Origin: Macrostomum lignano
Taxonomy: Eukaryota
Assembly: GCA_002269645.1 (NCBI GenBank)
Contig: NIVC01000732.1
Coordinates: forward strand, 62,001 to 126,000
Reading direction: 5' to 3'
DNA length: 64,000 nucleotides
Shown here in pieces: positions 1 to 64,000 of the stretch (position 1 is its first letter; each line of letters opens with the position of its first letter). The notes below the pieces were generated by a model that was given only the letters and a program-made list of their open reading frames with translations, ran no database searches and was not told where the DNA came from. Made by a program: the position numbers and the translations under genes.

Positions 1-41
1 ATGTGCGCCTAAAGTAAACTAAAAAACACCTGGCAGTTTAC

Positions 42-3000
42 CTGGCCGGTATTGCGGGCCCTCTCCATCACGAGCGTCTCAAGCTTAACGTAGCTCTCAG
101 GCACCATCTGGCCCATCACGTGATGGCCCTTGACCTTGAAGGCTTCAAGTGCCGATTGGATAACTGTACGAAGTCGTTCAACGCTAGCATTGTCCCTGAT
201 TGCGTTGACCTCAACGTATTCGACAATCTCCGGGAAGCCTGGTCGACGAATCATTGTCTCGATTCTTGTTCGAATATTCGCGATGATCGTGTCCCGGTTC
301 GGGCCGCTGGACGGCAGGGTGTCGGCGTGGGTGCCGACGCAGATGACAGGACAGGCCGGGGCCTGGGCTTTGATGTTCACCAGCCAGGGCTTCAGTCGGC
401 GGAGCTCGGCGTCGCAGCCTTCCACTGTGAAGCAGGACTGGATTTCAGGTAGGTTGAGGTTGGGTTTCAGGTAGGGGTTGCAGTTGGGTTTCAGGTAGGT
501 TGTAGTTGGGTTTCAGGTAGGGGTTGCAGTTGGGTTTCAGGTAGGTTGAGGTTGGGTTTCAGGTAGGTTGTAGTTGGGTTTCAGGTAGGTTGCAGTTGGG
601 TTTCAGGTAGGTTTCTAGTGGGTTCAAGGTAGGTTGAAGTTGGGTTTCAGGTAGGTTGTAGTTGGGTTTGAGGTAGGTTGCAGTTGAGTTTCAAGTAGGT
701 TGAAGTTGGGTTTCAGGTAGGTTGCAGTTGGGTTTCAGGTAGGTTGCAGTTGGGTTTAAGGTAGGTTGAAGTTGGGTTTTAGGTAGTTTGAGGTTGGGAT
801 TCAGGTAGGTTGATGTTGGGTTCAAGGTAAGTTTCTAGTGGGTTTCAGGTAGGTTTCTAGTGGGTTTCAGGTAGGTTTCTAGTGGATTTCAGGTAGCTTG
901 AAGTTGGGTTTCAGCTAGGTTGAGGTTGGGTTTCAGGTAGTTTGAAGTTGGGTTGCAGTTGGGTTTCAGGTAGGTTAAAGGTGGGTTGTAGGTAGGTTGG
1001 TGCTGGCTATCAATAGCAAATGGATTTCGGTTAGATCTCGGTACAGAGTTCATAGATTGGTTTTTAAGTTCCTTAGGATTCGAATCAATTACGCACTATA
1101 TTGCAATAGCCACATTTACCTGCAGGCTATAGATCAGCAGGTAGATGGCTCGCTGCGACAGAAAGCACTGATGGGTGGCGTAGAACTCTTCTTGGCCGGC
1201 AAAGTCCCAGCAGCTCAGCTGGTAGGTCACCCACTTCTGCTTGCGGTGGTAGCAGCGGAACCTTGGTTCATGGAGAGGTTGCTGGGCTGTTAGAAGTTAG
1301 AATAAACATTGGTGCACAAAGAAAATGGTGTCTTGAGATTAAACATCTGCACACCTTTGGAACATACCAAAAATACATTTACATACCACGAAGAATAACT
1401 GAGAGTACAGACACTTACTGAGTCATCAGGGAGGGTACAGATACTGAGTCATCAGGGAGGGAGCAGATACTCAGTGAGTCATCAGGAAGGGTGTACTCAG
1501 TGAGTCATCGGGGAGGGTACAGATTCTCACTGAAGCGTCAGGGAGGGTACAGATACTGAAGCGTCAGGGAGGGTACAGATACTCACTGAGTCATCAGGGA
1601 GGGTACAGATACTCACTGAGTCATCAGGGAGGGTACAGATACCCAGAGTCATCAAGGAGGGTACAGATACCCAGAGTCATCAAGGAGGGTACAGATACCC
1701 ACTGAGTCATCAGGGAGGGTACAGATACTCACTGAGTCATCATACCTACTGAAGAGTCGGGGAGGCTATGGATACCTGCTAAAATACCAGGGCTACTCAC
1801 GACCACGGCGTGACGGCGATGCCCACGGTCGGCGGCGACTGTCTCTCGGGCTGTTTCAGCTTCATCAGCGCCCGCAAGAGGCTGGTCTTGCCCCGGCCGC
1901 CGAACCCGACCAGCATGAGCTTCATCCGATAGTGACTCACGGACTTATTCAGCTTCTGATGAAAGTAGCCTACGAGGTCCTTGGTTCGACCTCGGATAAG
2001 CGAAGCGTCGAGCGAGAGCTTCAAACCGTCTAGTGGCATCTCCCACAGTTTGGACAGGTTGCCGATCTCGTCTGGCAGGCTGGTGAGGTTGGGGTTGTGG
2101 CTCAGGTCCAAGGAGGCCAGCGACTCCAACTGGCCAATGCCTTTGTGCAGCTGAGGGGTCGCGAGCGGGGAGTGAATGACTGATTGGTTTGGATTGACAG
2201 GTGCTAAACTGATTGATTGGTCTGGATTGACAGGCGCTAAACTGATTGATTGGTCTGGATTGACAGGTGCTAAAAACTGATTGATTGGTCTGGATTGACA
2301 GGTGTTGAACTGATTGATTGGTCTGGATTGACAGGTGCTAAACTGATTGATTGGTCTGGATTGACAGGTGCTAAAAACTGATTGATTGGTCTGGATTGAC
2401 AGGTGTTGAACTGATTGATTGGTCTGGATTGACAGGTGCTAAAAACTGATTGATTGGTCTGGATTGACAGGTGCTAAACTGATTGATTGGTCTGGATTGA
2501 CAGGTGCTAAAAACTGATTGATTGGTCTGGATTGACAGGCGCTAAACTGATTGATTGAGCTGGATTGACAGGTGTTGAACTGATTGATTGGTTTGGATTG
2601 ACAGGTGCTAAAAACTGATTGATTGGTCTGGATTGACAGGTGCTAAACTGATTGATTGGTCTGGATTGACAGGTGCTAAACTGATTGATCTGGATTGACA
2701 GGTGCTAAACTGATTGATTGGTCTGGATTGACAGGTGCTAAACTGATTGATTGGTCTGGATTGACAGGTGTTGAACTGATTGATTGGTCTGGATTGACAG
2801 GTGTTGAACTGATTGATTGGTCTGGATTGACAGGTGCTAAACTGATTGATTGGTCTGGATTGACAGGTGCTAAACTGATTGATCTGGATTGACAGGTGCT
2901 AAACTGATTGATTGGTCTGGATTGACAGGTGCTAAACTGATTGATCTGGATTGACAGGTGCTAAACTGATTGGTCTGGATTGACAGGTGCTAAACTGATT

Positions 3001-6000
3001 GATTGATCTGGATTGACAGGTGCTAAACTGATTGATTGATCTGGATTGACAGGTGTTGAACTGATTGATTGGTCTGGATTGAAAGGCGCTAAACTGATTG
3101 ATTGAGCTGGATTGACAGGTGTTGAACTGATTGATTGGTCTGGATTGACAGGCGCTAAACTGATTGATTGAGCTGGATTGACAGGTGTTGAACTGATTGA
3201 TTGGTTTGGATTGACAGGTGCTAAAAACTGATTGATTGGTTTGGATTGACAGGCGCTAAACTGATTGATTGAGCTGGATTGACAGGTGTTGAACTGATTG
3301 ATTGGTTTGGATTGACAGGTGCTAAAAACTGATTGATTGGTTTGGATTGACAGGTGCTAAAAACTGATTGATTGGTCTGGATTGACAGGTGCTAAACTAA
3401 TTGATTGGTCTGGATTGACAGGTGCTAAAAACTGATTGATTGGTCTGGATTGACAGGTGCTAAACTGATTGATTGGTCTGGATTGACAGGTGCTAAAAAC
3501 TGATTGATTGGTTTGGATTGACAGGTGCTAAACTGATTGATTGGTTTGGATTGACAGGTGCTAAACTGATTGATTGGTCTGGATTGACAGGTGCTAAACT
3601 GATTGATTGATCTGGATTGACAGGCGCTAAACTGATTGATTGAGCTGGATTGACAGGTGTTGAACTGATTGATTGGTCTGGATTGAAAGGCGCTAAACTG
3701 ATTGATTGAGCTGGATTGACAGGTGTTGAACTGATTGATTGGTCTGGATTGACAGGCGCTAAACTGATTGATTGAGCTGGATTGACAGGTGTTGAACTGA
3801 TTGATTGGTTTGGATTGACAGGTGCTAAAAACTGATTGATTGGTTTGGATTGACAGGTGCTAAACTGATTGATTGGTCTGGATTGACAGGTGCTAAACTG
3901 ATTGATTGGTCTGGATTGACAGGTGCTAAACTGATTGATTGATCTGGATTGACAGGCGCTAAACTGATTGATTGAGCTGGATTGACAGGTGTTGAACTGA
4001 TTGATTGGTCTGGATTGAAAGGCGCTAAACTGATTGATTGAGCTGGATTGACAGGTGTTGAACTGATTGATTGGTCTGGATTGACAGGCGCTAAACTGAT
4101 TGATTGAGCTGGATTGACAGGTGTTGAACTGATTGATTGGTTTGGATTGACAGGTGCTAAAAACTGATTGATTGGTTTGGATTGACAGGTGCTAAAAACT
4201 GATTGATTGGTCTGGATTGACAGGTGCTAAACTAATTGATTGGTCTGGATTGACAGGTGCTAAACTGATTGATTGGTCTGGATTGACAGGTGCTAAAAAC
4301 TGATTGATTGGTCTGGATTGACAGGTGCTAAACTGATTGATTGGTCTGGATTGACAGGTGCTGAACTGATTGATTGGTCTGGATTGACAGGTGCTAAACT
4401 GATTGATTGGTCTGGATTGACAGGTGCTGAACTGATTGATTGGTCTGGATTGACAGGTGCTAAACTGATTGATTGGTCTGGATTGACAGGTGCTAAACTG
4501 ATTGATTGGTCTGGATTGACAGGTGCTAAAAACTGATTGATTGGTCTGGATTGACAGGTGCTAAACTAATTGATTGGTCTGGATTGACAGGTGCTAAACT
4601 GATGCATTAGCCTTGACTCTTGATTGACAGCAGATTTAATAACATAAAGCTCACAGTCTTGATTTCGTTATAAGCCAGACTGAATCGCTCAAGTGTTTTG
4701 GACCACCGATCGCCGCCGTTGAGATTGACAGAGTCGATTCTATTGTGCGACAGGTCGATTTCTCTGAGCACAGCGGAGGCCCAGTTCTTTGGCGACGGGA
4801 ACTGATCGATGCTGTTGTAGCTGAGGTCGATGCTTTTTAGTCTGCAAGTTGTAAAAATTTTCATAGTTTCGCATATTACAGAGGTAATCAATGAATTTTA
4901 GTAGGTTTCTGAACAGCCGATGTTCCAAGGACAACTAAGAATTGTCCCAAGGTTATTGGGCTTCTAAGGATTTCCCAAGGTCATTAGGGTTAGGGATTTC
5001 CTGAGTTCATTACGGTTAGGGATTTCCCAAGATCATTAGGGTTAGAGATGTTCCAAGGTCATTAGGGTTAGGGATTTTCTGAGTTCATTACGGTTAGGGA
5101 TTTCCTGAGTTCATTACGGTTAGGGATTTCCCAAGATCATTAGGGTTAGAGATGTTCCAAGGTCATTAGAGTTAGTGATATCCTAAGGTTATTACGATTA
5201 GGGATTTTCCAAGGTCATCAAGGTTAGGGATGCGCCAAGGTCATTAGAGGCAGGATTTTCCACGGCATAAAAATTGGAATTCGCAAGGTCATTAGTTATT
5301 TTGTAATTTTGAAAAGACTGTACGGTTTATCAACGGCACGATTTTTTAACGTCATGATCGGTAGGATTTTTCATGTTCATTACGCTCGTAGATGCAGGAT
5401 TCCATAAAATCAATTTATTTTCAGAATCCAGAGGTCACTCTCACTCAAGTCTAGCTCTCTCTAAGGCCACTAGAAACGATATTTCCCTATCTCAATCAAG
5501 TCTCACATGCTAAGCTCGAGTACAAATGAAGGCACTGATAGCGGGTCCTTGGCCCCAAGCTGGTTGTTGCTGAGTCGCACGGTGCTCAGGTGGTAGAGCT
5601 TGCGCGATGTCTCAGGCGTCGGTAGAACTTCTGCAATGGAGGCAAATTATGGGGGGCGCCATTTCATTTGATTGGGGCGCCATTTCATTTGATTGGGGCG
5701 CCATTTCATTTGATGGGGCCGCCATTTCATTTAATGGGGCGCCATTTTATTTGACTGGGGCGCCATTTCATTTGATGGGGGCGCCATGGACGAAATTTTG
5801 GAAATAAAACGCACCGTTTGAGACAGTCAACTTTACCAGTGCAAGACAAACTGCCTCTCACCCAACTCAAGCAAGACAAACTGTCTCTCACCCAACTCTA
5901 GCAAGACAAACTGTCTCTCACCCAACTCTAGCAAGACAAACTGTCTCTCACCCAACTCAAGCAAGACAAACTGTCTCTCACCCAACTCAAGCAAGACAAA

Positions 6001-9000
6001 CTGTCTCTCACCCAACTCAAGCAAGACAAACTGTCTCTCACCCAACTCAAGCAAGACAAACTGTCTCTCACCCAACTCCAGCAAGACAAACTGTCTCTCA
6101 CCCAACTCAAGCAAGACAAACTGTCTCTCACCCAACTCAAGCAAGACAAACTGTCTCTCACCCAACTCCAGCAAGAAAAACTGTCTCTCACCCAACTCAA
6201 GCAAGACAAACTGTCTCTCACCCAACTCCAGCAAGACAAACTGTCTCTCACCCAACTCCAGCAAGACAAACTGTCTCTCACCCAACTCCAGCAAGACAAA
6301 CTGTCTCTCACCCAACTCAAGCAAGACAAACTGTCTCTCACCCAACTCCAGCAAGACAAACTGTCTCTCACCCAACTCAAGCAAGACAAACTGTCTCTCA
6401 CCCAACTCCAGCAAAACAAACTGTCTCTCACCCAACTCAAGCAAGACAAACTGTCTCTCACCCAACTCAAGCAAGACAAACTGCCTCTCACCCAACTCTA
6501 GCAAGACAAACTGTCTCTCACCCAACTCAAGCAAGACAAACTGCCTCTCACCCAACTCAAGCAAGACAAACTGTCTCTCACCCAACTCAAGCAAGACAAA
6601 CTGTCTCTCACCCAACTCCAGCAAGACAAACTGTCTCTCACCCAACTCAAGCAAGACAAACTGTCTCTCACCCAACTCAAGCAAGACAAACTGTCTCTCA
6701 CCCAACTCAAGCAAGACAAACTGTCTCTCACCCAACTCAAGCAAGACAAACTGTCTCTCACCCAAATCCAGCAAGAAAAACTGTCTCTCACCCAACTCTA
6801 GCAAGACAAACTGTCTCTCACCCAACTCTAGCAAGACAAACTGTCTCTCACCCAACTCAAGCAAGACAAACTGTCTCTCACCCAACTCCAGCAAGACAAA
6901 CTGTCTCTCACCCAACTCAAGCAAGACAAACTGTCTCTCACCCAACTCCAGCAAGACAAACTGTCTCTCACCCAACTCAAGCAAGACAAACTGTCTCTCA
7001 CCCAACTCAAGCAAGACAAACTGTCTCTCACCCAACTCAAGCAAGACAAACTGTCTCTCACCCAACTCCAGCAAGACAAACTGTCTCTCACCCAACTCAA
7101 GCAAGACAAACTGTCTCTCACCCAAATCCAGCAAGACAAACTGTCTCTCACCCAACTCCAGCAAGACAAACTGTCTCTCACCCAACTCTAGCAAGACAAA
7201 CTGTCTCTCACCCAAATCCAGCAAGAAAAACTGTCTCTCACCCAACTCTAGCAAGACAAACTGTCTCTCACCCAACTCTAGCAAGACAAACTGTCTCTCA
7301 CCCAACTCAAGCAAGACAAACTGTCTCTCACCCAACTCCAGCAAGACAAACTGTCTCTCACCCAACTCAAGCAAGACAAACTGTCTCTCACCCAACTCCA
7401 GCAAGACAAACTGTCTCTCACCCAACTCAAGCAAGACAAACTGTCTCTCACCCAACTCAAGCAAGACAAACTGTCTCTCACCCAACTCTAGCAAGACAAA
7501 CTGTCTCTCACCCAACTCAAGCAAGACAAACTGTCTCTCACCCAACTCTAGCAAGACAAACTGTCTCTCACCCAACTCAAGCAAGACAAACTGTCTCTCA
7601 CCCAACTCCAGCAAGACAAACTGTCTCTCACCCAACTCAAGCAAGACAAACTGTCTCTCACCCAACTCAAGCAAGACAAACTGTCTCTCACCCAACTCCA
7701 GCAAGACAAACTGTCTCTCACCCAACTCAAGCAAGACAAACTGTCTCTCACCCAACTCAAGCAAGACAAACTGTCTCTCACCCAACTCAAGCAAGACAAA
7801 CTGTCTCTCACCCAACTCCAGCAAGACAAACTGTCTCTCACCCAACTCAAGCAAGACAAACTGTCTCTCACCCAAATCCAGCAAGACAAACTGTCTCTCA
7901 CCCAACTCCAGCAAGACAAACTGTCTCTCACCCAACTCTAGCAAGACAAACTGTCTCTCACCCAAATCCAGCAAGAAAAACTGTCTCTCACCCAACTCTA
8001 GCAAGACAAACTGTCTCTCACCCAACTCTAGCAAGACAAACTGTCTCTCACCCAACTCAAGCAAGACAAACTGTCTCTCACCCAACTCCAGCAAGACAAA
8101 CTGTCTCTCACCCAACTCAAGCAAGACAAACTGTCTCTCACCCAACTCCAGCAAGACAAACTGTCTCTCACCCAACTCAAGCAAGACAAACTGTCTCTCA
8201 CCCAACTCAAGCAAGACAAACTGTCTCTCACCCAACTCAAGCAAGACAAACTGTCTCTCACCCAACTCCAGCAAGACAAACTGTCTCTCACCCAACTCAA
8301 GCAAGACAAACTGTCTCTCACCCAACTCAAGCAAGACAAACTGTCTCTCACCCAACTCAAGCAAGACAAACTGTCTCTCACCCAACTCAAGCAAGACAAA
8401 CTGTCTCTCACCCAACTCAAGCAAGACAAACTGTCTCTCACCCAACTCCAGCAAGACAAACTGTCTCTCACCCAACTCAAGCAAGACAAACTGTCTCTCA
8501 CCCAACTCAAGCAAGACAAACTGTCTCTCACCCAACTCAAGCAAGACAAACTGTCTCTCACCCAACTCAAGCAAGACAAACTGTCTCTCACCCAACTCCA
8601 GCAAGACAAACTGTCTCTCACCCAACTCCAGCAAGACAAACTGTCTCTCACCCAACTCCAGCAAGACAAACTGTCTCTCACCCAACTCCAGCAAGACAAA
8701 CTGTCTCTCACCCAACTCCAGCAAGACAAACTGTCTCTCACCCAACTCCAGCAAGACAAACTGTCTCTCACCCAACTCCAGCAAGACAAACTGTCTCTCA
8801 CCCAACTCCAGCAAGACAAACTGTCTCTCACCCAACTCAAGCAAGACAAACTGTCTCTCACCCAACTCCAGCAAGACAAACTGTCTCTCACCCAACTCAA
8901 GCAAGACAAACTGTCTCTCACCCAACTCAAGCAAGACAAACTGTCTCTCACCCAACTCCAGCAAGACAAACTGTCTCTCACCCAACTCCAGCAAGACAAA

Positions 9001-12000
9001 CTGTCTCTCACCCAACTCAAGCAAGACAAACTGTCTCTCACCCAACTCAAGCAAGACAAACTGTCTCTCACCCAACTCAAGCAAGACAAACTGTCTCTCA
9101 CCCAACTCCAGCAAAACAAACTGTCTCTCACCCAACTCAAGCAAGACAAACTGTCTCTCACCCAACTCAAGCAAGACAAACTGTCTCTCACCCAACTCAA
9201 GCAAGACAAACTGTCTCTCACCCAACTCCAGCAAGACAAACTGTCTCTCACCCAACTCCAGCAAGACAAACTGTCTCTCACCCAACTCAAGCAAGACAAA
9301 CTGTCTCTCACCCAACTCTAGCAAGACAAACTGTCTCTCACCCAACTCAAGCAAGACAAATTGTCTCTCACCCAACTCAAGCAAGACAAACTGTCTCTCA
9401 CCCAACTCGTTGCACGAGGCGTCGAACTCCTCCAGATTGGTCAAGCAGCCGAGGAACTCATCCGGCACAGCTCTGATGTAGTTGCTAGCCAAGCTGAGGC
9501 ATCGCAGTCGCTTCAACTGCAGCGGAGCCGGCTCCAGCTCGCCAATTCGATTGCCATTCAGCATGAGCCTCTCCAGGCCGTACAGGTTTTCTAGGAAACG
9601 CATCGGCACCGACCGGAGCTTATTACGCGACAGCAGCAGCTCGCGCAGGGTGAACACTGCGCCAACCCATTGTAGGCGCTCTTCGCGCAGCTCCACAATG
9701 TCGTTATCGGACACGTCCAAGTACTCGAGCCGGCAGCAGGTGATCAGCTCGTACGGGAACTCAATCAATCGATTGCCATTGAGCTCAACGTGAGCCAGAT
9801 TGCTCAGAAACTGGAACACACCCTGCGGCAGGCGCGTCAACTTATTATTAGCCAACGATAGGCGATTCAGAAATGCCAGTGACACTTGAAGGTCAATGTC
9901 GGCAGCGATACAGGCCAGCGAGTCCACGTCCGGGATGCAGTTGGCCGACAGGTCGATCAGGCGCAACTGCTCCGGGCGGGCTGACGGCTTGAAGGCGCCG
10001 ATGTGGACAGCTGTGTTCGACCGCAGCTGCCGCGCCCGCGGGTCTCGCAGCAGTCGCCGATGCCGGCGCACTTTGACGACACTGTCGCTGTGGTCGCCAC
10101 CGCCGCAGCCGCCAGAGTCCTCTGAAGTTCCAGCTTCAAGCAGCAACCGTCGACCTCGATGCCGACCAGCGTCCTCGCTGAAATCGGTGGTCTCGTCGTC
10201 GAAGCATTCCTCGTCGCCACATATCGATTCATCTACCTCGTCGCCAATTTCGTCGTCATCGTCATCGTTGTCGTCGTCGACATCATCGACGTCGTAGTCG
10301 TCGTCATCGTCTTCGCCGTTGGGATTCTCAGAGACGGCAACAGCGGCGGAGGCGTCGCAGGCGGCAGCGTCGGCGTCGGCGCATCTGCAGGTCGGTTAGT
10401 TGAGGAAAACAAATATTGTTGGGCGACATCGTCCCGCACACACGACCAGCACCGAGGCGATTCTGCCCATTCCGCAGACAAACGCGCCAATGCTGTAACC
10501 ACTCACACACGCTCACACAGGCTGCGAATCGCACGACAAGCGCACAAAATGTTACACGAGGGTCAAACCTTGCTCACCTGAGCAGGTAGCTGCCACGCCG
10601 AACCTCCAAGTTGTTGCCGGCAGCAGGCTGCTGCTCCACCTGTCGATGCCGCGGTCGCTGCTTGGGATGCGGCAGGCGTAGTCTGGGATCCAGCTGGCTG
10701 TAGGGCAGATTAGAGCTGGACAGAGTGCTCTGATAGAACTCCTGCAGCTCGCCTTCAACTGGCTGGAATTGAATGTCGCTTGTCGAGTAGCTGGCTGGGC
10801 CGGACGGCACCTCCGAGGTGGAAGCGGCGGCAGCGACGCCGGCTACAGCCGCGTCGGGATCTGACCGGATCGTGTCGCTACGCTTGCGGAACTGCTCAAT
10901 CTGGCTGGCGAGCACCTCGGGCGCGAGGGTTCGGCGACGATCTCGACTGTTGCTTTTGGCCGACGCGTTCGAGGCGGAGGCTGCTGAGGAGTCGGCGCCG
11001 TCAGAGAGTTTCTTCTTGCCCGGTTGTGTGTCCTGAAAATAGTTTTTCTGCTGCAAATGTTTTAAGCCTGTAGATCTGAGTTTTCTCATAGCTGTGGGCA
11101 AAAGCTCAGCTCAAACTGCCGTGGTTTGTGCCCCGTTTGTCTCTCCCTGCGTCTCCCTCTCCGTCTCTCCCTGCGTCTCCCTCTCCGTCTCTCCCTGCGT
11201 CTCCCTCTCCGTCTCCCTCTCCGTCTCTCCCTGCGTCTCCCTCTCCGTCTCTCCCTGCGTCTCCCTCTCCGTCTCTCCCTGCGTCTCCCGCTCCGTCTCT
11301 CCCTGCGTCTCCCGCTCCGTCTCTCCCTGCGTCACTCCCTCCGTCTCCTTCCCCGTCTCTCCGAGTCTCCCCCTGTCTCCCTCTCCGTCACTGTCTCCCC
11401 TCACTCACTGTCTCCCTCTCCGTCACTGTCTCCCCTCACTCACTGTCTCCCCTCCCTCACTGTCTCCCCTCCCTCACTGTCTCCCCTTCCTCACTGTCTC
11501 CCCTCCCTCACTGTCTCCCCTTCCTCACTATCTCCCCTTCCTCACTATCTCCCCTCCCTCACTGTCTCCCCTCCCTCACTGTCTCCCCTTCCTCACTGTC
11601 TCCCCTCCCTCACTGTCTCCCCTTCCTCACTGTCTCCCCTCCCTCACTGTCTCGCTTCCCTCACTGTCTCCCCTTCCTCACTATCTCCCCTCCCTCACTA
11701 TCTCCCCTCCCTCACTGTCTCCCCTCTCTCACTGTCTCCCTTCTCTCACTGTCTCCCCTCTCTCACTGTCTCCCCTCTCTCACTGTCTCCCCTCTCTCAC
11801 TGTCTCCCCTCTCTCACTGTCTCCCTTCTCTCACTGTCTCCCTTCTCTCACTGTCTCCCCTCTCTCACTGTCTCCCCTCTCTCACTGTCTCCCCTCTCTC
11901 ACTGTCTCCCCTCTCTCACTGTCTCCCCTCCTCACTATCTCCCTTCCCTCACTGTCTCCCCTTCCTCACTGTCTCCCCTCACTCACTGTCTCCCCTCTCT

Positions 12001-15000
12001 CACTATCTCCCTTCTCTCACTGTCTCCCCTCTCTCACTGTCTCCCTTCTCTCACTGTCTCCCCTCTCTCACTGTCTCCCCTCTCTCACTGTCTCCCTTCT
12101 CTCACTGTCTCCCCTCTCTCACTGTCTCCCCTCTCTCACTGTCTCCCCTCTCTCACTGTCTCCCCTCTCTCACTGTCTCCCCTCTCTCACTGTCTCCCCT
12201 CTCTCACTGTCTCCCCTCTCTCACTGTCTCCCCTCTCTCACTGTCTCCCCTCTCTCACTGTCTCCCCTCCTCTCGCAGAGCCCCTGGCTAAGTGGCCACC
12301 CCAACCAACCTGCTTCTGCCGACTCTGCTGCTGCTTGTCTCCGTCGCCGCGAACCTCGCCAAGCGAGTCGGCTCGCTTAAAAAACGGCGGCATCCGACCC
12401 AGTAGCAGCGACACCATCGACCCGCGTCGACTCATGCCGCCTCCGCCACTCTGTTGTTGCTGCTGACGACGCCCATCATCAACAATATCAAGCTGCTGTT
12501 GACTGCCAGTCTCAGACGGCTGGCTCGTCTTTCCCGGGTTGGACGCCGAAGTCCACTGTGCCAGTCGATAACGTTCGGGCAAGATATCGTCTAGGCCAAT
12601 GACAGCTCCCGCGCTTCCGGCGCCTGCACCGGCCGCCGGTGCACCCGAGGTGGACGCCGACGATGCCGCAGTTGAGGCGCGACGCCTTGGCGAGTTAAGG
12701 CCGCCGCCGTTGCTATGGTGGGATCTGGCGGCCTCTCTAATCAGCTTGCTGACCTTGCGAATGCGGACTTCAGTGAGCTCTGCAGTGGGGGATATTTTTG
12801 GGGGCAAATGATGAGATTGTAAAATAGATCAGAGGGGAGGAAATGGGATCAGAGTGGGGAAAGGGGATCAGATGGGAGGAAATGGGATCAGAGGGGAGGA
12901 AATGCGATCAGAGGGGAGGAAATGCGATCAGAGGGGAGGAAATGGGATCAGAGTGGAGGAAAGGGGATCAGAGGAGAGGAAATGGGATCAGAGGGGAGGA
13001 AATGGGATCAGAGGGGAGGAAATGCGATCAGAGGGGAGGAAATGGGATCAGAGGGGAGGAAGGGGGATGAGAGGGGAGGAAAGGGGATCAGATGGGAGGA
13101 AAGGGGATCAGATGAGAGGAAATGGGATCAGATGGGAGGAAATGGGATCAGATGGGAGGAAAGGGGATCAGAGGGGAGGAAATGGGATCAGAGGGGAGGA
13201 AATGGGATCAGAGGGGAGGTAATGGGATGAGAGGGGAGGAAATGGGATCAGAGGGGAAGAAAGGGGATCAGAGGGGAGGAAAGGGAATCAGAGGGGACGA
13301 TATTTGTTAGAAAGAGAAAATGAAGCAACTTGGCAAACCCACCTTGTTCAGGTGTCCGAGGCTTAATCACCGGGTCAAGCCAGCGAGCTTGGAAGCTTTG
13401 CAGCTTCAGGTTGCACCAGGTGATGGAGCCAAAGCTGCCCTCTGCACAAGGGTTAGAGTAGGAAGAAATATAAACGACCCTGTCCCGGTTGTACATACGC
13501 ACAGTTAAACCCCTAACCAAAATAAAAACATGCCCAAAAATCCCATCAACAATAATCCTCCCAACCACTGATAAAACTCTTTTTTCGATAAAGACTCCTT
13601 ACCGCCAACTGTACACACGCTCGCGATAAAAACTTCTACCCCCTCCCTAATGTACACACCCCAGCGGTAAAATCTTCTACCCCCAATGTACGAACACCCA
13701 CGATAAAAACTTCTACCCCCAATGTACACAAGCCAGCGATAAAAACTTCTACCCCCGATGTACACACACCCGCGATAAATTTTTTTTACCTCTAATTTAC
13801 ACACATTAGCGATAAACCAATTATGTACACACTCCAATAAATCATCTTTATCCTCAGATGTGCCCTAACCGACTTAAAACTCACGCTTATAATATCCCAA
13901 ATGCTTGAGCAGCAATCCAGTAACCATATCGGTGCCTAGAGTCAAACTCTTCTCCAAAGCCGATTGAGTATTCACTGCGCCCTTCTCCAGCAGACAGTAA
14001 ACAGTGTCCAGCAGATCGCTGGGACTCTGGAAGCTAGCCAAAGCCAGACAGATAAGCGAGCTGGAGTCTTCAGCCGACACTGCATTGGGATTAGCACCCA
14101 GCTCTAGCAGGCACCTGGCCAATTTGCTGTTCCCATTGCGAATTGCTCTGAGCAGCGCGGCGTCTTTTTGGCCACGGCTGAGTACCAGCTCGAGCAGGCA
14201 CTCGGCAGCCAGCCTGAGCAGGCCGCGCTTCTTCAAGCTGGTTCGTACAATGTGAAACAGACAGTCGAACGCGTCGTTCTCCACTAGGCAAGGTGCGAAT
14301 CGCGGCGATCGGCGGCATAGCAACAGGGCGGCTACGCAGCCTTCGGCTTGCACGCCCAGCGCGTTGGGAAATGCTCGAAGGGCGCCGACCACTGCCGAGC
14401 AGACGCGATCGACTACTTCTCCGTGATGATGCTGCTGTTGATTGTCTGCTGCACTGGAGACTGCAAACTCTTTCGGCAGCAGTTGCAGCAAAATTAAACC
14501 GCACTTTTGTACAACGAATGAGTCTCTGTTGATTGTTGAGGTTGGGAATGCGAAATGGCGATAGTAAAGTAAAGCTTTTAAAAACACTATATCTACGAAA
14601 TATGTTTATCACAAACATGCTTATAAATAACTCTCTACCCCAATGTACACATGCTTATAAATAACTCTCTACCCCAATGTACACATGCTTATAAATAACT
14701 CTACCCCTAATGTACACATGCTTATAAATAACTCTCTACCTCAATGTACACATGCTTATAAATAACTCTCTACCCCCAAATGTACACATGCTTATAAATA
14801 ACTCTCTACCTCAATGTACACATGCTTATAAATAACTCTCTACCTCAATGTACACATGCTTATAAATAACTCTCTACCCCAATGTACACATGCTTATAAA
14901 TAACTCTACACCAATGTACACATGCTTAGAAATAACTCTCTACACCAATGTACACATGCTTATAAATAACTCTCTACACCAATGTACACATGCTTATAAA

Positions 15001-16284
15001 TAACTCTCTACACCAATGTACACATGCTTATAAATAAGTCTCTACCCCAATGTACACATGCTTATAAATAACTCTCTACACCAATGTACACATGCTTATA
15101 AATAACTCTCTACCCCAATGTACACATGCTTATAAATAACTCTCTACACCAATGTACACATGCTTATAAATAACACTCTACCCCAATGTACACATGCTTA
15201 TAAATAACTCTTTACACCAATGTACACATGCTTATAAATAATTCTCTACCCCAATGTACACATGCTTATAAATAACTCTCTACCCCAATGTACACATGCT
15301 TATAAATAACTCTCTAGCCCCAGTGTACACATGCTTATAAATAATTCTCTACCCCAATGTACACATGCTTATAAATAACTCTCTACACCAATGTACACAT
15401 GCTTATAAATAACTCTCTACCCTAATGTACACATGCTTATAAATAACTCTCTACACCAATGTACACATGCTTATAAATAATTCTCTACCCCAATGTACAC
15501 ATGCTTATAAATAACTCTCTACACCAATGTACACATGCTTATAAATAACTCTCTACCCCAATGTACACATGCTTATAAATAACTCTCTAGCCCCAGTGTA
15601 CACATGCTTATAAATAACTCTCTATCCCCAATGTATACATGCTTATAAATAAGTCTCTACTCCCAAAGTACGCATTCTTATAAATAAGTCTCTACCCCTA
15701 ATGTACACATGCTCTTCCTTAAACCCCGCGCACCTGTGCCGTTGCATGGCAGCAAGTAGGAGGTCAAGCACGGCCAGCTCAGTTTCGGTCTCAAAGCCGG
15801 CAGCCGCCAGTACGCAGAGGCACTCAAGGCCGGCTTCTAAAAACTCGCGACTGCTGCCCTGACAGTCACGCAGCAGCTCGAGAAGCTCCTTGTGCAGAGC
15901 CGGCTGCAGCTGAGCCTGATGGTGATGATACTGGCTTCTGGCTGTTGGCGATGAAGCACTGTGCAGGCTGCTAGGCTTTGGGATGAGGCACTGATGCCTG
16001 ATGAGGTCTGTTGAACCGATCGAACGTGGCACCAGCAAACGTAACATTTAAGGTCAAACCCAACGTTTTTCAAAGACTGACTAACTGACTAACTTGATAA
16101 CTGAACTAGACATAACTAACTAACTACTAACTAACAAACTACAATAACTAACTGACTAACTTGATAACTAACTAACAAACTGACTAACTAACTAACTAAC
16201 TAACTAACTAGCTAACTAAAAATCTAACTAACTAACTAACTAACTGACTAACTAACTAATTAACTAACTAACTAGCTAACTAAA

Positions 16285-16329
<45 letters not shown>

Positions 16330-16604
16330 GACTAACTAACTAACTAACTAACTAACTAGCTAACTAAATAACTAACTAACTGACTAACTAACTAACTAAC
16401 TTAGCTAACTAAATAACTAACTAACTAACTAACTGACTAACTAACTGACTAACTAACTAACTACTAACTAACTAACTGACTAACTAACTAACTGACTAAC
16501 TAACTAACTAACTGACTGACTGACTAACTGACTAACTGACTAACTAACTGACTAACTAACTAACTAACTAACTAACTGACTGACTAACTGACTAACTAAC
16601 TAAA

Positions 16605-16655
<51 letters not shown>

Positions 16656-16667
16656 ATAACTAACTTG

Positions 16668-16730
<63 letters not shown>

Positions 16731-16732
16731 GC

Positions 16733-16766
<34 letters not shown>

Positions 16767-19700
16767 GCTAACTAACTAACTAACTAACTAACTAGATAAA
16801 GAACTGACTAACTGACTAAACTTGAACGCACCGACATCAGCCAGGCAGGCCAGCAGGGTGACGGCCTCAGTCAGCACCAGACAATTCGCTCGGAACCGAT
16901 GAAAGCTCCGTCCAATAAGGTCCAGAATGTTCCAGCGGTCCTCCGCCATGCAGCTGAGCAGGTAGACAGTCAGCTTTCTCTCTTTGCTAAACACGCACAG
17001 GGCTCTCAGCGCCCGAAATCCGTAGTAATAAATCTCTTCGGAGTCCGCGTGAACTGTCAAACAGCTCACTATGAGCATCGGAGTCGAGTCCTCAGTAGTA
17101 GGCCTCTGATCGATGCCTCCACCGCCGAGGCTCTGTGTAGCCAACAGAGTCTGCAGGCGCTGGTTCTGGACCGCTAGCCAGAACACGGCGTCAAGGACCG
17201 CTGCCATTAGTCGAGGCTTGTGGTCCTTGTTAGCGAATTGCAATCGGATATGCGTGTGGATTGGAAACCTGCAATCAGGGCGGGGTTACGAACCTCATCT
17301 AAATCATTTAAATATTTTCTCGGGGCGATTCTTGAGTGAGAGAGTGATTTTCTCGGGGCGATTCTTGAATGAGAGAGTGATTTTCTCGGGGCGATTCTTG
17401 AGTGAGAGAGTGATTTTCTCGGGGCGATTCTTGAGTGAGAGAGTGATTTTCTCGGGGCGATTCTTGAGTGAGAGAGTGATTTTCTCGGGGCGATTCTTGA
17501 GTGAGAGAGTGATTTTCTCGGGCCGATTCTTGAGCGTGATTTTCTCGGGCCGATTCTTGAGGGTGGTTTTCTCGGGGCGATTCTTGAGTGAGAGAGTGAT
17601 TTTCTCGGGGCGATTCTTGAATGAGAGAGTGATTTTCTCGGGGCGATTCTTGAGTGAGAGAGTGATTTTCTCGGGGCGATTCTTGAGTGAGAGAGTGATT
17701 TTCTCGGGCCGATTCTTGAGGGTGGTTTTCTCGGGGCGATTCTTGAGTGAGAGAGTGATTTTCTCGGGCCGATTCTTGAGGGTGGTTTTCTCGGGGCGAT
17801 TCTTGAGTGAGAGAGTGATTTTCTCGGGGCGATTCTTGAGTGAGAGAGTGATTTTCTCGGGGCGATTCTTGAGTGAGAGAGTGATTTTCTCGGGGCGATT
17901 CTTGAGTGAGAGAGTGATTTTCTCGGGGCGATTCTTGAGTGAGAGAGTGATTTTCTCGGGGCGATTCTTGAGCGTGATTTTCTCGGGCCGATTCTTGAGC
18001 GTGATTTTCTCGGGCCGATTCTTGAGCGTGATTTTCTCGGGCCGATTCTTGAGGGTGGTTTTCTCGGGCCGATTCTTGTGGGTGATATTCTCGATGGTGA
18101 TTCTTGAGGGTGGTTTATTCTGGGCGATTTTTTAGGGTGATTTTTTCTAGGCGATTTTTAGGGTGATTTTTTCTAGGCGATTTTTGAGGGTGCTCTTCTC
18201 GATGGCGATTTTTGATGGTCATTTTTTGGTATCTTGATCTGTAATTCTTGATAGCTATTTTTTGGAAGGAAAGCGTTCTTCTACGCTTGGGTGATTTTTG
18301 GGTCAATTTTATCTAATTGATTCTACAGTAGTTTTACTGTGAACCAGCTGACAGCCAACTCACTGATTCGGCTCGTCTCCAACGTGCGCAACCAGCTCGG
18401 GCCGCCAGCGCAGCAGCTTTGCCAAGGCTCTGCAAATCGCTTGCTGCGTAATAAAATAAGGGAAAATGCCAGGTGTGAAAGTGCGCAAGCGGTTTAAGGT
18501 GCAAACTGATAACAGCTACATTTAAACAAAGAAAATATTTCTCCAGCTTTCAAATTTGTATCCTGCTATGTACTAACCTGTCACTGTAAAACAGGAATCA
18601 AAGAGCCTGTAAAAATTACGCTTAAACGGTCAAAATGACGCCTAGATGTAAAACTGGCGCCAAAGCTTTAAAAATGGCACTAAAGTTGTAAACATTGCGT
18701 CAAACTGTAAAAACGGCGCCAAAGCTGTAAAACTGGCTTAAAAGCTGTAAAAACGGCGCCAAAGCTGTAAAACTGGCTTAAAAGCTGTAAAAAGGGCGCC
18801 AAAGCTGTAAAACTGGCTTAAAAGCTGTAAACACAGCGCCAAAGCTGTAAAACTAAAAGCTGTAAAAACAGCGCCAAAGCTGTAAAACTGGCTTAAAAGC
18901 TGTAAAAACAGCGCAAAAACTGTAAAACTGGCGCTAAAGCTGTAATAATGTCGCCAGGCTATAAAATTGCGCCAAAATACTGAAAAACAGTCAAGAATAA
19001 CTAATGTAAATACTCTTTCCAATAGCCGCTTACCGTGATCTCCTCCTCGTGCGCGTAGTGCAGAAACCCCAGCTGCATCGCGCGCAGCCAGTCCTGCTCA
19101 AGCTGCGAGCCCGACGAGCAGCCAGTTTGAGCAGAAGCGTCAGCCGCTCCTCTGTACACGCAATCAACCGTGTAAGAAAACAGGGTGAAACAGGCCAACT
19201 GCAACTGCGGGTGCCTGTCCGGGTAGCGCAAAAGTACGCGAAGTACTTCGCTAAGAAGGCCGGCGTCTCTGACCGCCTCGGAAACAGTGGACACCGCGGG
19301 CGAGCTAGTGGCGGCGGTCGATGCCGCTTTGGCTTGCGGACTTGTCGGCGGACTGGCTGAGGAAGTCTGCAAATTTACGAGTATTAGAAAGCATACTGCT
19401 GCTTGTATTTTCTTAAGTACGTTTTAACCTTTAATAATTCATAATTTCTGTTTTTACTGGTTTTTTAATTTTCAATTTAATCCTCTTTCTTAGAATAGAC
19501 TTTGAATAAGCCTATTCCTAACTCCATTTCCCGATACAAAGTGCTACTTCAACATGGAATATCCTATTTTATCACAAAAAAGCCAATTTTTTCCATAACA
19601 GATCCCATCTTTTCCCATAACAGATCCCATCTTTTCCCATAACAGATCCCATCTTTTCCCATAACAGATCCCATCTGTTCCCATAATAGATCCCATCTGT

Positions 19701-22700
19701 TCCCATAACAGATCCCATCCGTTCCCATAACATATCATATCTTTTCCCATAACAGATCCCATATTTCCCGATAAAAGATACCATTTTCCCATAACAGATC
19801 CCATGCTTCCATAACATAACAAATGCTCCAATAACAGATCCAATTTTCCCATTTATTCCAGTAAATCCGATACCATACTAAAACTCAAACAAAATCAAGT
19901 CACTAACTGGACAGTGCAGTCGGCACAGAGCTTCAACATTCAGAGCCAGCAGGTCGGGAAGGCTGCCGTGCAGTCTGCACAGCTGTCTGACCGACTCGGC
20001 CAGCTGTCTGTGCACCCCGTCGGCCAGCATTCGACGCCGGAATTCACCAGAATAGCAGCATAGTTCGCCAAACAGAGGGCAGAGGGCGCGCATGCAGAAT
20101 TCCACAGCGTAGCGGCGGGCTAGCAAAGAGGCCAGACGGGCGTGCTGGTCACAGAAAAAGCGCGTCACGTGATCTGCCCAGCTAGACGAGCAATAGTACG
20201 TGTCTAGAAGCAGGGCTGCTGCTCTCACGATTAGCACTGTCTGCTCCTGGGGGATGGAATAGATTTTTATTAGATAAAGTCATGGACATCCACTTTAATT
20301 GTTCATTCACGCATTCATTCACGATTTATAATTCTAAGATTTCGAATGGCTGGCGCAGACACCCACCTCACTCCTCCACTAACTATAATTAATTTCTGTC
20401 CAAAGATTCTTATTGGCTGGCGCAGAAACCCACCTCACTCTTTCATCAACTAACGTTCATTTGTCTAAAAAAATTCTTATTGGCTGGCGCAGACACCCCT
20501 CTCACTCATCCACTCATCCACCAACTACCGTTCATTTGTCTAAAAAAATTCTTATTGGCCGGCGCAGACACCAACCTCACTCTTCCACTAACTACTTTCT
20601 GGCGCTTTACACGATACATAACTTCATTCATGACCTGAATTGAAAGGGCGCAACGTGCATACCTGTGAATCGACGCCGTCAGCTCCGCCAACAAAGGCAG
20701 TCTTGGCAAAGTTGATAATCTTCTCGTGTCGCCACATACACCGACGGAGAGGCCCGGCCAGTTGCACAGAGCAGAGCAGCTCAAGCAGAAGGCCAAGATG
20801 TCGCGTCATCTTAGTCTGCTCAGCATCAATTAACTGCTCAAGCGTCTCAGTCAGGTGCCGTCTGAAGGAAAACAGTTCGTCCCATATTAAAAAAGATAAA
20901 TGAAATTATTCCGACAATTTTAGTGTCAACACTATTACACTATTACGCAATCACTTGGCCTCGATTCGAATTTGATAAGCTACTAGCGATAAAGCTGGAC
21001 CTGATAAATGAAACCATATACGAGCTAAGTACCAACTGTTCTTTACTAACTATGAGTATATACTATACCATGCGTGCGTGTCTGTCTAAGCCCTAAGGAT
21101 ACGATTTGTAGTTAGATTTTAAAGAAATATGTTTTCAAGTTCAGTTCAAAGTAGTTAAATTTCAAGTTTCTAAGCACTCTGGTGCACTCACTTTCAGAAT
21201 ATTACGCAACATTTAATTTAACCTTTGAAAATAGCTTTCACATTTTAAACAGCAGCCGATAAATGTGAAGCTTGCCTTAGCATTAGTTTCGAAAAAAAAA
21301 CTATAAACGCTTTGGAAGACTAGATAATTAGGATTATTGGAATTACAATATTTAGATAAGCTAATTTGTTTATTAATATAGCTCGTAACTACTAATCGCT
21401 TGATGCATTATTTGGGTTAGGGTTTAGTATACGGTCAGATAACCTTGACTGAGATAGGATCTGGGATAGGATCACAGATTTGAGAAATTTTGATAAGATG
21501 GGATCACAGATTTGAGTCAGTGGTGAGATGGGATCATAGATTAGAGTCATTTTGATGAAGATGGGATCACAGTTATTAAAAGGGGATCAGATTTAAGTTT
21601 TTTAAAAGATGGGATTACAGATTTGAGTCAGGGATGAGATGGGATCACAGATTTGAGTCATTACGGAGACGGGATCCCAAATTTTAAAGTTTGGATGAAA
21701 TCAAACGCTGGATCATTTTCATTCAACAAGCAGAGAATTACAATTGACAAATTAAGTAATGAGTGGGACGTCAAGTCTAGTCATATAAGTTGAGCAGATT
21801 CGAATCTCCGACTTACAGCAGATCCTGATTAATCTGGATTGACATTCGCAGCTTCTGAGTCCGGCAGCTGAGCACAAGCAGAGCAGAGTAGGCTGCGCAC
21901 TGCAGTCTCTGGGCGGACTCAGAATCAGTCCTCTCGCCCGGTTGAAACTCTTTCAAACAGTCAATAATGTCGCGATGTACTTTATGCTCTTCAATGTACT
22001 TTAGAGAGTCGACTGAAATCGGTTAGTTTGGAAATAAAAATCAATAGAGTAGCTTAATTTTAGCATTCAAGCAATTTAAGTGCATTCGTTCGTACCCTAA
22101 AATTCAAGTAGCTAATGTAGGACATGAGGTTCGTTTTGGTTTGAAATATAACGAAGAAATGCTTCGTTCTATATATAGCCATTTTTGCTTACTCATAAAT
22201 AATTATATCACACACGTCAGAGCTATAGAGTATAGGTTGCCACAGGTTGAGTCGTTTACATTTATAATGTTAATAAATTAAGATAGACTAAAATATAGGG
22301 TATACACACATTTCTTTTATGCAAGATAGCTTATAATTTAGTAAACTTATAATTAAGATAACTTTTGATTTAATTGGATCCTGACAATATTTTTGTGATT
22401 CGTGACCCGATCATAGATTGTCATTACTCATTGATTTTATTATCAATACCATAAAAATTGGCGAAAATAGTTACGAAAATTATTATATTAAGAAAACAAA
22501 AGTACAAAGTAAACGTCTAAGCGGAAAGAACTCACGCTGCGCGGCCAGACTCTCAATATCCTGCATCGCAGTCACCGCCTGCGCTAATAAACGCCGTCGG
22601 CGCGCTTCAATTAGCGCCTGTCTGGCGTTATTCGCCGTGCGAACATTGTCAGTGACGTAGGGCGAAGCTGGCACTGGCGCCCGAACGAGTCCGGCGCGAT

Positions 22701-22743
22701 CTGTCCGAGCTGTCAGCTGTGACAGGTCAAGCAAACTGGCCAT
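42..22743 (-). CDS. LRRK2: LRRK2-type Roco protein (ARM-ANK-linker-LRR-ROC-COR...), 3'-partial. Exons: 22743-22536, 22012-21817, 20861-20663, 20246-19908, 19366-19034, 18443-18364, 17268-16832, 16007-15734, 14525-13885, 13441-13343, 12779-12310, 11050-10578, 10384-9402, 5630-5507, 4841-4655, 2150-1801, 1261-1120, 437-42. Total 5931 nt = 1977 aa; the rest of COR, kinase and WD40 are expected left of the window.
   Basis: All 17 internal introns are GT-AG and intron phases chain without a stop. ROC motifs: MKLMLVGFGGRGKTSLL (P-loop), TVG, WDFAGQEEFYATH, KPWLVNIKAQAP, VGTH; COR start HVMGQMVPESYVKLE. Many LxxLxLxxNxL repeats. ANK-like AIRNGNSKLARCLLELGANPN. ARM-region segments resemble human LRRK2 as recalled (VGDEPNQFPIHTHI ~ IGDEDGHFPAHREV; SITWCNLKLQSFQARWLDP ~ SICLGGFCIGKVEPSWLGP). 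Least certain boundaries: acceptors at 11050 and 1261, and the donor at 9402 (see findings). Confidence 0.93.
441..997. repeat. Intronic 22-bp minisatellite GTAGGTTGCAGTTGGGTTTCAG (~25 copies)
   Basis: Tandem units read directly; fills the LRRK2 intron 438-1119. Confidence 0.95.
1411..1745. repeat. Intronic ~30-bp minisatellite ACTGAGTCATCAGGGAGGGTACAGATACTC (~11 copies)
   Basis: Tandem units with small indels in LRRK2 intron 1262-1800. Confidence 0.92.
2176..4602. repeat. Intronic 33-bp minisatellite GGATTGACAGGTGCTAAACTGATTGATTGGTCT (~72 copies; 29- and 35-bp variants)
   Basis: Tandem units read directly; source of the TGAKLIDWSGL ORFs. Confidence 0.97.
4945..5260. repeat. Degenerate ~26-bp minisatellite CCAAGGTCATTAGGGTTAGGGATTT
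   Basis: About 11 diverged units in LRRK2 intron 4842-5506. Confidence 0.8.
5651..5787. repeat. 20-bp minisatellite GGGGCGCCATTTCATTTGAT (~7 copies)
   Basis: Tandem units just 5' (gene sense) of the acceptor at 5631. Confidence 0.88.
5841..9408 (-). repeat. 119 x 30-bp array GAGTTGG|GTGAGAGACAGTTTGTCTTGCT(T/G/A) spanning an LRRK2 exon/donor junction; stop-free reading ELGERQFVLL
   Basis: Units stay in exact 30-bp register from 5851 to 9391, with donor copies at 5862, 5892 ... 9402. Continuous with the LRR exon in the 1437-aa ORF. Confidence 0.98.
11139..12270. repeat. CT-rich compound minisatellite (24-bp CTCCCTGCGTCTCCCTCTCCGTCT, then 17-bp CACTGTCTCCCCTCTCT)
   Basis: Fills LRRK2 intron 11051-12309; produces spurious Ser/Pro/Leu ORFs. 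Confidence 0.95.
12826..13290. repeat. 20-bp minisatellite GATCAGAGGGGAGGAAATGG (~23 copies)
   Basis: Tandem units in intron 12780-13342. Confidence 0.95.
13623..13790. repeat. ~40-bp short array CGATAAAAACTTCTACCCCCAATGTACAC...
   Basis: About 4 diverged units in intron 13442-13884. Confidence 0.8.
14612..15712. repeat. 34-bp minisatellite ATGTACACATGCTTATAAATAACTCTCTACCCCA (~32 copies)
   Basis: Tandem units in intron 14526-15733. Confidence 0.96.
16078..16820. repeat. (TAAC)n / (GTTA)n microsatellite, ~740 bp, interrupted
   Basis: Direct reading; fills intron 16008-16831. Confidence 0.97.
17313..18200. repeat. 33/27-bp minisatellite GATTTTCTCGGGGCGATTCTTGAGTGAGAGAGT
   Basis: Tandem units in intron 17269-18363; produces the VIFSGRFLSER ORF. 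Confidence 0.95.
18705..18945. repeat. 40-bp (2x20) minisatellite AAAGCTGTAAAACTGGCTTAAAAGCTGTAAAAACGGCGCC
   Basis: About 6 units in intron 18444-19033. Confidence 0.88.
19590..19850. repeat. 22-bp minisatellite CCCATAACAGATCCCATCTTTT
   Basis: About 11 units in intron 19367-19907. Confidence 0.88.
20345..20595. repeat. ~65-75-bp tandem duplication (TTCTTATTGGCTGGCGCAGACACC...), ~4 units
   Basis: Motif recurs at ~20350, 20408, 20475 and 20550 in intron 20247-20662. Confidence 0.75.
21450..21690. repeat. Degenerate GATGGGATCACAGATTTGAGTCA repeat
   Basis: Several diverged units in intron 20862-21816. Confidence 0.65.
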
Positions 22744-25561
22744 CTCTTCTAGCTAAGACTTAGATGAAGTCGCAAGGAGGACTGTTATTTGACCTTTGCA
22801 ACCGCCCCAAACACCCAGTCGATCGACCGAGGTGTTTTGGGGTTTTTTCTGACTCGGAAACACCGCGTGATGTTTTAATAGAAGATTTTTTAAAGAACCG
22901 ATCCAGCACAATCGGATTATAAGAATTCTTTGATTGCGAGGTTATATGTAGGTTACAACTCAGCGAGTCAGCGATACCGATCGAAAAAGCTTGCGGCGAA
23001 ACGCGCGTTCGTTGAGCCGTCTCTTACTGGCTTTGGCTAGGGCCTATCTTATCTTTTTATGGGCCTCTCGACCCCTTCTCGCCACAGGGGCCCGCCGCCG
23101 GCCGGTCTTTCCGATCTTATTCCACCACGTGCGCCCATCCACCCCACCCCTCCTTTCCACGCGTCGACTTACACAACCCTGAAGAGAAAACTTCCATTCC
23201 ACTCTCTCCTGCCCCCGACCGTTACTTTCACCCTTTCCCCAGAATTGTACATTGCTAGCATGTACATCCAGAGCTGGCGTGCGCCGCCCACCCCACAGAT
23301 CTAGCCCAGTAATGTACATATGCTTAGACAAGGTCGATTAGTCAATATGTACACGATTAGTAAAAGGCCCGAAGAGAAAAAATTCGCGTGACTATCGCTA
23401 CTATACGCCCTACGTTAGCAAATAAAAAACTGCCCTACTTTTCTAATCTATGAGTAGCCTAATGTCATAGTAGCGTTTTACGATACACCTTATTAAGCTG
23501 AGGTTAAAATTACTAAGATTATTATTATTACACTCGTCCGTACTGGAGAACCGCAAAGATTTCTTAACTTTAATCCCTTGACAAAAACCTAAAATTTAAT
23601 ACTAAATTTATGTAGCTAGCTCGAGCTAATGATGCTATTTTCAGTCTTCTAATGTCGAATGATAAAAAAAGAAAAAATAGACTTTTCATCAAGCAATTGA
23701 AGCGAACCCGAATATACTACAGATTAATCATAGAACAGTGTAACGCAACAATAACATATTTATATATTTAAAAAATAAAACCAATATAACTGTGTCCTCA
23801 TTTTTATCATGTGATCATCAGACCAAACTCGTAATAAGATTCGTACTTTAAGCAGTACACACACAACCTTTCTAGACATGTACTCATGCGTGTAAAAACT
23901 GAATCGCTAAAACATGTTGACACCTTGACCTTATTTGTGTATGAAAAATTGTTGCACCAAGGACTAATTTACTATGCAAATAAAAACATGTATACTAAGC
24001 TAATAAAATACTATCATTAAAATAACAATAATCGATGTAAACTTGTTCTGACCAAACTTGTCTTAATTAAAACACCGACGCCTAATAGAAAAAAGTGTGC
24101 AAAATAAAAAACAGTCAATAATACCAACTTATTAAAAGCAACAGGCGAAACGGCACATTTTGTGACCCCTATAGTAAACTTTTAAGAAAAAACTAGACTG
24201 CTTTAGCGGGATGTAACAAGTAAAATTCAAGAGTAAAATTTACACAATTCCTAAATAAAATATTTCAATATCAACATTAGCAATAGAAGATAATTAACAG
24301 GTAAAAAATCTCCAACCATCTTCATTGCGGTAGATTTACATGTAAACTTCAATCTGGTGCCAAAATTAAAGGATAAATTCATATTTTATAATTCAAAATT
24401 AATAAACTGGACATTGGAATTTAAACAACGGGTTGAGCCAGAGATTTTGGAATACAACTTTTTCGGCACCAATTTAAATTATTAATACGATAAAACAAAT
24501 AAACCACTGTTTGTTAACTTGAAATCGTTGCAGAAAATTAACAACCCTCACAGCTAAACAAACAAAAATAATTTGAAAACCAAATCAAAGAAAGTTTGCC
24601 AACAAAACGCAACACGAAAAATCTGGATTGGCACAAAGAATTTAAACGGAGTTTGATTAGGTTGGAATCAATAAAAATACACAGGAAGCAAATCAACAAT
24701 CGTCACTATTGTAGTTAAACAAAACCGATAGATTTCTAAGAAATGTTTCAAAAGTTCGTTAAAACAAATACCAACATACAGTTAGTAAAATTGATAATCA
24801 TTTGATTGAATTTGACAACCAGATCGAGGCGCGCACAATTCAGAAGAGAGAATTTATTGCATATTGAAAGGCACGAAGACGGATCGGTAAAGCATAAAAT
24901 TAATGATTCATAATCGGTAATGATGATAAACATCGATAATATTACTGTAATATTGGCATATTGCACAGCCGACTATGATGAGTGAAATCTGTAGCTAGAA
25001 ATCGCGCTAAATAAGGCAAATAGGTGTATGATAGAAAAATGTATTTTTTGTCAATAAAAGTGGAAGCTTAAGAACAGACAATAGAAAATTATTAATATCC
25101 AACTAACTACAGACACAACCAATTGTCCAAAATTAAAGAAAATTAAAAAGTACAAACTTCCAGGCAAATAAAAATACAAAAAAAAACACTTAAGCCTGAT
25201 CGCCGAATAACAAGAGAATTTTCATATTTTAAAGATTCGAGACTCTGGGCTACGGAATGGCAGATTTCTAGATCTGGGACTACACATTTGGGATTTGGGA
25301 TTTGGGACTCTCTCAGATTCAGTATTTCGAAATTTGGAATTTCGGACTCCTAGACAAGGGATTCTCAAAGTTCTCTTTGAGAATTCCAGACTCTCCCAGA
25401 CTCTTTTGGATTCGGGATTTGGGATACAGGACTCCCAGCTGCGGAATTTTGGATTCTTGAAATTAGGGATTTGAGTCTCTCCCAGCTTTGGGATCTCAAT
25501 TTTTTGGATTTGGGATGAAAAACTTTTTTGCGTCGACTTTGAGACAGATGATTTTATTAAA

Positions 25562-28500
25562 TCACAGCCTTTTGTTGTCGCTAGCAGCAGCTGACACTTG
25601 CCGTTTCCATTTCCATTGCTGCCTCTTGTTGCCAGGCTTACAACTGGCCAGAGTGAGTTTATTACCTGGCGAAGCTTCCATACAGAGGCCTCTTAAAGCG
25701 TGATAAATGCTACCATCGGATCGATAGCGCCACTCCTGATTGCCGCGGCCGCCGTGACAATTGTAGATGATGACATTGTCACCGCCTGGAAAGTCTACGC
25801 AGCCTTCGTCCCGGCGAATTTCGCCGTTCTTAGACAGCATCCAGAACTGATTGCCGCCCTGGCCGTGACAGGGCCAGAGCTTCACGATGGTCCTGCCGGA
25901 CTCGTGATGACTCACTGGCGAGTCAATGCAGTACGGCACCGCGGCGTTCTCGATGGGACCTCGGGCCAGAGCGTGTCTGGGCAGGAACAGTTCGGGGTAG
26001 ACGGTGTCCAAATACCACTGGAAACTGCGGCAGCCAAGTCGCTGGCGGAGTGCTTTGCGTTCAGACACGTCGCCGTAATTTCCCTGGCGTAAATGGGATT
26101 TTGGAGATTCTTTTTAATTTAAACTAATTGCAGTTAAGACAAACAAGATAAGCCAGGGGTAGATGATAATGATTGGATCTGAGTAGGGATCGATGGGATC
26201 AAAGTAGGAATCGATGGGATCAGAGTAGGGATCCATGGGATCAGAGTAGGAATCGATGGGATCAGAGTAGGGATCCATGGGATCAGAGTAGGGATCCATG
26301 GGATCAGAGTAGGGATCCATGGGATCAGAGTAGGGATCCATGGGATCAGAGTAGGGATCCCATGGGATCAGAGTAGGGATCCCATGGGATCAGAGTAGGG
26401 ATCCATGGGATCAGAGTAGGGATCCATGGGATCAGAGTAGGGATCCATGGGATCAGAGTAGGGATCCCATGGGATCAGAGTAGGGATCCATGGGATCAGA
26501 GTAGGGATCAATGGGATCAGAGTAGGGATCCATGGGATCAGAGTAGGGATCCATGGGATCAGAGTAGGGATCCATGGGATCAGAGTAGGGATCCATGGGA
26601 TCAGAGTAGGGATCAATGGGATCAGAGTAGGGATCAATGGGATCAGAGTAGGGATCCATGGGAACAGAGTATGGATCAATCGGATCAGAGTATGGATTGA
26701 TAGGATCAGAGTATGGATCAATCGGATCAGAGTATGGATTGATAGGATCAGAGTATGGATCAATCGGATCAGAGTATGGATTGATAGGATCAGAGATGAG
26801 GATTCAAGTAAAGATGTATTTCGCAAATATAAATGATAAAAATTATTAAAGCCAGACATAAACAAACGAAACAAACCGGTTTAGACTAGTTAAAGAAGTT
26901 GAGAAAGCTTAGCAAATAAAATAAAAGATCAAAAAACACATGATAATACGCCTAACTTGAATCTCAAGCCGGTTATAATAGAATTTAGCAGCCGAAACAG
27001 CGTGCATTAATAGCATTAATGGCTATGACATGTCTCAACGTGCGCAAGTGGCGGTGTTACAACAAATAAGCTCTTTCGCGCGCATCTACTAGCTATGGAA
27101 TTGTTATTATTTATCTGAGACAAATATAGATCCAGGCATTTGCTAAAATTTGCACTGATTTTAAATCGACAACATTTAGTAAATTGAATGAAAAATTTCG
27201 TTACTAAACCAGCTACAGAGAGGGCGCCAGCTACAGAGGCGGCGCCAGTTACAGAGGGGAGGCGCCAGCTACAGAGGCGGCGCCAGTTACAGAGGGGAGG
27301 CGCCAGCTACAGAGAGGAGGCGCCAGCTACAGAGGGGGCGCCAGCTACAGAGGGGGCGCCAGCTACAGAGGGGAGGCGCCAGCTACAGAGAGGAGGCGCC
27401 AGCTACAGAGGGGGCGCCAGCTACAGAGGGGGCGCCAGCTACAGAGGGGAGGCGCCAGCTACAGAGGGGAGGCGCCAGCTACAGAGGGGAGGCGCCAGCT
27501 ACAGAGAGGCGCTAGCTACAGAGGGGGCGCCAGCTACAGAGGGAACGCCAGCTTCAGAGGGGGCGGAAGCTACAAAGGGGGCGCCAGCTACAGAGAGGCG
27601 CCAGCTACAGAGGGGGCGCCAGCTACAGAGAGGGCGGCAGCTACAGAGGCGGCGCCAGCTACAGAGGGGAGGCGCCAGCTACAGAGGGGAGGCGCCAGCT
27701 ACAGAGGGGGCGCCAGCTACAGAGGCGGCGCCAGCTACAGAGGGGAGGCGCCAGCTACAGAGGGGAGGCGCCAGCTAAAGAGGGAACGCCAGCTTCAGAG
27801 GGGGCGGCAGCTACAAAGGGGGCGCCAGCTACAGAGAGGCGCCAGCTACAGAGGGGGCGCCAGCTACAGAGAGGCGCCAGCTACAGAGGGGGCGTCAGCT
27901 ACAGAGGGAACGCCAGCTTCAGAGGGGGCGGCAGCTACAGAGGCGGCGCCAGCTACAGAGGGGAGGCGCCAGCTACAGAGGGGAGGCGCCAGCTACAGAG
28001 GCGGCGCCAGCTACAGAGGGGAGGCGCCAGCTACAGAGGGGAGGCGCCAGCTACAGAGGGAACGCCAGCTTCAGAGGGGGCGGCAGCTACAAAGGGGGCG
28101 CCAGCTACAGAGAGGCGCCAGCTACAGAGGGGGCGGCAGCTACAAAGGGGGCGCCAGCTACAGAGGGGAGGCGCCAGCTACAGAGGGGAGGCGCCAGCTA
28201 CAGAGGGGAGGCACCAGCTACAGAGGAGAGGCACCAGCTACAGAGGAGAGGCACCAGCTACAGAGGGGAGGCGCCAGCTACAGAGGGGAGGCGCCAGCTA
28301 CAGAGGAGGCGCCAGCTACAGAGGGGAGGCGCCAGCTACAGAGGGGGCGCCAGCTACAGAGGGGAGGCGCCAGCTACAGAGGGGAGGCGCCAGCTACAGA
28401 GGGGAGGCGCCAGCTACAGAGGGGAGGCGCCAGCTACAGAGGGGCGCCAGCTAGAGGGGAGGCGCAGAGGGGCGCCAGCTACAGAGGGGGCGCCAGCTAC

Positions 28501-31500
28501 AGAGGGCCTTGCTGAATATAAAGACAAAACTGAAGCTGAAATTTGCAGTCAAAGCATTATGCTCAGGCAATGAGATAATTTGCCTACCTTTCCCCCTACT
28601 CTCTCGTAGTAGATAGTCGCGTACTCGTCCATCCACACGTCAGCCAGTCGCACAGAATTCTTTTTCAACACGCTGCCGGTGCCCCAACTGTAGGGCGAGC
28701 GCTTCCGAAAGATGTGACCAACAATGGAGCAGGGCACAATCTCCAGGGTGCCGCCGCACATCCAAATTTTAAAGCTAATCTCTAAATTCTCTCCGCCCCA
28801 GATGTCGAATCCGGGATCATAGCTGCCCAGATGGGCAAAGTATTTCCTGGAAATGGAGAACAGTCCGCCAGCCATGGTGGGGCTGCGAACCGGATCGATC
28901 CTACTCAACCGGCGCTTCCTGTCGCGCTCGGGCACAACGTGCCAATTGAATTGTAAATTCCAGTCGAATCCGCCAACACTCATCGAGTCTAAATTAGTTG
29001 CCGTGGACATTGCCAAGGTGCTATCGCTGATCACTTCGATAGTTGGCGTCACAACGTTTGTCCAGTTGAGCGCGATCCGATGCAGCAGCGGCTCGAGCCA
29101 GCCTGTGGCGCATTCGCAATGCGAATCCAGGAATGTCAGCACAGTGCCTTCGGCTTTGCGGGCTCCCATTAACCTGGCGCGGATTAGGCCTTCGCGCTTG
29201 GCTGCCCGAAGGATTCGAACCTGAGTGATGCAAATTAGGCTACTTTTAGTAGTGTGAGAAGAATTATATTCAACTTTACATTGTATAACTTTACAACTAC
29301 TTAACTTGAAGGTCAGGGGTTCGATTCTTGATCCCACTAGAACAATTTGTGTCCTTGAGCAACACACTGAACTCTGCATTGCTTCAGTTCACCCAGCTGT
29401 AAAATGGGTGCCAGCATTAGCTGAGGTAATTAAAGGTGTGCGTGGCGACCCCCCACAGTCCTTGGACTGAACAGCCGCACGCAGCCTTCAGATCAGGTGA
29501 CAATCACACGCTAATCTAATCAGTAATCAGGTGACAATCACACACTAATCTAATCAGTGATCAGGTGACAATCACACACTAATCTAATCAGTGATCAGGT
29601 GACAATCACACACTAATCTAATCAGTGATCAGGTGACAATCACACACTAATCTAATCAGTGATCGGGTGACAATCACACACTAATCTAATCAGTGATCAG
29701 GTGACAATCACACACTAATCTAATCAGTGATCGGGTGACAATCACACACTAATCTAATCAGTGATCAGGTGACAATCCCACACTAATCTAATCAGTGATC
29801 AGGTGACAATCACACACTAATCTAATCAGTGATCAGGTGAAAATCACACACTAATCTAATTAGTGATCAGGTGAAAATCACACACTAATCTAATCAGTGA
29901 TCAGGTGAAAATCACACACTAATCTAATTAGTGATCAGGTGACAATCACACACTAATCTAATCAGTGATAAGATGACAATCACACACTAATCTAATCAGT
30001 GATCAGGTGAAAATCCCACACTAATCTAATCAGTGATCAGGTGACAATCACACACTAATCTAATCAGTGATCGGGTGACAATCACACACTAATCTAATCA
30101 GTGATCAGGTGAAAATCACACACTTATCTAATCAGTGATAAGATGACAATCACACACTAATCTAATCAGTGATCAGGTGACAATCACACACTAATCTAAT
30201 CAGTGATCAGGTGACAATCACACACTAATCTAATCAGTGATCGGGTGACAATCACACACTAATCTAATCAGTGATCAGGTGACAATCACACACTAATCTA
30301 ATCAGTGATCGGGTGACAATCACACACTAATCTAATCAGTGATCAGGTGACAATCACACACTAATCTAATCAGTGATCAGGTGACAATCACACACTAATC
30401 TAATCAGTGATCAGGTGAAAATCACACACTTATCTAATTAGTGATCAGGTGAAAATCACACACTAATCTAATCAGTGATCAGGTGACAATCACACACTAA
30501 TCTAATCAGTGATCAGGTGACAATCACACACTAATCTAATCAGTGATCAGGTGACAATCACACACTAATCTAATCAGTGATCAGGTGACAATCACACACT
30601 AATCTAATCAGTGATCGGGTGACAATCACACACTAATCTAATCAGTGATCAGGTGACAATCACACACTAATCTAATCAGTGATCGGGTGACAATCACACA
30701 CTAATCTAATCAGTGATCAGGTGAAAATCACACACTAATCTAATTAGTGATCAGGTGACAATCACACACTAATCTAATCAGTGATAAGATGACAATCACA
30801 CACTAATCTAATCAGTGATCAGGTGAAAATCCCACACTAATCTAATCAGTGATCAGGTGACAATCACACACTAATCTAATCAGTGATCGGGTGACAATCA
30901 CACACTAATCTAATCAGTGATCAGGTGAAAATCACACACTTATCTAATCAGTGATAAGATGACAATCACACACTAATCTAATCAGTGATCAGGTGACAAT
31001 CACACACTAATCTAATCAGTGATCAGGTGACAATCACACACTAATCTAATCAGTGATCGGGTGACAATCACACACTAATCTAATCAGTGATCAGGTGACA
31101 ATCACACACTAATCTAATCAGTGATCGGTGACAATCACACACTAATCTAATCAGTGATCAGGTGACAATCACACACTAATCTAATCAGTGATCAGGTGAC
31201 AATCACACACTAATCTAATCAGTGATCAGGTGAAAATCACACACTTATCTAATTAGTGATCAGGTGAAAATCACACACTAATCTAATCAGTGATCAGGTG
31301 ACAATCACACACTAATCTAATCAGTGATCAGGTGACAATCACACACTAATCTAATCAGTGATCGGGTGACAATCACACACTAATCTAATCAGTGATCAGG
31401 TGACAATCACACACTAATCTAATCAGTGATCGGGTGACAATCACACACTAATCTAATCAGTGATCAGGTGACAATCACACACAAATCTAATCAGTGATCA

Positions 31501-34500
31501 GGTGACAATCACACACTAATCTAATCAGTGATCGGGTGACAATCACACACTAATCTAATCAGTGATCAGGTGAAAATCACACACTAATCTAATCAGTGAT
31601 AAGATGACAATCACACACTAATCTAATCAGTGATCAGGTGACAATCCCACACTAATCTAATCAGTGATCAGGTGACAATCACACACTAATCTAATCAGTG
31701 ATCGGGTGACAATCACACACTAATCTAATCAGTGATCAGGTGACAATCACACACTAATCTAATCAGTGATCGGGTGACAATCACACACTAATCTAATCAG
31801 TGATCAGGTGACAATCACACACTAATCTAATCAGTGATCAGGTGAAAATCACACACTTATCTAATTAGTGATCAGGTGAAAATCACACACTAATCTAATC
31901 AGTGATCGGGTGACAATCACACACTAATCTAATCAGTGATCAGGTGACAATCACACACTAATCTAATCAGTGATAAGGTGACAATCCCACACTAATCTAA
32001 TCAGTGATAAGATGACAATCACACACTAATCTAATCAGTGATCGGGTGACAATCACACACTAATCTAATCAGTGATCAGGTGACAATCACACACTAATCT
32101 AATCAGTGATCGGGTGACAATCACACACTAATCTAATCAGTGATCAGGTGAAAATCACACACTAATCTAATCAGTGATCAGGTGACAATCACACACTAAT
32201 CTAATCAGTGATCAGGTGAAAATCACACACTAATCTAATCAGTGATCGGGTGACAATCACACACTAATCTAATCAGTGATCAGGTGAAAATCACACACTA
32301 ATCTAATCAGTGATCAGGTGACAATCACACACTAAACTAATCAGTGATAAGATGACAATCACACACTAATCTAATCAGTGATCAGGTGACAATCCCACAC
32401 TAATCTAATCAGTGATCAGGTGACAATCACACACTAATCTAATCAGTGATCGGGTGACAATCACACACTAATCTAATCAGTGATCAGGTGACAATCACAC
32501 ACTAATCTAATTAGTGATCAGGTGACAATCACACACTAATCTAATCAGTGATCAGGTGACAATCACACACTAATCTAATCAGTGATCAGGTGAAAATCAC
32601 ACACTTATCTAATTAGTGATCAGGTGAAAATCACACACTAATCTAATCAGTGATCGGGTGACAATCACACACTAATCTAATCAGTGATCAGGTGAAAATC
32701 ACACACTAATCTAATCAGTGATAAGGTGACAATCCCACACTAATCTAATCAGTGATAAGATGACAATCACACAATAATTTAATCAGTGATCAGGTGACAA
32801 TCACACACTAATCTAATCAGTGATCAGGTGACAATCACACAATAATCTAATCAGTGATCAGGTGACAATCACACACTAATCTAATCAGTGATCAGGTGAC
32901 AATCACACACTAATCTAATCAGTGATAAGATGACAATCACACAATAATCTAATTAGTGATCAGGTGACAATCACACACTAATCTAATCAGTGATAAGATG
33001 ACAATCACACACTAATCTAATCAGTGATCAGGTGAAAATCACACACTAATCTAATCAGTGATCGGGTGACAATCACACACTAATCTAATCAGTGATCAGG
33101 TGAAAATCACACACTAATCTAATCAGTGATAAGATGACAATCACACAATAATTTAATCAGTGATCAGGTGACAATCACACACTAATCTAATCAGTGATCA
33201 GGTGACAATCACACAATAATCTAATCAGTGATCAGGTGACAATCACACACTAATCTAATCAGTGATCAGGTGACAATCACACACTAATCTAATCAGTGAT
33301 AAGATGACAATCACACAATAATCGGATCAATGATATAAAAATAATTTCAATAAGTAAAACCTTACTTTAGGCGAATAATAACGCATATATTCGGTGAGCG
33401 GCCGTTTCAGATGCTCATATTCGGATGCATCGTCAACTAGAATAATTTCTTTAATAAGACTAGGCGGAGACCGATTGATAACCGAGTGCACAGTGCGCAA
33501 GAGCACTGACCAGGCCTCGTTGTGGAAGCAGATAATTACAGATGTGTCCGGCAGAGGACCCGGGTATCTGCAGTTTTAGGGGAAAGAGCGCCTGTTTTTA
33601 TAAGGCAATTTTGTAAGCAGTTTGTGTAAATGAAAAAGGGGTGTTTATTAGAGACTATTACAGGTAGTTTACGTGTGAATAAAAGGGGTGTTTATTAGTG
33701 ACTATTGCAGGTAGCTTATGTGTGAATAAAAGGGGTGTTTATTAGTGACTATTGCAGGTAGTTTACGTGTGAATAAAAGGGGTGTTTATTAGTGACTATT
33801 GCAGGTAGCTTATGTGTGAATAAAAGGGGTGTTTATTAGTGACTATTGCAGGTAGTTTACGTGTGAATAAAAGGGGTGTTTATTAGTGACTATTGCAGGT
33901 AGCTTATGTGTGAATAAAAGGGGTGTTTATTAGTGACTATTGCAGGTAGCTTACGTGTGAATAAAAGGGGTGTTTATTAGTGACTATTGCAGGTAGCTTA
34001 CGTGTGAATAAAAGGGGTGTTTATTAGTGACTTTTGCAGGTAGTTTACGTGTGAATAAAAGGGGTGTTTATTAGTGACTATTGCAGGTAGCTTACGTGTG
34101 AATAAAAGGGGTGTTTATTAGTGACTTTTGCAGGTAGTTTACGTGTGAATAAAAGGGGTGTTTATTAGTGACTATTGCAGGTAGCTTATGTGTGAATAAA
34201 AGGTGTGTTTATTAGTGACTATTGCAGGTAGCTTACGTGTGAATAAAAGGGGTGTTTATTAGTGACTATTGCAGGTAGCTTACGTGTGAATAAAAGGGGT
34301 GTTTATTAGTGACTTTTGCAGGTAGTTTACGTGTGAATAAAAGGGGTGTTTATTAGTGACTATTGCAGGTAGCTTACGTGTGAATAAAAGGGGTGTTTAT
34401 TAGTGACTTTTGCAGGTAGTTTACGTGTGAATAAAAGGGGTGTTTATTAGTGACTATTGCAGGTAGTTTACGTGTGAATAAAAGGGGTGTTTATTAGTGA

Positions 34501-37070
34501 CTATTGCAGGTAGCTTATGTGTGAATAAAAGGGGTGTTTATTAGTGACTATTGCAGGTAGCTTATGTGTGAATAAAAGGGGTGTTTATTAGTGACTTTTG
34601 CAGGTAGTTTACGTGTGAATAAAAGGGGTGTTTATTAGTGACTATTGCAGGTAGTTTACCTGTGAATAAAAGGGGTGTTTATTAGTGACTATTGCAGGTA
34701 GCTTATGTGTGAATAAAAGGGGTGTTTATTAGGGATCACTGCAGGTAGCTTATGTGTGAATAAAAGGGGTGTTTATTAGGGACTATTGCAGGTAGCTTAT
34801 GTGTGAATAAAAGGGGTGTTTATTAGTGACTATTGCAGGTAGCTTATGTGTGAATAAAAGGGGTGTTTATTAGTGACTATTGCAGGCAGCTTATGTGTGA
34901 ATAAAAGGGGTGTTTATTAGGGACTATTGCAGGTAGCTTATGTGTGAACAAAAGGGGTGTTTATTAGGGACTATTGCAGGTAGCTTATGTGTGAATAAAA
35001 GGGGTGTTTATTAGTGACTATTGCAGGTAGCTTATGTGTGAATAAAAGGGGTGTTTATTAGTGACTATTGCAGGTAGCTTATGTGTGAATAAAAGGGGTG
35101 TTTATTAGGGACTATTGCAGGTAGCTTATGTGTGAATAAAAGGGGTGTTTATTAGGGACTATTGCAGGTAGCTTATGTTTGAATAAAAGGGGTGTTTATT
35201 AGGGACTATTGCAGGTAGCTTATGTGTGAATAAAAGGGGTGTTTATTAGTGACTATTGCAGGTAGTTTATGCATCAATAATAACAGGGGGTGTTTATTAG
35301 GAATCATTGCAGGTAGCTATATAAAAATGATAGCAAACTCCATTCATACTACTTACTTAGCGGCTTTGCACTGAGCGTCGCGATTATCGCCCAACTCTCT
35401 ATCCAGCGAGATCATATCGCTGGCGTATTGATTAAATGCGTTTCTCTGCCAGCCTTCGTCGTATTTTCTTCGTTCAGTGGAGGACAGCTTGTTCTTGTCA
35501 ATGTTGACAGGGCGGCCGCCTTCGCCGTGCTCGTGTCCCGGGTTGGGATAGGCGGCCCACAGCTCTCGAATATGGGCCGGCGGTGCTCGGGCGAACCCGT
35601 CTGGTGACAATGTGCTGGCCGAGTTTGAGTCATCTGGATGGAGCTGCGGCTTCTGCTGCTGTGCTTGTTGATGACGATGAGCCTGGAGCATGTCCCGGTG
35701 GTGCACCCGGTTGAATATGATCTCGTCGCGTACCTGGCAGGGGATACCAAGTGATTAATTATATATGTATACATTATAATCCTGATAGTACTTAGTCAAA
35801 GTAGTTCAAAGCGAAATTTAAAGCGATTTTAAGGCGATTTTGAGCCAACTCAAAGCAATTGTCCAGGCAAAATACAGGTAGTTTTCAAAGCGATTCTCAA
35901 GAAGAACTTTAAGCAATCTTCACGGCGCAATTCGGGCGAATCGATCGAATCGAATCGATTCGGGATTTTCAAGGCAAAATTAAGGCGATTCTCAGAGCGA
36001 AATTAAGGCGATTCTCAAGGCGAAGTTAGGGCGATCCTCAAGGTGAAATTAAGGTAATTTTCAAGGCGTAATAAAGAAATCTTAAGAACAAAATTACGAG
36101 ATTCTCAAGGCGAAGTTAGGGCGATCCTCAAGGTGAAATTAAGGTAATTTTCAAGGCGTAATAAATAAATCTTAAGAACAAAATTAGGAGATTCTCAAGG
36201 CGAAGTTAGGGCGATCCTCAAGGTGAAATTAAGGTAATTTTCAAGGCGTAATAAAGAAATCTTAAGAACAAAATTAGGAGATTCTCAAGGCAAAGTTAGG
36301 GCGATTCTAAAGGTGAAGTTAAGGCGATTCTAAAGATTAATTTAAAGCGATACTCTGGGTGAATCTTAGGCGATTCGAAAGGTGAAGTTAAGGCGATTCT
36401 AAAAATTAATTTAAAGCGATACTCTGGGTGAATCTTAGGCGATTCGAAAGGTGAAGTTAAGGCGATTCTAAAAATTAATTTAAAGCAATTCTCTGGGTGA
36501 ATCTTGGGCGATTCTCAAGGTGAAGTTAAGGCGATTCTAAAAATTAATTTAAAGCGATACTCTGGGTGAATCTCAGGCAATTCTCAAGTTGAAGTTAAGG
36601 CGATTCTCAGGATGTAATTAAAGCAATTCCCAAGTAATGTGTTAAGGATGATGTTCTTCTGGAGGTGTACATACTCCCGGCTACGCATGAGGCGTACATC
36701 TGTGTATTCGATTCTCATGGCAATCAAAAAATTCTAGATTTAAACATTTTTCGATCAAATAGAGAACGATTTAAGCGCACACGATTTTCAGCTAGTTGAT
36801 CATACTAAAGTCAATGAAAAAAGCTTCTACCTCATTAATATCGTCCTCAACGCCCAGAACAACACCCGGTGCAAGTTCGCGCTGCGGTTTCACCGGCGGG
36901 AGCATGTGCTTAGGCGGCGGTGGCCTCAGAATCACCAGGGCCTGTCCAGCAGCAGATGCTCCGCTATCTAGGGCCCAATCAATGCCGCCTTTGACAACAA
37001 ACAGGCACATTGCAGACAGACAAGCGATACCGACTAGAAACCAGCGGATTCGGCCTTTGACTCGAGGCAT
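25562..37070 (-). CDS. GALNT: Polypeptide N-acetylgalactosaminyltransferase (GT27, GalNAc-T), complete, 657 aa. Exons: 37070-36831, 35733-35357, 33567-33366, 29220-28588, 26083-25562.
   Basis: Type II TM anchor ([18 protein letters not shown]) and stem. GT-A motifs [46 protein letters not shown] motif [29 protein letters not shown]-terminal ricin-B lectin ([20 protein letters not shown]). Phases 0,2,0,0 chain cleanly. The exact paralog cannot be assigned. Confidence 0.96.
26172..26795. repeat. 21-bp minisatellite ATGGGATCAGAGTAGGGATCC (~29 copies)
   Basis: Tandem units in the last GALNT intron. Confidence 0.96.
27210..28505. repeat. 18-20-bp GC-rich minisatellite GGCGCCAGCTACAGAGGG(G/GA) (~68 copies)
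   Basis: Tandem units in the last GALNT intron. Confidence 0.96.
29305..29480 (+). mobile_element. tRNA-derived SINE fragment with CORE-like domain
   Basis: Pol III B-box GGTTCGATTC at ~29318, followed by TGTGTCCTTGAGCAACACACTGAACTCTGCATTGCTTCAGTTCACCCAGCTGTAAAATGGG. This resembles the recalled MIR/CORE consensus TGTGACCTTGGGCAAGTCACTTAACCTCTCTGAGCCTCAGTTTCCTCATCTGTAAAATGGG. 5'-truncated (no A-box seen). Confidence 0.72.
29491..33325. repeat. 34-bp minisatellite AGTGATCAGGTGACAATCACACACTAATCTAATC (~112 copies)
   Basis: Tandem units fill GALNT intron 29221-33365. Confidence 0.98.
33630..35320. repeat. 47-bp minisatellite GTGTGAATAAAAGGGGTGTTTATTAGTGACTATTGCAGGTAGCTTAT (~36 copies)
   Basis: 47-bp period read directly (CAGGT at 33661 and 33708); fills intron 33568-35356. 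Confidence 0.97.
35820..36630. repeat. Hierarchical repeat built from ~20-bp AAGGCGATTCTCAAGGTGAAATT subunits (~90-bp x3 and ~66-bp x4 superunits)
   Basis: Repeated blocks in the first GALNT intron. Confidence 0.85.
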
Positions 37071-39020
37071 GCTTTCTTTAAATTACCGCTTGATTAAAAA
37101 GTTCAATAGGAACTTGCTTTTATATTTATAGAAATGTTTAGACATCAATTTGGAAAGTTAATATTTCTAGAATCTTTTAGTTAGCAATATGTGCATTCAA
37201 GTTAAGCAGATTTGACTATGGAAATATGTCATCATTCAAGACAACTGCAGTGCAACCCAGTATGATAGCACATGGTAGCGAAGGGGTGTTTTTTGTAGAT
37301 GGCAGTCTGGCACAATGAATAAAGTGGTTGGCACACTGGCATATGCTTTTAGTTGTAGTTTAGCAAACTTGTGTTGTCTAAAATATACATACGCTCGTAT
37401 AACAAAAAGCTTAATTACATTTTTTAAATCTTATTATACAATATTGACTAAAATGCTATAATTTTAATTACCAATTGCGCTATAATGATCTATTATATTA
37501 GAGTTGAGATGAAATTAAATTATTAAACCTATTCAATTTGAATATCTGAAAGAACTGATTTGAATACCAAATATGAATATTTCGATAATATCCTTTCAAC
37601 AGCCTTCAACCAAAAGGCCATCATCTTTACTTCTTGTTCAATGAAATGTGCCTAGACCAAATGCCAACCCTAACCCTCCAAGTTTATAAGACTCAGCACC
37701 CCAAAAATCCATGTTTCACAAACTTGATTCTTAATGCTCTCACTTCTCATAAGCACTGAGACTGCACAAGCACCCCAAGATATGCCAAAGCCAAATGTTG
37801 TCTTCCATGTTTTCCTCATGGATGAGCCACAAGCACACAACCCTTAACACTTTCAACTCTTCAAACTCAAACTTTTTAGTCTTCCATTCCTCCAAAAACA
37901 TTAACACAATGAGCTTAATTGTTACATTAATTACATCAATAATCCCTCTGCCTTTTTTAAACCACAACTATCCCTAATTCTTTCCCTTTATTTATAAGCT
38001 ACAATATTAATATTTATTCTTGAATTGTTCTAAATCTTCATTCTATATCAAAGCAACTATTTGGTATTTGTATTTAGATTGTCAACTTTCTGATTCCAAT
38101 TTGAACCAAATATTTGGTTGATTCCATTTGATTCCAATTACTTTACTTATCTTGATATAATGTATACTAGATTTCCCAAAAAAATTAGGACAAAATTTAA
38201 ATGAACAATATTGCTTCAAAATGCAAACTAGTGATACAAAACTTATATACAAGGGAAAATAGTCTTTAGTAAACAATAAAGAATGTTGACCAATGACTAT
38301 ACAAGAGCATTATGAATTTGTAATGGGTATGTGTGCACACCTACTACTATCTTCAAGTTTATAGGAATCCTAAGAAAGACTATATATAGGGTCATCACTA
38401 TATTATTAGTTGCTAAGGAAAAAGAAAAAGGTTTGGCATTGTTTCATTGCAGTCCAAGACTAGTCGCAATGCCAAAGTAAAACTTGTTTCAATTCTATTG
38501 AGATATCTAGAACATAATGTTTTGACAAAAAATTCTTATCAAATACTATTGTTGTTAAAACTAAGTGCTGAAATTGGCACGGGTCAGTTCCAAAGAACTT
38601 TGCCGCAGTATGTTGGTATATTTTATCCAAAAAGTTAAAATATTTACAGAATTTTGATTTGAATATTTATATGAATATTGAAATTAAAAATATACATAAA
38701 TAAAACTATTTTTCAATATTTTGCAGTTTTTTTGCATTTACATGTATTTGGGGATAAAAAAGAGGGGAGGGAAATCCTGCACAAAGAAGGGCCAAAGTAA
38801 AGGTGTAAAAAAGCAATTAGGAATATTTGTAAAAACAGTTGGATAAAAACACAGTTTGAGTTGTTTAGGAAACAAGTGCAGAGAGACTAGAGATTACCTA
38901 ACTAGTCTTAGTGTCTGTCTCTGATCAGATCAGCCAATCTCTATCTCAGGCAGCAAGTTTAGTTTTATTTATTGCATTTCAGAGTGTGGTCACTTCAGGT
39001 TTGGGAGGCTGATGGCCAGC

Positions 39021-40090
39021 CTAACCCTGGGGTGGGATTCCCCTGTTTCTTTCCCGACGCCTCATGGCATCCCAGAGGACATTGAGGACAGGGGTTTGGC
39101 TCAGAGCCCGAGGGGCTTCTGGCTCAATGTGGAAGCTGTAGAGCTTGGCTGCCCTCATCTTGAGTAGCCAAGCCACCCCCAGCTGCTTGACCCTGTCTGC
39201 AAGCATCGGCATACCTGCCAGCTTGTGCAGGTATTCGATGCTGATATAGGATGGCACACCATAGCAGATATGGAGAGCTAGGTTTTGATTTTTTTGCAAT
39301 TTGATTTGATTTGTGGCAGAAATTTGGCTCCAGATTGGCGCTCCGTAGGTGAGAGCACTTTTTCCATATGCCCTGCACAGCATTCTGAGGGTGGTTCTAC
39401 TCAGCTTTGTCATTTTTGCAATTCTGCACAGTGACATTACAATGGCTCTGCTGGTATCTGCCATGTTGTCCACATGTTTATTCAGGCAGAGGCTTTGGTC
39501 AAGGAGGACACCCAAGAATTTCACTTCCTGACAGTACGGAATGGTCGGAACCTCTGTCCCCCAGATACAGTTTGGCTTGCAAGTCCATGCACCTAGTAGG
39601 TTTGCAGTTAAAAGTGATTGCTTTGCTTTTACTGGCATTCAGCCTAATGCCATGTTTAATGCACCAGTCAAAGACTCGTCTCAGGATGTTTGGAGCCCAG
39701 CAAAGGTGTCTGCTGAGGCCCAGATGGCCATGTTGTCTGCAAATTGACTGCATTTGATGCTTGGGATATTAGGAGTCAGCATTGAGCTAAGGAAGAGGAG
39801 ATACAGGAGAGGACTCAGAATGCCTCCCTGAGGGATGCCAGCCTAGATAGTGTGGGGATCGCTTAGGGCCCTCTCAATTTGAACCTGGATCTATCTGTCT
39901 CGCAGGTAGTCAGACAAGATTTGCATGAGCATAGGTGGAAAACCATTGGTGAGCATGCTATGCCTGATCTTGTCATGCCAGATGGAGTCAAAAGCTGCCT
40001 TTGTATCCAAGAAGACTACAGCTTACTTTTTAGCTTTGCCCTTTGCTACCATGACATCTTGTGCCAGACAGCACAGGTTGTCATATGTTG
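39021..40090 (-). mobile_element. Decayed non-LTR retrotransposon (LINE) reverse transcriptase fragment
   Basis: Minus-strand motifs GIPQGGILSPLLY (~39840-39800), QFADNMAIW (FADD-like, ~39750), KFLGVLLDQSL (thumb), then YGAPIW and LQKNQNLAL. Broken by frameshifts and stops. Confidence 0.88.
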
Positions 40091-43009
40091 AGTGAATTTT
40101 GCGGTGATTTAATACTATTTGTAATTTGTAATACTATTAGGAAGGTTGTAAATTTTTTCTACTATACCATTTGTTTTAATACTAAATTTTGGGTTATCTT
40201 TACTAAATTGTATTAGACTTAGCACAAAAAAATAAGCTATCTAATTTGATATTAATATAAAAGAATACAAGAAGCAAAAAGATTTATCAATTTAAATCCT
40301 TATTAAAATATCTGCTTAGTAATTTTTTTAAAAACAATGTTTGCAAACATACATGCGCAACCTCCAAAATTGGGTCAGCCAAGCGACTTAGTTTTAACAA
40401 AATGTGACATAGCTTTCGGCCAAAAATGTGACTTACATATAAAAAAACTGTAAAGCAAATTTAACACAACTTTGGGTAAACGGTAGGAGTAACTATGACT
40501 GTCTTATTAAGCCAAAATGCCTCATCAGCTACTTAGCACTATTACTTAGGTATTTTTTGGGTGGGCATTTTTGCAACTTCCTTGGTTGCTGCCAAATTGG
40601 ACTGTTGCGCATGTATGTTTGCAAATTGAGTTAAAAAAGCATTTTCCACAAAAGCAGCAATTGCAAAGTAAAATAATTATAGGGCAAAAAGATTTTTTGT
40701 CTATGAAACAAGTGTTTTGATTGAAAGCATGTTGCAAAGTAAATTAAGAGGCAAATTACCCATTACTATTGCTAAATAGAGTAAGAGAGGAGAAAGAGTC
40801 CCAAGGAATAATAAGAATACTGTTTAGACAAATAAGCATAATATATTAACACATTGGGATAGCCTAAGCCTATGCATTTTTAAATGAAGCTAGGAACCTC
40901 AATTATTGGCAATGCCATTTAGAATTTATAATAATCAATAGTCAACAATGTTTTGCTACTGTTGCCACTAATGATATAGTAAATCATACTAACAATAGCC
41001 TACTTAGTTTAGATTTAGTTAATGAATAAATAAAGAAAAAAAATTTCCTTAGGCTTACTTTTGCTCATTAAAAAATACAAGTCATAAGTTAATATATTAT
41101 TTGCATATTTACCCTACTCCCAAATCTTACATATACGCCAGAAAATTCTGGCATATAATAGACCTGAAAATATGCTTGGCGTATAACATCTGGTGTAACA
41201 CAATAGCTATACCAATTGTGCGCCATTGCGCTGGCATATTGGGTATCTGGCAAAGAGGTCTAGCATGGCAATAGTTGGCTATTAACATATAAAAAACATT
41301 GAAAATTTTTTTTTAAAATGTTAAAACAAAATAAAAAGAAGAAGCACTATACAACAGCTACTATTTATTTATTCACAGATTTGTGTCTATAAAAGTAAAA
41401 AAAAATTATACTTCCCCTAAACAAAAGGACCTAAAATTGAGTAAAAATTTGGTATAGCATTGCAATTTCTTTTTAGTGTAAATATATATCATATGTAACA
41501 TTTTTTACTGGCATAAACTTAAACTAATGGCGTAAGGGGTCTTTTTTCTAGCGTACCAAATAACAGATTTGAGAGTATGGCATATTTATATCATATAAAA
41601 CTATATTATTGTAAATACTAAAATAGTGGCACTATAAAACAATAACTTTTAATAATAACTACTAATAGACTTAGAAGCAAACTAGAAATTTGTATATTTT
41701 ATCTTTAATTACAAAAGAAAATTCAAAATTTATAAACAATATTTTTAGGCAATATTAAATAAACATTAAAATTAGATATTAGAATTAAGGCTTTGTCTAT
41801 CTAAAAAATATCTAAAAACTTCCATATAATTATAAATTCATTAAAAGTTGAAATTGGCATGATTTATAAACAAAATGACTCTTCTTACTTTGTACTACTA
41901 AAAAATATGCCCTTAATAAGACCCATAGTCTAGAAGAGGGGTGGTATGCCAGATTAATCCGGCATATACTCACGACTTTTGGCGTACAATTTTTTACTTT
42001 TTAAAATCTAACATACTATCTGGCATATAAAAATGCATATTCAAAAAGTAGCGTATATGTTCCTCCAGTTATGGAATCAAATCAAATAGTCAAAGAAAGT
42101 AGTGTGCATGCAGTTAATAGAATCATATGGAAGAGTTCGTGAAAAGTGAACAAAAATCATAAAACAAGTTTATTTTTAAGCAATTTCAAGCTTTACAGGT
42201 TTTTAGAGCTTGTAGGGCCTAATAGAAAATTTAAACAAATCTTTGCATGTATTAAGTTGCCACTATAAATAATATCAGGAAAAAAGCTAAAGTATTAACC
42301 AAATTATCAGCTAAAAAAGGTTACTTTATGCAATTTAAAAACAAAATAATTCATAGGCTAGTTGCAATGTAAAAAAGGTCATTTATTGTCGCAACATGGG
42401 CGTAGATTTAAAAGTGAGCGTGCACTTAAAATTTGGTGTACACTGGCATACCAAAAAATTGTAAGAGATTTTAGTCTGGTGTACATTCAGATGATTCAGG
42501 GTGTTCCAAACTATGGAATAGGCCTAAGACAAAATAATAAATAGAGCCTAAATAATAGGCCTAATAAATGATAAATAATAAGACTAGGCCTAAGAGTGAC
42601 CCAAATCAAGCCTTAGCCCTTAGGAAGCAAGGAAGGTGATTTGTAATTGACAGTTGATATCCTAGATCTGGGTTTTTAAAAGGTTGGAAATCTAGTTTCC
42701 AGCTGGCCCTTGAGGCTCAAAATCTGGTTGCCAATGGCAATGGCTATTTTTGGTTGCCCAATAGCAACTGGCCAAATTCCCAAGGATGGATATCCCAAGG
42801 CTGCATTTGAAAAGCAGAAATTTTTTCTTTCAACTCTAAGATTGCAATTGGGCTTCTTCAGAATATGTCCAAATAGTAAATAACTAGCAATCTAGTGCGG
42901 CCCCCCTTCGGGGCGCCCAATAAGAAAGGAGCAAAAATAGTTCATGGAAAACAATAAAAAAACACATTTTCTTAAACACTAATTATAGAAGCATATTATA
43001 GAAGCATCC

Positions 43010-43300
43010 ACCCAGATAGCAAGCATTCACTCAGATAGCAAGCATTCTGCAGATATCAAGCACCCCCAGATATTATAGAAGCATCCTGCAGATAGCAAGC
43101 ACCCCCCAGATATTATAGAAGCATCCACCCAGATAGCAAGCATCCTGCAGATAGCAAGAATCCCTAAATAGCAAGCATCCTGCAGATAGCAAGAATCCCT
43201 GAATAGCAAGCATCCCTGGATAGAAAGAATCCCATGCATGTAGCCAGTACCCCCTCTCCCAAATAGCAAGTATCCCCCCTCGAGAGCAAGCATCCACGAG
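43010..43300. repeat. Degenerate CAGATAGCAAGCATCC minisatellite
   Basis: Recurring GATAGCAAGCA/ATCC units. Confidence 0.8.
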
Positions 43301-43424
43301 ACAGCAAGTAGCTAGTGCAAATGTTACTTCCGCTAATGCAATAATCGCTTTCTCAGGTTGTGCAACAATCCACGTCTCAGCGAGCGCAATAATCTCTTTT
43401 TTAGACAGCGCAGTAATCAGCTTC

Positions 43425-46240
43425 TCAGCTAGTGCAATAATCCTTGGTTTATTAATAGCAATAATCCTTGATTAATCAAGTGCAATAATCCTTGGTTTAT
43501 CAAGTGCAATAATCCTTGGTTTATCAAGTGCAGTAATCTTTGGCCTATCAAGTGCAATAATCCTTGGTTTATCAAGTGCAGTAATCCTTGGCCTATCAAG
43601 TGCAATAATCCTTGGTTTATCAAGTGCAATAGTCTTTGGTTTATCGAGTGCAGTAATCCTTAGTTTTCCAAGTGCAGTAATCCTTGGTTTATTAAGAGCA
43701 ATAATCCTTTGTTTATCGAGTGCAGTAGTCCTTGGTTTATTAATATCAATAATCCTTGAATAATCCAGTGCATTAATCCTTGGCTTATCAAGTGCAACAT
43801 TCTTTACTATCAAGTGCAATAATCCATGGCTTATCAAGTGCAATAATCCTTGGTTTATCAAGTGCAATAATCCTTGGCTTATCAAGTGCAATAATCCTTG
43901 GTTTATCAAGTGCAATAATCCTTTGTTTATCAAGTGCAATAATCCTTTGTTTATCAAGTGCAATAATCCTTTGTTTATCAAGTGCAATAATCCTTGGTTT
44001 ATCAAGCGCAGTAATCCTTGGCTTATCAAGTGCAATAATCCTTGGTTTATCAAGTGCAATAATCCTTTGTTTATCAAGTGCAATAATCCTTGGTTTATCA
44101 AGTGCAATAATCCTTGGTTTATTAAGTGCAATAATCCTTGGTTTATCAAGTGCAATAATCCTTGGTTTATCTAGCGCAGTAATCCTTGGCTTATCAGGTG
44201 CAATAATCCTTGGTTTATCAAGTGCAATATTTGTTTATCAAGTGCAATAATCCTTGGTTTATCAAGTGAAATAATCCTTGGTTTATCAAGTGCAATAATC
44301 CTTGGCTTATCAACTGCAATAATCCTTGGTTTATCAAGCGCAGTAATCTTTGGCCTATCAAGTGCAATAATCCTTGGTTTATCAAGTGCAGTAATCCTTG
44401 GCCTATCAAGTGCAATAATCCTTGGTTTATCAAGTGCAATAATCCTTGGTTTATCAAGTGCAATAATCCTTGGTTTATCAAGCGCAGTAATCCTTGGTTT
44501 ATCAAGTGCAATAATCCTTGGCTTATCAAGTGCAATAATCCTTGGTTTATCAAGTGCAATAATCCTTGGTTTATCAAGTGCAGTAATCCTTGGCCTATCA
44601 AGTGCAATAATCCTTGGTTTGCCAAGAGCAATAATCCTTAGTTTATCGAGTGCAGTAATCCTTAGTTTTCCAAGTGCAGTAATCCTTGGTTTATTAAGAG
44701 CAATAATCCTTGGCTTATCGAGTGCAGTAATCCTTGGTTTGCCAAGAGCAATAATCCTTGGTTTATCAAGTGCAATAATCCTTGGTTTATCAAGTGCAAT
44801 AATCCTTGGTTTATCAAGTGCAATAATCCTTGGTTTATCAGATGCAATAATCCTTGGCTTATCAACTGCAATAATCCTTGGTTTATCAGATGCAATAATC
44901 CTTGGCTTATCAACTGCAATAATCCTTGGTTTATCAAGTGCAATAATCCTTGGTTTATCAAGCGCAGTAATTTTTGGCCTATCAAGTGCAATAATCCTTG
45001 GTTTATCAAGTGCAATAATCCTTGGTTTATCAAGTGCAATAATCTTTGGTTTATCACATGCAATAATCCTTGGCTTATCAACTGCAATAATCCTTGGTTT
45101 ATCAAGTGCAATAATCCTTGGCTTATCAAGTGCAATAATCCTTGGTTTATCAAGCGCAGTAATCTTTGGCCTATCAAGTGCAATAATCCTTGGTTTATCA
45201 AGTGCAGTAATCCTTGGCCTATCAAGTGCAATAATCCTTGGTTTATCAAGTGCAATAGTCTTTGGTTTATCGAGTGCAGTAATCCTTAGTTTTCCAAGTG
45301 CAGTAATCCTTGGTTTATTAAGAGCAATAATCCTTTGTTTATCGAGTGCAGTAGTCCTTGGTTTATTAATATCAATAATCCTTGAATAATCCAGTGCATT
45401 AATCCTTGGCTTATCAAGTGCAACATTCTTTACTATCAAGTGCAATAATCCATGGCTTATCAAGTGCAATAATCCTTGGTTTATCAAGTGCAATAATCCT
45501 TGGCTTATCAAGTGCAATAATCCTTGGTTTATCAAGTGCAATAATCCTTTGTTTATCAAGTGCAATAATCCTTTGTTTATCAAGTGCAATAATCCTTTGT
45601 TTATCAAGTGCAATAATCCTTGGTTTATCAAGCGCAGTAATCCTTGGCTTATCAAGTGCAATAATCCTTGGTTTATCAAGTGCAATAATCCTTGGTTTAT
45701 CAAGCGCAGTAATCTTTGGCCTATCAAGTGCAATAGTCCTTGGTTTATCGAGTGCAGTAATCCTTGGTTTTCCAAGAGCAATAGTCCTTGGTTTATCGAG
45801 TGCAGTAATCCTTGGTTTGCCAAGAGCAATAGTCCTTGGTTTATCGAGTGCAGTAATCCTTGGTTTTCCAAGTGAGTAATCCTTGGTTTATTAATAGCAA
45901 TAATCCTTGGCTTCTTGAGTGCAGTAATCCTTGGTTTGCCAAGAGCAATAGTCCTTGGTTTATCGAGTGCATTAATCCTTGGTTTTCCAAGTGCAATAAT
46001 TCTTGGCTTCTTGAGTGCAGTAATCCTTGGTTTGCCAAGAGCAATAGTCCTTGGTTTATCGAGTGCAGTAATCCTTGGTTTTCCAAGTGCCGTAATCCTT
46101 GGTTTATTAATAGCAATAATCCTTGATTAATCAAGTGCAGTAATCTTTGGTTTGCCAAGAGCAATAGTCCTTGGTTTATCGAGTGCAGTAGTCCTTGGTT
46201 TATTAATAGCAATAATCCTTGGCTTATCGAGTGCAGTAAT
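43425..46240. repeat. Intergenic 24-bp minisatellite CAAGTGCAATAATCCTTGGTTTAT (~117 copies) with an internal 1626-bp-offset duplication
   Basis: Tandem units; an identical variant series starts at 43780 and at 45406. Confidence 0.97.
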
Positions 46241-46789
46241 CTAAGTGTTTTTATTTAGTCCTTTAATAAAACCTTTTAATAAAAAATTTTACACTACTAC
46301 TTTTAAACTACTTAGATTCGAACCTAGGTCGCTGCATTAGCAGTCTGGTCTGTTCAGCTCTAGGCTAGCTCTCATCGAAGTTATCAGTGATGTTGTACCA
46401 CTTATATAATTCAACACTCACACCAAGTCAGGTAGAGTAAAAAGTCTCACGAAGCAGTTATGACATAATCAATTTCTTAGGCAAGTCAGTACCAGTGTCT
46501 ATGAAAGTTTACAATATGGTTACGTAATATAAATTCAGTACTGCGCTATGCTTTCACACTCAAAGCTGTGACGCAATTCAATTGAGTGTCAAATTCAGCC
46601 AGTACACAGACGATAAATAAAGTGTATTGTGATGCAATCTATTTCAGAATCAGAATTCAACCAGTCAGTTTTTCTGCTAGCATTCTTACGATGCATTTCA
46701 AGTCGAAAGAGCTGCTTGACCTTTGCAAAAAAGCATGTTTTTCGAATATTTAATCCCTTTAGCATCAAGCAATTTCTTAGCCACGATGC

Positions 46790-46910
46790 ATGTACTGTCA
46801 CGGGAAAATTTCTGATCGAACAGTGCAAGTTCGAAGAAAATCGGTTGAGCCGTTTTTGCTAAAATCGATCACACACACACACATACACACACACACATAC
46901 CGACAGACCA
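46790..46910 (+). mobile_element. Possible non-autonomous Helitron/Helentron-type (DINE-1/HINE-like) fragment with CA microsatellite
   Basis: GTGCAAGTTCGAAGAAAATCGGTTGAGCCGTTTTTGC followed by (CA)n...CCGACAGAC resembles recalled invertebrate HINE cores; no termini verified. Confidence 0.4.
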
Positions 46911-48266
46911 TTTTTAGTATATTGGATAAAAAATAACAGACAGGAGAATTATGCTAAATTAAATTAACGAATTTCATCATATTGGATTTATATGGCAATT
47001 TTTTTTACACTTACAAAATCATTTTTTAAAATTTCAATTGGCAACTGGCATGGGGTCGGGGAAAATGAAGTTGCCAGATTGGCCTCTGATGCCAAAAATC
47101 CAGTTGCTAATGTTTCAACTTCAAGGGGCCAAAAAAATCCTGTAGGCCTAGGCTCGAAAAACCCAGCCCTAGATGACAAAATAGCAAAATAGCAGCGCTG
47201 ACTATAGGATAGAACAATTTGGCTAAAATAAAGTATTTTGCTATTATTGTAAGGCTAAGCAAAATACAATATACAACCCCGAGGCGCGATATCATCGTGT
47301 GGTAGGCCGGTCTACCACTGGGGTGAGCGACGGCAGACCTCCCGCGCGGAGGACGACGGCTGGCTGCGACCGGGCTCAATCCCAACGGGTGATGGAGTTG
47401 ACGTCATTTTTTCAATGTATGCTCCCCTGTTTGTTCCCCTGGTTGTCCCCGCCTTTGTTCCCTCGTCTGTTCCCCTTTGTTGTTCCCCCCTTTGGCCACT
47501 GTTGTTTTAGTGACTCCAGTGGCCGGGTTTTCTCGTTTTCTTTCGTTGCGGCCCCTCCCTTGTCCCATCCCCTGTCCCACCCCCTGGGTAATCCATGCTA
47601 ATTTTATTACATATTTTCGCCGGAGTTTTGTTCGTTTCGTTAGTTGTCCTGCCTTTTTTCTTTAGTCCAATTGTTACCTTGTTATTGTTAGTTTAGGTTT
47701 CGTGCACAGTATTCTGTGGTTTCGTGTTTAATTTGTTCTCTGAGTTCGGTTTCTTTGTAAGCCTTACGTGTTACTACTTATATTAATCCATAGTGTACCT
47801 CTTGGCACAGCTGAATCAGCCTCGCGTAGTGTCTCTTTTAATAAAATTGACAGTAATAATAAATAAAATAAGTTTTCCAAGTTAATTAATATTATTCAGT
47901 CGATCCTAACCGAAGCCTTTTAGTCTATATTGAGTTATTCGCCCGCGAGGCGTAAAATAACCCGTCAGTCTCAACTCGAAGAAAGCTCTGAGACCCTTAA
48001 CGTTCCGTAAAACGAAATTTACGGTGGTGGCAGCGCTAGCTACTTTACTACTGATAGTAATTCTAGCAATCTCGACGAATCACGAGTTTACGGTGTCTGA
48101 GGACCCATTCTGAACGACCCGGGCCGCTACAAGACCGCTCGACTACGATTACGACTACCCTCCGGCCCCGGAATTGAGAACCCCGGCAGACGGAGTATCC
48201 AAGGAGAAGCTACTCAACGCATCAATTCGTTAAATTTTCCGGCTTTACGTGTGCTGAGACATCACC

Positions 48267-48521
48267 GGGCCTTTTCATATTACCAATTCCAGAACCAGAA
48301 TCGGTTCGGAATTCCAAGAAAAACAGCAGTATAACTATTATAAACTCTGTTAATATTTGACTGCCTTAACAACCTAACAATTTTTCACTTTCTTCTTGGC
48401 GATTGTCATTCAATAATAAAAACTTTATAGCACGTATCTCCCTCTAGTTATGGAGACAAAAAGTTATACTTCACAAATTGGTTCTGGTTCTGGAACCAGA
48501 GCAAGCAATATGAAAAGGCCC
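48267..48521. mobile_element. MITE (~255 bp) with 15-bp TIR GGGCCTTTTCATATT, PIF/Harbinger-like termini
   Basis: Perfect inverted termini GGGCCTTTTCATATT / AATATGAAAAGGCCC plus subterminal inverted TTCCAGAACCAGAA / TTCTGGTTCTGGAA; no clean TSD. Confidence 0.75.
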
Positions 48522-49789
48522 ACAGACGTTAATTCAAGTCTAAGACCGCTCGATTTTCCGGTGTCCTGCTAACGACAACACACAACCCAAAGAAAAACCC
48601 AAATCAATTCAAAATTATATTTTCTTCTCCACCCCACCTCAATCGGATCAAACGTTTCTACGAAAATTTACTTTTAAGAAATGTACACGTTTTAAAAAAT
48701 TTTGACATTGCTCTACAATGTTAGTTAGTCGTCACTTTTCGTCCAAAAATACCGTAAAAATTTTGGCGCGCTTTCAAATACTTTATCTTTTACAATATTC
48801 TCGGCAAATCGTCGTCAAATCGTCTTTATAAACTTCTATTTCGAAAATTTTTCCAAATACATAGCTCTATAATATATTGGCCAAACAGGCTAATTGCCTG
48901 AGCCAAATTCTCTCTTACTACTACCATTTCTTTCATTCTCTAGCTGGTTTTAGCTATGTTGTTAAGCTATAATTTGCTATGTCTATTTAATGAAATGCCG
49001 GTTGACGAGATGTCTGGTCACCGATGGTAATTTTCCTAAACGTTTGATTGTTCCATTGCGCGTTTCAATGGCTTCCATGCCGCGCAGGAACACGAGGCCG
49101 AGGAGTGGAGTGGCCTGCCGCTAATCAAAAGACTAGACTCGGAGTTATTTCGTGAATGTTATTTAGTTTGTAATTAGATTAATGTTTATTCTCTATTTTT
49201 TGGTAGGACCTATGACCTGCTTCTCTATAAAAAATAGTCATAGGCCACATAGCTAGGTTAGTTAGGCTCCTATGAGTCATGAATATCTATGACTTATGAG
49301 GAAGGCCTTTTGTTAAAGCTGAACCTCGACTAGACCTATATTAATTATATTAATATAGGGTAGATAATTTTGATAAATCTAAATCAAAATTAACAAAAAT
49401 TTAAACTATTATTGTAGGAATGCAGGTTGCAGGGCACTTCCCATTATTGTATATCTAGAGATGTTCCAAAATTTAAATTTCAATTGTGATTTTCCAGACA
49501 AAATTTTTTAGAAAGAATTTCAATTTCAAAAAAAATTTGAAGTGCCTACTTCAAAATTCTTATCTGACTTTAGTTTTTTAGAACTTCGTTACTGTCTTTT
49601 ATTAGTGATATTTAGTGTTCCGCTAGTGTTAATGCTGCTCTATAAGTATAGAAACTTGAGCTCATGGCCAATTGTGTTTTCTAAGCTATTTGTCTTGGCT
49701 ATCAACTCTGTTGACTATTTGAGGGCTTGATGCAAATGGCCTTCTAGGGTCATTTTGTTGTACACATAATTAGGCTCATTGCTATTTGT

Positions 49790-51210
49790 TAGCAGCTGAC
49801 TTTAGAATTAGTGTCAAGCACACTATTGTTTGGCTTCAGATTGAGGCAAAGCTTTTTGGCCAATGAGATAAGAGTGTACTTGGCATTGTATTTGCCTTGC
49901 TATGTTGCTATACCTCCGCAAGCTAGAAGGTTAATAGTAGGCCTAGTCACCATGTTGCTTCGCCATTCATCTACTACATGCTTCTTAAGCCTAGTAGCTA
50001 GATTGCTTGCCACATCAGAACTCCAATTCTTAAACCCTGCAATTGCAAAGCATATAGCCATCCACAGATCACATTCTTGCTAACACAGAGCCTTCACTGC
50101 CAACTCTATAGGTTTCAAAACTGCAACCAGCTGCTTAGCAACTCAAAACTACAACATCTCCCTGTCTAAAGCATTCTTTAATGTTTAAAATGACCAGTGC
50201 TAATTGAACCTGATGGTAGATCTGGATAAATTGTTTTAACATCTGAATCAATGAGTTCCATTGTGTCTGGCAATCAAGCAGTAGGTTGGTTCACTATCGC
50301 TAGATTCACTGATATCTGCTTCACTTTCCTGATCTTCTTGAGTGGCTTCATTGCCAGTGGGCTCAACATCAGCATCTTCAACAATGGATGGTGATTTCTT
50401 GGCATGAAGCATATCACAAACTGCAAGGTGGACTTTATATACATAGCACAAATGGTGCTCAATGCCAGACTCTTGACCAAAGCACTTCATGACAGATGCT
50501 CCATCGGTTATGTAGCAAATGATATCATGATTTAGGACAATGCCTAAGATTGCTAATCAATCATTGAGCAATTTCAATAGATATAATGTGGTTGCTGAGA
50601 CCAATGTTGTAGACAATGTAGTCACTAAAAGTGGATGTTGATGTGTCATGAACTGCTTATTGTTGGTTCCTGTCTACTCATCAAATGTTAGCGCAAAGTG
50701 CTCACCTGCATTGCATTAATTGTCAATGTTCACCTTGATCATCATCTCAACCTTCGCTGCAAACTCAAGTATTTTGTTTTTACTATATGTAGAAGTGGAT
50801 ACTTTGACCCCTTGACTTAAAAAGGCAGACCTAAGATTGTACAAGGAGACAAAAAGTTTAAATGGCAAGTTATCCTTTACAACTAGTCAGGCTATCATGG
50901 CAGTGGGCTGAAAGTAGTTTGTAATTATCTTTGCCTTCTTAGAAACAGGTGTGTTGTCCATTGCTGAAGTTGATATTTCCCTAGGTTTGGCTTGAGTTTC
51001 GATTCAGCTTGAGCACCATGGCTAATGTTGGCATTGGCACATTTTGAAGAAGTCTCTTTTAGTTCTATCATTATATTGTGCTTTCTGCAAAGATGAGTGA
51101 TTAGTCCTTTAGTTGAGCTGCCCTTTGTTGTAATAGTTTTCAGGCATAGTTGATAGCGAGCCTCATTAGAGTTTAATTGTTTAACATTCTTCCAAGCTTT
51201 GGACTTATTG
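49790..51210 (-). pseudogene. Decayed hAT-superfamily DNA transposase (BED finger + DDE)
   Basis: Minus strand: BED-like AWKNV...ARYQLCLK...GSSTKGLITHLCRKH (~51200-51080); FALTFDE*T (first Asp, ~50690); ITDGASVMK (second Asp, ~50500); LCYVYKVHLAVCD (degenerate CxxH); LVAVLKPIELAVKALC*. Several stops. Confidence 0.85.
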
Positions 51211-52352
51211 GCTCAAAATCTTTGAAAAATAGTAACTCTGAATGAGATCATATTCAACAAGAAAGTTTAAGAAATTCAACTAGGCTTAAGTTGGTCTATA
51301 GACTATGCATTATGATTGGAAAATGTGGGCAATAAACCAGTATTTTATTGGCAAATATTTGTTTGAGAAATATTGGTATGCAAATGTCTTGCAACCAAAG
51401 ATTAAAAAAATAGAGAAATGGGTATATCCTTAAAATTTATGGTATAAAATTGCAAATACCTTATATATAATAACTAACATGAAGTTAGGAATATATAAGA
51501 AATCAATTTTTTAGGCTAAATAGCAACACTTAAGACAAATCAGTCAATCTATAATAGTAACTAAGTAAGACCAAGATAAAAATTAAGCAGTGTACTGTTT
51601 GGAATTATACAAAGCAATGCATATAATAAAAGCATTAAGCATTACATTGGATCTAATATTCAATGGGCAATCTATAATACCTAACAAGGAAATGTTGTCA
51701 TTCTAGGACTTTAATTGCAGCCAGTTAGTTTAGGCAAAAAATCTAAGAAAATATGCATCAATACCCATATAGTGTTATAGAAAACTAATGCAAGGTACTC
51801 TATCAAAAGTGCATATTAGATTACTTGTATTAAAGTTTCTATTTGTTATAAAGAAACAATTGTTAGGCTCTCAAGAGAGCTAGTTGCTACTATATGTTTA
51901 AGCTTATAATTAGTCTTGCTTTGTATACTTAGACCTTTGATTGAGTCCCTTATACACAAGAAGGGAAAGGAAGAACTAGGAAGACAAGGTGTCACATTGC
52001 AACAAAGCTCTGCTATGAATGCCTCCAACTTCCCATCAGCCCAACTCAAAACAGCTCTAACTTTACATTATCACAATCACAATATATTTAAATAAGTAAA
52101 AAATCTTAGAAAAAGTATTTGCATTTTTAACTAGATCATAATGATAATCATTGTGTTTACAGTTTTTTAACTCATAGCACAACTTATGAATTCAACTCAT
52201 TTAATTTTTTTTTCATGATTTAAAATGGCATAACTTAACAAAGGCATGCCATGCAAAATGCATACAAATTGCATTCTGAATTTACACTCTGAGCTTGTTT
52301 GGGTAAGGTGTCAAGCTTCAACCTTCAGTCAATAAAGTTGACTACAACTGAT

Positions 52353-55300
52353 ATGCAGTTTCAAGAGCCCACTGAAGCGCAAAAAAAATTAAGTATTCGT
52401 CTGTATCAAGAATTATGTCAGGCAGGCTTTACTACAGAGCGCGTGCGTCTACAATCCCTGCTTGTTGACTACATTGAAAACCTCTACCAAAACCTGTATG
52501 ATAAGGAGCAATATAAATGGCTTATTGCTGGTAGCTTTGGAGACGTTTGGGGCAACAATCTATTCACGCTGGATGGCAGAACTGATGAGCATGAGTCTGA
52601 TGTTGATTGGACCTGTGTCATGCGTCAATCAAAGTTTCACTTCAAAGAAACTTGTAAATGCCAAAACGTGGACGAAAGATACTTGCTGTCCATCGATAAG
52701 GTCCACGAAGGGCATGTTGAATTCAACTTTGAGCGTAAGTAATTAGTTTCATGTGTTAAAAATATACAGTTAGAGTTCATCCTTAGTCTTTACAACTTTG
52801 CAATTTTATAAGTGACGTTAGCCTTCCAGACGTTTTACCAGATTAACTGCCCAGCTTCGTAATTCACCTGTCAATAAAGTATGTCTAAAGTCTACTGGCA
52901 AGTATTTTTAGTATAGAGCTTTAACCCTGGATCAGCCCTGGGGGGGGGGGGGGGCTCTGCCGCAGTGGGGCACTTTCCTAGGGCACTTTCGTGGACCCGA
53001 GATACCCTCCTCGGAAGACCGAGAACCAGTGAATTGGGCCCTGACATAAGCCAGGGGAGAGCAGAAGGACCTCAAGCCTACGGTACAAGACACCGCCAAC
53101 CCAATGTTAGTGGAATCAGGGACGGTGCTAGGACTGAATCCACCCAGGCCATCCCCCCAGCTAGCGAGTCTTTGGGAGTGCGCAGAAAAATTGGAGAGCG
53201 AAATGCTTGGGTTACTACTGAAAGCGGTCCGAGTGAGGAGTTACTCCTAAACCTGCGGAAATGGCTTGACTATTGGAGCGAGTCTGAGCAGCTTATTACC
53301 AAGAGCGATCCTAATACAGGGTCTTGGCCCCCTGAAGGTCTCGAGCCTCAAGGCTTTTCACTACCCAGCTCTATTTTGGAGTGAGTCTGGAAGGCTTTTA
53401 TCCGAGGGGGAGACTCTAGGCGGATATTGCAACACCTCTATTGCTACCAACCCAAGGGCATCGCCTATCCAGCTCATTATTGGGGGCCAGGCCAAGGGGT
53501 CGGGAGAGAGGCACCCGGGGCAAGAGAACTCCGGACTCAACCGGTTGTCCCCGGTACGGGACGAACATCCTTCCCAGGACATCAATCCACTGTCAGGATG
53601 AGAGCCAGAGACACGCAAGCAGGGACCTTCAGCAGGAGCCAGGAGATGGACCCGAGGACAGGGCAAGATGGACCGGGCGAGGGCAGAGCTCATAACTCCA
53701 AATAATTGGATGGCTACTAATGGCCGGGTAAAAGAATAAAAGCAAGGGAATAGGGATAAAACCGCGCTGGGATGCCAGCCCAGAAAAAAAAGGCAGAAAG
53801 GAGGAGCACCATAGCCCTAAAGCAGGCAGCTTGCCGACCTGCAACCCGGGTGCTTAGCCTCGGGGCTGGCAGTCTACTGGGTCTACCGTGCACCTTTGTG
53901 AATTGGTCATTCTTTCCTGCAGGGCGGGTACGACCGGGGGGCTCAGTCCCGTCCTAGCCACACTGCAGTCCAGAGAACCTACTCACTCCGGGCACCACCC
54001 CCCCTAAACCAAGGCCGAGGGCCGAAATTCTATTGGTTAGAAAAAATAGGGTATATTTTTAAACAGGCACAGCCCCTCCGGGGCGGACCCTTAGAAATTG
54101 GACTAAGCCAATCGGATTGCGCACAACCCTAGAAACGCCGCCAGAAAGGACAGCCAGGGTAAAAACAGTCAGAGACACCCAACCCGGGGAGAAAGGGGGC
54201 AGCATAAGGACATAAGTTATTGCTTGTACTTGTAACTCGTGACTGAATTTAACAAACGCGGGCTGGAACGTGTAAACCCATTCTAAACATAGTTCAAATT
54301 TGTTTTTGCTCTTTAAGATAATTTTAAGAAGCAAATTATTCCTTCTTTTTTTGTCCGAATTCAAAGCGTAGATTGAATTTTTGTTTTTAGAACTACGAGA
54401 GCCAGCTGAACCGCACGACGGCATCGGATTGCGGCCAAAAGTTGACGAGTGCACAGCTTATTTTTGTTGCAGCGTACCCAGTGAAATTCTCTGCGATCAC
54501 GTCAATCTCGTTTTCAACAAGGAAGAGGCTGCGGGTGAAATGACACTGATACAGGCGTCCCGGCCTGGCCACGAGAACACGGAACTGAGGTTTGGATTCT
54601 CTTTCTTCGAGAGGCGTCAAATTCGATCTCTTAATGTAATTCAAGGGCAGCTATTCCTTCTAATTAAATACTTCATCACTAATAAGTTCAACAAAGATGT
54701 GTTTGCTCTGAAGTCGTATCACGCAAAAACATTGCTGTTTTTCGTACTTCGCGACTTTGGTAAGGATGCTGACATCTGGAAAGATGAAAAAAATTTAATA
54801 GGCTTGCTGCTTTATTCCTTCGATTTCCTGGTCGAAAAGTTGGACGAGCTAAAATATAGGAGTTGCAATGAGTGCGGATTTCACGCGGCAATGCCTAGCT
54901 TTTTTCTCAAGGAATGCTTTATCTACTTTCACAAAAAAGTATTTTCCAATTGTCCGCACGATTCGCTTATCCGGGTCATCAAAGATGTTAAAGAAAATAT
55001 CGATTCTCACATTTCTGAGTACATTAATCTGCTCAGGCCAATCAAAGATGAACAGCAAGGAATGATTTTTCATCCTTATGTTCTGTTTCCGACTAGGTTG
55101 ACTCTGCAATTTTGTAAGCCAGCAAGCGCTGACAACTTGTATCTGAGAATGTACCATTGTCTCCAGGAGCTGACTGTGCTGACTGCGGACCGTAAAATTG
55201 ATTTTTTGCGTCACGTAGAGTCGTTACCACCGAATGCGTTTACTGCCTGTCTCTGTCTGAAAGTTATGACACACCTAAAGTTTGATGACAAAGATGCAGC

Positions 55301-56489
55301 TGTGGAATTGTTGCGCAAACATCAGTTTCACTGTGCGCAATATTCAGTGCCGTTTCGCAACATTTCGGAAAAGGAATCCAAAGAACCCGCCAAATTTGAT
55401 GAGCTAAAGGCAGAAATTGAATCGACTGACACTGCCTGGTGCTTTGCCTTCACCTACGACCAGATTCGACCATTTAACTTTGAGTTCTTAAACGAAGAAC
55501 TGTACGATCATTGCATAACGCGTTCGAAAACCTACCCTGTTGATGTCGTTGTCGATTTCAACTGCTTGACGCGATTATTCTATTTTCTATTATGCGAGGA
55601 CCAAAGCGTTCTGGAAAAGTGGAAGAAAGATTTGATTGCCAAGAAAGCTCCGCTATCGGAAGTTTACCTGTGTCACTACTTGAAAACTTCGCATCTGCCA
55701 CTGTCGGAACAGCTGCCAAAAATTTTACGCCGCTTAAATGAATCAATCAAAAAGAACGTCTATGACAGAAACTTTCTTACTAGATTAGTGGAAAGATTCG
55801 ATTCGGAACGTGGAAAAATCTTTTGCGAATGGCTCGATGCTAATATTGAGTCTGCTGAATTTGTTACACTCTACTGCGCCTCCATTGTGTCTGACAAAGC
55901 CTTACTCTCCAAAGCAGTGGAAAGAGCATTCGAAATATCTAATAAAGCACTTCATTATCAGGATTTCAAAATGCTCTTGGAGATGCAGCAGCGTCTGTGC
56001 AAGTTTGACCACGACTATTTGGACATCTGGTGGGCTCGCCTGACTCAGTTAGAAAAATGGAACTTATTGAACGTGGAAGAGATCATTTCGTTTCTCGAAT
56101 CAGCTAATGTAGAAAAATCAGAAAGGCATCTTAATTCTGCTCTTGATCTTATTCAAAATTCTGAAAAAGTGCTGCGATTTCTTAAACTGAAAGACTTCCA
56201 GCTACTGATGCAAGCTCGAAAAAGACTTGTTGAACTGGACTCTGGTTACCTGAATACCTGGCTGAGTGATTTTCATACTCGAGTAAATGATCCCGAGAAT
56301 TCGCATCGAGTGCCGTTTTTTATTGTCGAATTACTTTCGCTAAGCAACTGTTTGAAAGCGAGTCACAATCCACCTGACGTCAAGCTCTTCACCAAACTTA
56401 CTGAGAAGATATTAGGACTGGGAGGATTAAGCAAATCCGACGCTGCTCGAGTGAAGAGAGTAAAGTTCACTCTGTCTAAACTTGGCTAA
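52353..56489 (+). CDS. Mab-21/cGAS-like nucleotidyltransferase (cGLR-like) with long C-terminal helical extension, ~826 aa. Exons 52353-52734 and 54391-56489; an additional upstream exon via the CAG acceptor at ~52328 is possible.
   Basis: NTase signature IAGS...SDVD in exon 1 and a third acidic residue in KVDEC. Mab-21 C-lobe motifs LRFGFSFFERR, LLIKYF, LKSYHAKTLLFF, W-x-n-L, MPSFFL. Phase-1 intron GAGC|GTAAGT ... TTTTTAG|AACTA joins the 147-aa and 702-aa ORFs. Confidence 0.85.
52921..54163. mobile_element. Unclassified GC-rich insertion in the cGLR intron (possible piggyBac-like ends)
   Basis: Abrupt GC shift. Left end TTAA|CCCTGG followed by a long G run; right end CCAGGG|TAAA. No recognisable transposase ORF. 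Confidence 0.4.
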
Positions 56490-59400
56490 ATCTTCCGCTA
56501 TTTAACAGCTTGTATATCTATATAGCCTGCATGCGATGTCTTAATTATTGTGTACAAACTTCCATTTTTTGTTGTAACTGCTTGAATTTTTATTGTGCAC
56601 CTCTGTATCAGCTCACTGATTTAACATATTTAATTTAATTTTTTAAATCTGTTTTGAAGTTTTTTAAAAATACTTTTACAGCTTATGTGTGCCAATTGAA
56701 TAGCCATACGACTGTCTGGCTTAAATTAAATCTGTCTAATCGCAAATGTAATGTGTCAATATTAACAAAAAAGATCCAAAAATTGGACGCCCTTGAAAGT
56801 CGATCGCTATAAGCTTTCCCCGCTTTCAATGGTCACCTTAAATTTTTTTAAAAATTCTGAAACCTGCATAAAAAAGTATTGAAGCGAAAAAATTCGCAAG
56901 TAGATGTAGTCAAGAATTTATTGAGATAAACTGGGTTTGTAACTTATTAGCGAAGTTGTTTATTTAGATAGATTTGAAAAAAAACAAGAATTGGCACATA
57001 TTGTCAATTACGTTGCTCTTAAACAACTGCGGGGGATTCAAACGTAGACAAGTACTGTACAAAATGAGAAATGCGTTCCAAAATATTCTGGAAGAGGAAT
57101 ACGGATTCATATATTAAAATATAACATGTAGGTAATTGGCATTGGCAGTTACACCTACAACAAAGTATCTATCTCAACAGAACTGTCAAGGATAATCCGA
57201 TCAGAATCGAGTCACTAAATATTAAGTTAATAGAAACCCAATCACCAAGTCTTAATTAAATCAGAACCGAGTCACTAAATAAATAACGGTATCAGGTATG
57301 ATTAATTTTTACTAGCCTTTTCGTTATCACTTCTGCTATGTAGATTCATTTGCACAGTAATTTTCATGCGATTCACATCCTTTAGTATGTACTCGATTTA
57401 GGAATCAAAATTTAAACTAATTAACACCCACAGGAGTCATTTTACTGTCAATTTCAAAATAATGGTGCTTAGCAGTTGTTGTTATTATATTTTATTAGTG
57501 AGTTTAGTACTTTGCGTTTCATTATTATGCATTACTTTAGCTTTTTTCTAAATTTCTCATTCTCATGTAATCAATGTTTACCATTTTTATCATCATTTAG
57601 CCCTAATTAAACTGCACGTAATCATCGCACTAGTGTTTATAGAATAAAACTAAAACGAACACTGCAAATGTTGTTTTCTTGTGCATTATTTTTTCATAAT
57701 TGCACTAGCGTTAAATGCCGAAAATGCAAGACAACTTATGGTTAAAAGACATTTTATTAGCGACAAAAAAATAAGACGCTTAAGATGCCAAGAAAAGCGA
57801 AAAGTAGATTAGAGTATGAGCATTGCATCGGAAAAAAATATTTGTCTCCAACGAAGACGTTGACTTTGGGATCGCTAAATACCCGGTTTCTTATTTTTGG
57901 ATCGCGTGATTCAATTGATCGATTTCAAAATTATAGAATGCCAACTGATTTTGAAGCTTCTTCGCACTTTTTTATAGAAAATAAGCATGTTTGTGTCCGT
58001 GATCGCCATCCTTAAACGTAAACATCTTGGCATTAGGAGATCTGCGACACCAACCACTTATAGAGGGCCGTTTTGTCGGTCAATGGTTTTCAGTCTGTTT
58101 GTTGGCTGGTTTGTCCAGGATTCCTTCAGGAGCACCTCGCTTTAAAATACAAGGGGAGTCTAATTAAACAATAAAAATAGTCTGATAATTAGGCCTAAGG
58201 GACCAAAATATAGGCATATAGCTAAAACCTCGAAAGCAAAATTCTAACTCAAACGAAGCGAACTTCAGGTAGAGCAATTAACGAATTAGAATTTACCGCA
58301 GCTGTTTAATTAACTGACTGAAATGCCAGTAGCAAAGAATGGTGCCTGTCTTTCCAAAACAAACACTATACACTAATTAGTATTAGTGTATAGTGCATCG
58401 GACCTGAAGTACGTACAGTCTTTTCAAGGGTTTAAAAAAGCTATAAAATGCCAAAGTAAATTGCACGGAACCGATGCCCTCCGCGGACTACTTTAGAAAC
58501 CAACCCGCTGACTAGGACAAAAATAGCGGTCAATGCAAAAATTGCACCGTTCCAAAACGTATGCATATGCACTTGTAATAATTAGCTTTTCCCCTCTTCT
58601 CGAGGGGGTTACATGTAAAAGCACGGGCCGACCATAGAAGTACACCTGCACTATTACATATATCCGATAGAACGCTCGTAGGTACAATATTACGCTTGAA
58701 GAAGTTTGCTTCAGGGCGCCAAAATAAGCGATTGTGGTGCAAAATGATTGTTTGCGGAGCCATAATGAGTGACTCTGGTGCCAAAATAAGTGGCTAAAAT
58801 CAGTACTAACAACACGGATTCCCAAAATAATATAGGAATTCTTCGTTTCAGATTCTTGGTTTTGTTCTTCCTACCTATACCCAGAAACATCGAAAGTCGC
58901 CATCACCGAAGAGTCCGCGTCTGTGGTGCAGGTAAACTTTTAAGAGTGCAGGTAGTCTCTCAATCATTGCGAGTGACGCAACTTAGCTACGCCGTGTGGC
59001 AGAATTGAGTTGTTGAGGAATAAATTGAGGGAGCGGTGTGCGAGAGTTGGATGGATTAAAGCTACCCCGAAGAGTTTTCGACTTTAGAGTGGCGACTTTT
59101 CAATGTTGTTGAGTATACTCGTACATTATTGTAGCGATATCGTGAAACAAATCAGTACTGGGTAGGTAATTCCTTTGTCTATAGCAATTAAACTGTTCCG
59201 TTTCTGACCTATATATTACAATTTATTATTTACACGCGCAATTACGCTGGTACACTACACACACTTCTATTTTCGTTTACTGCCTTATCGTAAAAGATAA
59301 TAAAAGAACAATAGTTCCCTGTCCAAGAAAATCTACAATTTTATACATGTATAGCAATCTACGCATTGCCAACTGATAACTAAAACTAACTGATTCGGTT

Positions 59401-60062
59401 AATTTACACATATAGCGATAGATAATAAGCATTTGAACAGTGGTGCGTGCGCAAATTCTAGTGTACATACTAAACTGGGCGTGCGGCGCAGCTATGTACA
59501 TTAAGGTTGTTTGAAGCTGAACCCTCTCTCCCCCAGTCCCGACCCCCCACCGCCGCCTTGGCCATGCCAGTTCAAATTGGGGTGCCGCGGGTTTTTTCTG
59601 GACAGAAGGCCCCCCTCCCCCTTGTTCATTTTAGGCGGCAGGATTGTAGATAATAATATAAGCCTCACAGTTTTAAACAACTTAAGTCTCAAGCCTGAAG
59701 CTTCAAATTCCAGAAAGAAGACTCCCTTACCCAAGTCCTTTTAGGACGAACGTACGCCTTTGACTTGGCCTTGGCTAACTCTGAATGGTAAAATTGCCTG
59801 CTTCTATATACCTTTGAGTAAAAACGTTCATTTTATTTTGAGTCCCACCGACACCGTACCTTGCCGAATACTCAAGACTGAGACGAGAGAATCGCGGCCA
59901 AGTTAAACACGGACGCACGAACTCGACTCAATTCTTCTTTCTAAACTAAGGACAGATAGACAGCTAGTGCGCAGATTGGGAAGGCTTGGCTTCAAAGAAA
60001 AAGAAACCCAAGTACTCCTATGCAGCAAGCAACGGTATTATAAAGAAGCAGCCGAGTACAAT

Positions 60063-62058
60063 ATGGACCCACTGCTGCCTAACTTTACTTCATTAGAGAA
60101 ATCCTACGACCAGCAACGGCGTGCTATTATCCAGCAAAAACCGCTGGAGGAAGACAACAATAATATTACTACTGATAATAGCAAGCAACCAGACCTTGCT
60201 ACTAGCAGCTGTGGCATGTCCGAATCCGACATTGTGGCTGCCACTCTGCGCTGCGTGCTCGTTGGCAACTCGGGCGTCGGCAAGTCGACCCTGCTGCGAT
60301 CGATTGCTGGCCTGCCGCCTCTGACCGAAGCCAATAACACTGCTAATGGTACTACTGGTTGTCGGGCACTGGCGCAGTCCGTCGCTCTGATAGTGGACCT
60401 GCCAGCTGCTAAACGAGGCAAAGCCCGAAGTTCGGCATCGCCTGTTAAGGTGCAAATTCCTAATTATGCTTTTTTACTGTGATTTTAAACATTACTCGTA
60501 TCAGTTCTTTTTAGAACAGGTTCAGACACTGCTGACCCATCCTTGTAAAAGATTAGGACGCGACTAGATAAACTCCGACCCACGCGCCACCTGCGGCCCA
60601 CGACGCTTCTCTATCCGGCCCTCGGGTTCCTTTGAAAGGGGCGCTTTCATAAGCCCGAAATTTTACAATATAAAACAGAGGAACTTCATAAACCCGAAAT
60701 TTCACAAAGTCGAATGGTCGAAATCTATACGATATACAGGTATGTATCGGACTGTCTCTTCACTGCATTTCGACATTGCGAAAATTCGGGTTCATGAAAC
60801 GATCCCCCCTTTGAAACTTCACGCTCATGGTTCGTGTCTCTTCTCAGCTCTCTTCTCTCCTCTCCTCTCCCCTCTTTTTCTCTTGATCTTCTCTCAAGGT
60901 TAAAAACGTTTTCCAAACCCAGATTTAGTGTTAGGCACTGTATGTACCTGTAATTAATATGCAGGTCGTAGGTATACTCATTTTTAGCATATAGGAGGTC
61001 GTAGTAGGGGATTTTCAAAAGCTCAAAATTTCATTAGGTCTAAACTTTAAAACTTAGTTAAGTTCACGCGGTTGTCAAAGTCTTGCTAGCCACTTCCGCT
61101 GCTGTCGAATTTAAAAGCCCGTCAGTTGTTTCTGGCTTGTGCCATAGACTAGCCAGCATTCTCTGGGCTTTGCTCAACTCTGTGTCCAAATTAAAAGCCC
61201 GAAGTCCAAACTAGAACGCAAAAAGCTATATTATTGTGCCATAGACATTTGTGTCATTGACAAAGTGGGACAGAACAATCGGGCGTTAAATGTCATTAAC
61301 TGCCCGCTAATTTGCATTAAAGTAAGTTTAAAGCATTTAAGTCCTGCAAGCGGGCTTAAATGTAGTCTATGGCATTAAAAGGCAAGAATAAGTGCCCAGC
61401 GGGCACAAAGGTCATGGTACAATGCTAAAAAATGCACACTTCTTATCGATCGCTAAATAGAATTTTCCTGCGAAATTTTGCACGATTTGCAATGTAGCAT
61501 ATAAACTTGTATGCATCTATCGACGCCGCCACACTCCGCTATCTGCAGGTTCGCCTACGCCTAGAGGACACGCCCGGCTCTCATTCTATGGACCTGCTGC
61601 GGCCTCGTCTCTACGCTGACGCTGGCGCATTTCTACTATGCTTCTCAGCGTCGGAGACCAGCTCAGCGGAACAATTGGTCACCCGTTGGTTACCGGAGTT
61701 GGTGCGACACCAGTCTGGCGTGCCAATTCTTCTGCTAGCGATCCAGTCTGATCGGCAGCGAGTGCACAGGTCAGTCATGGCAAAGGCCAGTCGAGCAGCC
61801 GAGATAATCAGCAGTACATCTGGCATGTCAACAAGCAGTTTGTTGATGACCTGCTCCTCAACCAGATGGCAGCCGAATGGTCTGAATGAGACTCGACTGC
61901 TGACCCGACTAGCTGAACTGGCTGTTCGGCCACCGGCTGCGGCATCGTTAGTTGACGATTTGAACCCGATTAATACAGACGCGAATGTGCAGAATTACAA
62001 CTCGAAGAGGTCGATGTGCTGCTTCTTGACTCGCAGTTCAAGCCAGCAGGTTGGATGA
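60063..62058 (+). CDS. Divergent Rho-family small GTPase, ~298 aa. Exons 60063-60449 and 61549-62058; start codon uncertain (alternative Met near 60215).
   Basis: P-loop CVLVGNSGVGKSTLL. Exon 2: LRLEDTPG (G3), DLLRPRLYADAGAFLLCFS (switch II/Rho-like), LVTRWLPELVRHQSGVPILLLA. Phase-0 intron AAG|GTGCAA ... CTGCAG|GTT. Confidence 0.78.
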
Positions 62059-64000
62059 TGTCAAATCGCGAGAACCCTTTGGTGTAAGAGATCGATCTGC
62101 ACTCTGATAGCTCGAATGTTTTACAGATGTATATTTAACCGTCGATGTGTATACCAGATTCGTCTTAGCTTCGTATTTGCTGGATTCACTTCCGGGTCGG
62201 CCCGGCCCCATACCGCGCGAACATTGATGTAGAAATATTGCGATCGAATTAATTTGTGATTCGGCCTACTATAATTTTGAAAGCCGTTGTGAAGAAGAGC
62301 CTTTGGTAAATCATAAATGATCGCAAAGCTTGCATTTTCAACCAAACAGGCCTTCATAAAAATTGCACTAACGATTGGGAGTGCAAGGATTGAGCTTCGT
62401 AAAAAATAAAGGATTGATGTACATGTAGATGCGCACACATGGGAGCAAAAAAATCTGTTTCTATATATTTTCACAAACTATCTTCAAATTTTTGACAACC
62501 TGTTGATTTGAAAAGTTCTGTTTGTACTTTTAGACACAGGCGCACCTGTACACAATAATAGCTCCCGCGTCACTTAATTGCTTGTAAGAAATGCAAATTC
62601 GGAAAACGGTCCAATTTTCAAGGATAAACAGACAGTTTTATCCAGCAAGTCAAACATTGGTAACCCCTATAAATGTAAAAGCTTTGAACTACAAATAAAA
62701 TAACTTTGGCACCGTAACTTCTGTGCCAAATTGGTTGATGCTTGTATAACTTGTAAATAAACACGCTATTTGTTTAAATTAACTTCAGATTGTCTTTCAC
62801 TTCGTTTCGCTTCATACTGGACTTGAAACATTTTAATAAATTAAACACGATTAAGGGGTCGAATATCCAGAAGTTTTAACAACATAAACCAATTTAAAAT
62901 AAACAATTTTAATTAAGGAGTTTGCTTGGACCCTCTGCCGTTGAATATATTAAAGCACATGGCCAAATTTTATTTTATTATACTGCAACATTGTGAAATT
63001 TTTTCCAGCGCAATTGAACACGGGTTAGAATTTTACGGATTAGTAATCATATACTCAATTGAAGGTTATGCGAAATTGCCAAAAAATTATTAAGAATTAA
63101 TTAAGAATTGCGAACAGACCTGCACGAGCAGAATTAGCACTAGTTAGCAAATCAGATTGTTCCTTGTGGCATATTTAACAAATTTTGATTCGTTGTAATT
63201 TTACTGAAAATATCCAATAGTTGCGGGCTTACTTTATTTGGTACTTTGAACTGTGGCACGTAAAATTATTTAAACTGATTGATTGGCAAGGGAATATCTC
63301 AGCGCAAAATGATTGATTAATTTGTTGAAAAAATGATTAGAAATGAAATGCTTCTAAATGACTGGATGGCTTTGATATTTGTAGCAGTAAAAACACCTCA
63401 AATCAACCCCTTCCTAATTAAACTGGAGTCGCTAAACAGAGAAATAGCTTCATGGTAACCCTTACAGATTGTCTGAATATTTGAGGATTGCAAATTAAGT
63501 AGGGTGCTGTAGATGGGACTAATAAGTAAGCAGTGGATTAGCAAGTTAGTAGTATTCTCAGCCTATGACACACTATAGGCACCATCTATAGACAACATTC
63601 CTTTTATAAACACAACTTGATAATAAACTAAGCAAATGGACGAAGTCTGGCAAACCTATAGATTCGATACCAACAAAAAATTTAAACAAAATTTGAGTAT
63701 ATAGTTCCTGCAGCAACTAATCCTATTATTATAAATAGTATAGAAATATAAATTCGAATATTGGAAAACGCAAAATAGCAAATCTGACTGACAAATAGTG
63801 TTTACCAAATACTACAGATTCCAATCAAACTGCCAATCAGTGAGCAGGTCATAAACTACTTGTTAATTTAGTAGCTGATGCGCATATTGCGGAAAACTTT
63901 AAATTAAAAAAAATGTTTTTCATTGACTCAATTCTGAGTGGCTAATCTTAGGGATTATCGATAATATTTGGTGTTTACAAGGTCAGTAGCAGATTAACTT

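Follow-up and report, generated by a model that had tools for sequence, protein, structure and literature searches.

A predicted two-exon gene of Macrostomum lignano encoding a divergent, ankyrin-less homologue of cGAS-like receptors

The segment from 52353 to 56489 on the forward strand of the 64,000-nt stretch of Macrostomum lignano DNA analysed here (the window) was proposed in a preliminary description to encode a cGAS-like receptor (cGLR), which raises the question of whether its two reading frames form one intact gene and, if so, whether the product is a member of the cGLR family that could synthesize a nucleotide signal. Our analysis showed that the segment contains an uninterrupted two-exon ORF, which begins with an ATG at 52353, ends with a stop codon at 56487-56489, and yields a protein of 826 aa after the predicted splice. 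The ORFs of the two exons are connected by a GT...AG join in phase 1, and the gene model is as follows.

52353..52734, forward strand: exon 1, residues 1-127 and the first base of codon 128, based on the ORF, the ATG, and tblastn matches to paralogs; it contains the N-terminal spine helices, strand 1 with the GS motif, a long loop, and strand 2 with the DxD motif
52735..54390, forward strand: intron of 1656 nt, GTAAGT ... TTTTTAG
52926..54323, no strand assigned: GC-rich stretch of approximately 1.4 kb within the intron
54391..56489, forward strand: exon 2, residues 128-826 and the stop codon

The distance from a conserved GH to a conserved RP is 22 residues in the spliced window protein, as it is in the paralog P0004, indicating that the splice join restores the spacing of the family; the paralog proteins were also collinear across the 52734|54391 junction, with identical spacing. 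The exons, splice sites, and ATG all recur intact in a second M. lignano copy, L001 (GCA_002269645.1). Exon 1 was 96% identical to positions 6490-6871 of L001, with the ATG and the donor site kept, and the donor, acceptor, and phase of the intron, which is 632 nt long in L001, were conserved. We conclude that positions 52353-56489 are an intact two-exon gene, as predicted from its sequence. The sole public model of this gene, P0001 (BOX15_Mlig015042g1), begins at M295 and covers the C-terminal 532 of the 826 aa; the locus corrects this short model, from which the catalytic half is missing.

Both the window copy and L001 have frames of 825/826 codons without interruption, and dS between them was 0.12. 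The dN/dS ratio was 0.46 for the whole gene, 0.25-0.30 in residues 1-240, and approximately 0.5 in the tail, and the gene is under purifying selection. The ratio rose to 0.79 in residues 241-295, a 54-codon patch; because dS was also raised there (0.39), a mosaic structure or a gene-conversion tract seems a better account of this patch than decay. The GC-rich stretch of the intron could not be aligned with L001, which has a different stretch of approximately 370 bp at this place. It occurs as a single copy in the window, and no counterpart in L001, Rfam family, or convincing terminal repeats were found for it.

A word-index search with the window protein gave five matches, all from M. lignano. 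A profile search of cluster representatives at 50% identity gave 495 matches at E<=1e-3, including 81 at E<=1e-30, and the eight strong matches whose source was checked were all from M. lignano, which supports the lineage-specific character proposed earlier. One weak match was a bivalve protein with canonical Mab-21 and Mab-21_C domains, and canonical proteins of this type were reached by the family profile at about 1e-9 to 1e-11. The comparison with the Pfam models proposed in the preliminary description had a divided outcome: the window protein itself did not match Mab-21 (PF03281) or Mab-21_C (PF20266) at E values up to 10, whereas its paralogs P0002, P0014, P0021, and P0024 exceeded the Mab-21_C cut-off of 24.1 bits with scores of 27-31 bits, and P0004 and P0012 fell just under it. 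A Pfam scan of the exons and the spliced protein returned a sub-threshold match to DUF5917 only, and a PDB sequence search with the window protein returned chance-level matches only; the best PDB matches of the family profile were cGAS (E 0.004, in the C-lobe) and cGLR1 (E 0.014). The paralogs are ANK-cGLR fusions. No upstream ankyrin exons and no additional paralogs were found within the window by tblastn with 171 family proteins and a rough ANK regular expression. We regard it as nearly certain that the protein is a true homologue of the cGLR/Mab-21 family, and judged from its sequence the gene is a divergent, ankyrin-less member of a family of cGLR homologues that is greatly expanded in M. 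lignano.

The motifs of the nucleotidyltransferase (NTase) core and the Mab-21 lobe were mapped as listed below, with the aligned residues of human cGAS (hcGAS).

52530..52535, forward strand: G60-S61, the NTase GS motif, aligned with hcGAS G212-S213 and preceded by Ala (not Gln/Thr)
52536..52598, forward strand: GS-to-DxD loop of 21 residues, FGDVWGNNLFTLDGRTDEHES; family motif GWGN.L....GRT
52599..52607, forward strand: D83-V-D85, the predicted catalytic DxD at the start of strand 2, aligned with hcGAS E225/D227
52638..52715, forward strand: H96, C101, C103, and H121 of the NTase lobe, 84-92% conserved
54444..54446, forward strand: D146, the predicted third catalytic acid, in RPKVDEC, aligned with hcGAS D319
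54588..54611, forward strand: RFGFSFFE, aligned by hhalign with hcGAS 376-383 (RLSFSHIE), with R194, S198, and E201 kept
54666..54731, forward strand: K220 to S236-Y237-H238-A-K240-T241, Mab-21 C-lobe helices, aligned with hcGAS K414 to SSYHVKT
54891..54905, forward strand: MPSFF, near the end of the Mab-21 lobe, aligned with hcGAS NYFIPEF; M295, the start of P0001, lies here

The GS, SDVD (52596-52607), KVDEC, and SYHAKT (54714-54731) motifs quoted in the preliminary description were all found, SDVD at the position given there, and they are strongly conserved in the family. The GS column contains G in 98/100 and S in 99/102 domains; the two DxD columns, assigned to a strand from the paralog model, contain D in 95/102 and 93/102 domains; the D146 column, in a central strand of that model, contains D in 65/75 domains; and, in the segment from K220 to SYHAKT, K and Y are present in 124/125 and 117/126 domains, respectively. 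The window gene and 57 of the 67 evaluable family domains retain every residue of G-S/D/D/D, and the triad is degenerate (D,N,S and D,N,T) in members fused to a caspase domain. The spacer between GS and DxD, previously regarded as atypical at approximately 21 aa, is indeed exactly 21 aa long, but it is ordinary for the family, in which 92 of 100 domains have a spacer of 20 aa, a length that the X8-20 of the published cGLR motif still covers, and five, including that of the window gene, have 21 aa. The equivalent loop of the paralog model was predicted with mean pLDDT values of 93-95 in 10-residue blocks.

The window protein also kept the residues aligned with R376, S380, E383, K414, S435, and Y436 of hcGAS; the Ser aligned with S380 is lost in the sister copy L001. 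Five strongly conserved positions carry off-consensus residues. At the position of hcGAS S378, 113/123 family domains have S and the window gene alone has G (G196), and V65 in the GS loop stands where Gly is 93% conserved; the others are D516, Y553, and H556. The hhalign comparison, between a four-sequence family profile and a human cGAS catalytic domain, served for residue correspondence only and covered the C-lobe only (105 columns, pairwise E 0.007, probability 5.5%), and its correspondence agreed with the HMMER alignment to the cGAS chains in the PDB. From the conserved residues of the N-lobe we infer a candidate metal site, which would be formed by H96, C101, C103, and H121 together with C153 and C154.

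The predicted fold was examined on the paralog P0004, which is 30% identical to the window protein. The AF2 model of its core had a pLDDT of 90.6 and a pTM of 0.92, and Foldseek placed human and mouse cGAS at the top of the matches (E 3e-7), with Sp-cGLR1, MAB21L1, MB21D2, MiD51, and a bacterial CD-NTase among the further matches (target-normalised TM 0.44-0.56). The Mab-21/cGAS-like fold put forward earlier was thus recovered with this paralog, but not with an exon-2-only model of the window gene, which is without strands 1 and 2 and gave no cGAS match in Foldseek. Judged on the paralog, the window protein is predicted to have a cGAS/Mab-21 fold.

The family shares the bilobal Mab-21 NTase fold with human and mouse cGAS, Sp-cGLR1 (8gjy), and Drosophila cGLR1, together with GS, [DE]x[DE], and [DE] on equivalent strands; however, structure-based sequence identity to cGAS and the characterised cGLRs is only 12-17%. 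The GS-to-DxD loop is 11 aa long in human cGAS and 20-21 aa long in the Macrostomum family. The hhalign alignment has a gap of 12 residues where cGAS carries its Zn thumb, whereas the conserved His/Cys cluster of the family lies elsewhere in the N-lobe, and the window protein continues for approximately 500 residues past the Mab-21 lobe. The same fold is also found in MB21D2 and in the non-enzymatic proteins MAB21L1 and MiD51/MiD49 (Foldseek E 5e-6 to 1e-3); unlike these proteins, the window protein keeps the complete acidic triad and GS.

The region following the Mab-21 lobe was divided into a shared and a gene-specific part.

54996..55778, forward strand: family-shared C-terminal domain, residues ~330-590, with mixed helices and short strands, aligned with the paralogs
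55779..56486, forward strand: gene-specific, all-helical tail, residues 591-826, AF2 block pLDDT 53-81
55944..56033, forward strand: internal repeat copy A, residues 646-675
56175..56264, forward strand: internal repeat copy B, residues 723-752, located 77 residues past copy A

This region had been described as an uncharacterised extension of approximately 450 aa that is apparently helical and contains recurring segments. Approximately 260 aa of it proved to be a domain conserved in the family, and the last ~235 aa are specific to this gene. Residues ~330-590 had no Pfam or PDB sequence match; in the paralog model, where the shared domain packs against the core, most 10-residue blocks of this domain had a mean pLDDT above 85, with a few dips to 51-80. 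The helical character applied to the tail but not to residues ~330-590, which are mixed alpha/beta, and leucine accounted for 14.7% of residues 330-826. The tail was matched by P0001 and the window only, was absent from the paralogs, and had no Pfam TPR or ANK match. The recurrence is real but is limited to one pair of approximately 30 aa: copies A and B scored 60 in an ungapped BLOSUM62 comparison, against peaks of 25-31 in five shuffles, and 63 in a gapped local alignment, against 26.6 +/- 4.8 (z = 7.5), and no other repeats in the extension exceeded the shuffle maxima. A TPR assignment of the tail was rejected, as Foldseek matches of the exon-2-only model to TPR/solenoid structures were weak (E > 0.001, TM <= 0.29, RMSD >19 A).

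The family is not a new find: Li et al. (2023) already include five cloned M. lignano proteins as predicted cGLRs (Table S3, nos. 89-93: PAA86972.1, PAA45980.1, PAA57558.1, PAA93208.1, and PAA68676.1), all of which belong to the family of the window gene. The window protein aligned with P0024, which by eye is the PAA45980.1 construct with one residue of difference, at 177 bits, and with P0054, which matches PAA57558.1, at 95 bits. The window gene itself was not among the entries examined in the tables of that study, and no flatworm protein, these five included, was among the 15 active enzymes of its screen, which used dsDNA and poly I:C as its only ligands. The published proteins resemble the window protein in the pattern GS[FY]..GWG..L....G.....D.D with a loop of ~20 aa, in RPA.D, LRVS.SF.E, QGQLF..K, LK.YHAKT, and CMPHFF, and in a post-Mab-21 domain with FHPF.L.P. 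The window protein differs from them in having a loop of 21 rather than 20 aa, Gly at the S378 position, an additional helical tail of 235 aa, and no N-terminal ankyrin array that we could find. ANK- and TPR-fused cGLRs are noted in Fig. 1C of Li et al. (2023); by comparison, the tail of the window protein is C-terminal, is modelled with low confidence, and has weak TPR/solenoid-like structural matches.

The cGLR motif given by Li et al. (2023) is h[QT]GS [X8-20] [DE]h[DE]h [X50-90] h[DE]h. The window protein has the catalytic residues of this motif (G60-S61, D83-V-D85-W, and V-D146-E, in columns 87-98% conserved in the family) and a second spacer of 58 residues, which is within range, and departs from its literal form in I-A-G-S, where Ala replaces Gln/Thr, and in X21. 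In nos. 89-91 of the published list, GS is preceded by M, L, or F, indicating that the published curation was not strict on [QT]. Homology over the NTase core and the C-terminal helix bundle was evident from the full-length alignment to family members on the published list.

We consider it probable, on the whole, that this is a two-exon gene for a divergent cGLR homologue that, by analogy, would act as a nucleotide-signal enzyme. Residues ~1-320 would form a cGAS/Mab-21-type nucleotidyltransferase, with a spine helix, a Pol-beta-like lobe containing G60-S61, D83/D85, and D146, and a helical C-lobe carrying R194, E201, K220, and Y237. Residues ~330-590 would form a second domain common to all paralogs, followed by the gene-specific helical tail of residues 591-826. 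If analogies to cGAS, Drosophila cGLR1, and Sp-cGLR1 hold, the GS loop would be rearranged when a ligand binds at a site away from the catalytic centre, and the enzyme would go on to link two NTPs, giving an oligonucleotide signal that is either cyclic or linear; the position that ankyrin arrays hold in the paralogs may be taken here by the C-terminal domain and the tail, as regulatory or partner-binding modules. That the protein is an active synthase, as these analogies suggest, is quite conceivable, if a little short of probable.

The protein could instead be a non-catalytic scaffold or adaptor with a Mab-21 fold, similar to MiD51 or MAB21L1, that binds a nucleotide or a partner and signals via its C-terminal domain and tail, a reading that we find rather unlikely. 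The paralog model is structurally close to MAB21L1 and MiD51, Gly occupies the position of the 92%-conserved Ser (hcGAS S378) and Val that of the 93%-conserved loop Gly, and the degenerate triads of the caspase-fused members imply that the fold has a non-catalytic use within the family. However, G-S, D83, D85, and D146 are kept together with the residues aligned with R376, E383, K414, and Y436, and constraint on the gene is strongest in the catalytic half, with dN/dS of 0.25-0.30. The absence of the five cloned family members from the active enzymes of Li et al. (2023) is consistent with a scaffold; nevertheless, a negative result in a screen limited to dsDNA and poly I:C does not prove inactivity.

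A redundant duplicate that is drifting toward functional loss, intact yet idle, is very improbable, since both copies have an open frame of 825/826 codons, the ATG, and both splice sites at a dS of 0.12. The very large paralogous family, the overall dN/dS of 0.46 with 0.79 in residues 241-295, five non-conservative changes at family-invariant positions, an orphan tail without relatives, and a public annotation confined to the C-terminal 532 aa would fit such drift, although dN/dS is well below 1 everywhere except in that single 54-codon patch. It is harder still to credit that the two ORFs are not one gene, with exon 1 being a fragment or relic and the product being the 532-aa protein from M295. 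The start of the only public model, P0001, at M295 agrees with this reading; however, the collinear paralogs with identical spacing and the conserved donor, acceptor, and phase in L001 argue against it, and a start at M295, near the end of the Mab-21 C-lobe, makes no structural sense.

The intact gene for a divergent cGLR homologue is found in a phylum from which the pathway is thought to have been lost. Losses of cGAS and STING have been reported in other flatworms, and M. lignano is the documented exception; our literature searches for STING in Macrostomum found nothing, and M. lignano does not appear in the cGLR/STING count table of Li et al. (2023). One speculative and distinctly improbable reading is that the Macrostomum family represents cGLR-derived sensing without a canonical STING, with a GS loop of 20-21 aa, a His/Cys cluster in the N-lobe, its own C-terminal domain, some members wired to caspases, and, in the window gene, a tail that replaces the ankyrin array. 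Such STING-free sensing, if true, would amount to a new receptor/effector architecture that this phylum has derived from the cGAS fold. The value of the locus lies in annotation and in the choice of constructs for biochemistry, rather than in a new kind of system. It adds a member that is predicted to be ankyrin-less and orphan-tailed to a known family of predicted cGLRs that has two conserved signatures, the long GS-DxD loop and the post-Mab-21 domain, and whose active site is usually intact but has been lost in the caspase-fused members.

Two open reading frames lay 1.66 kb apart on the + strand of the window sequence within 52353-56489:

52353 to 52734, + strand: ORF 1 (exon 1), starting at ATG 52353 and ending at a GTAAGT donor at 52735
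From 54391, + strand: ORF 2 (exon 2), coding from 54391 and preceded by a TTTTTAG acceptor whose last base is 54390

Joining 52734 to 54391 in phase 1 gave an unbroken coding sequence of 2,481 nt for 826 aa. The distance from a conserved GH to a conserved RP was 22 residues in both the window protein and its paralogs, and because the paralog proteins are collinear across the junction with equal spacing, we took the join as real on this comparative basis. The closest database protein, P0001 (BOX15_Mlig015042g1, a Macrostomum lignano hypothetical protein of 532 aa), was 92% identical and covered residues 295-826 only. Its locus, L001, is a second genomic copy of the gene on contig NIVC01001096.1 (GCA_002269645.1), and L001 and the window are collinear, with 86-98% identity, for 16 kb or more; in L001 the same ATG, 382-nt exon 1, GTAAGT donor, TTTTTAG acceptor and exon 2 form an intact 825-aa frame. 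The public model is thus a truncated one without the catalytic half, and screens based on active-site motifs would miss the gene. The preliminary description had made one gene of the two exons, and the phase-1 frame, the splice sites and exons kept in L001 and the paralog collinearity bear this out. The BOX15_Mlig015042g1 model (L001 8001-9599) begins at an internal Met, M295, so that exon 1 is left out and exon 2 loses its initial 166 codons.

The intron was 1,656 nt long in the window and 632 nt in L001. A GC-rich stretch of about 1.4 kb (52926-54323), with a poly-G run at its start, could not be aligned with L001, whose intron holds a different stretch of about 370 bp at this position. The window stretch was single copy within the window, matched no Rfam family and lacked clear terminal repeats, and is probably a piece of a mobile element.

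The coding sequences of the two copies differed with a dS of 0.12 and a dN/dS of 0.46, distributed as follows.

dN/dS between the window gene and L001
Residues 1-240 (catalytic half): 0.25-0.30
Residues 241-295: 0.79, with dS also raised, to 0.39
Residues 296-826 (shared domain and tail): about 0.5

We conclude that the window gene is real, intact and constrained. Residues 241-295 (window 54729-54893) formed a divergence hot spot, with a dN of 0.31, and dS was 0.05 over the following 295 codons. The upstream non-coding DNA was 96-98% identical between the copies, more than exon 2 (93%); together with the hot spot, this is suggestive of mosaicism or gene conversion along a tract of the Mab-21 C-lobe.

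The spliced window protein matched neither Mab-21 in Pfam nor, significantly, any PDB sequence. Homology searching recovered four paralogs from M. lignano with 29-37% identity, all four carrying N-terminal ankyrin arrays and one a precomputed Mab-21_C match; in the window we found neither ankyrin exons nor another paralog. When 1.84 billion cluster representatives were searched with a profile built from the core that the family shares, 495 matches were returned at E <= 1e-3, 81 of them at E <= 1e-30. Among ten looked up by name, the eight strong matches were all from M. lignano, in line with the proposal of a lineage-specific gene, and the two weak ones (from the clam Mercenaria and an ENA record) had canonical Pfam Mab-21 and Mab-21_C domains. 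Four paralogs (P0002, P0014, P0021 and P0024) passed the Mab-21_C gathering score, which the window protein itself did not reach. Against the PDB, the family profile best matched cGAS (E 0.004) and a cGLR1 (E 0.014) in the C-lobe region. We place the window gene, as a new and divergent member, in a known family of proteins resembling cGAS-like receptors (cGLRs) that is restricted to this lineage.

A structure model was built on the core of the paralog P0004 (30% identity to the window protein) from a 48-row alignment; across its 581 residues the mean pLDDT was 90.6 and the pTM 0.92. Foldseek against the PDB gave 43 matches at E <= 1e-3, and the 50 matches listed were Mab-21 or CD-NTase folds throughout: cGAS of human and mouse ranked highest (E 3e-7), followed by Sp-cGLR1, MAB21L1, MB21D2 and MiD51, with a bacterial CD-NTase (E 4.8e-3) just beyond the threshold. 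Target-normalised TM scores were 0.44-0.56 over approximately 340-420 alignment columns. In the model, strand 1 ends with GS, a confident 20-residue loop follows, the long strand 2 begins with DxD, and a central strand holds the third Asp; this predicted layout is the Pol-beta nucleotidyltransferase (NTase) arrangement. From the topology and the cGAS superposition, we infer that the three catalytic acids converge, and the cGAS-like NTase fold that had been proposed agrees with this paralog model.

Each motif of the putative active site was found where it had been described in the window protein:

52530-52535, + strand: GS of IAGS
52596-52607, + strand: SDVD
54444-54446, + strand: Asp of KVDEC
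54714-54731, + strand: SYHAKT

The GS-to-DxD gap of 21 residues was also as described; its characterisation as atypical, however, did not hold within the family. When all family domains were aligned to an HMM, the spacer was 20 residues in 92 of 100 and 21 in five, the window gene among them, with a conserved GWGN.L....GRT inside it. By alignment, a spacer of 20-21 residues is a family signature, and the range of the cGLR motif in Li et al. (2023), X8-20, includes X20. Of the 67 domains that could be evaluated, 57 retained the full G-S/D/D/D set. In hhalign, the equivalents of human cGAS (hcGAS) R376, S380, E383, K414, S435 and Y436 were retained in the window protein; this residue correspondence agrees with a HMMER alignment to PDB cGAS. 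The S378 equivalent is Ser in 113 of 123 domains and Gly in the window gene only, which also has Val for a 93%-conserved Gly in the GS-DxD loop and three more non-conservative departures (D516, Y553 and H556). In L001 the Ser equivalent to hcGAS S380 is lost as well. By these comparisons the window gene is an outlier in its family, which lowers confidence in an active enzyme. In the segment linking the strands of DxD and the third Asp, a His/Cys cluster (H96, C101, C103, H121, C153 and C154; window 52638-52715 and 54465-54470) is 76-93% conserved in the family and may be a metal site, whereas the Zn thumb of cGAS lies elsewhere.

The hhalign alignment with cGAS stopped near MPSFF...IYF (residues 295-307), leaving about 500 residues. 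Residues ~330-590 could be aligned to all full-length paralogs and had no relatives by Pfam or PDB sequence; in the paralog model they form a mostly confident mixed helix/strand domain, with a few dips, in a single body with the core (pTM 0.92). The extension proposed as uncharacterised is mostly a family trait. P0001 was the sole match to residues 591-826, which were all-helical in an exon-2 model (block pLDDT mostly 53-66, 70-81 at the end) and had weak TPR/solenoid-like Foldseek matches (E > 0.001, TM <= 0.29). The recurring segments reported there are real and form a single pair: segments 651-674 and 728-751 share 9 of 24 residues, and the 30-residue pair containing them, the only internal repeat above shuffles, scored 60 ungapped, where five shuffles peaked at 25-31, and 63 gapped against 26.6 +/- 4.8. 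We class this predicted region as an orphan, a helical module in which one segment is duplicated.

Among the relatives, P0012 (M. lignano PAA59752.1) combines a cGLR-like core, ankyrin repeats and a C-terminal caspase (Peptidase_C14, E 2.7e-25); P0155 (M. lignano PAA80948.1) has the UniRef name caspase p20 protein, and in P0015 caspase-like motifs were seen by eye alone. P0012 and P0015 have degenerate NTase triads (D,N,S and D,N,T). These proteins look like direct sensor-effector fusions, of which neither the accessible supplements of Li et al. (2023) nor our literature search gave any mention. Other gene-like stretches in the window were:

5833-14587, - strand: long LRR ORFs (LRR_8 E 3e-21; LRRK2-type ankyrin region E 3e-9) in a stretch of extreme GC skew; may be a ROCO/LRRK-like gene
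28549-29379, - strand: exon resembling a family-2 glycosyltransferase or galactosyltransferase by sequence
59967-62058, + strand: downstream Ras/Roc-type small-GTPase exons; a GTPase gene was also called beside the orthologous L001 locus

In Li et al. (2023), cGLRs are defined by active-site motif, two-lobe homology and AlphaFold match; the authors note ankyrin- and TPR-fused cGLRs and report that, apart from Mab21-like proteins, most platyhelminths lack them. Their Table S3 nevertheless lists five M. lignano proteins cloned for a biochemical screen; by eye, one matches P0024 save one residue and another matches P0054, against which the window protein scored 177 and 95 bits, respectively. As reported there, the screen yielded 15 active enzymes from insects, anemones, molluscs, hydras and corals, and not flatworms. 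Flatworms had earlier been reported to have lost both cGAS and STING, neither turned up in Schmidtea in a 2026 study, and M. lignano is absent from the cGLR/STING count table.

A non-catalytic scaffold is a serious rival to an enzymatic role because of the Ser-to-Gly change in the window gene and the negative published screen. By analogy with other cGLRs, ligand-controlled synthesis of a nucleotide signal would nevertheless be the most likely mechanism; the suggested immune-sensor role and link to STING are hypothetical.
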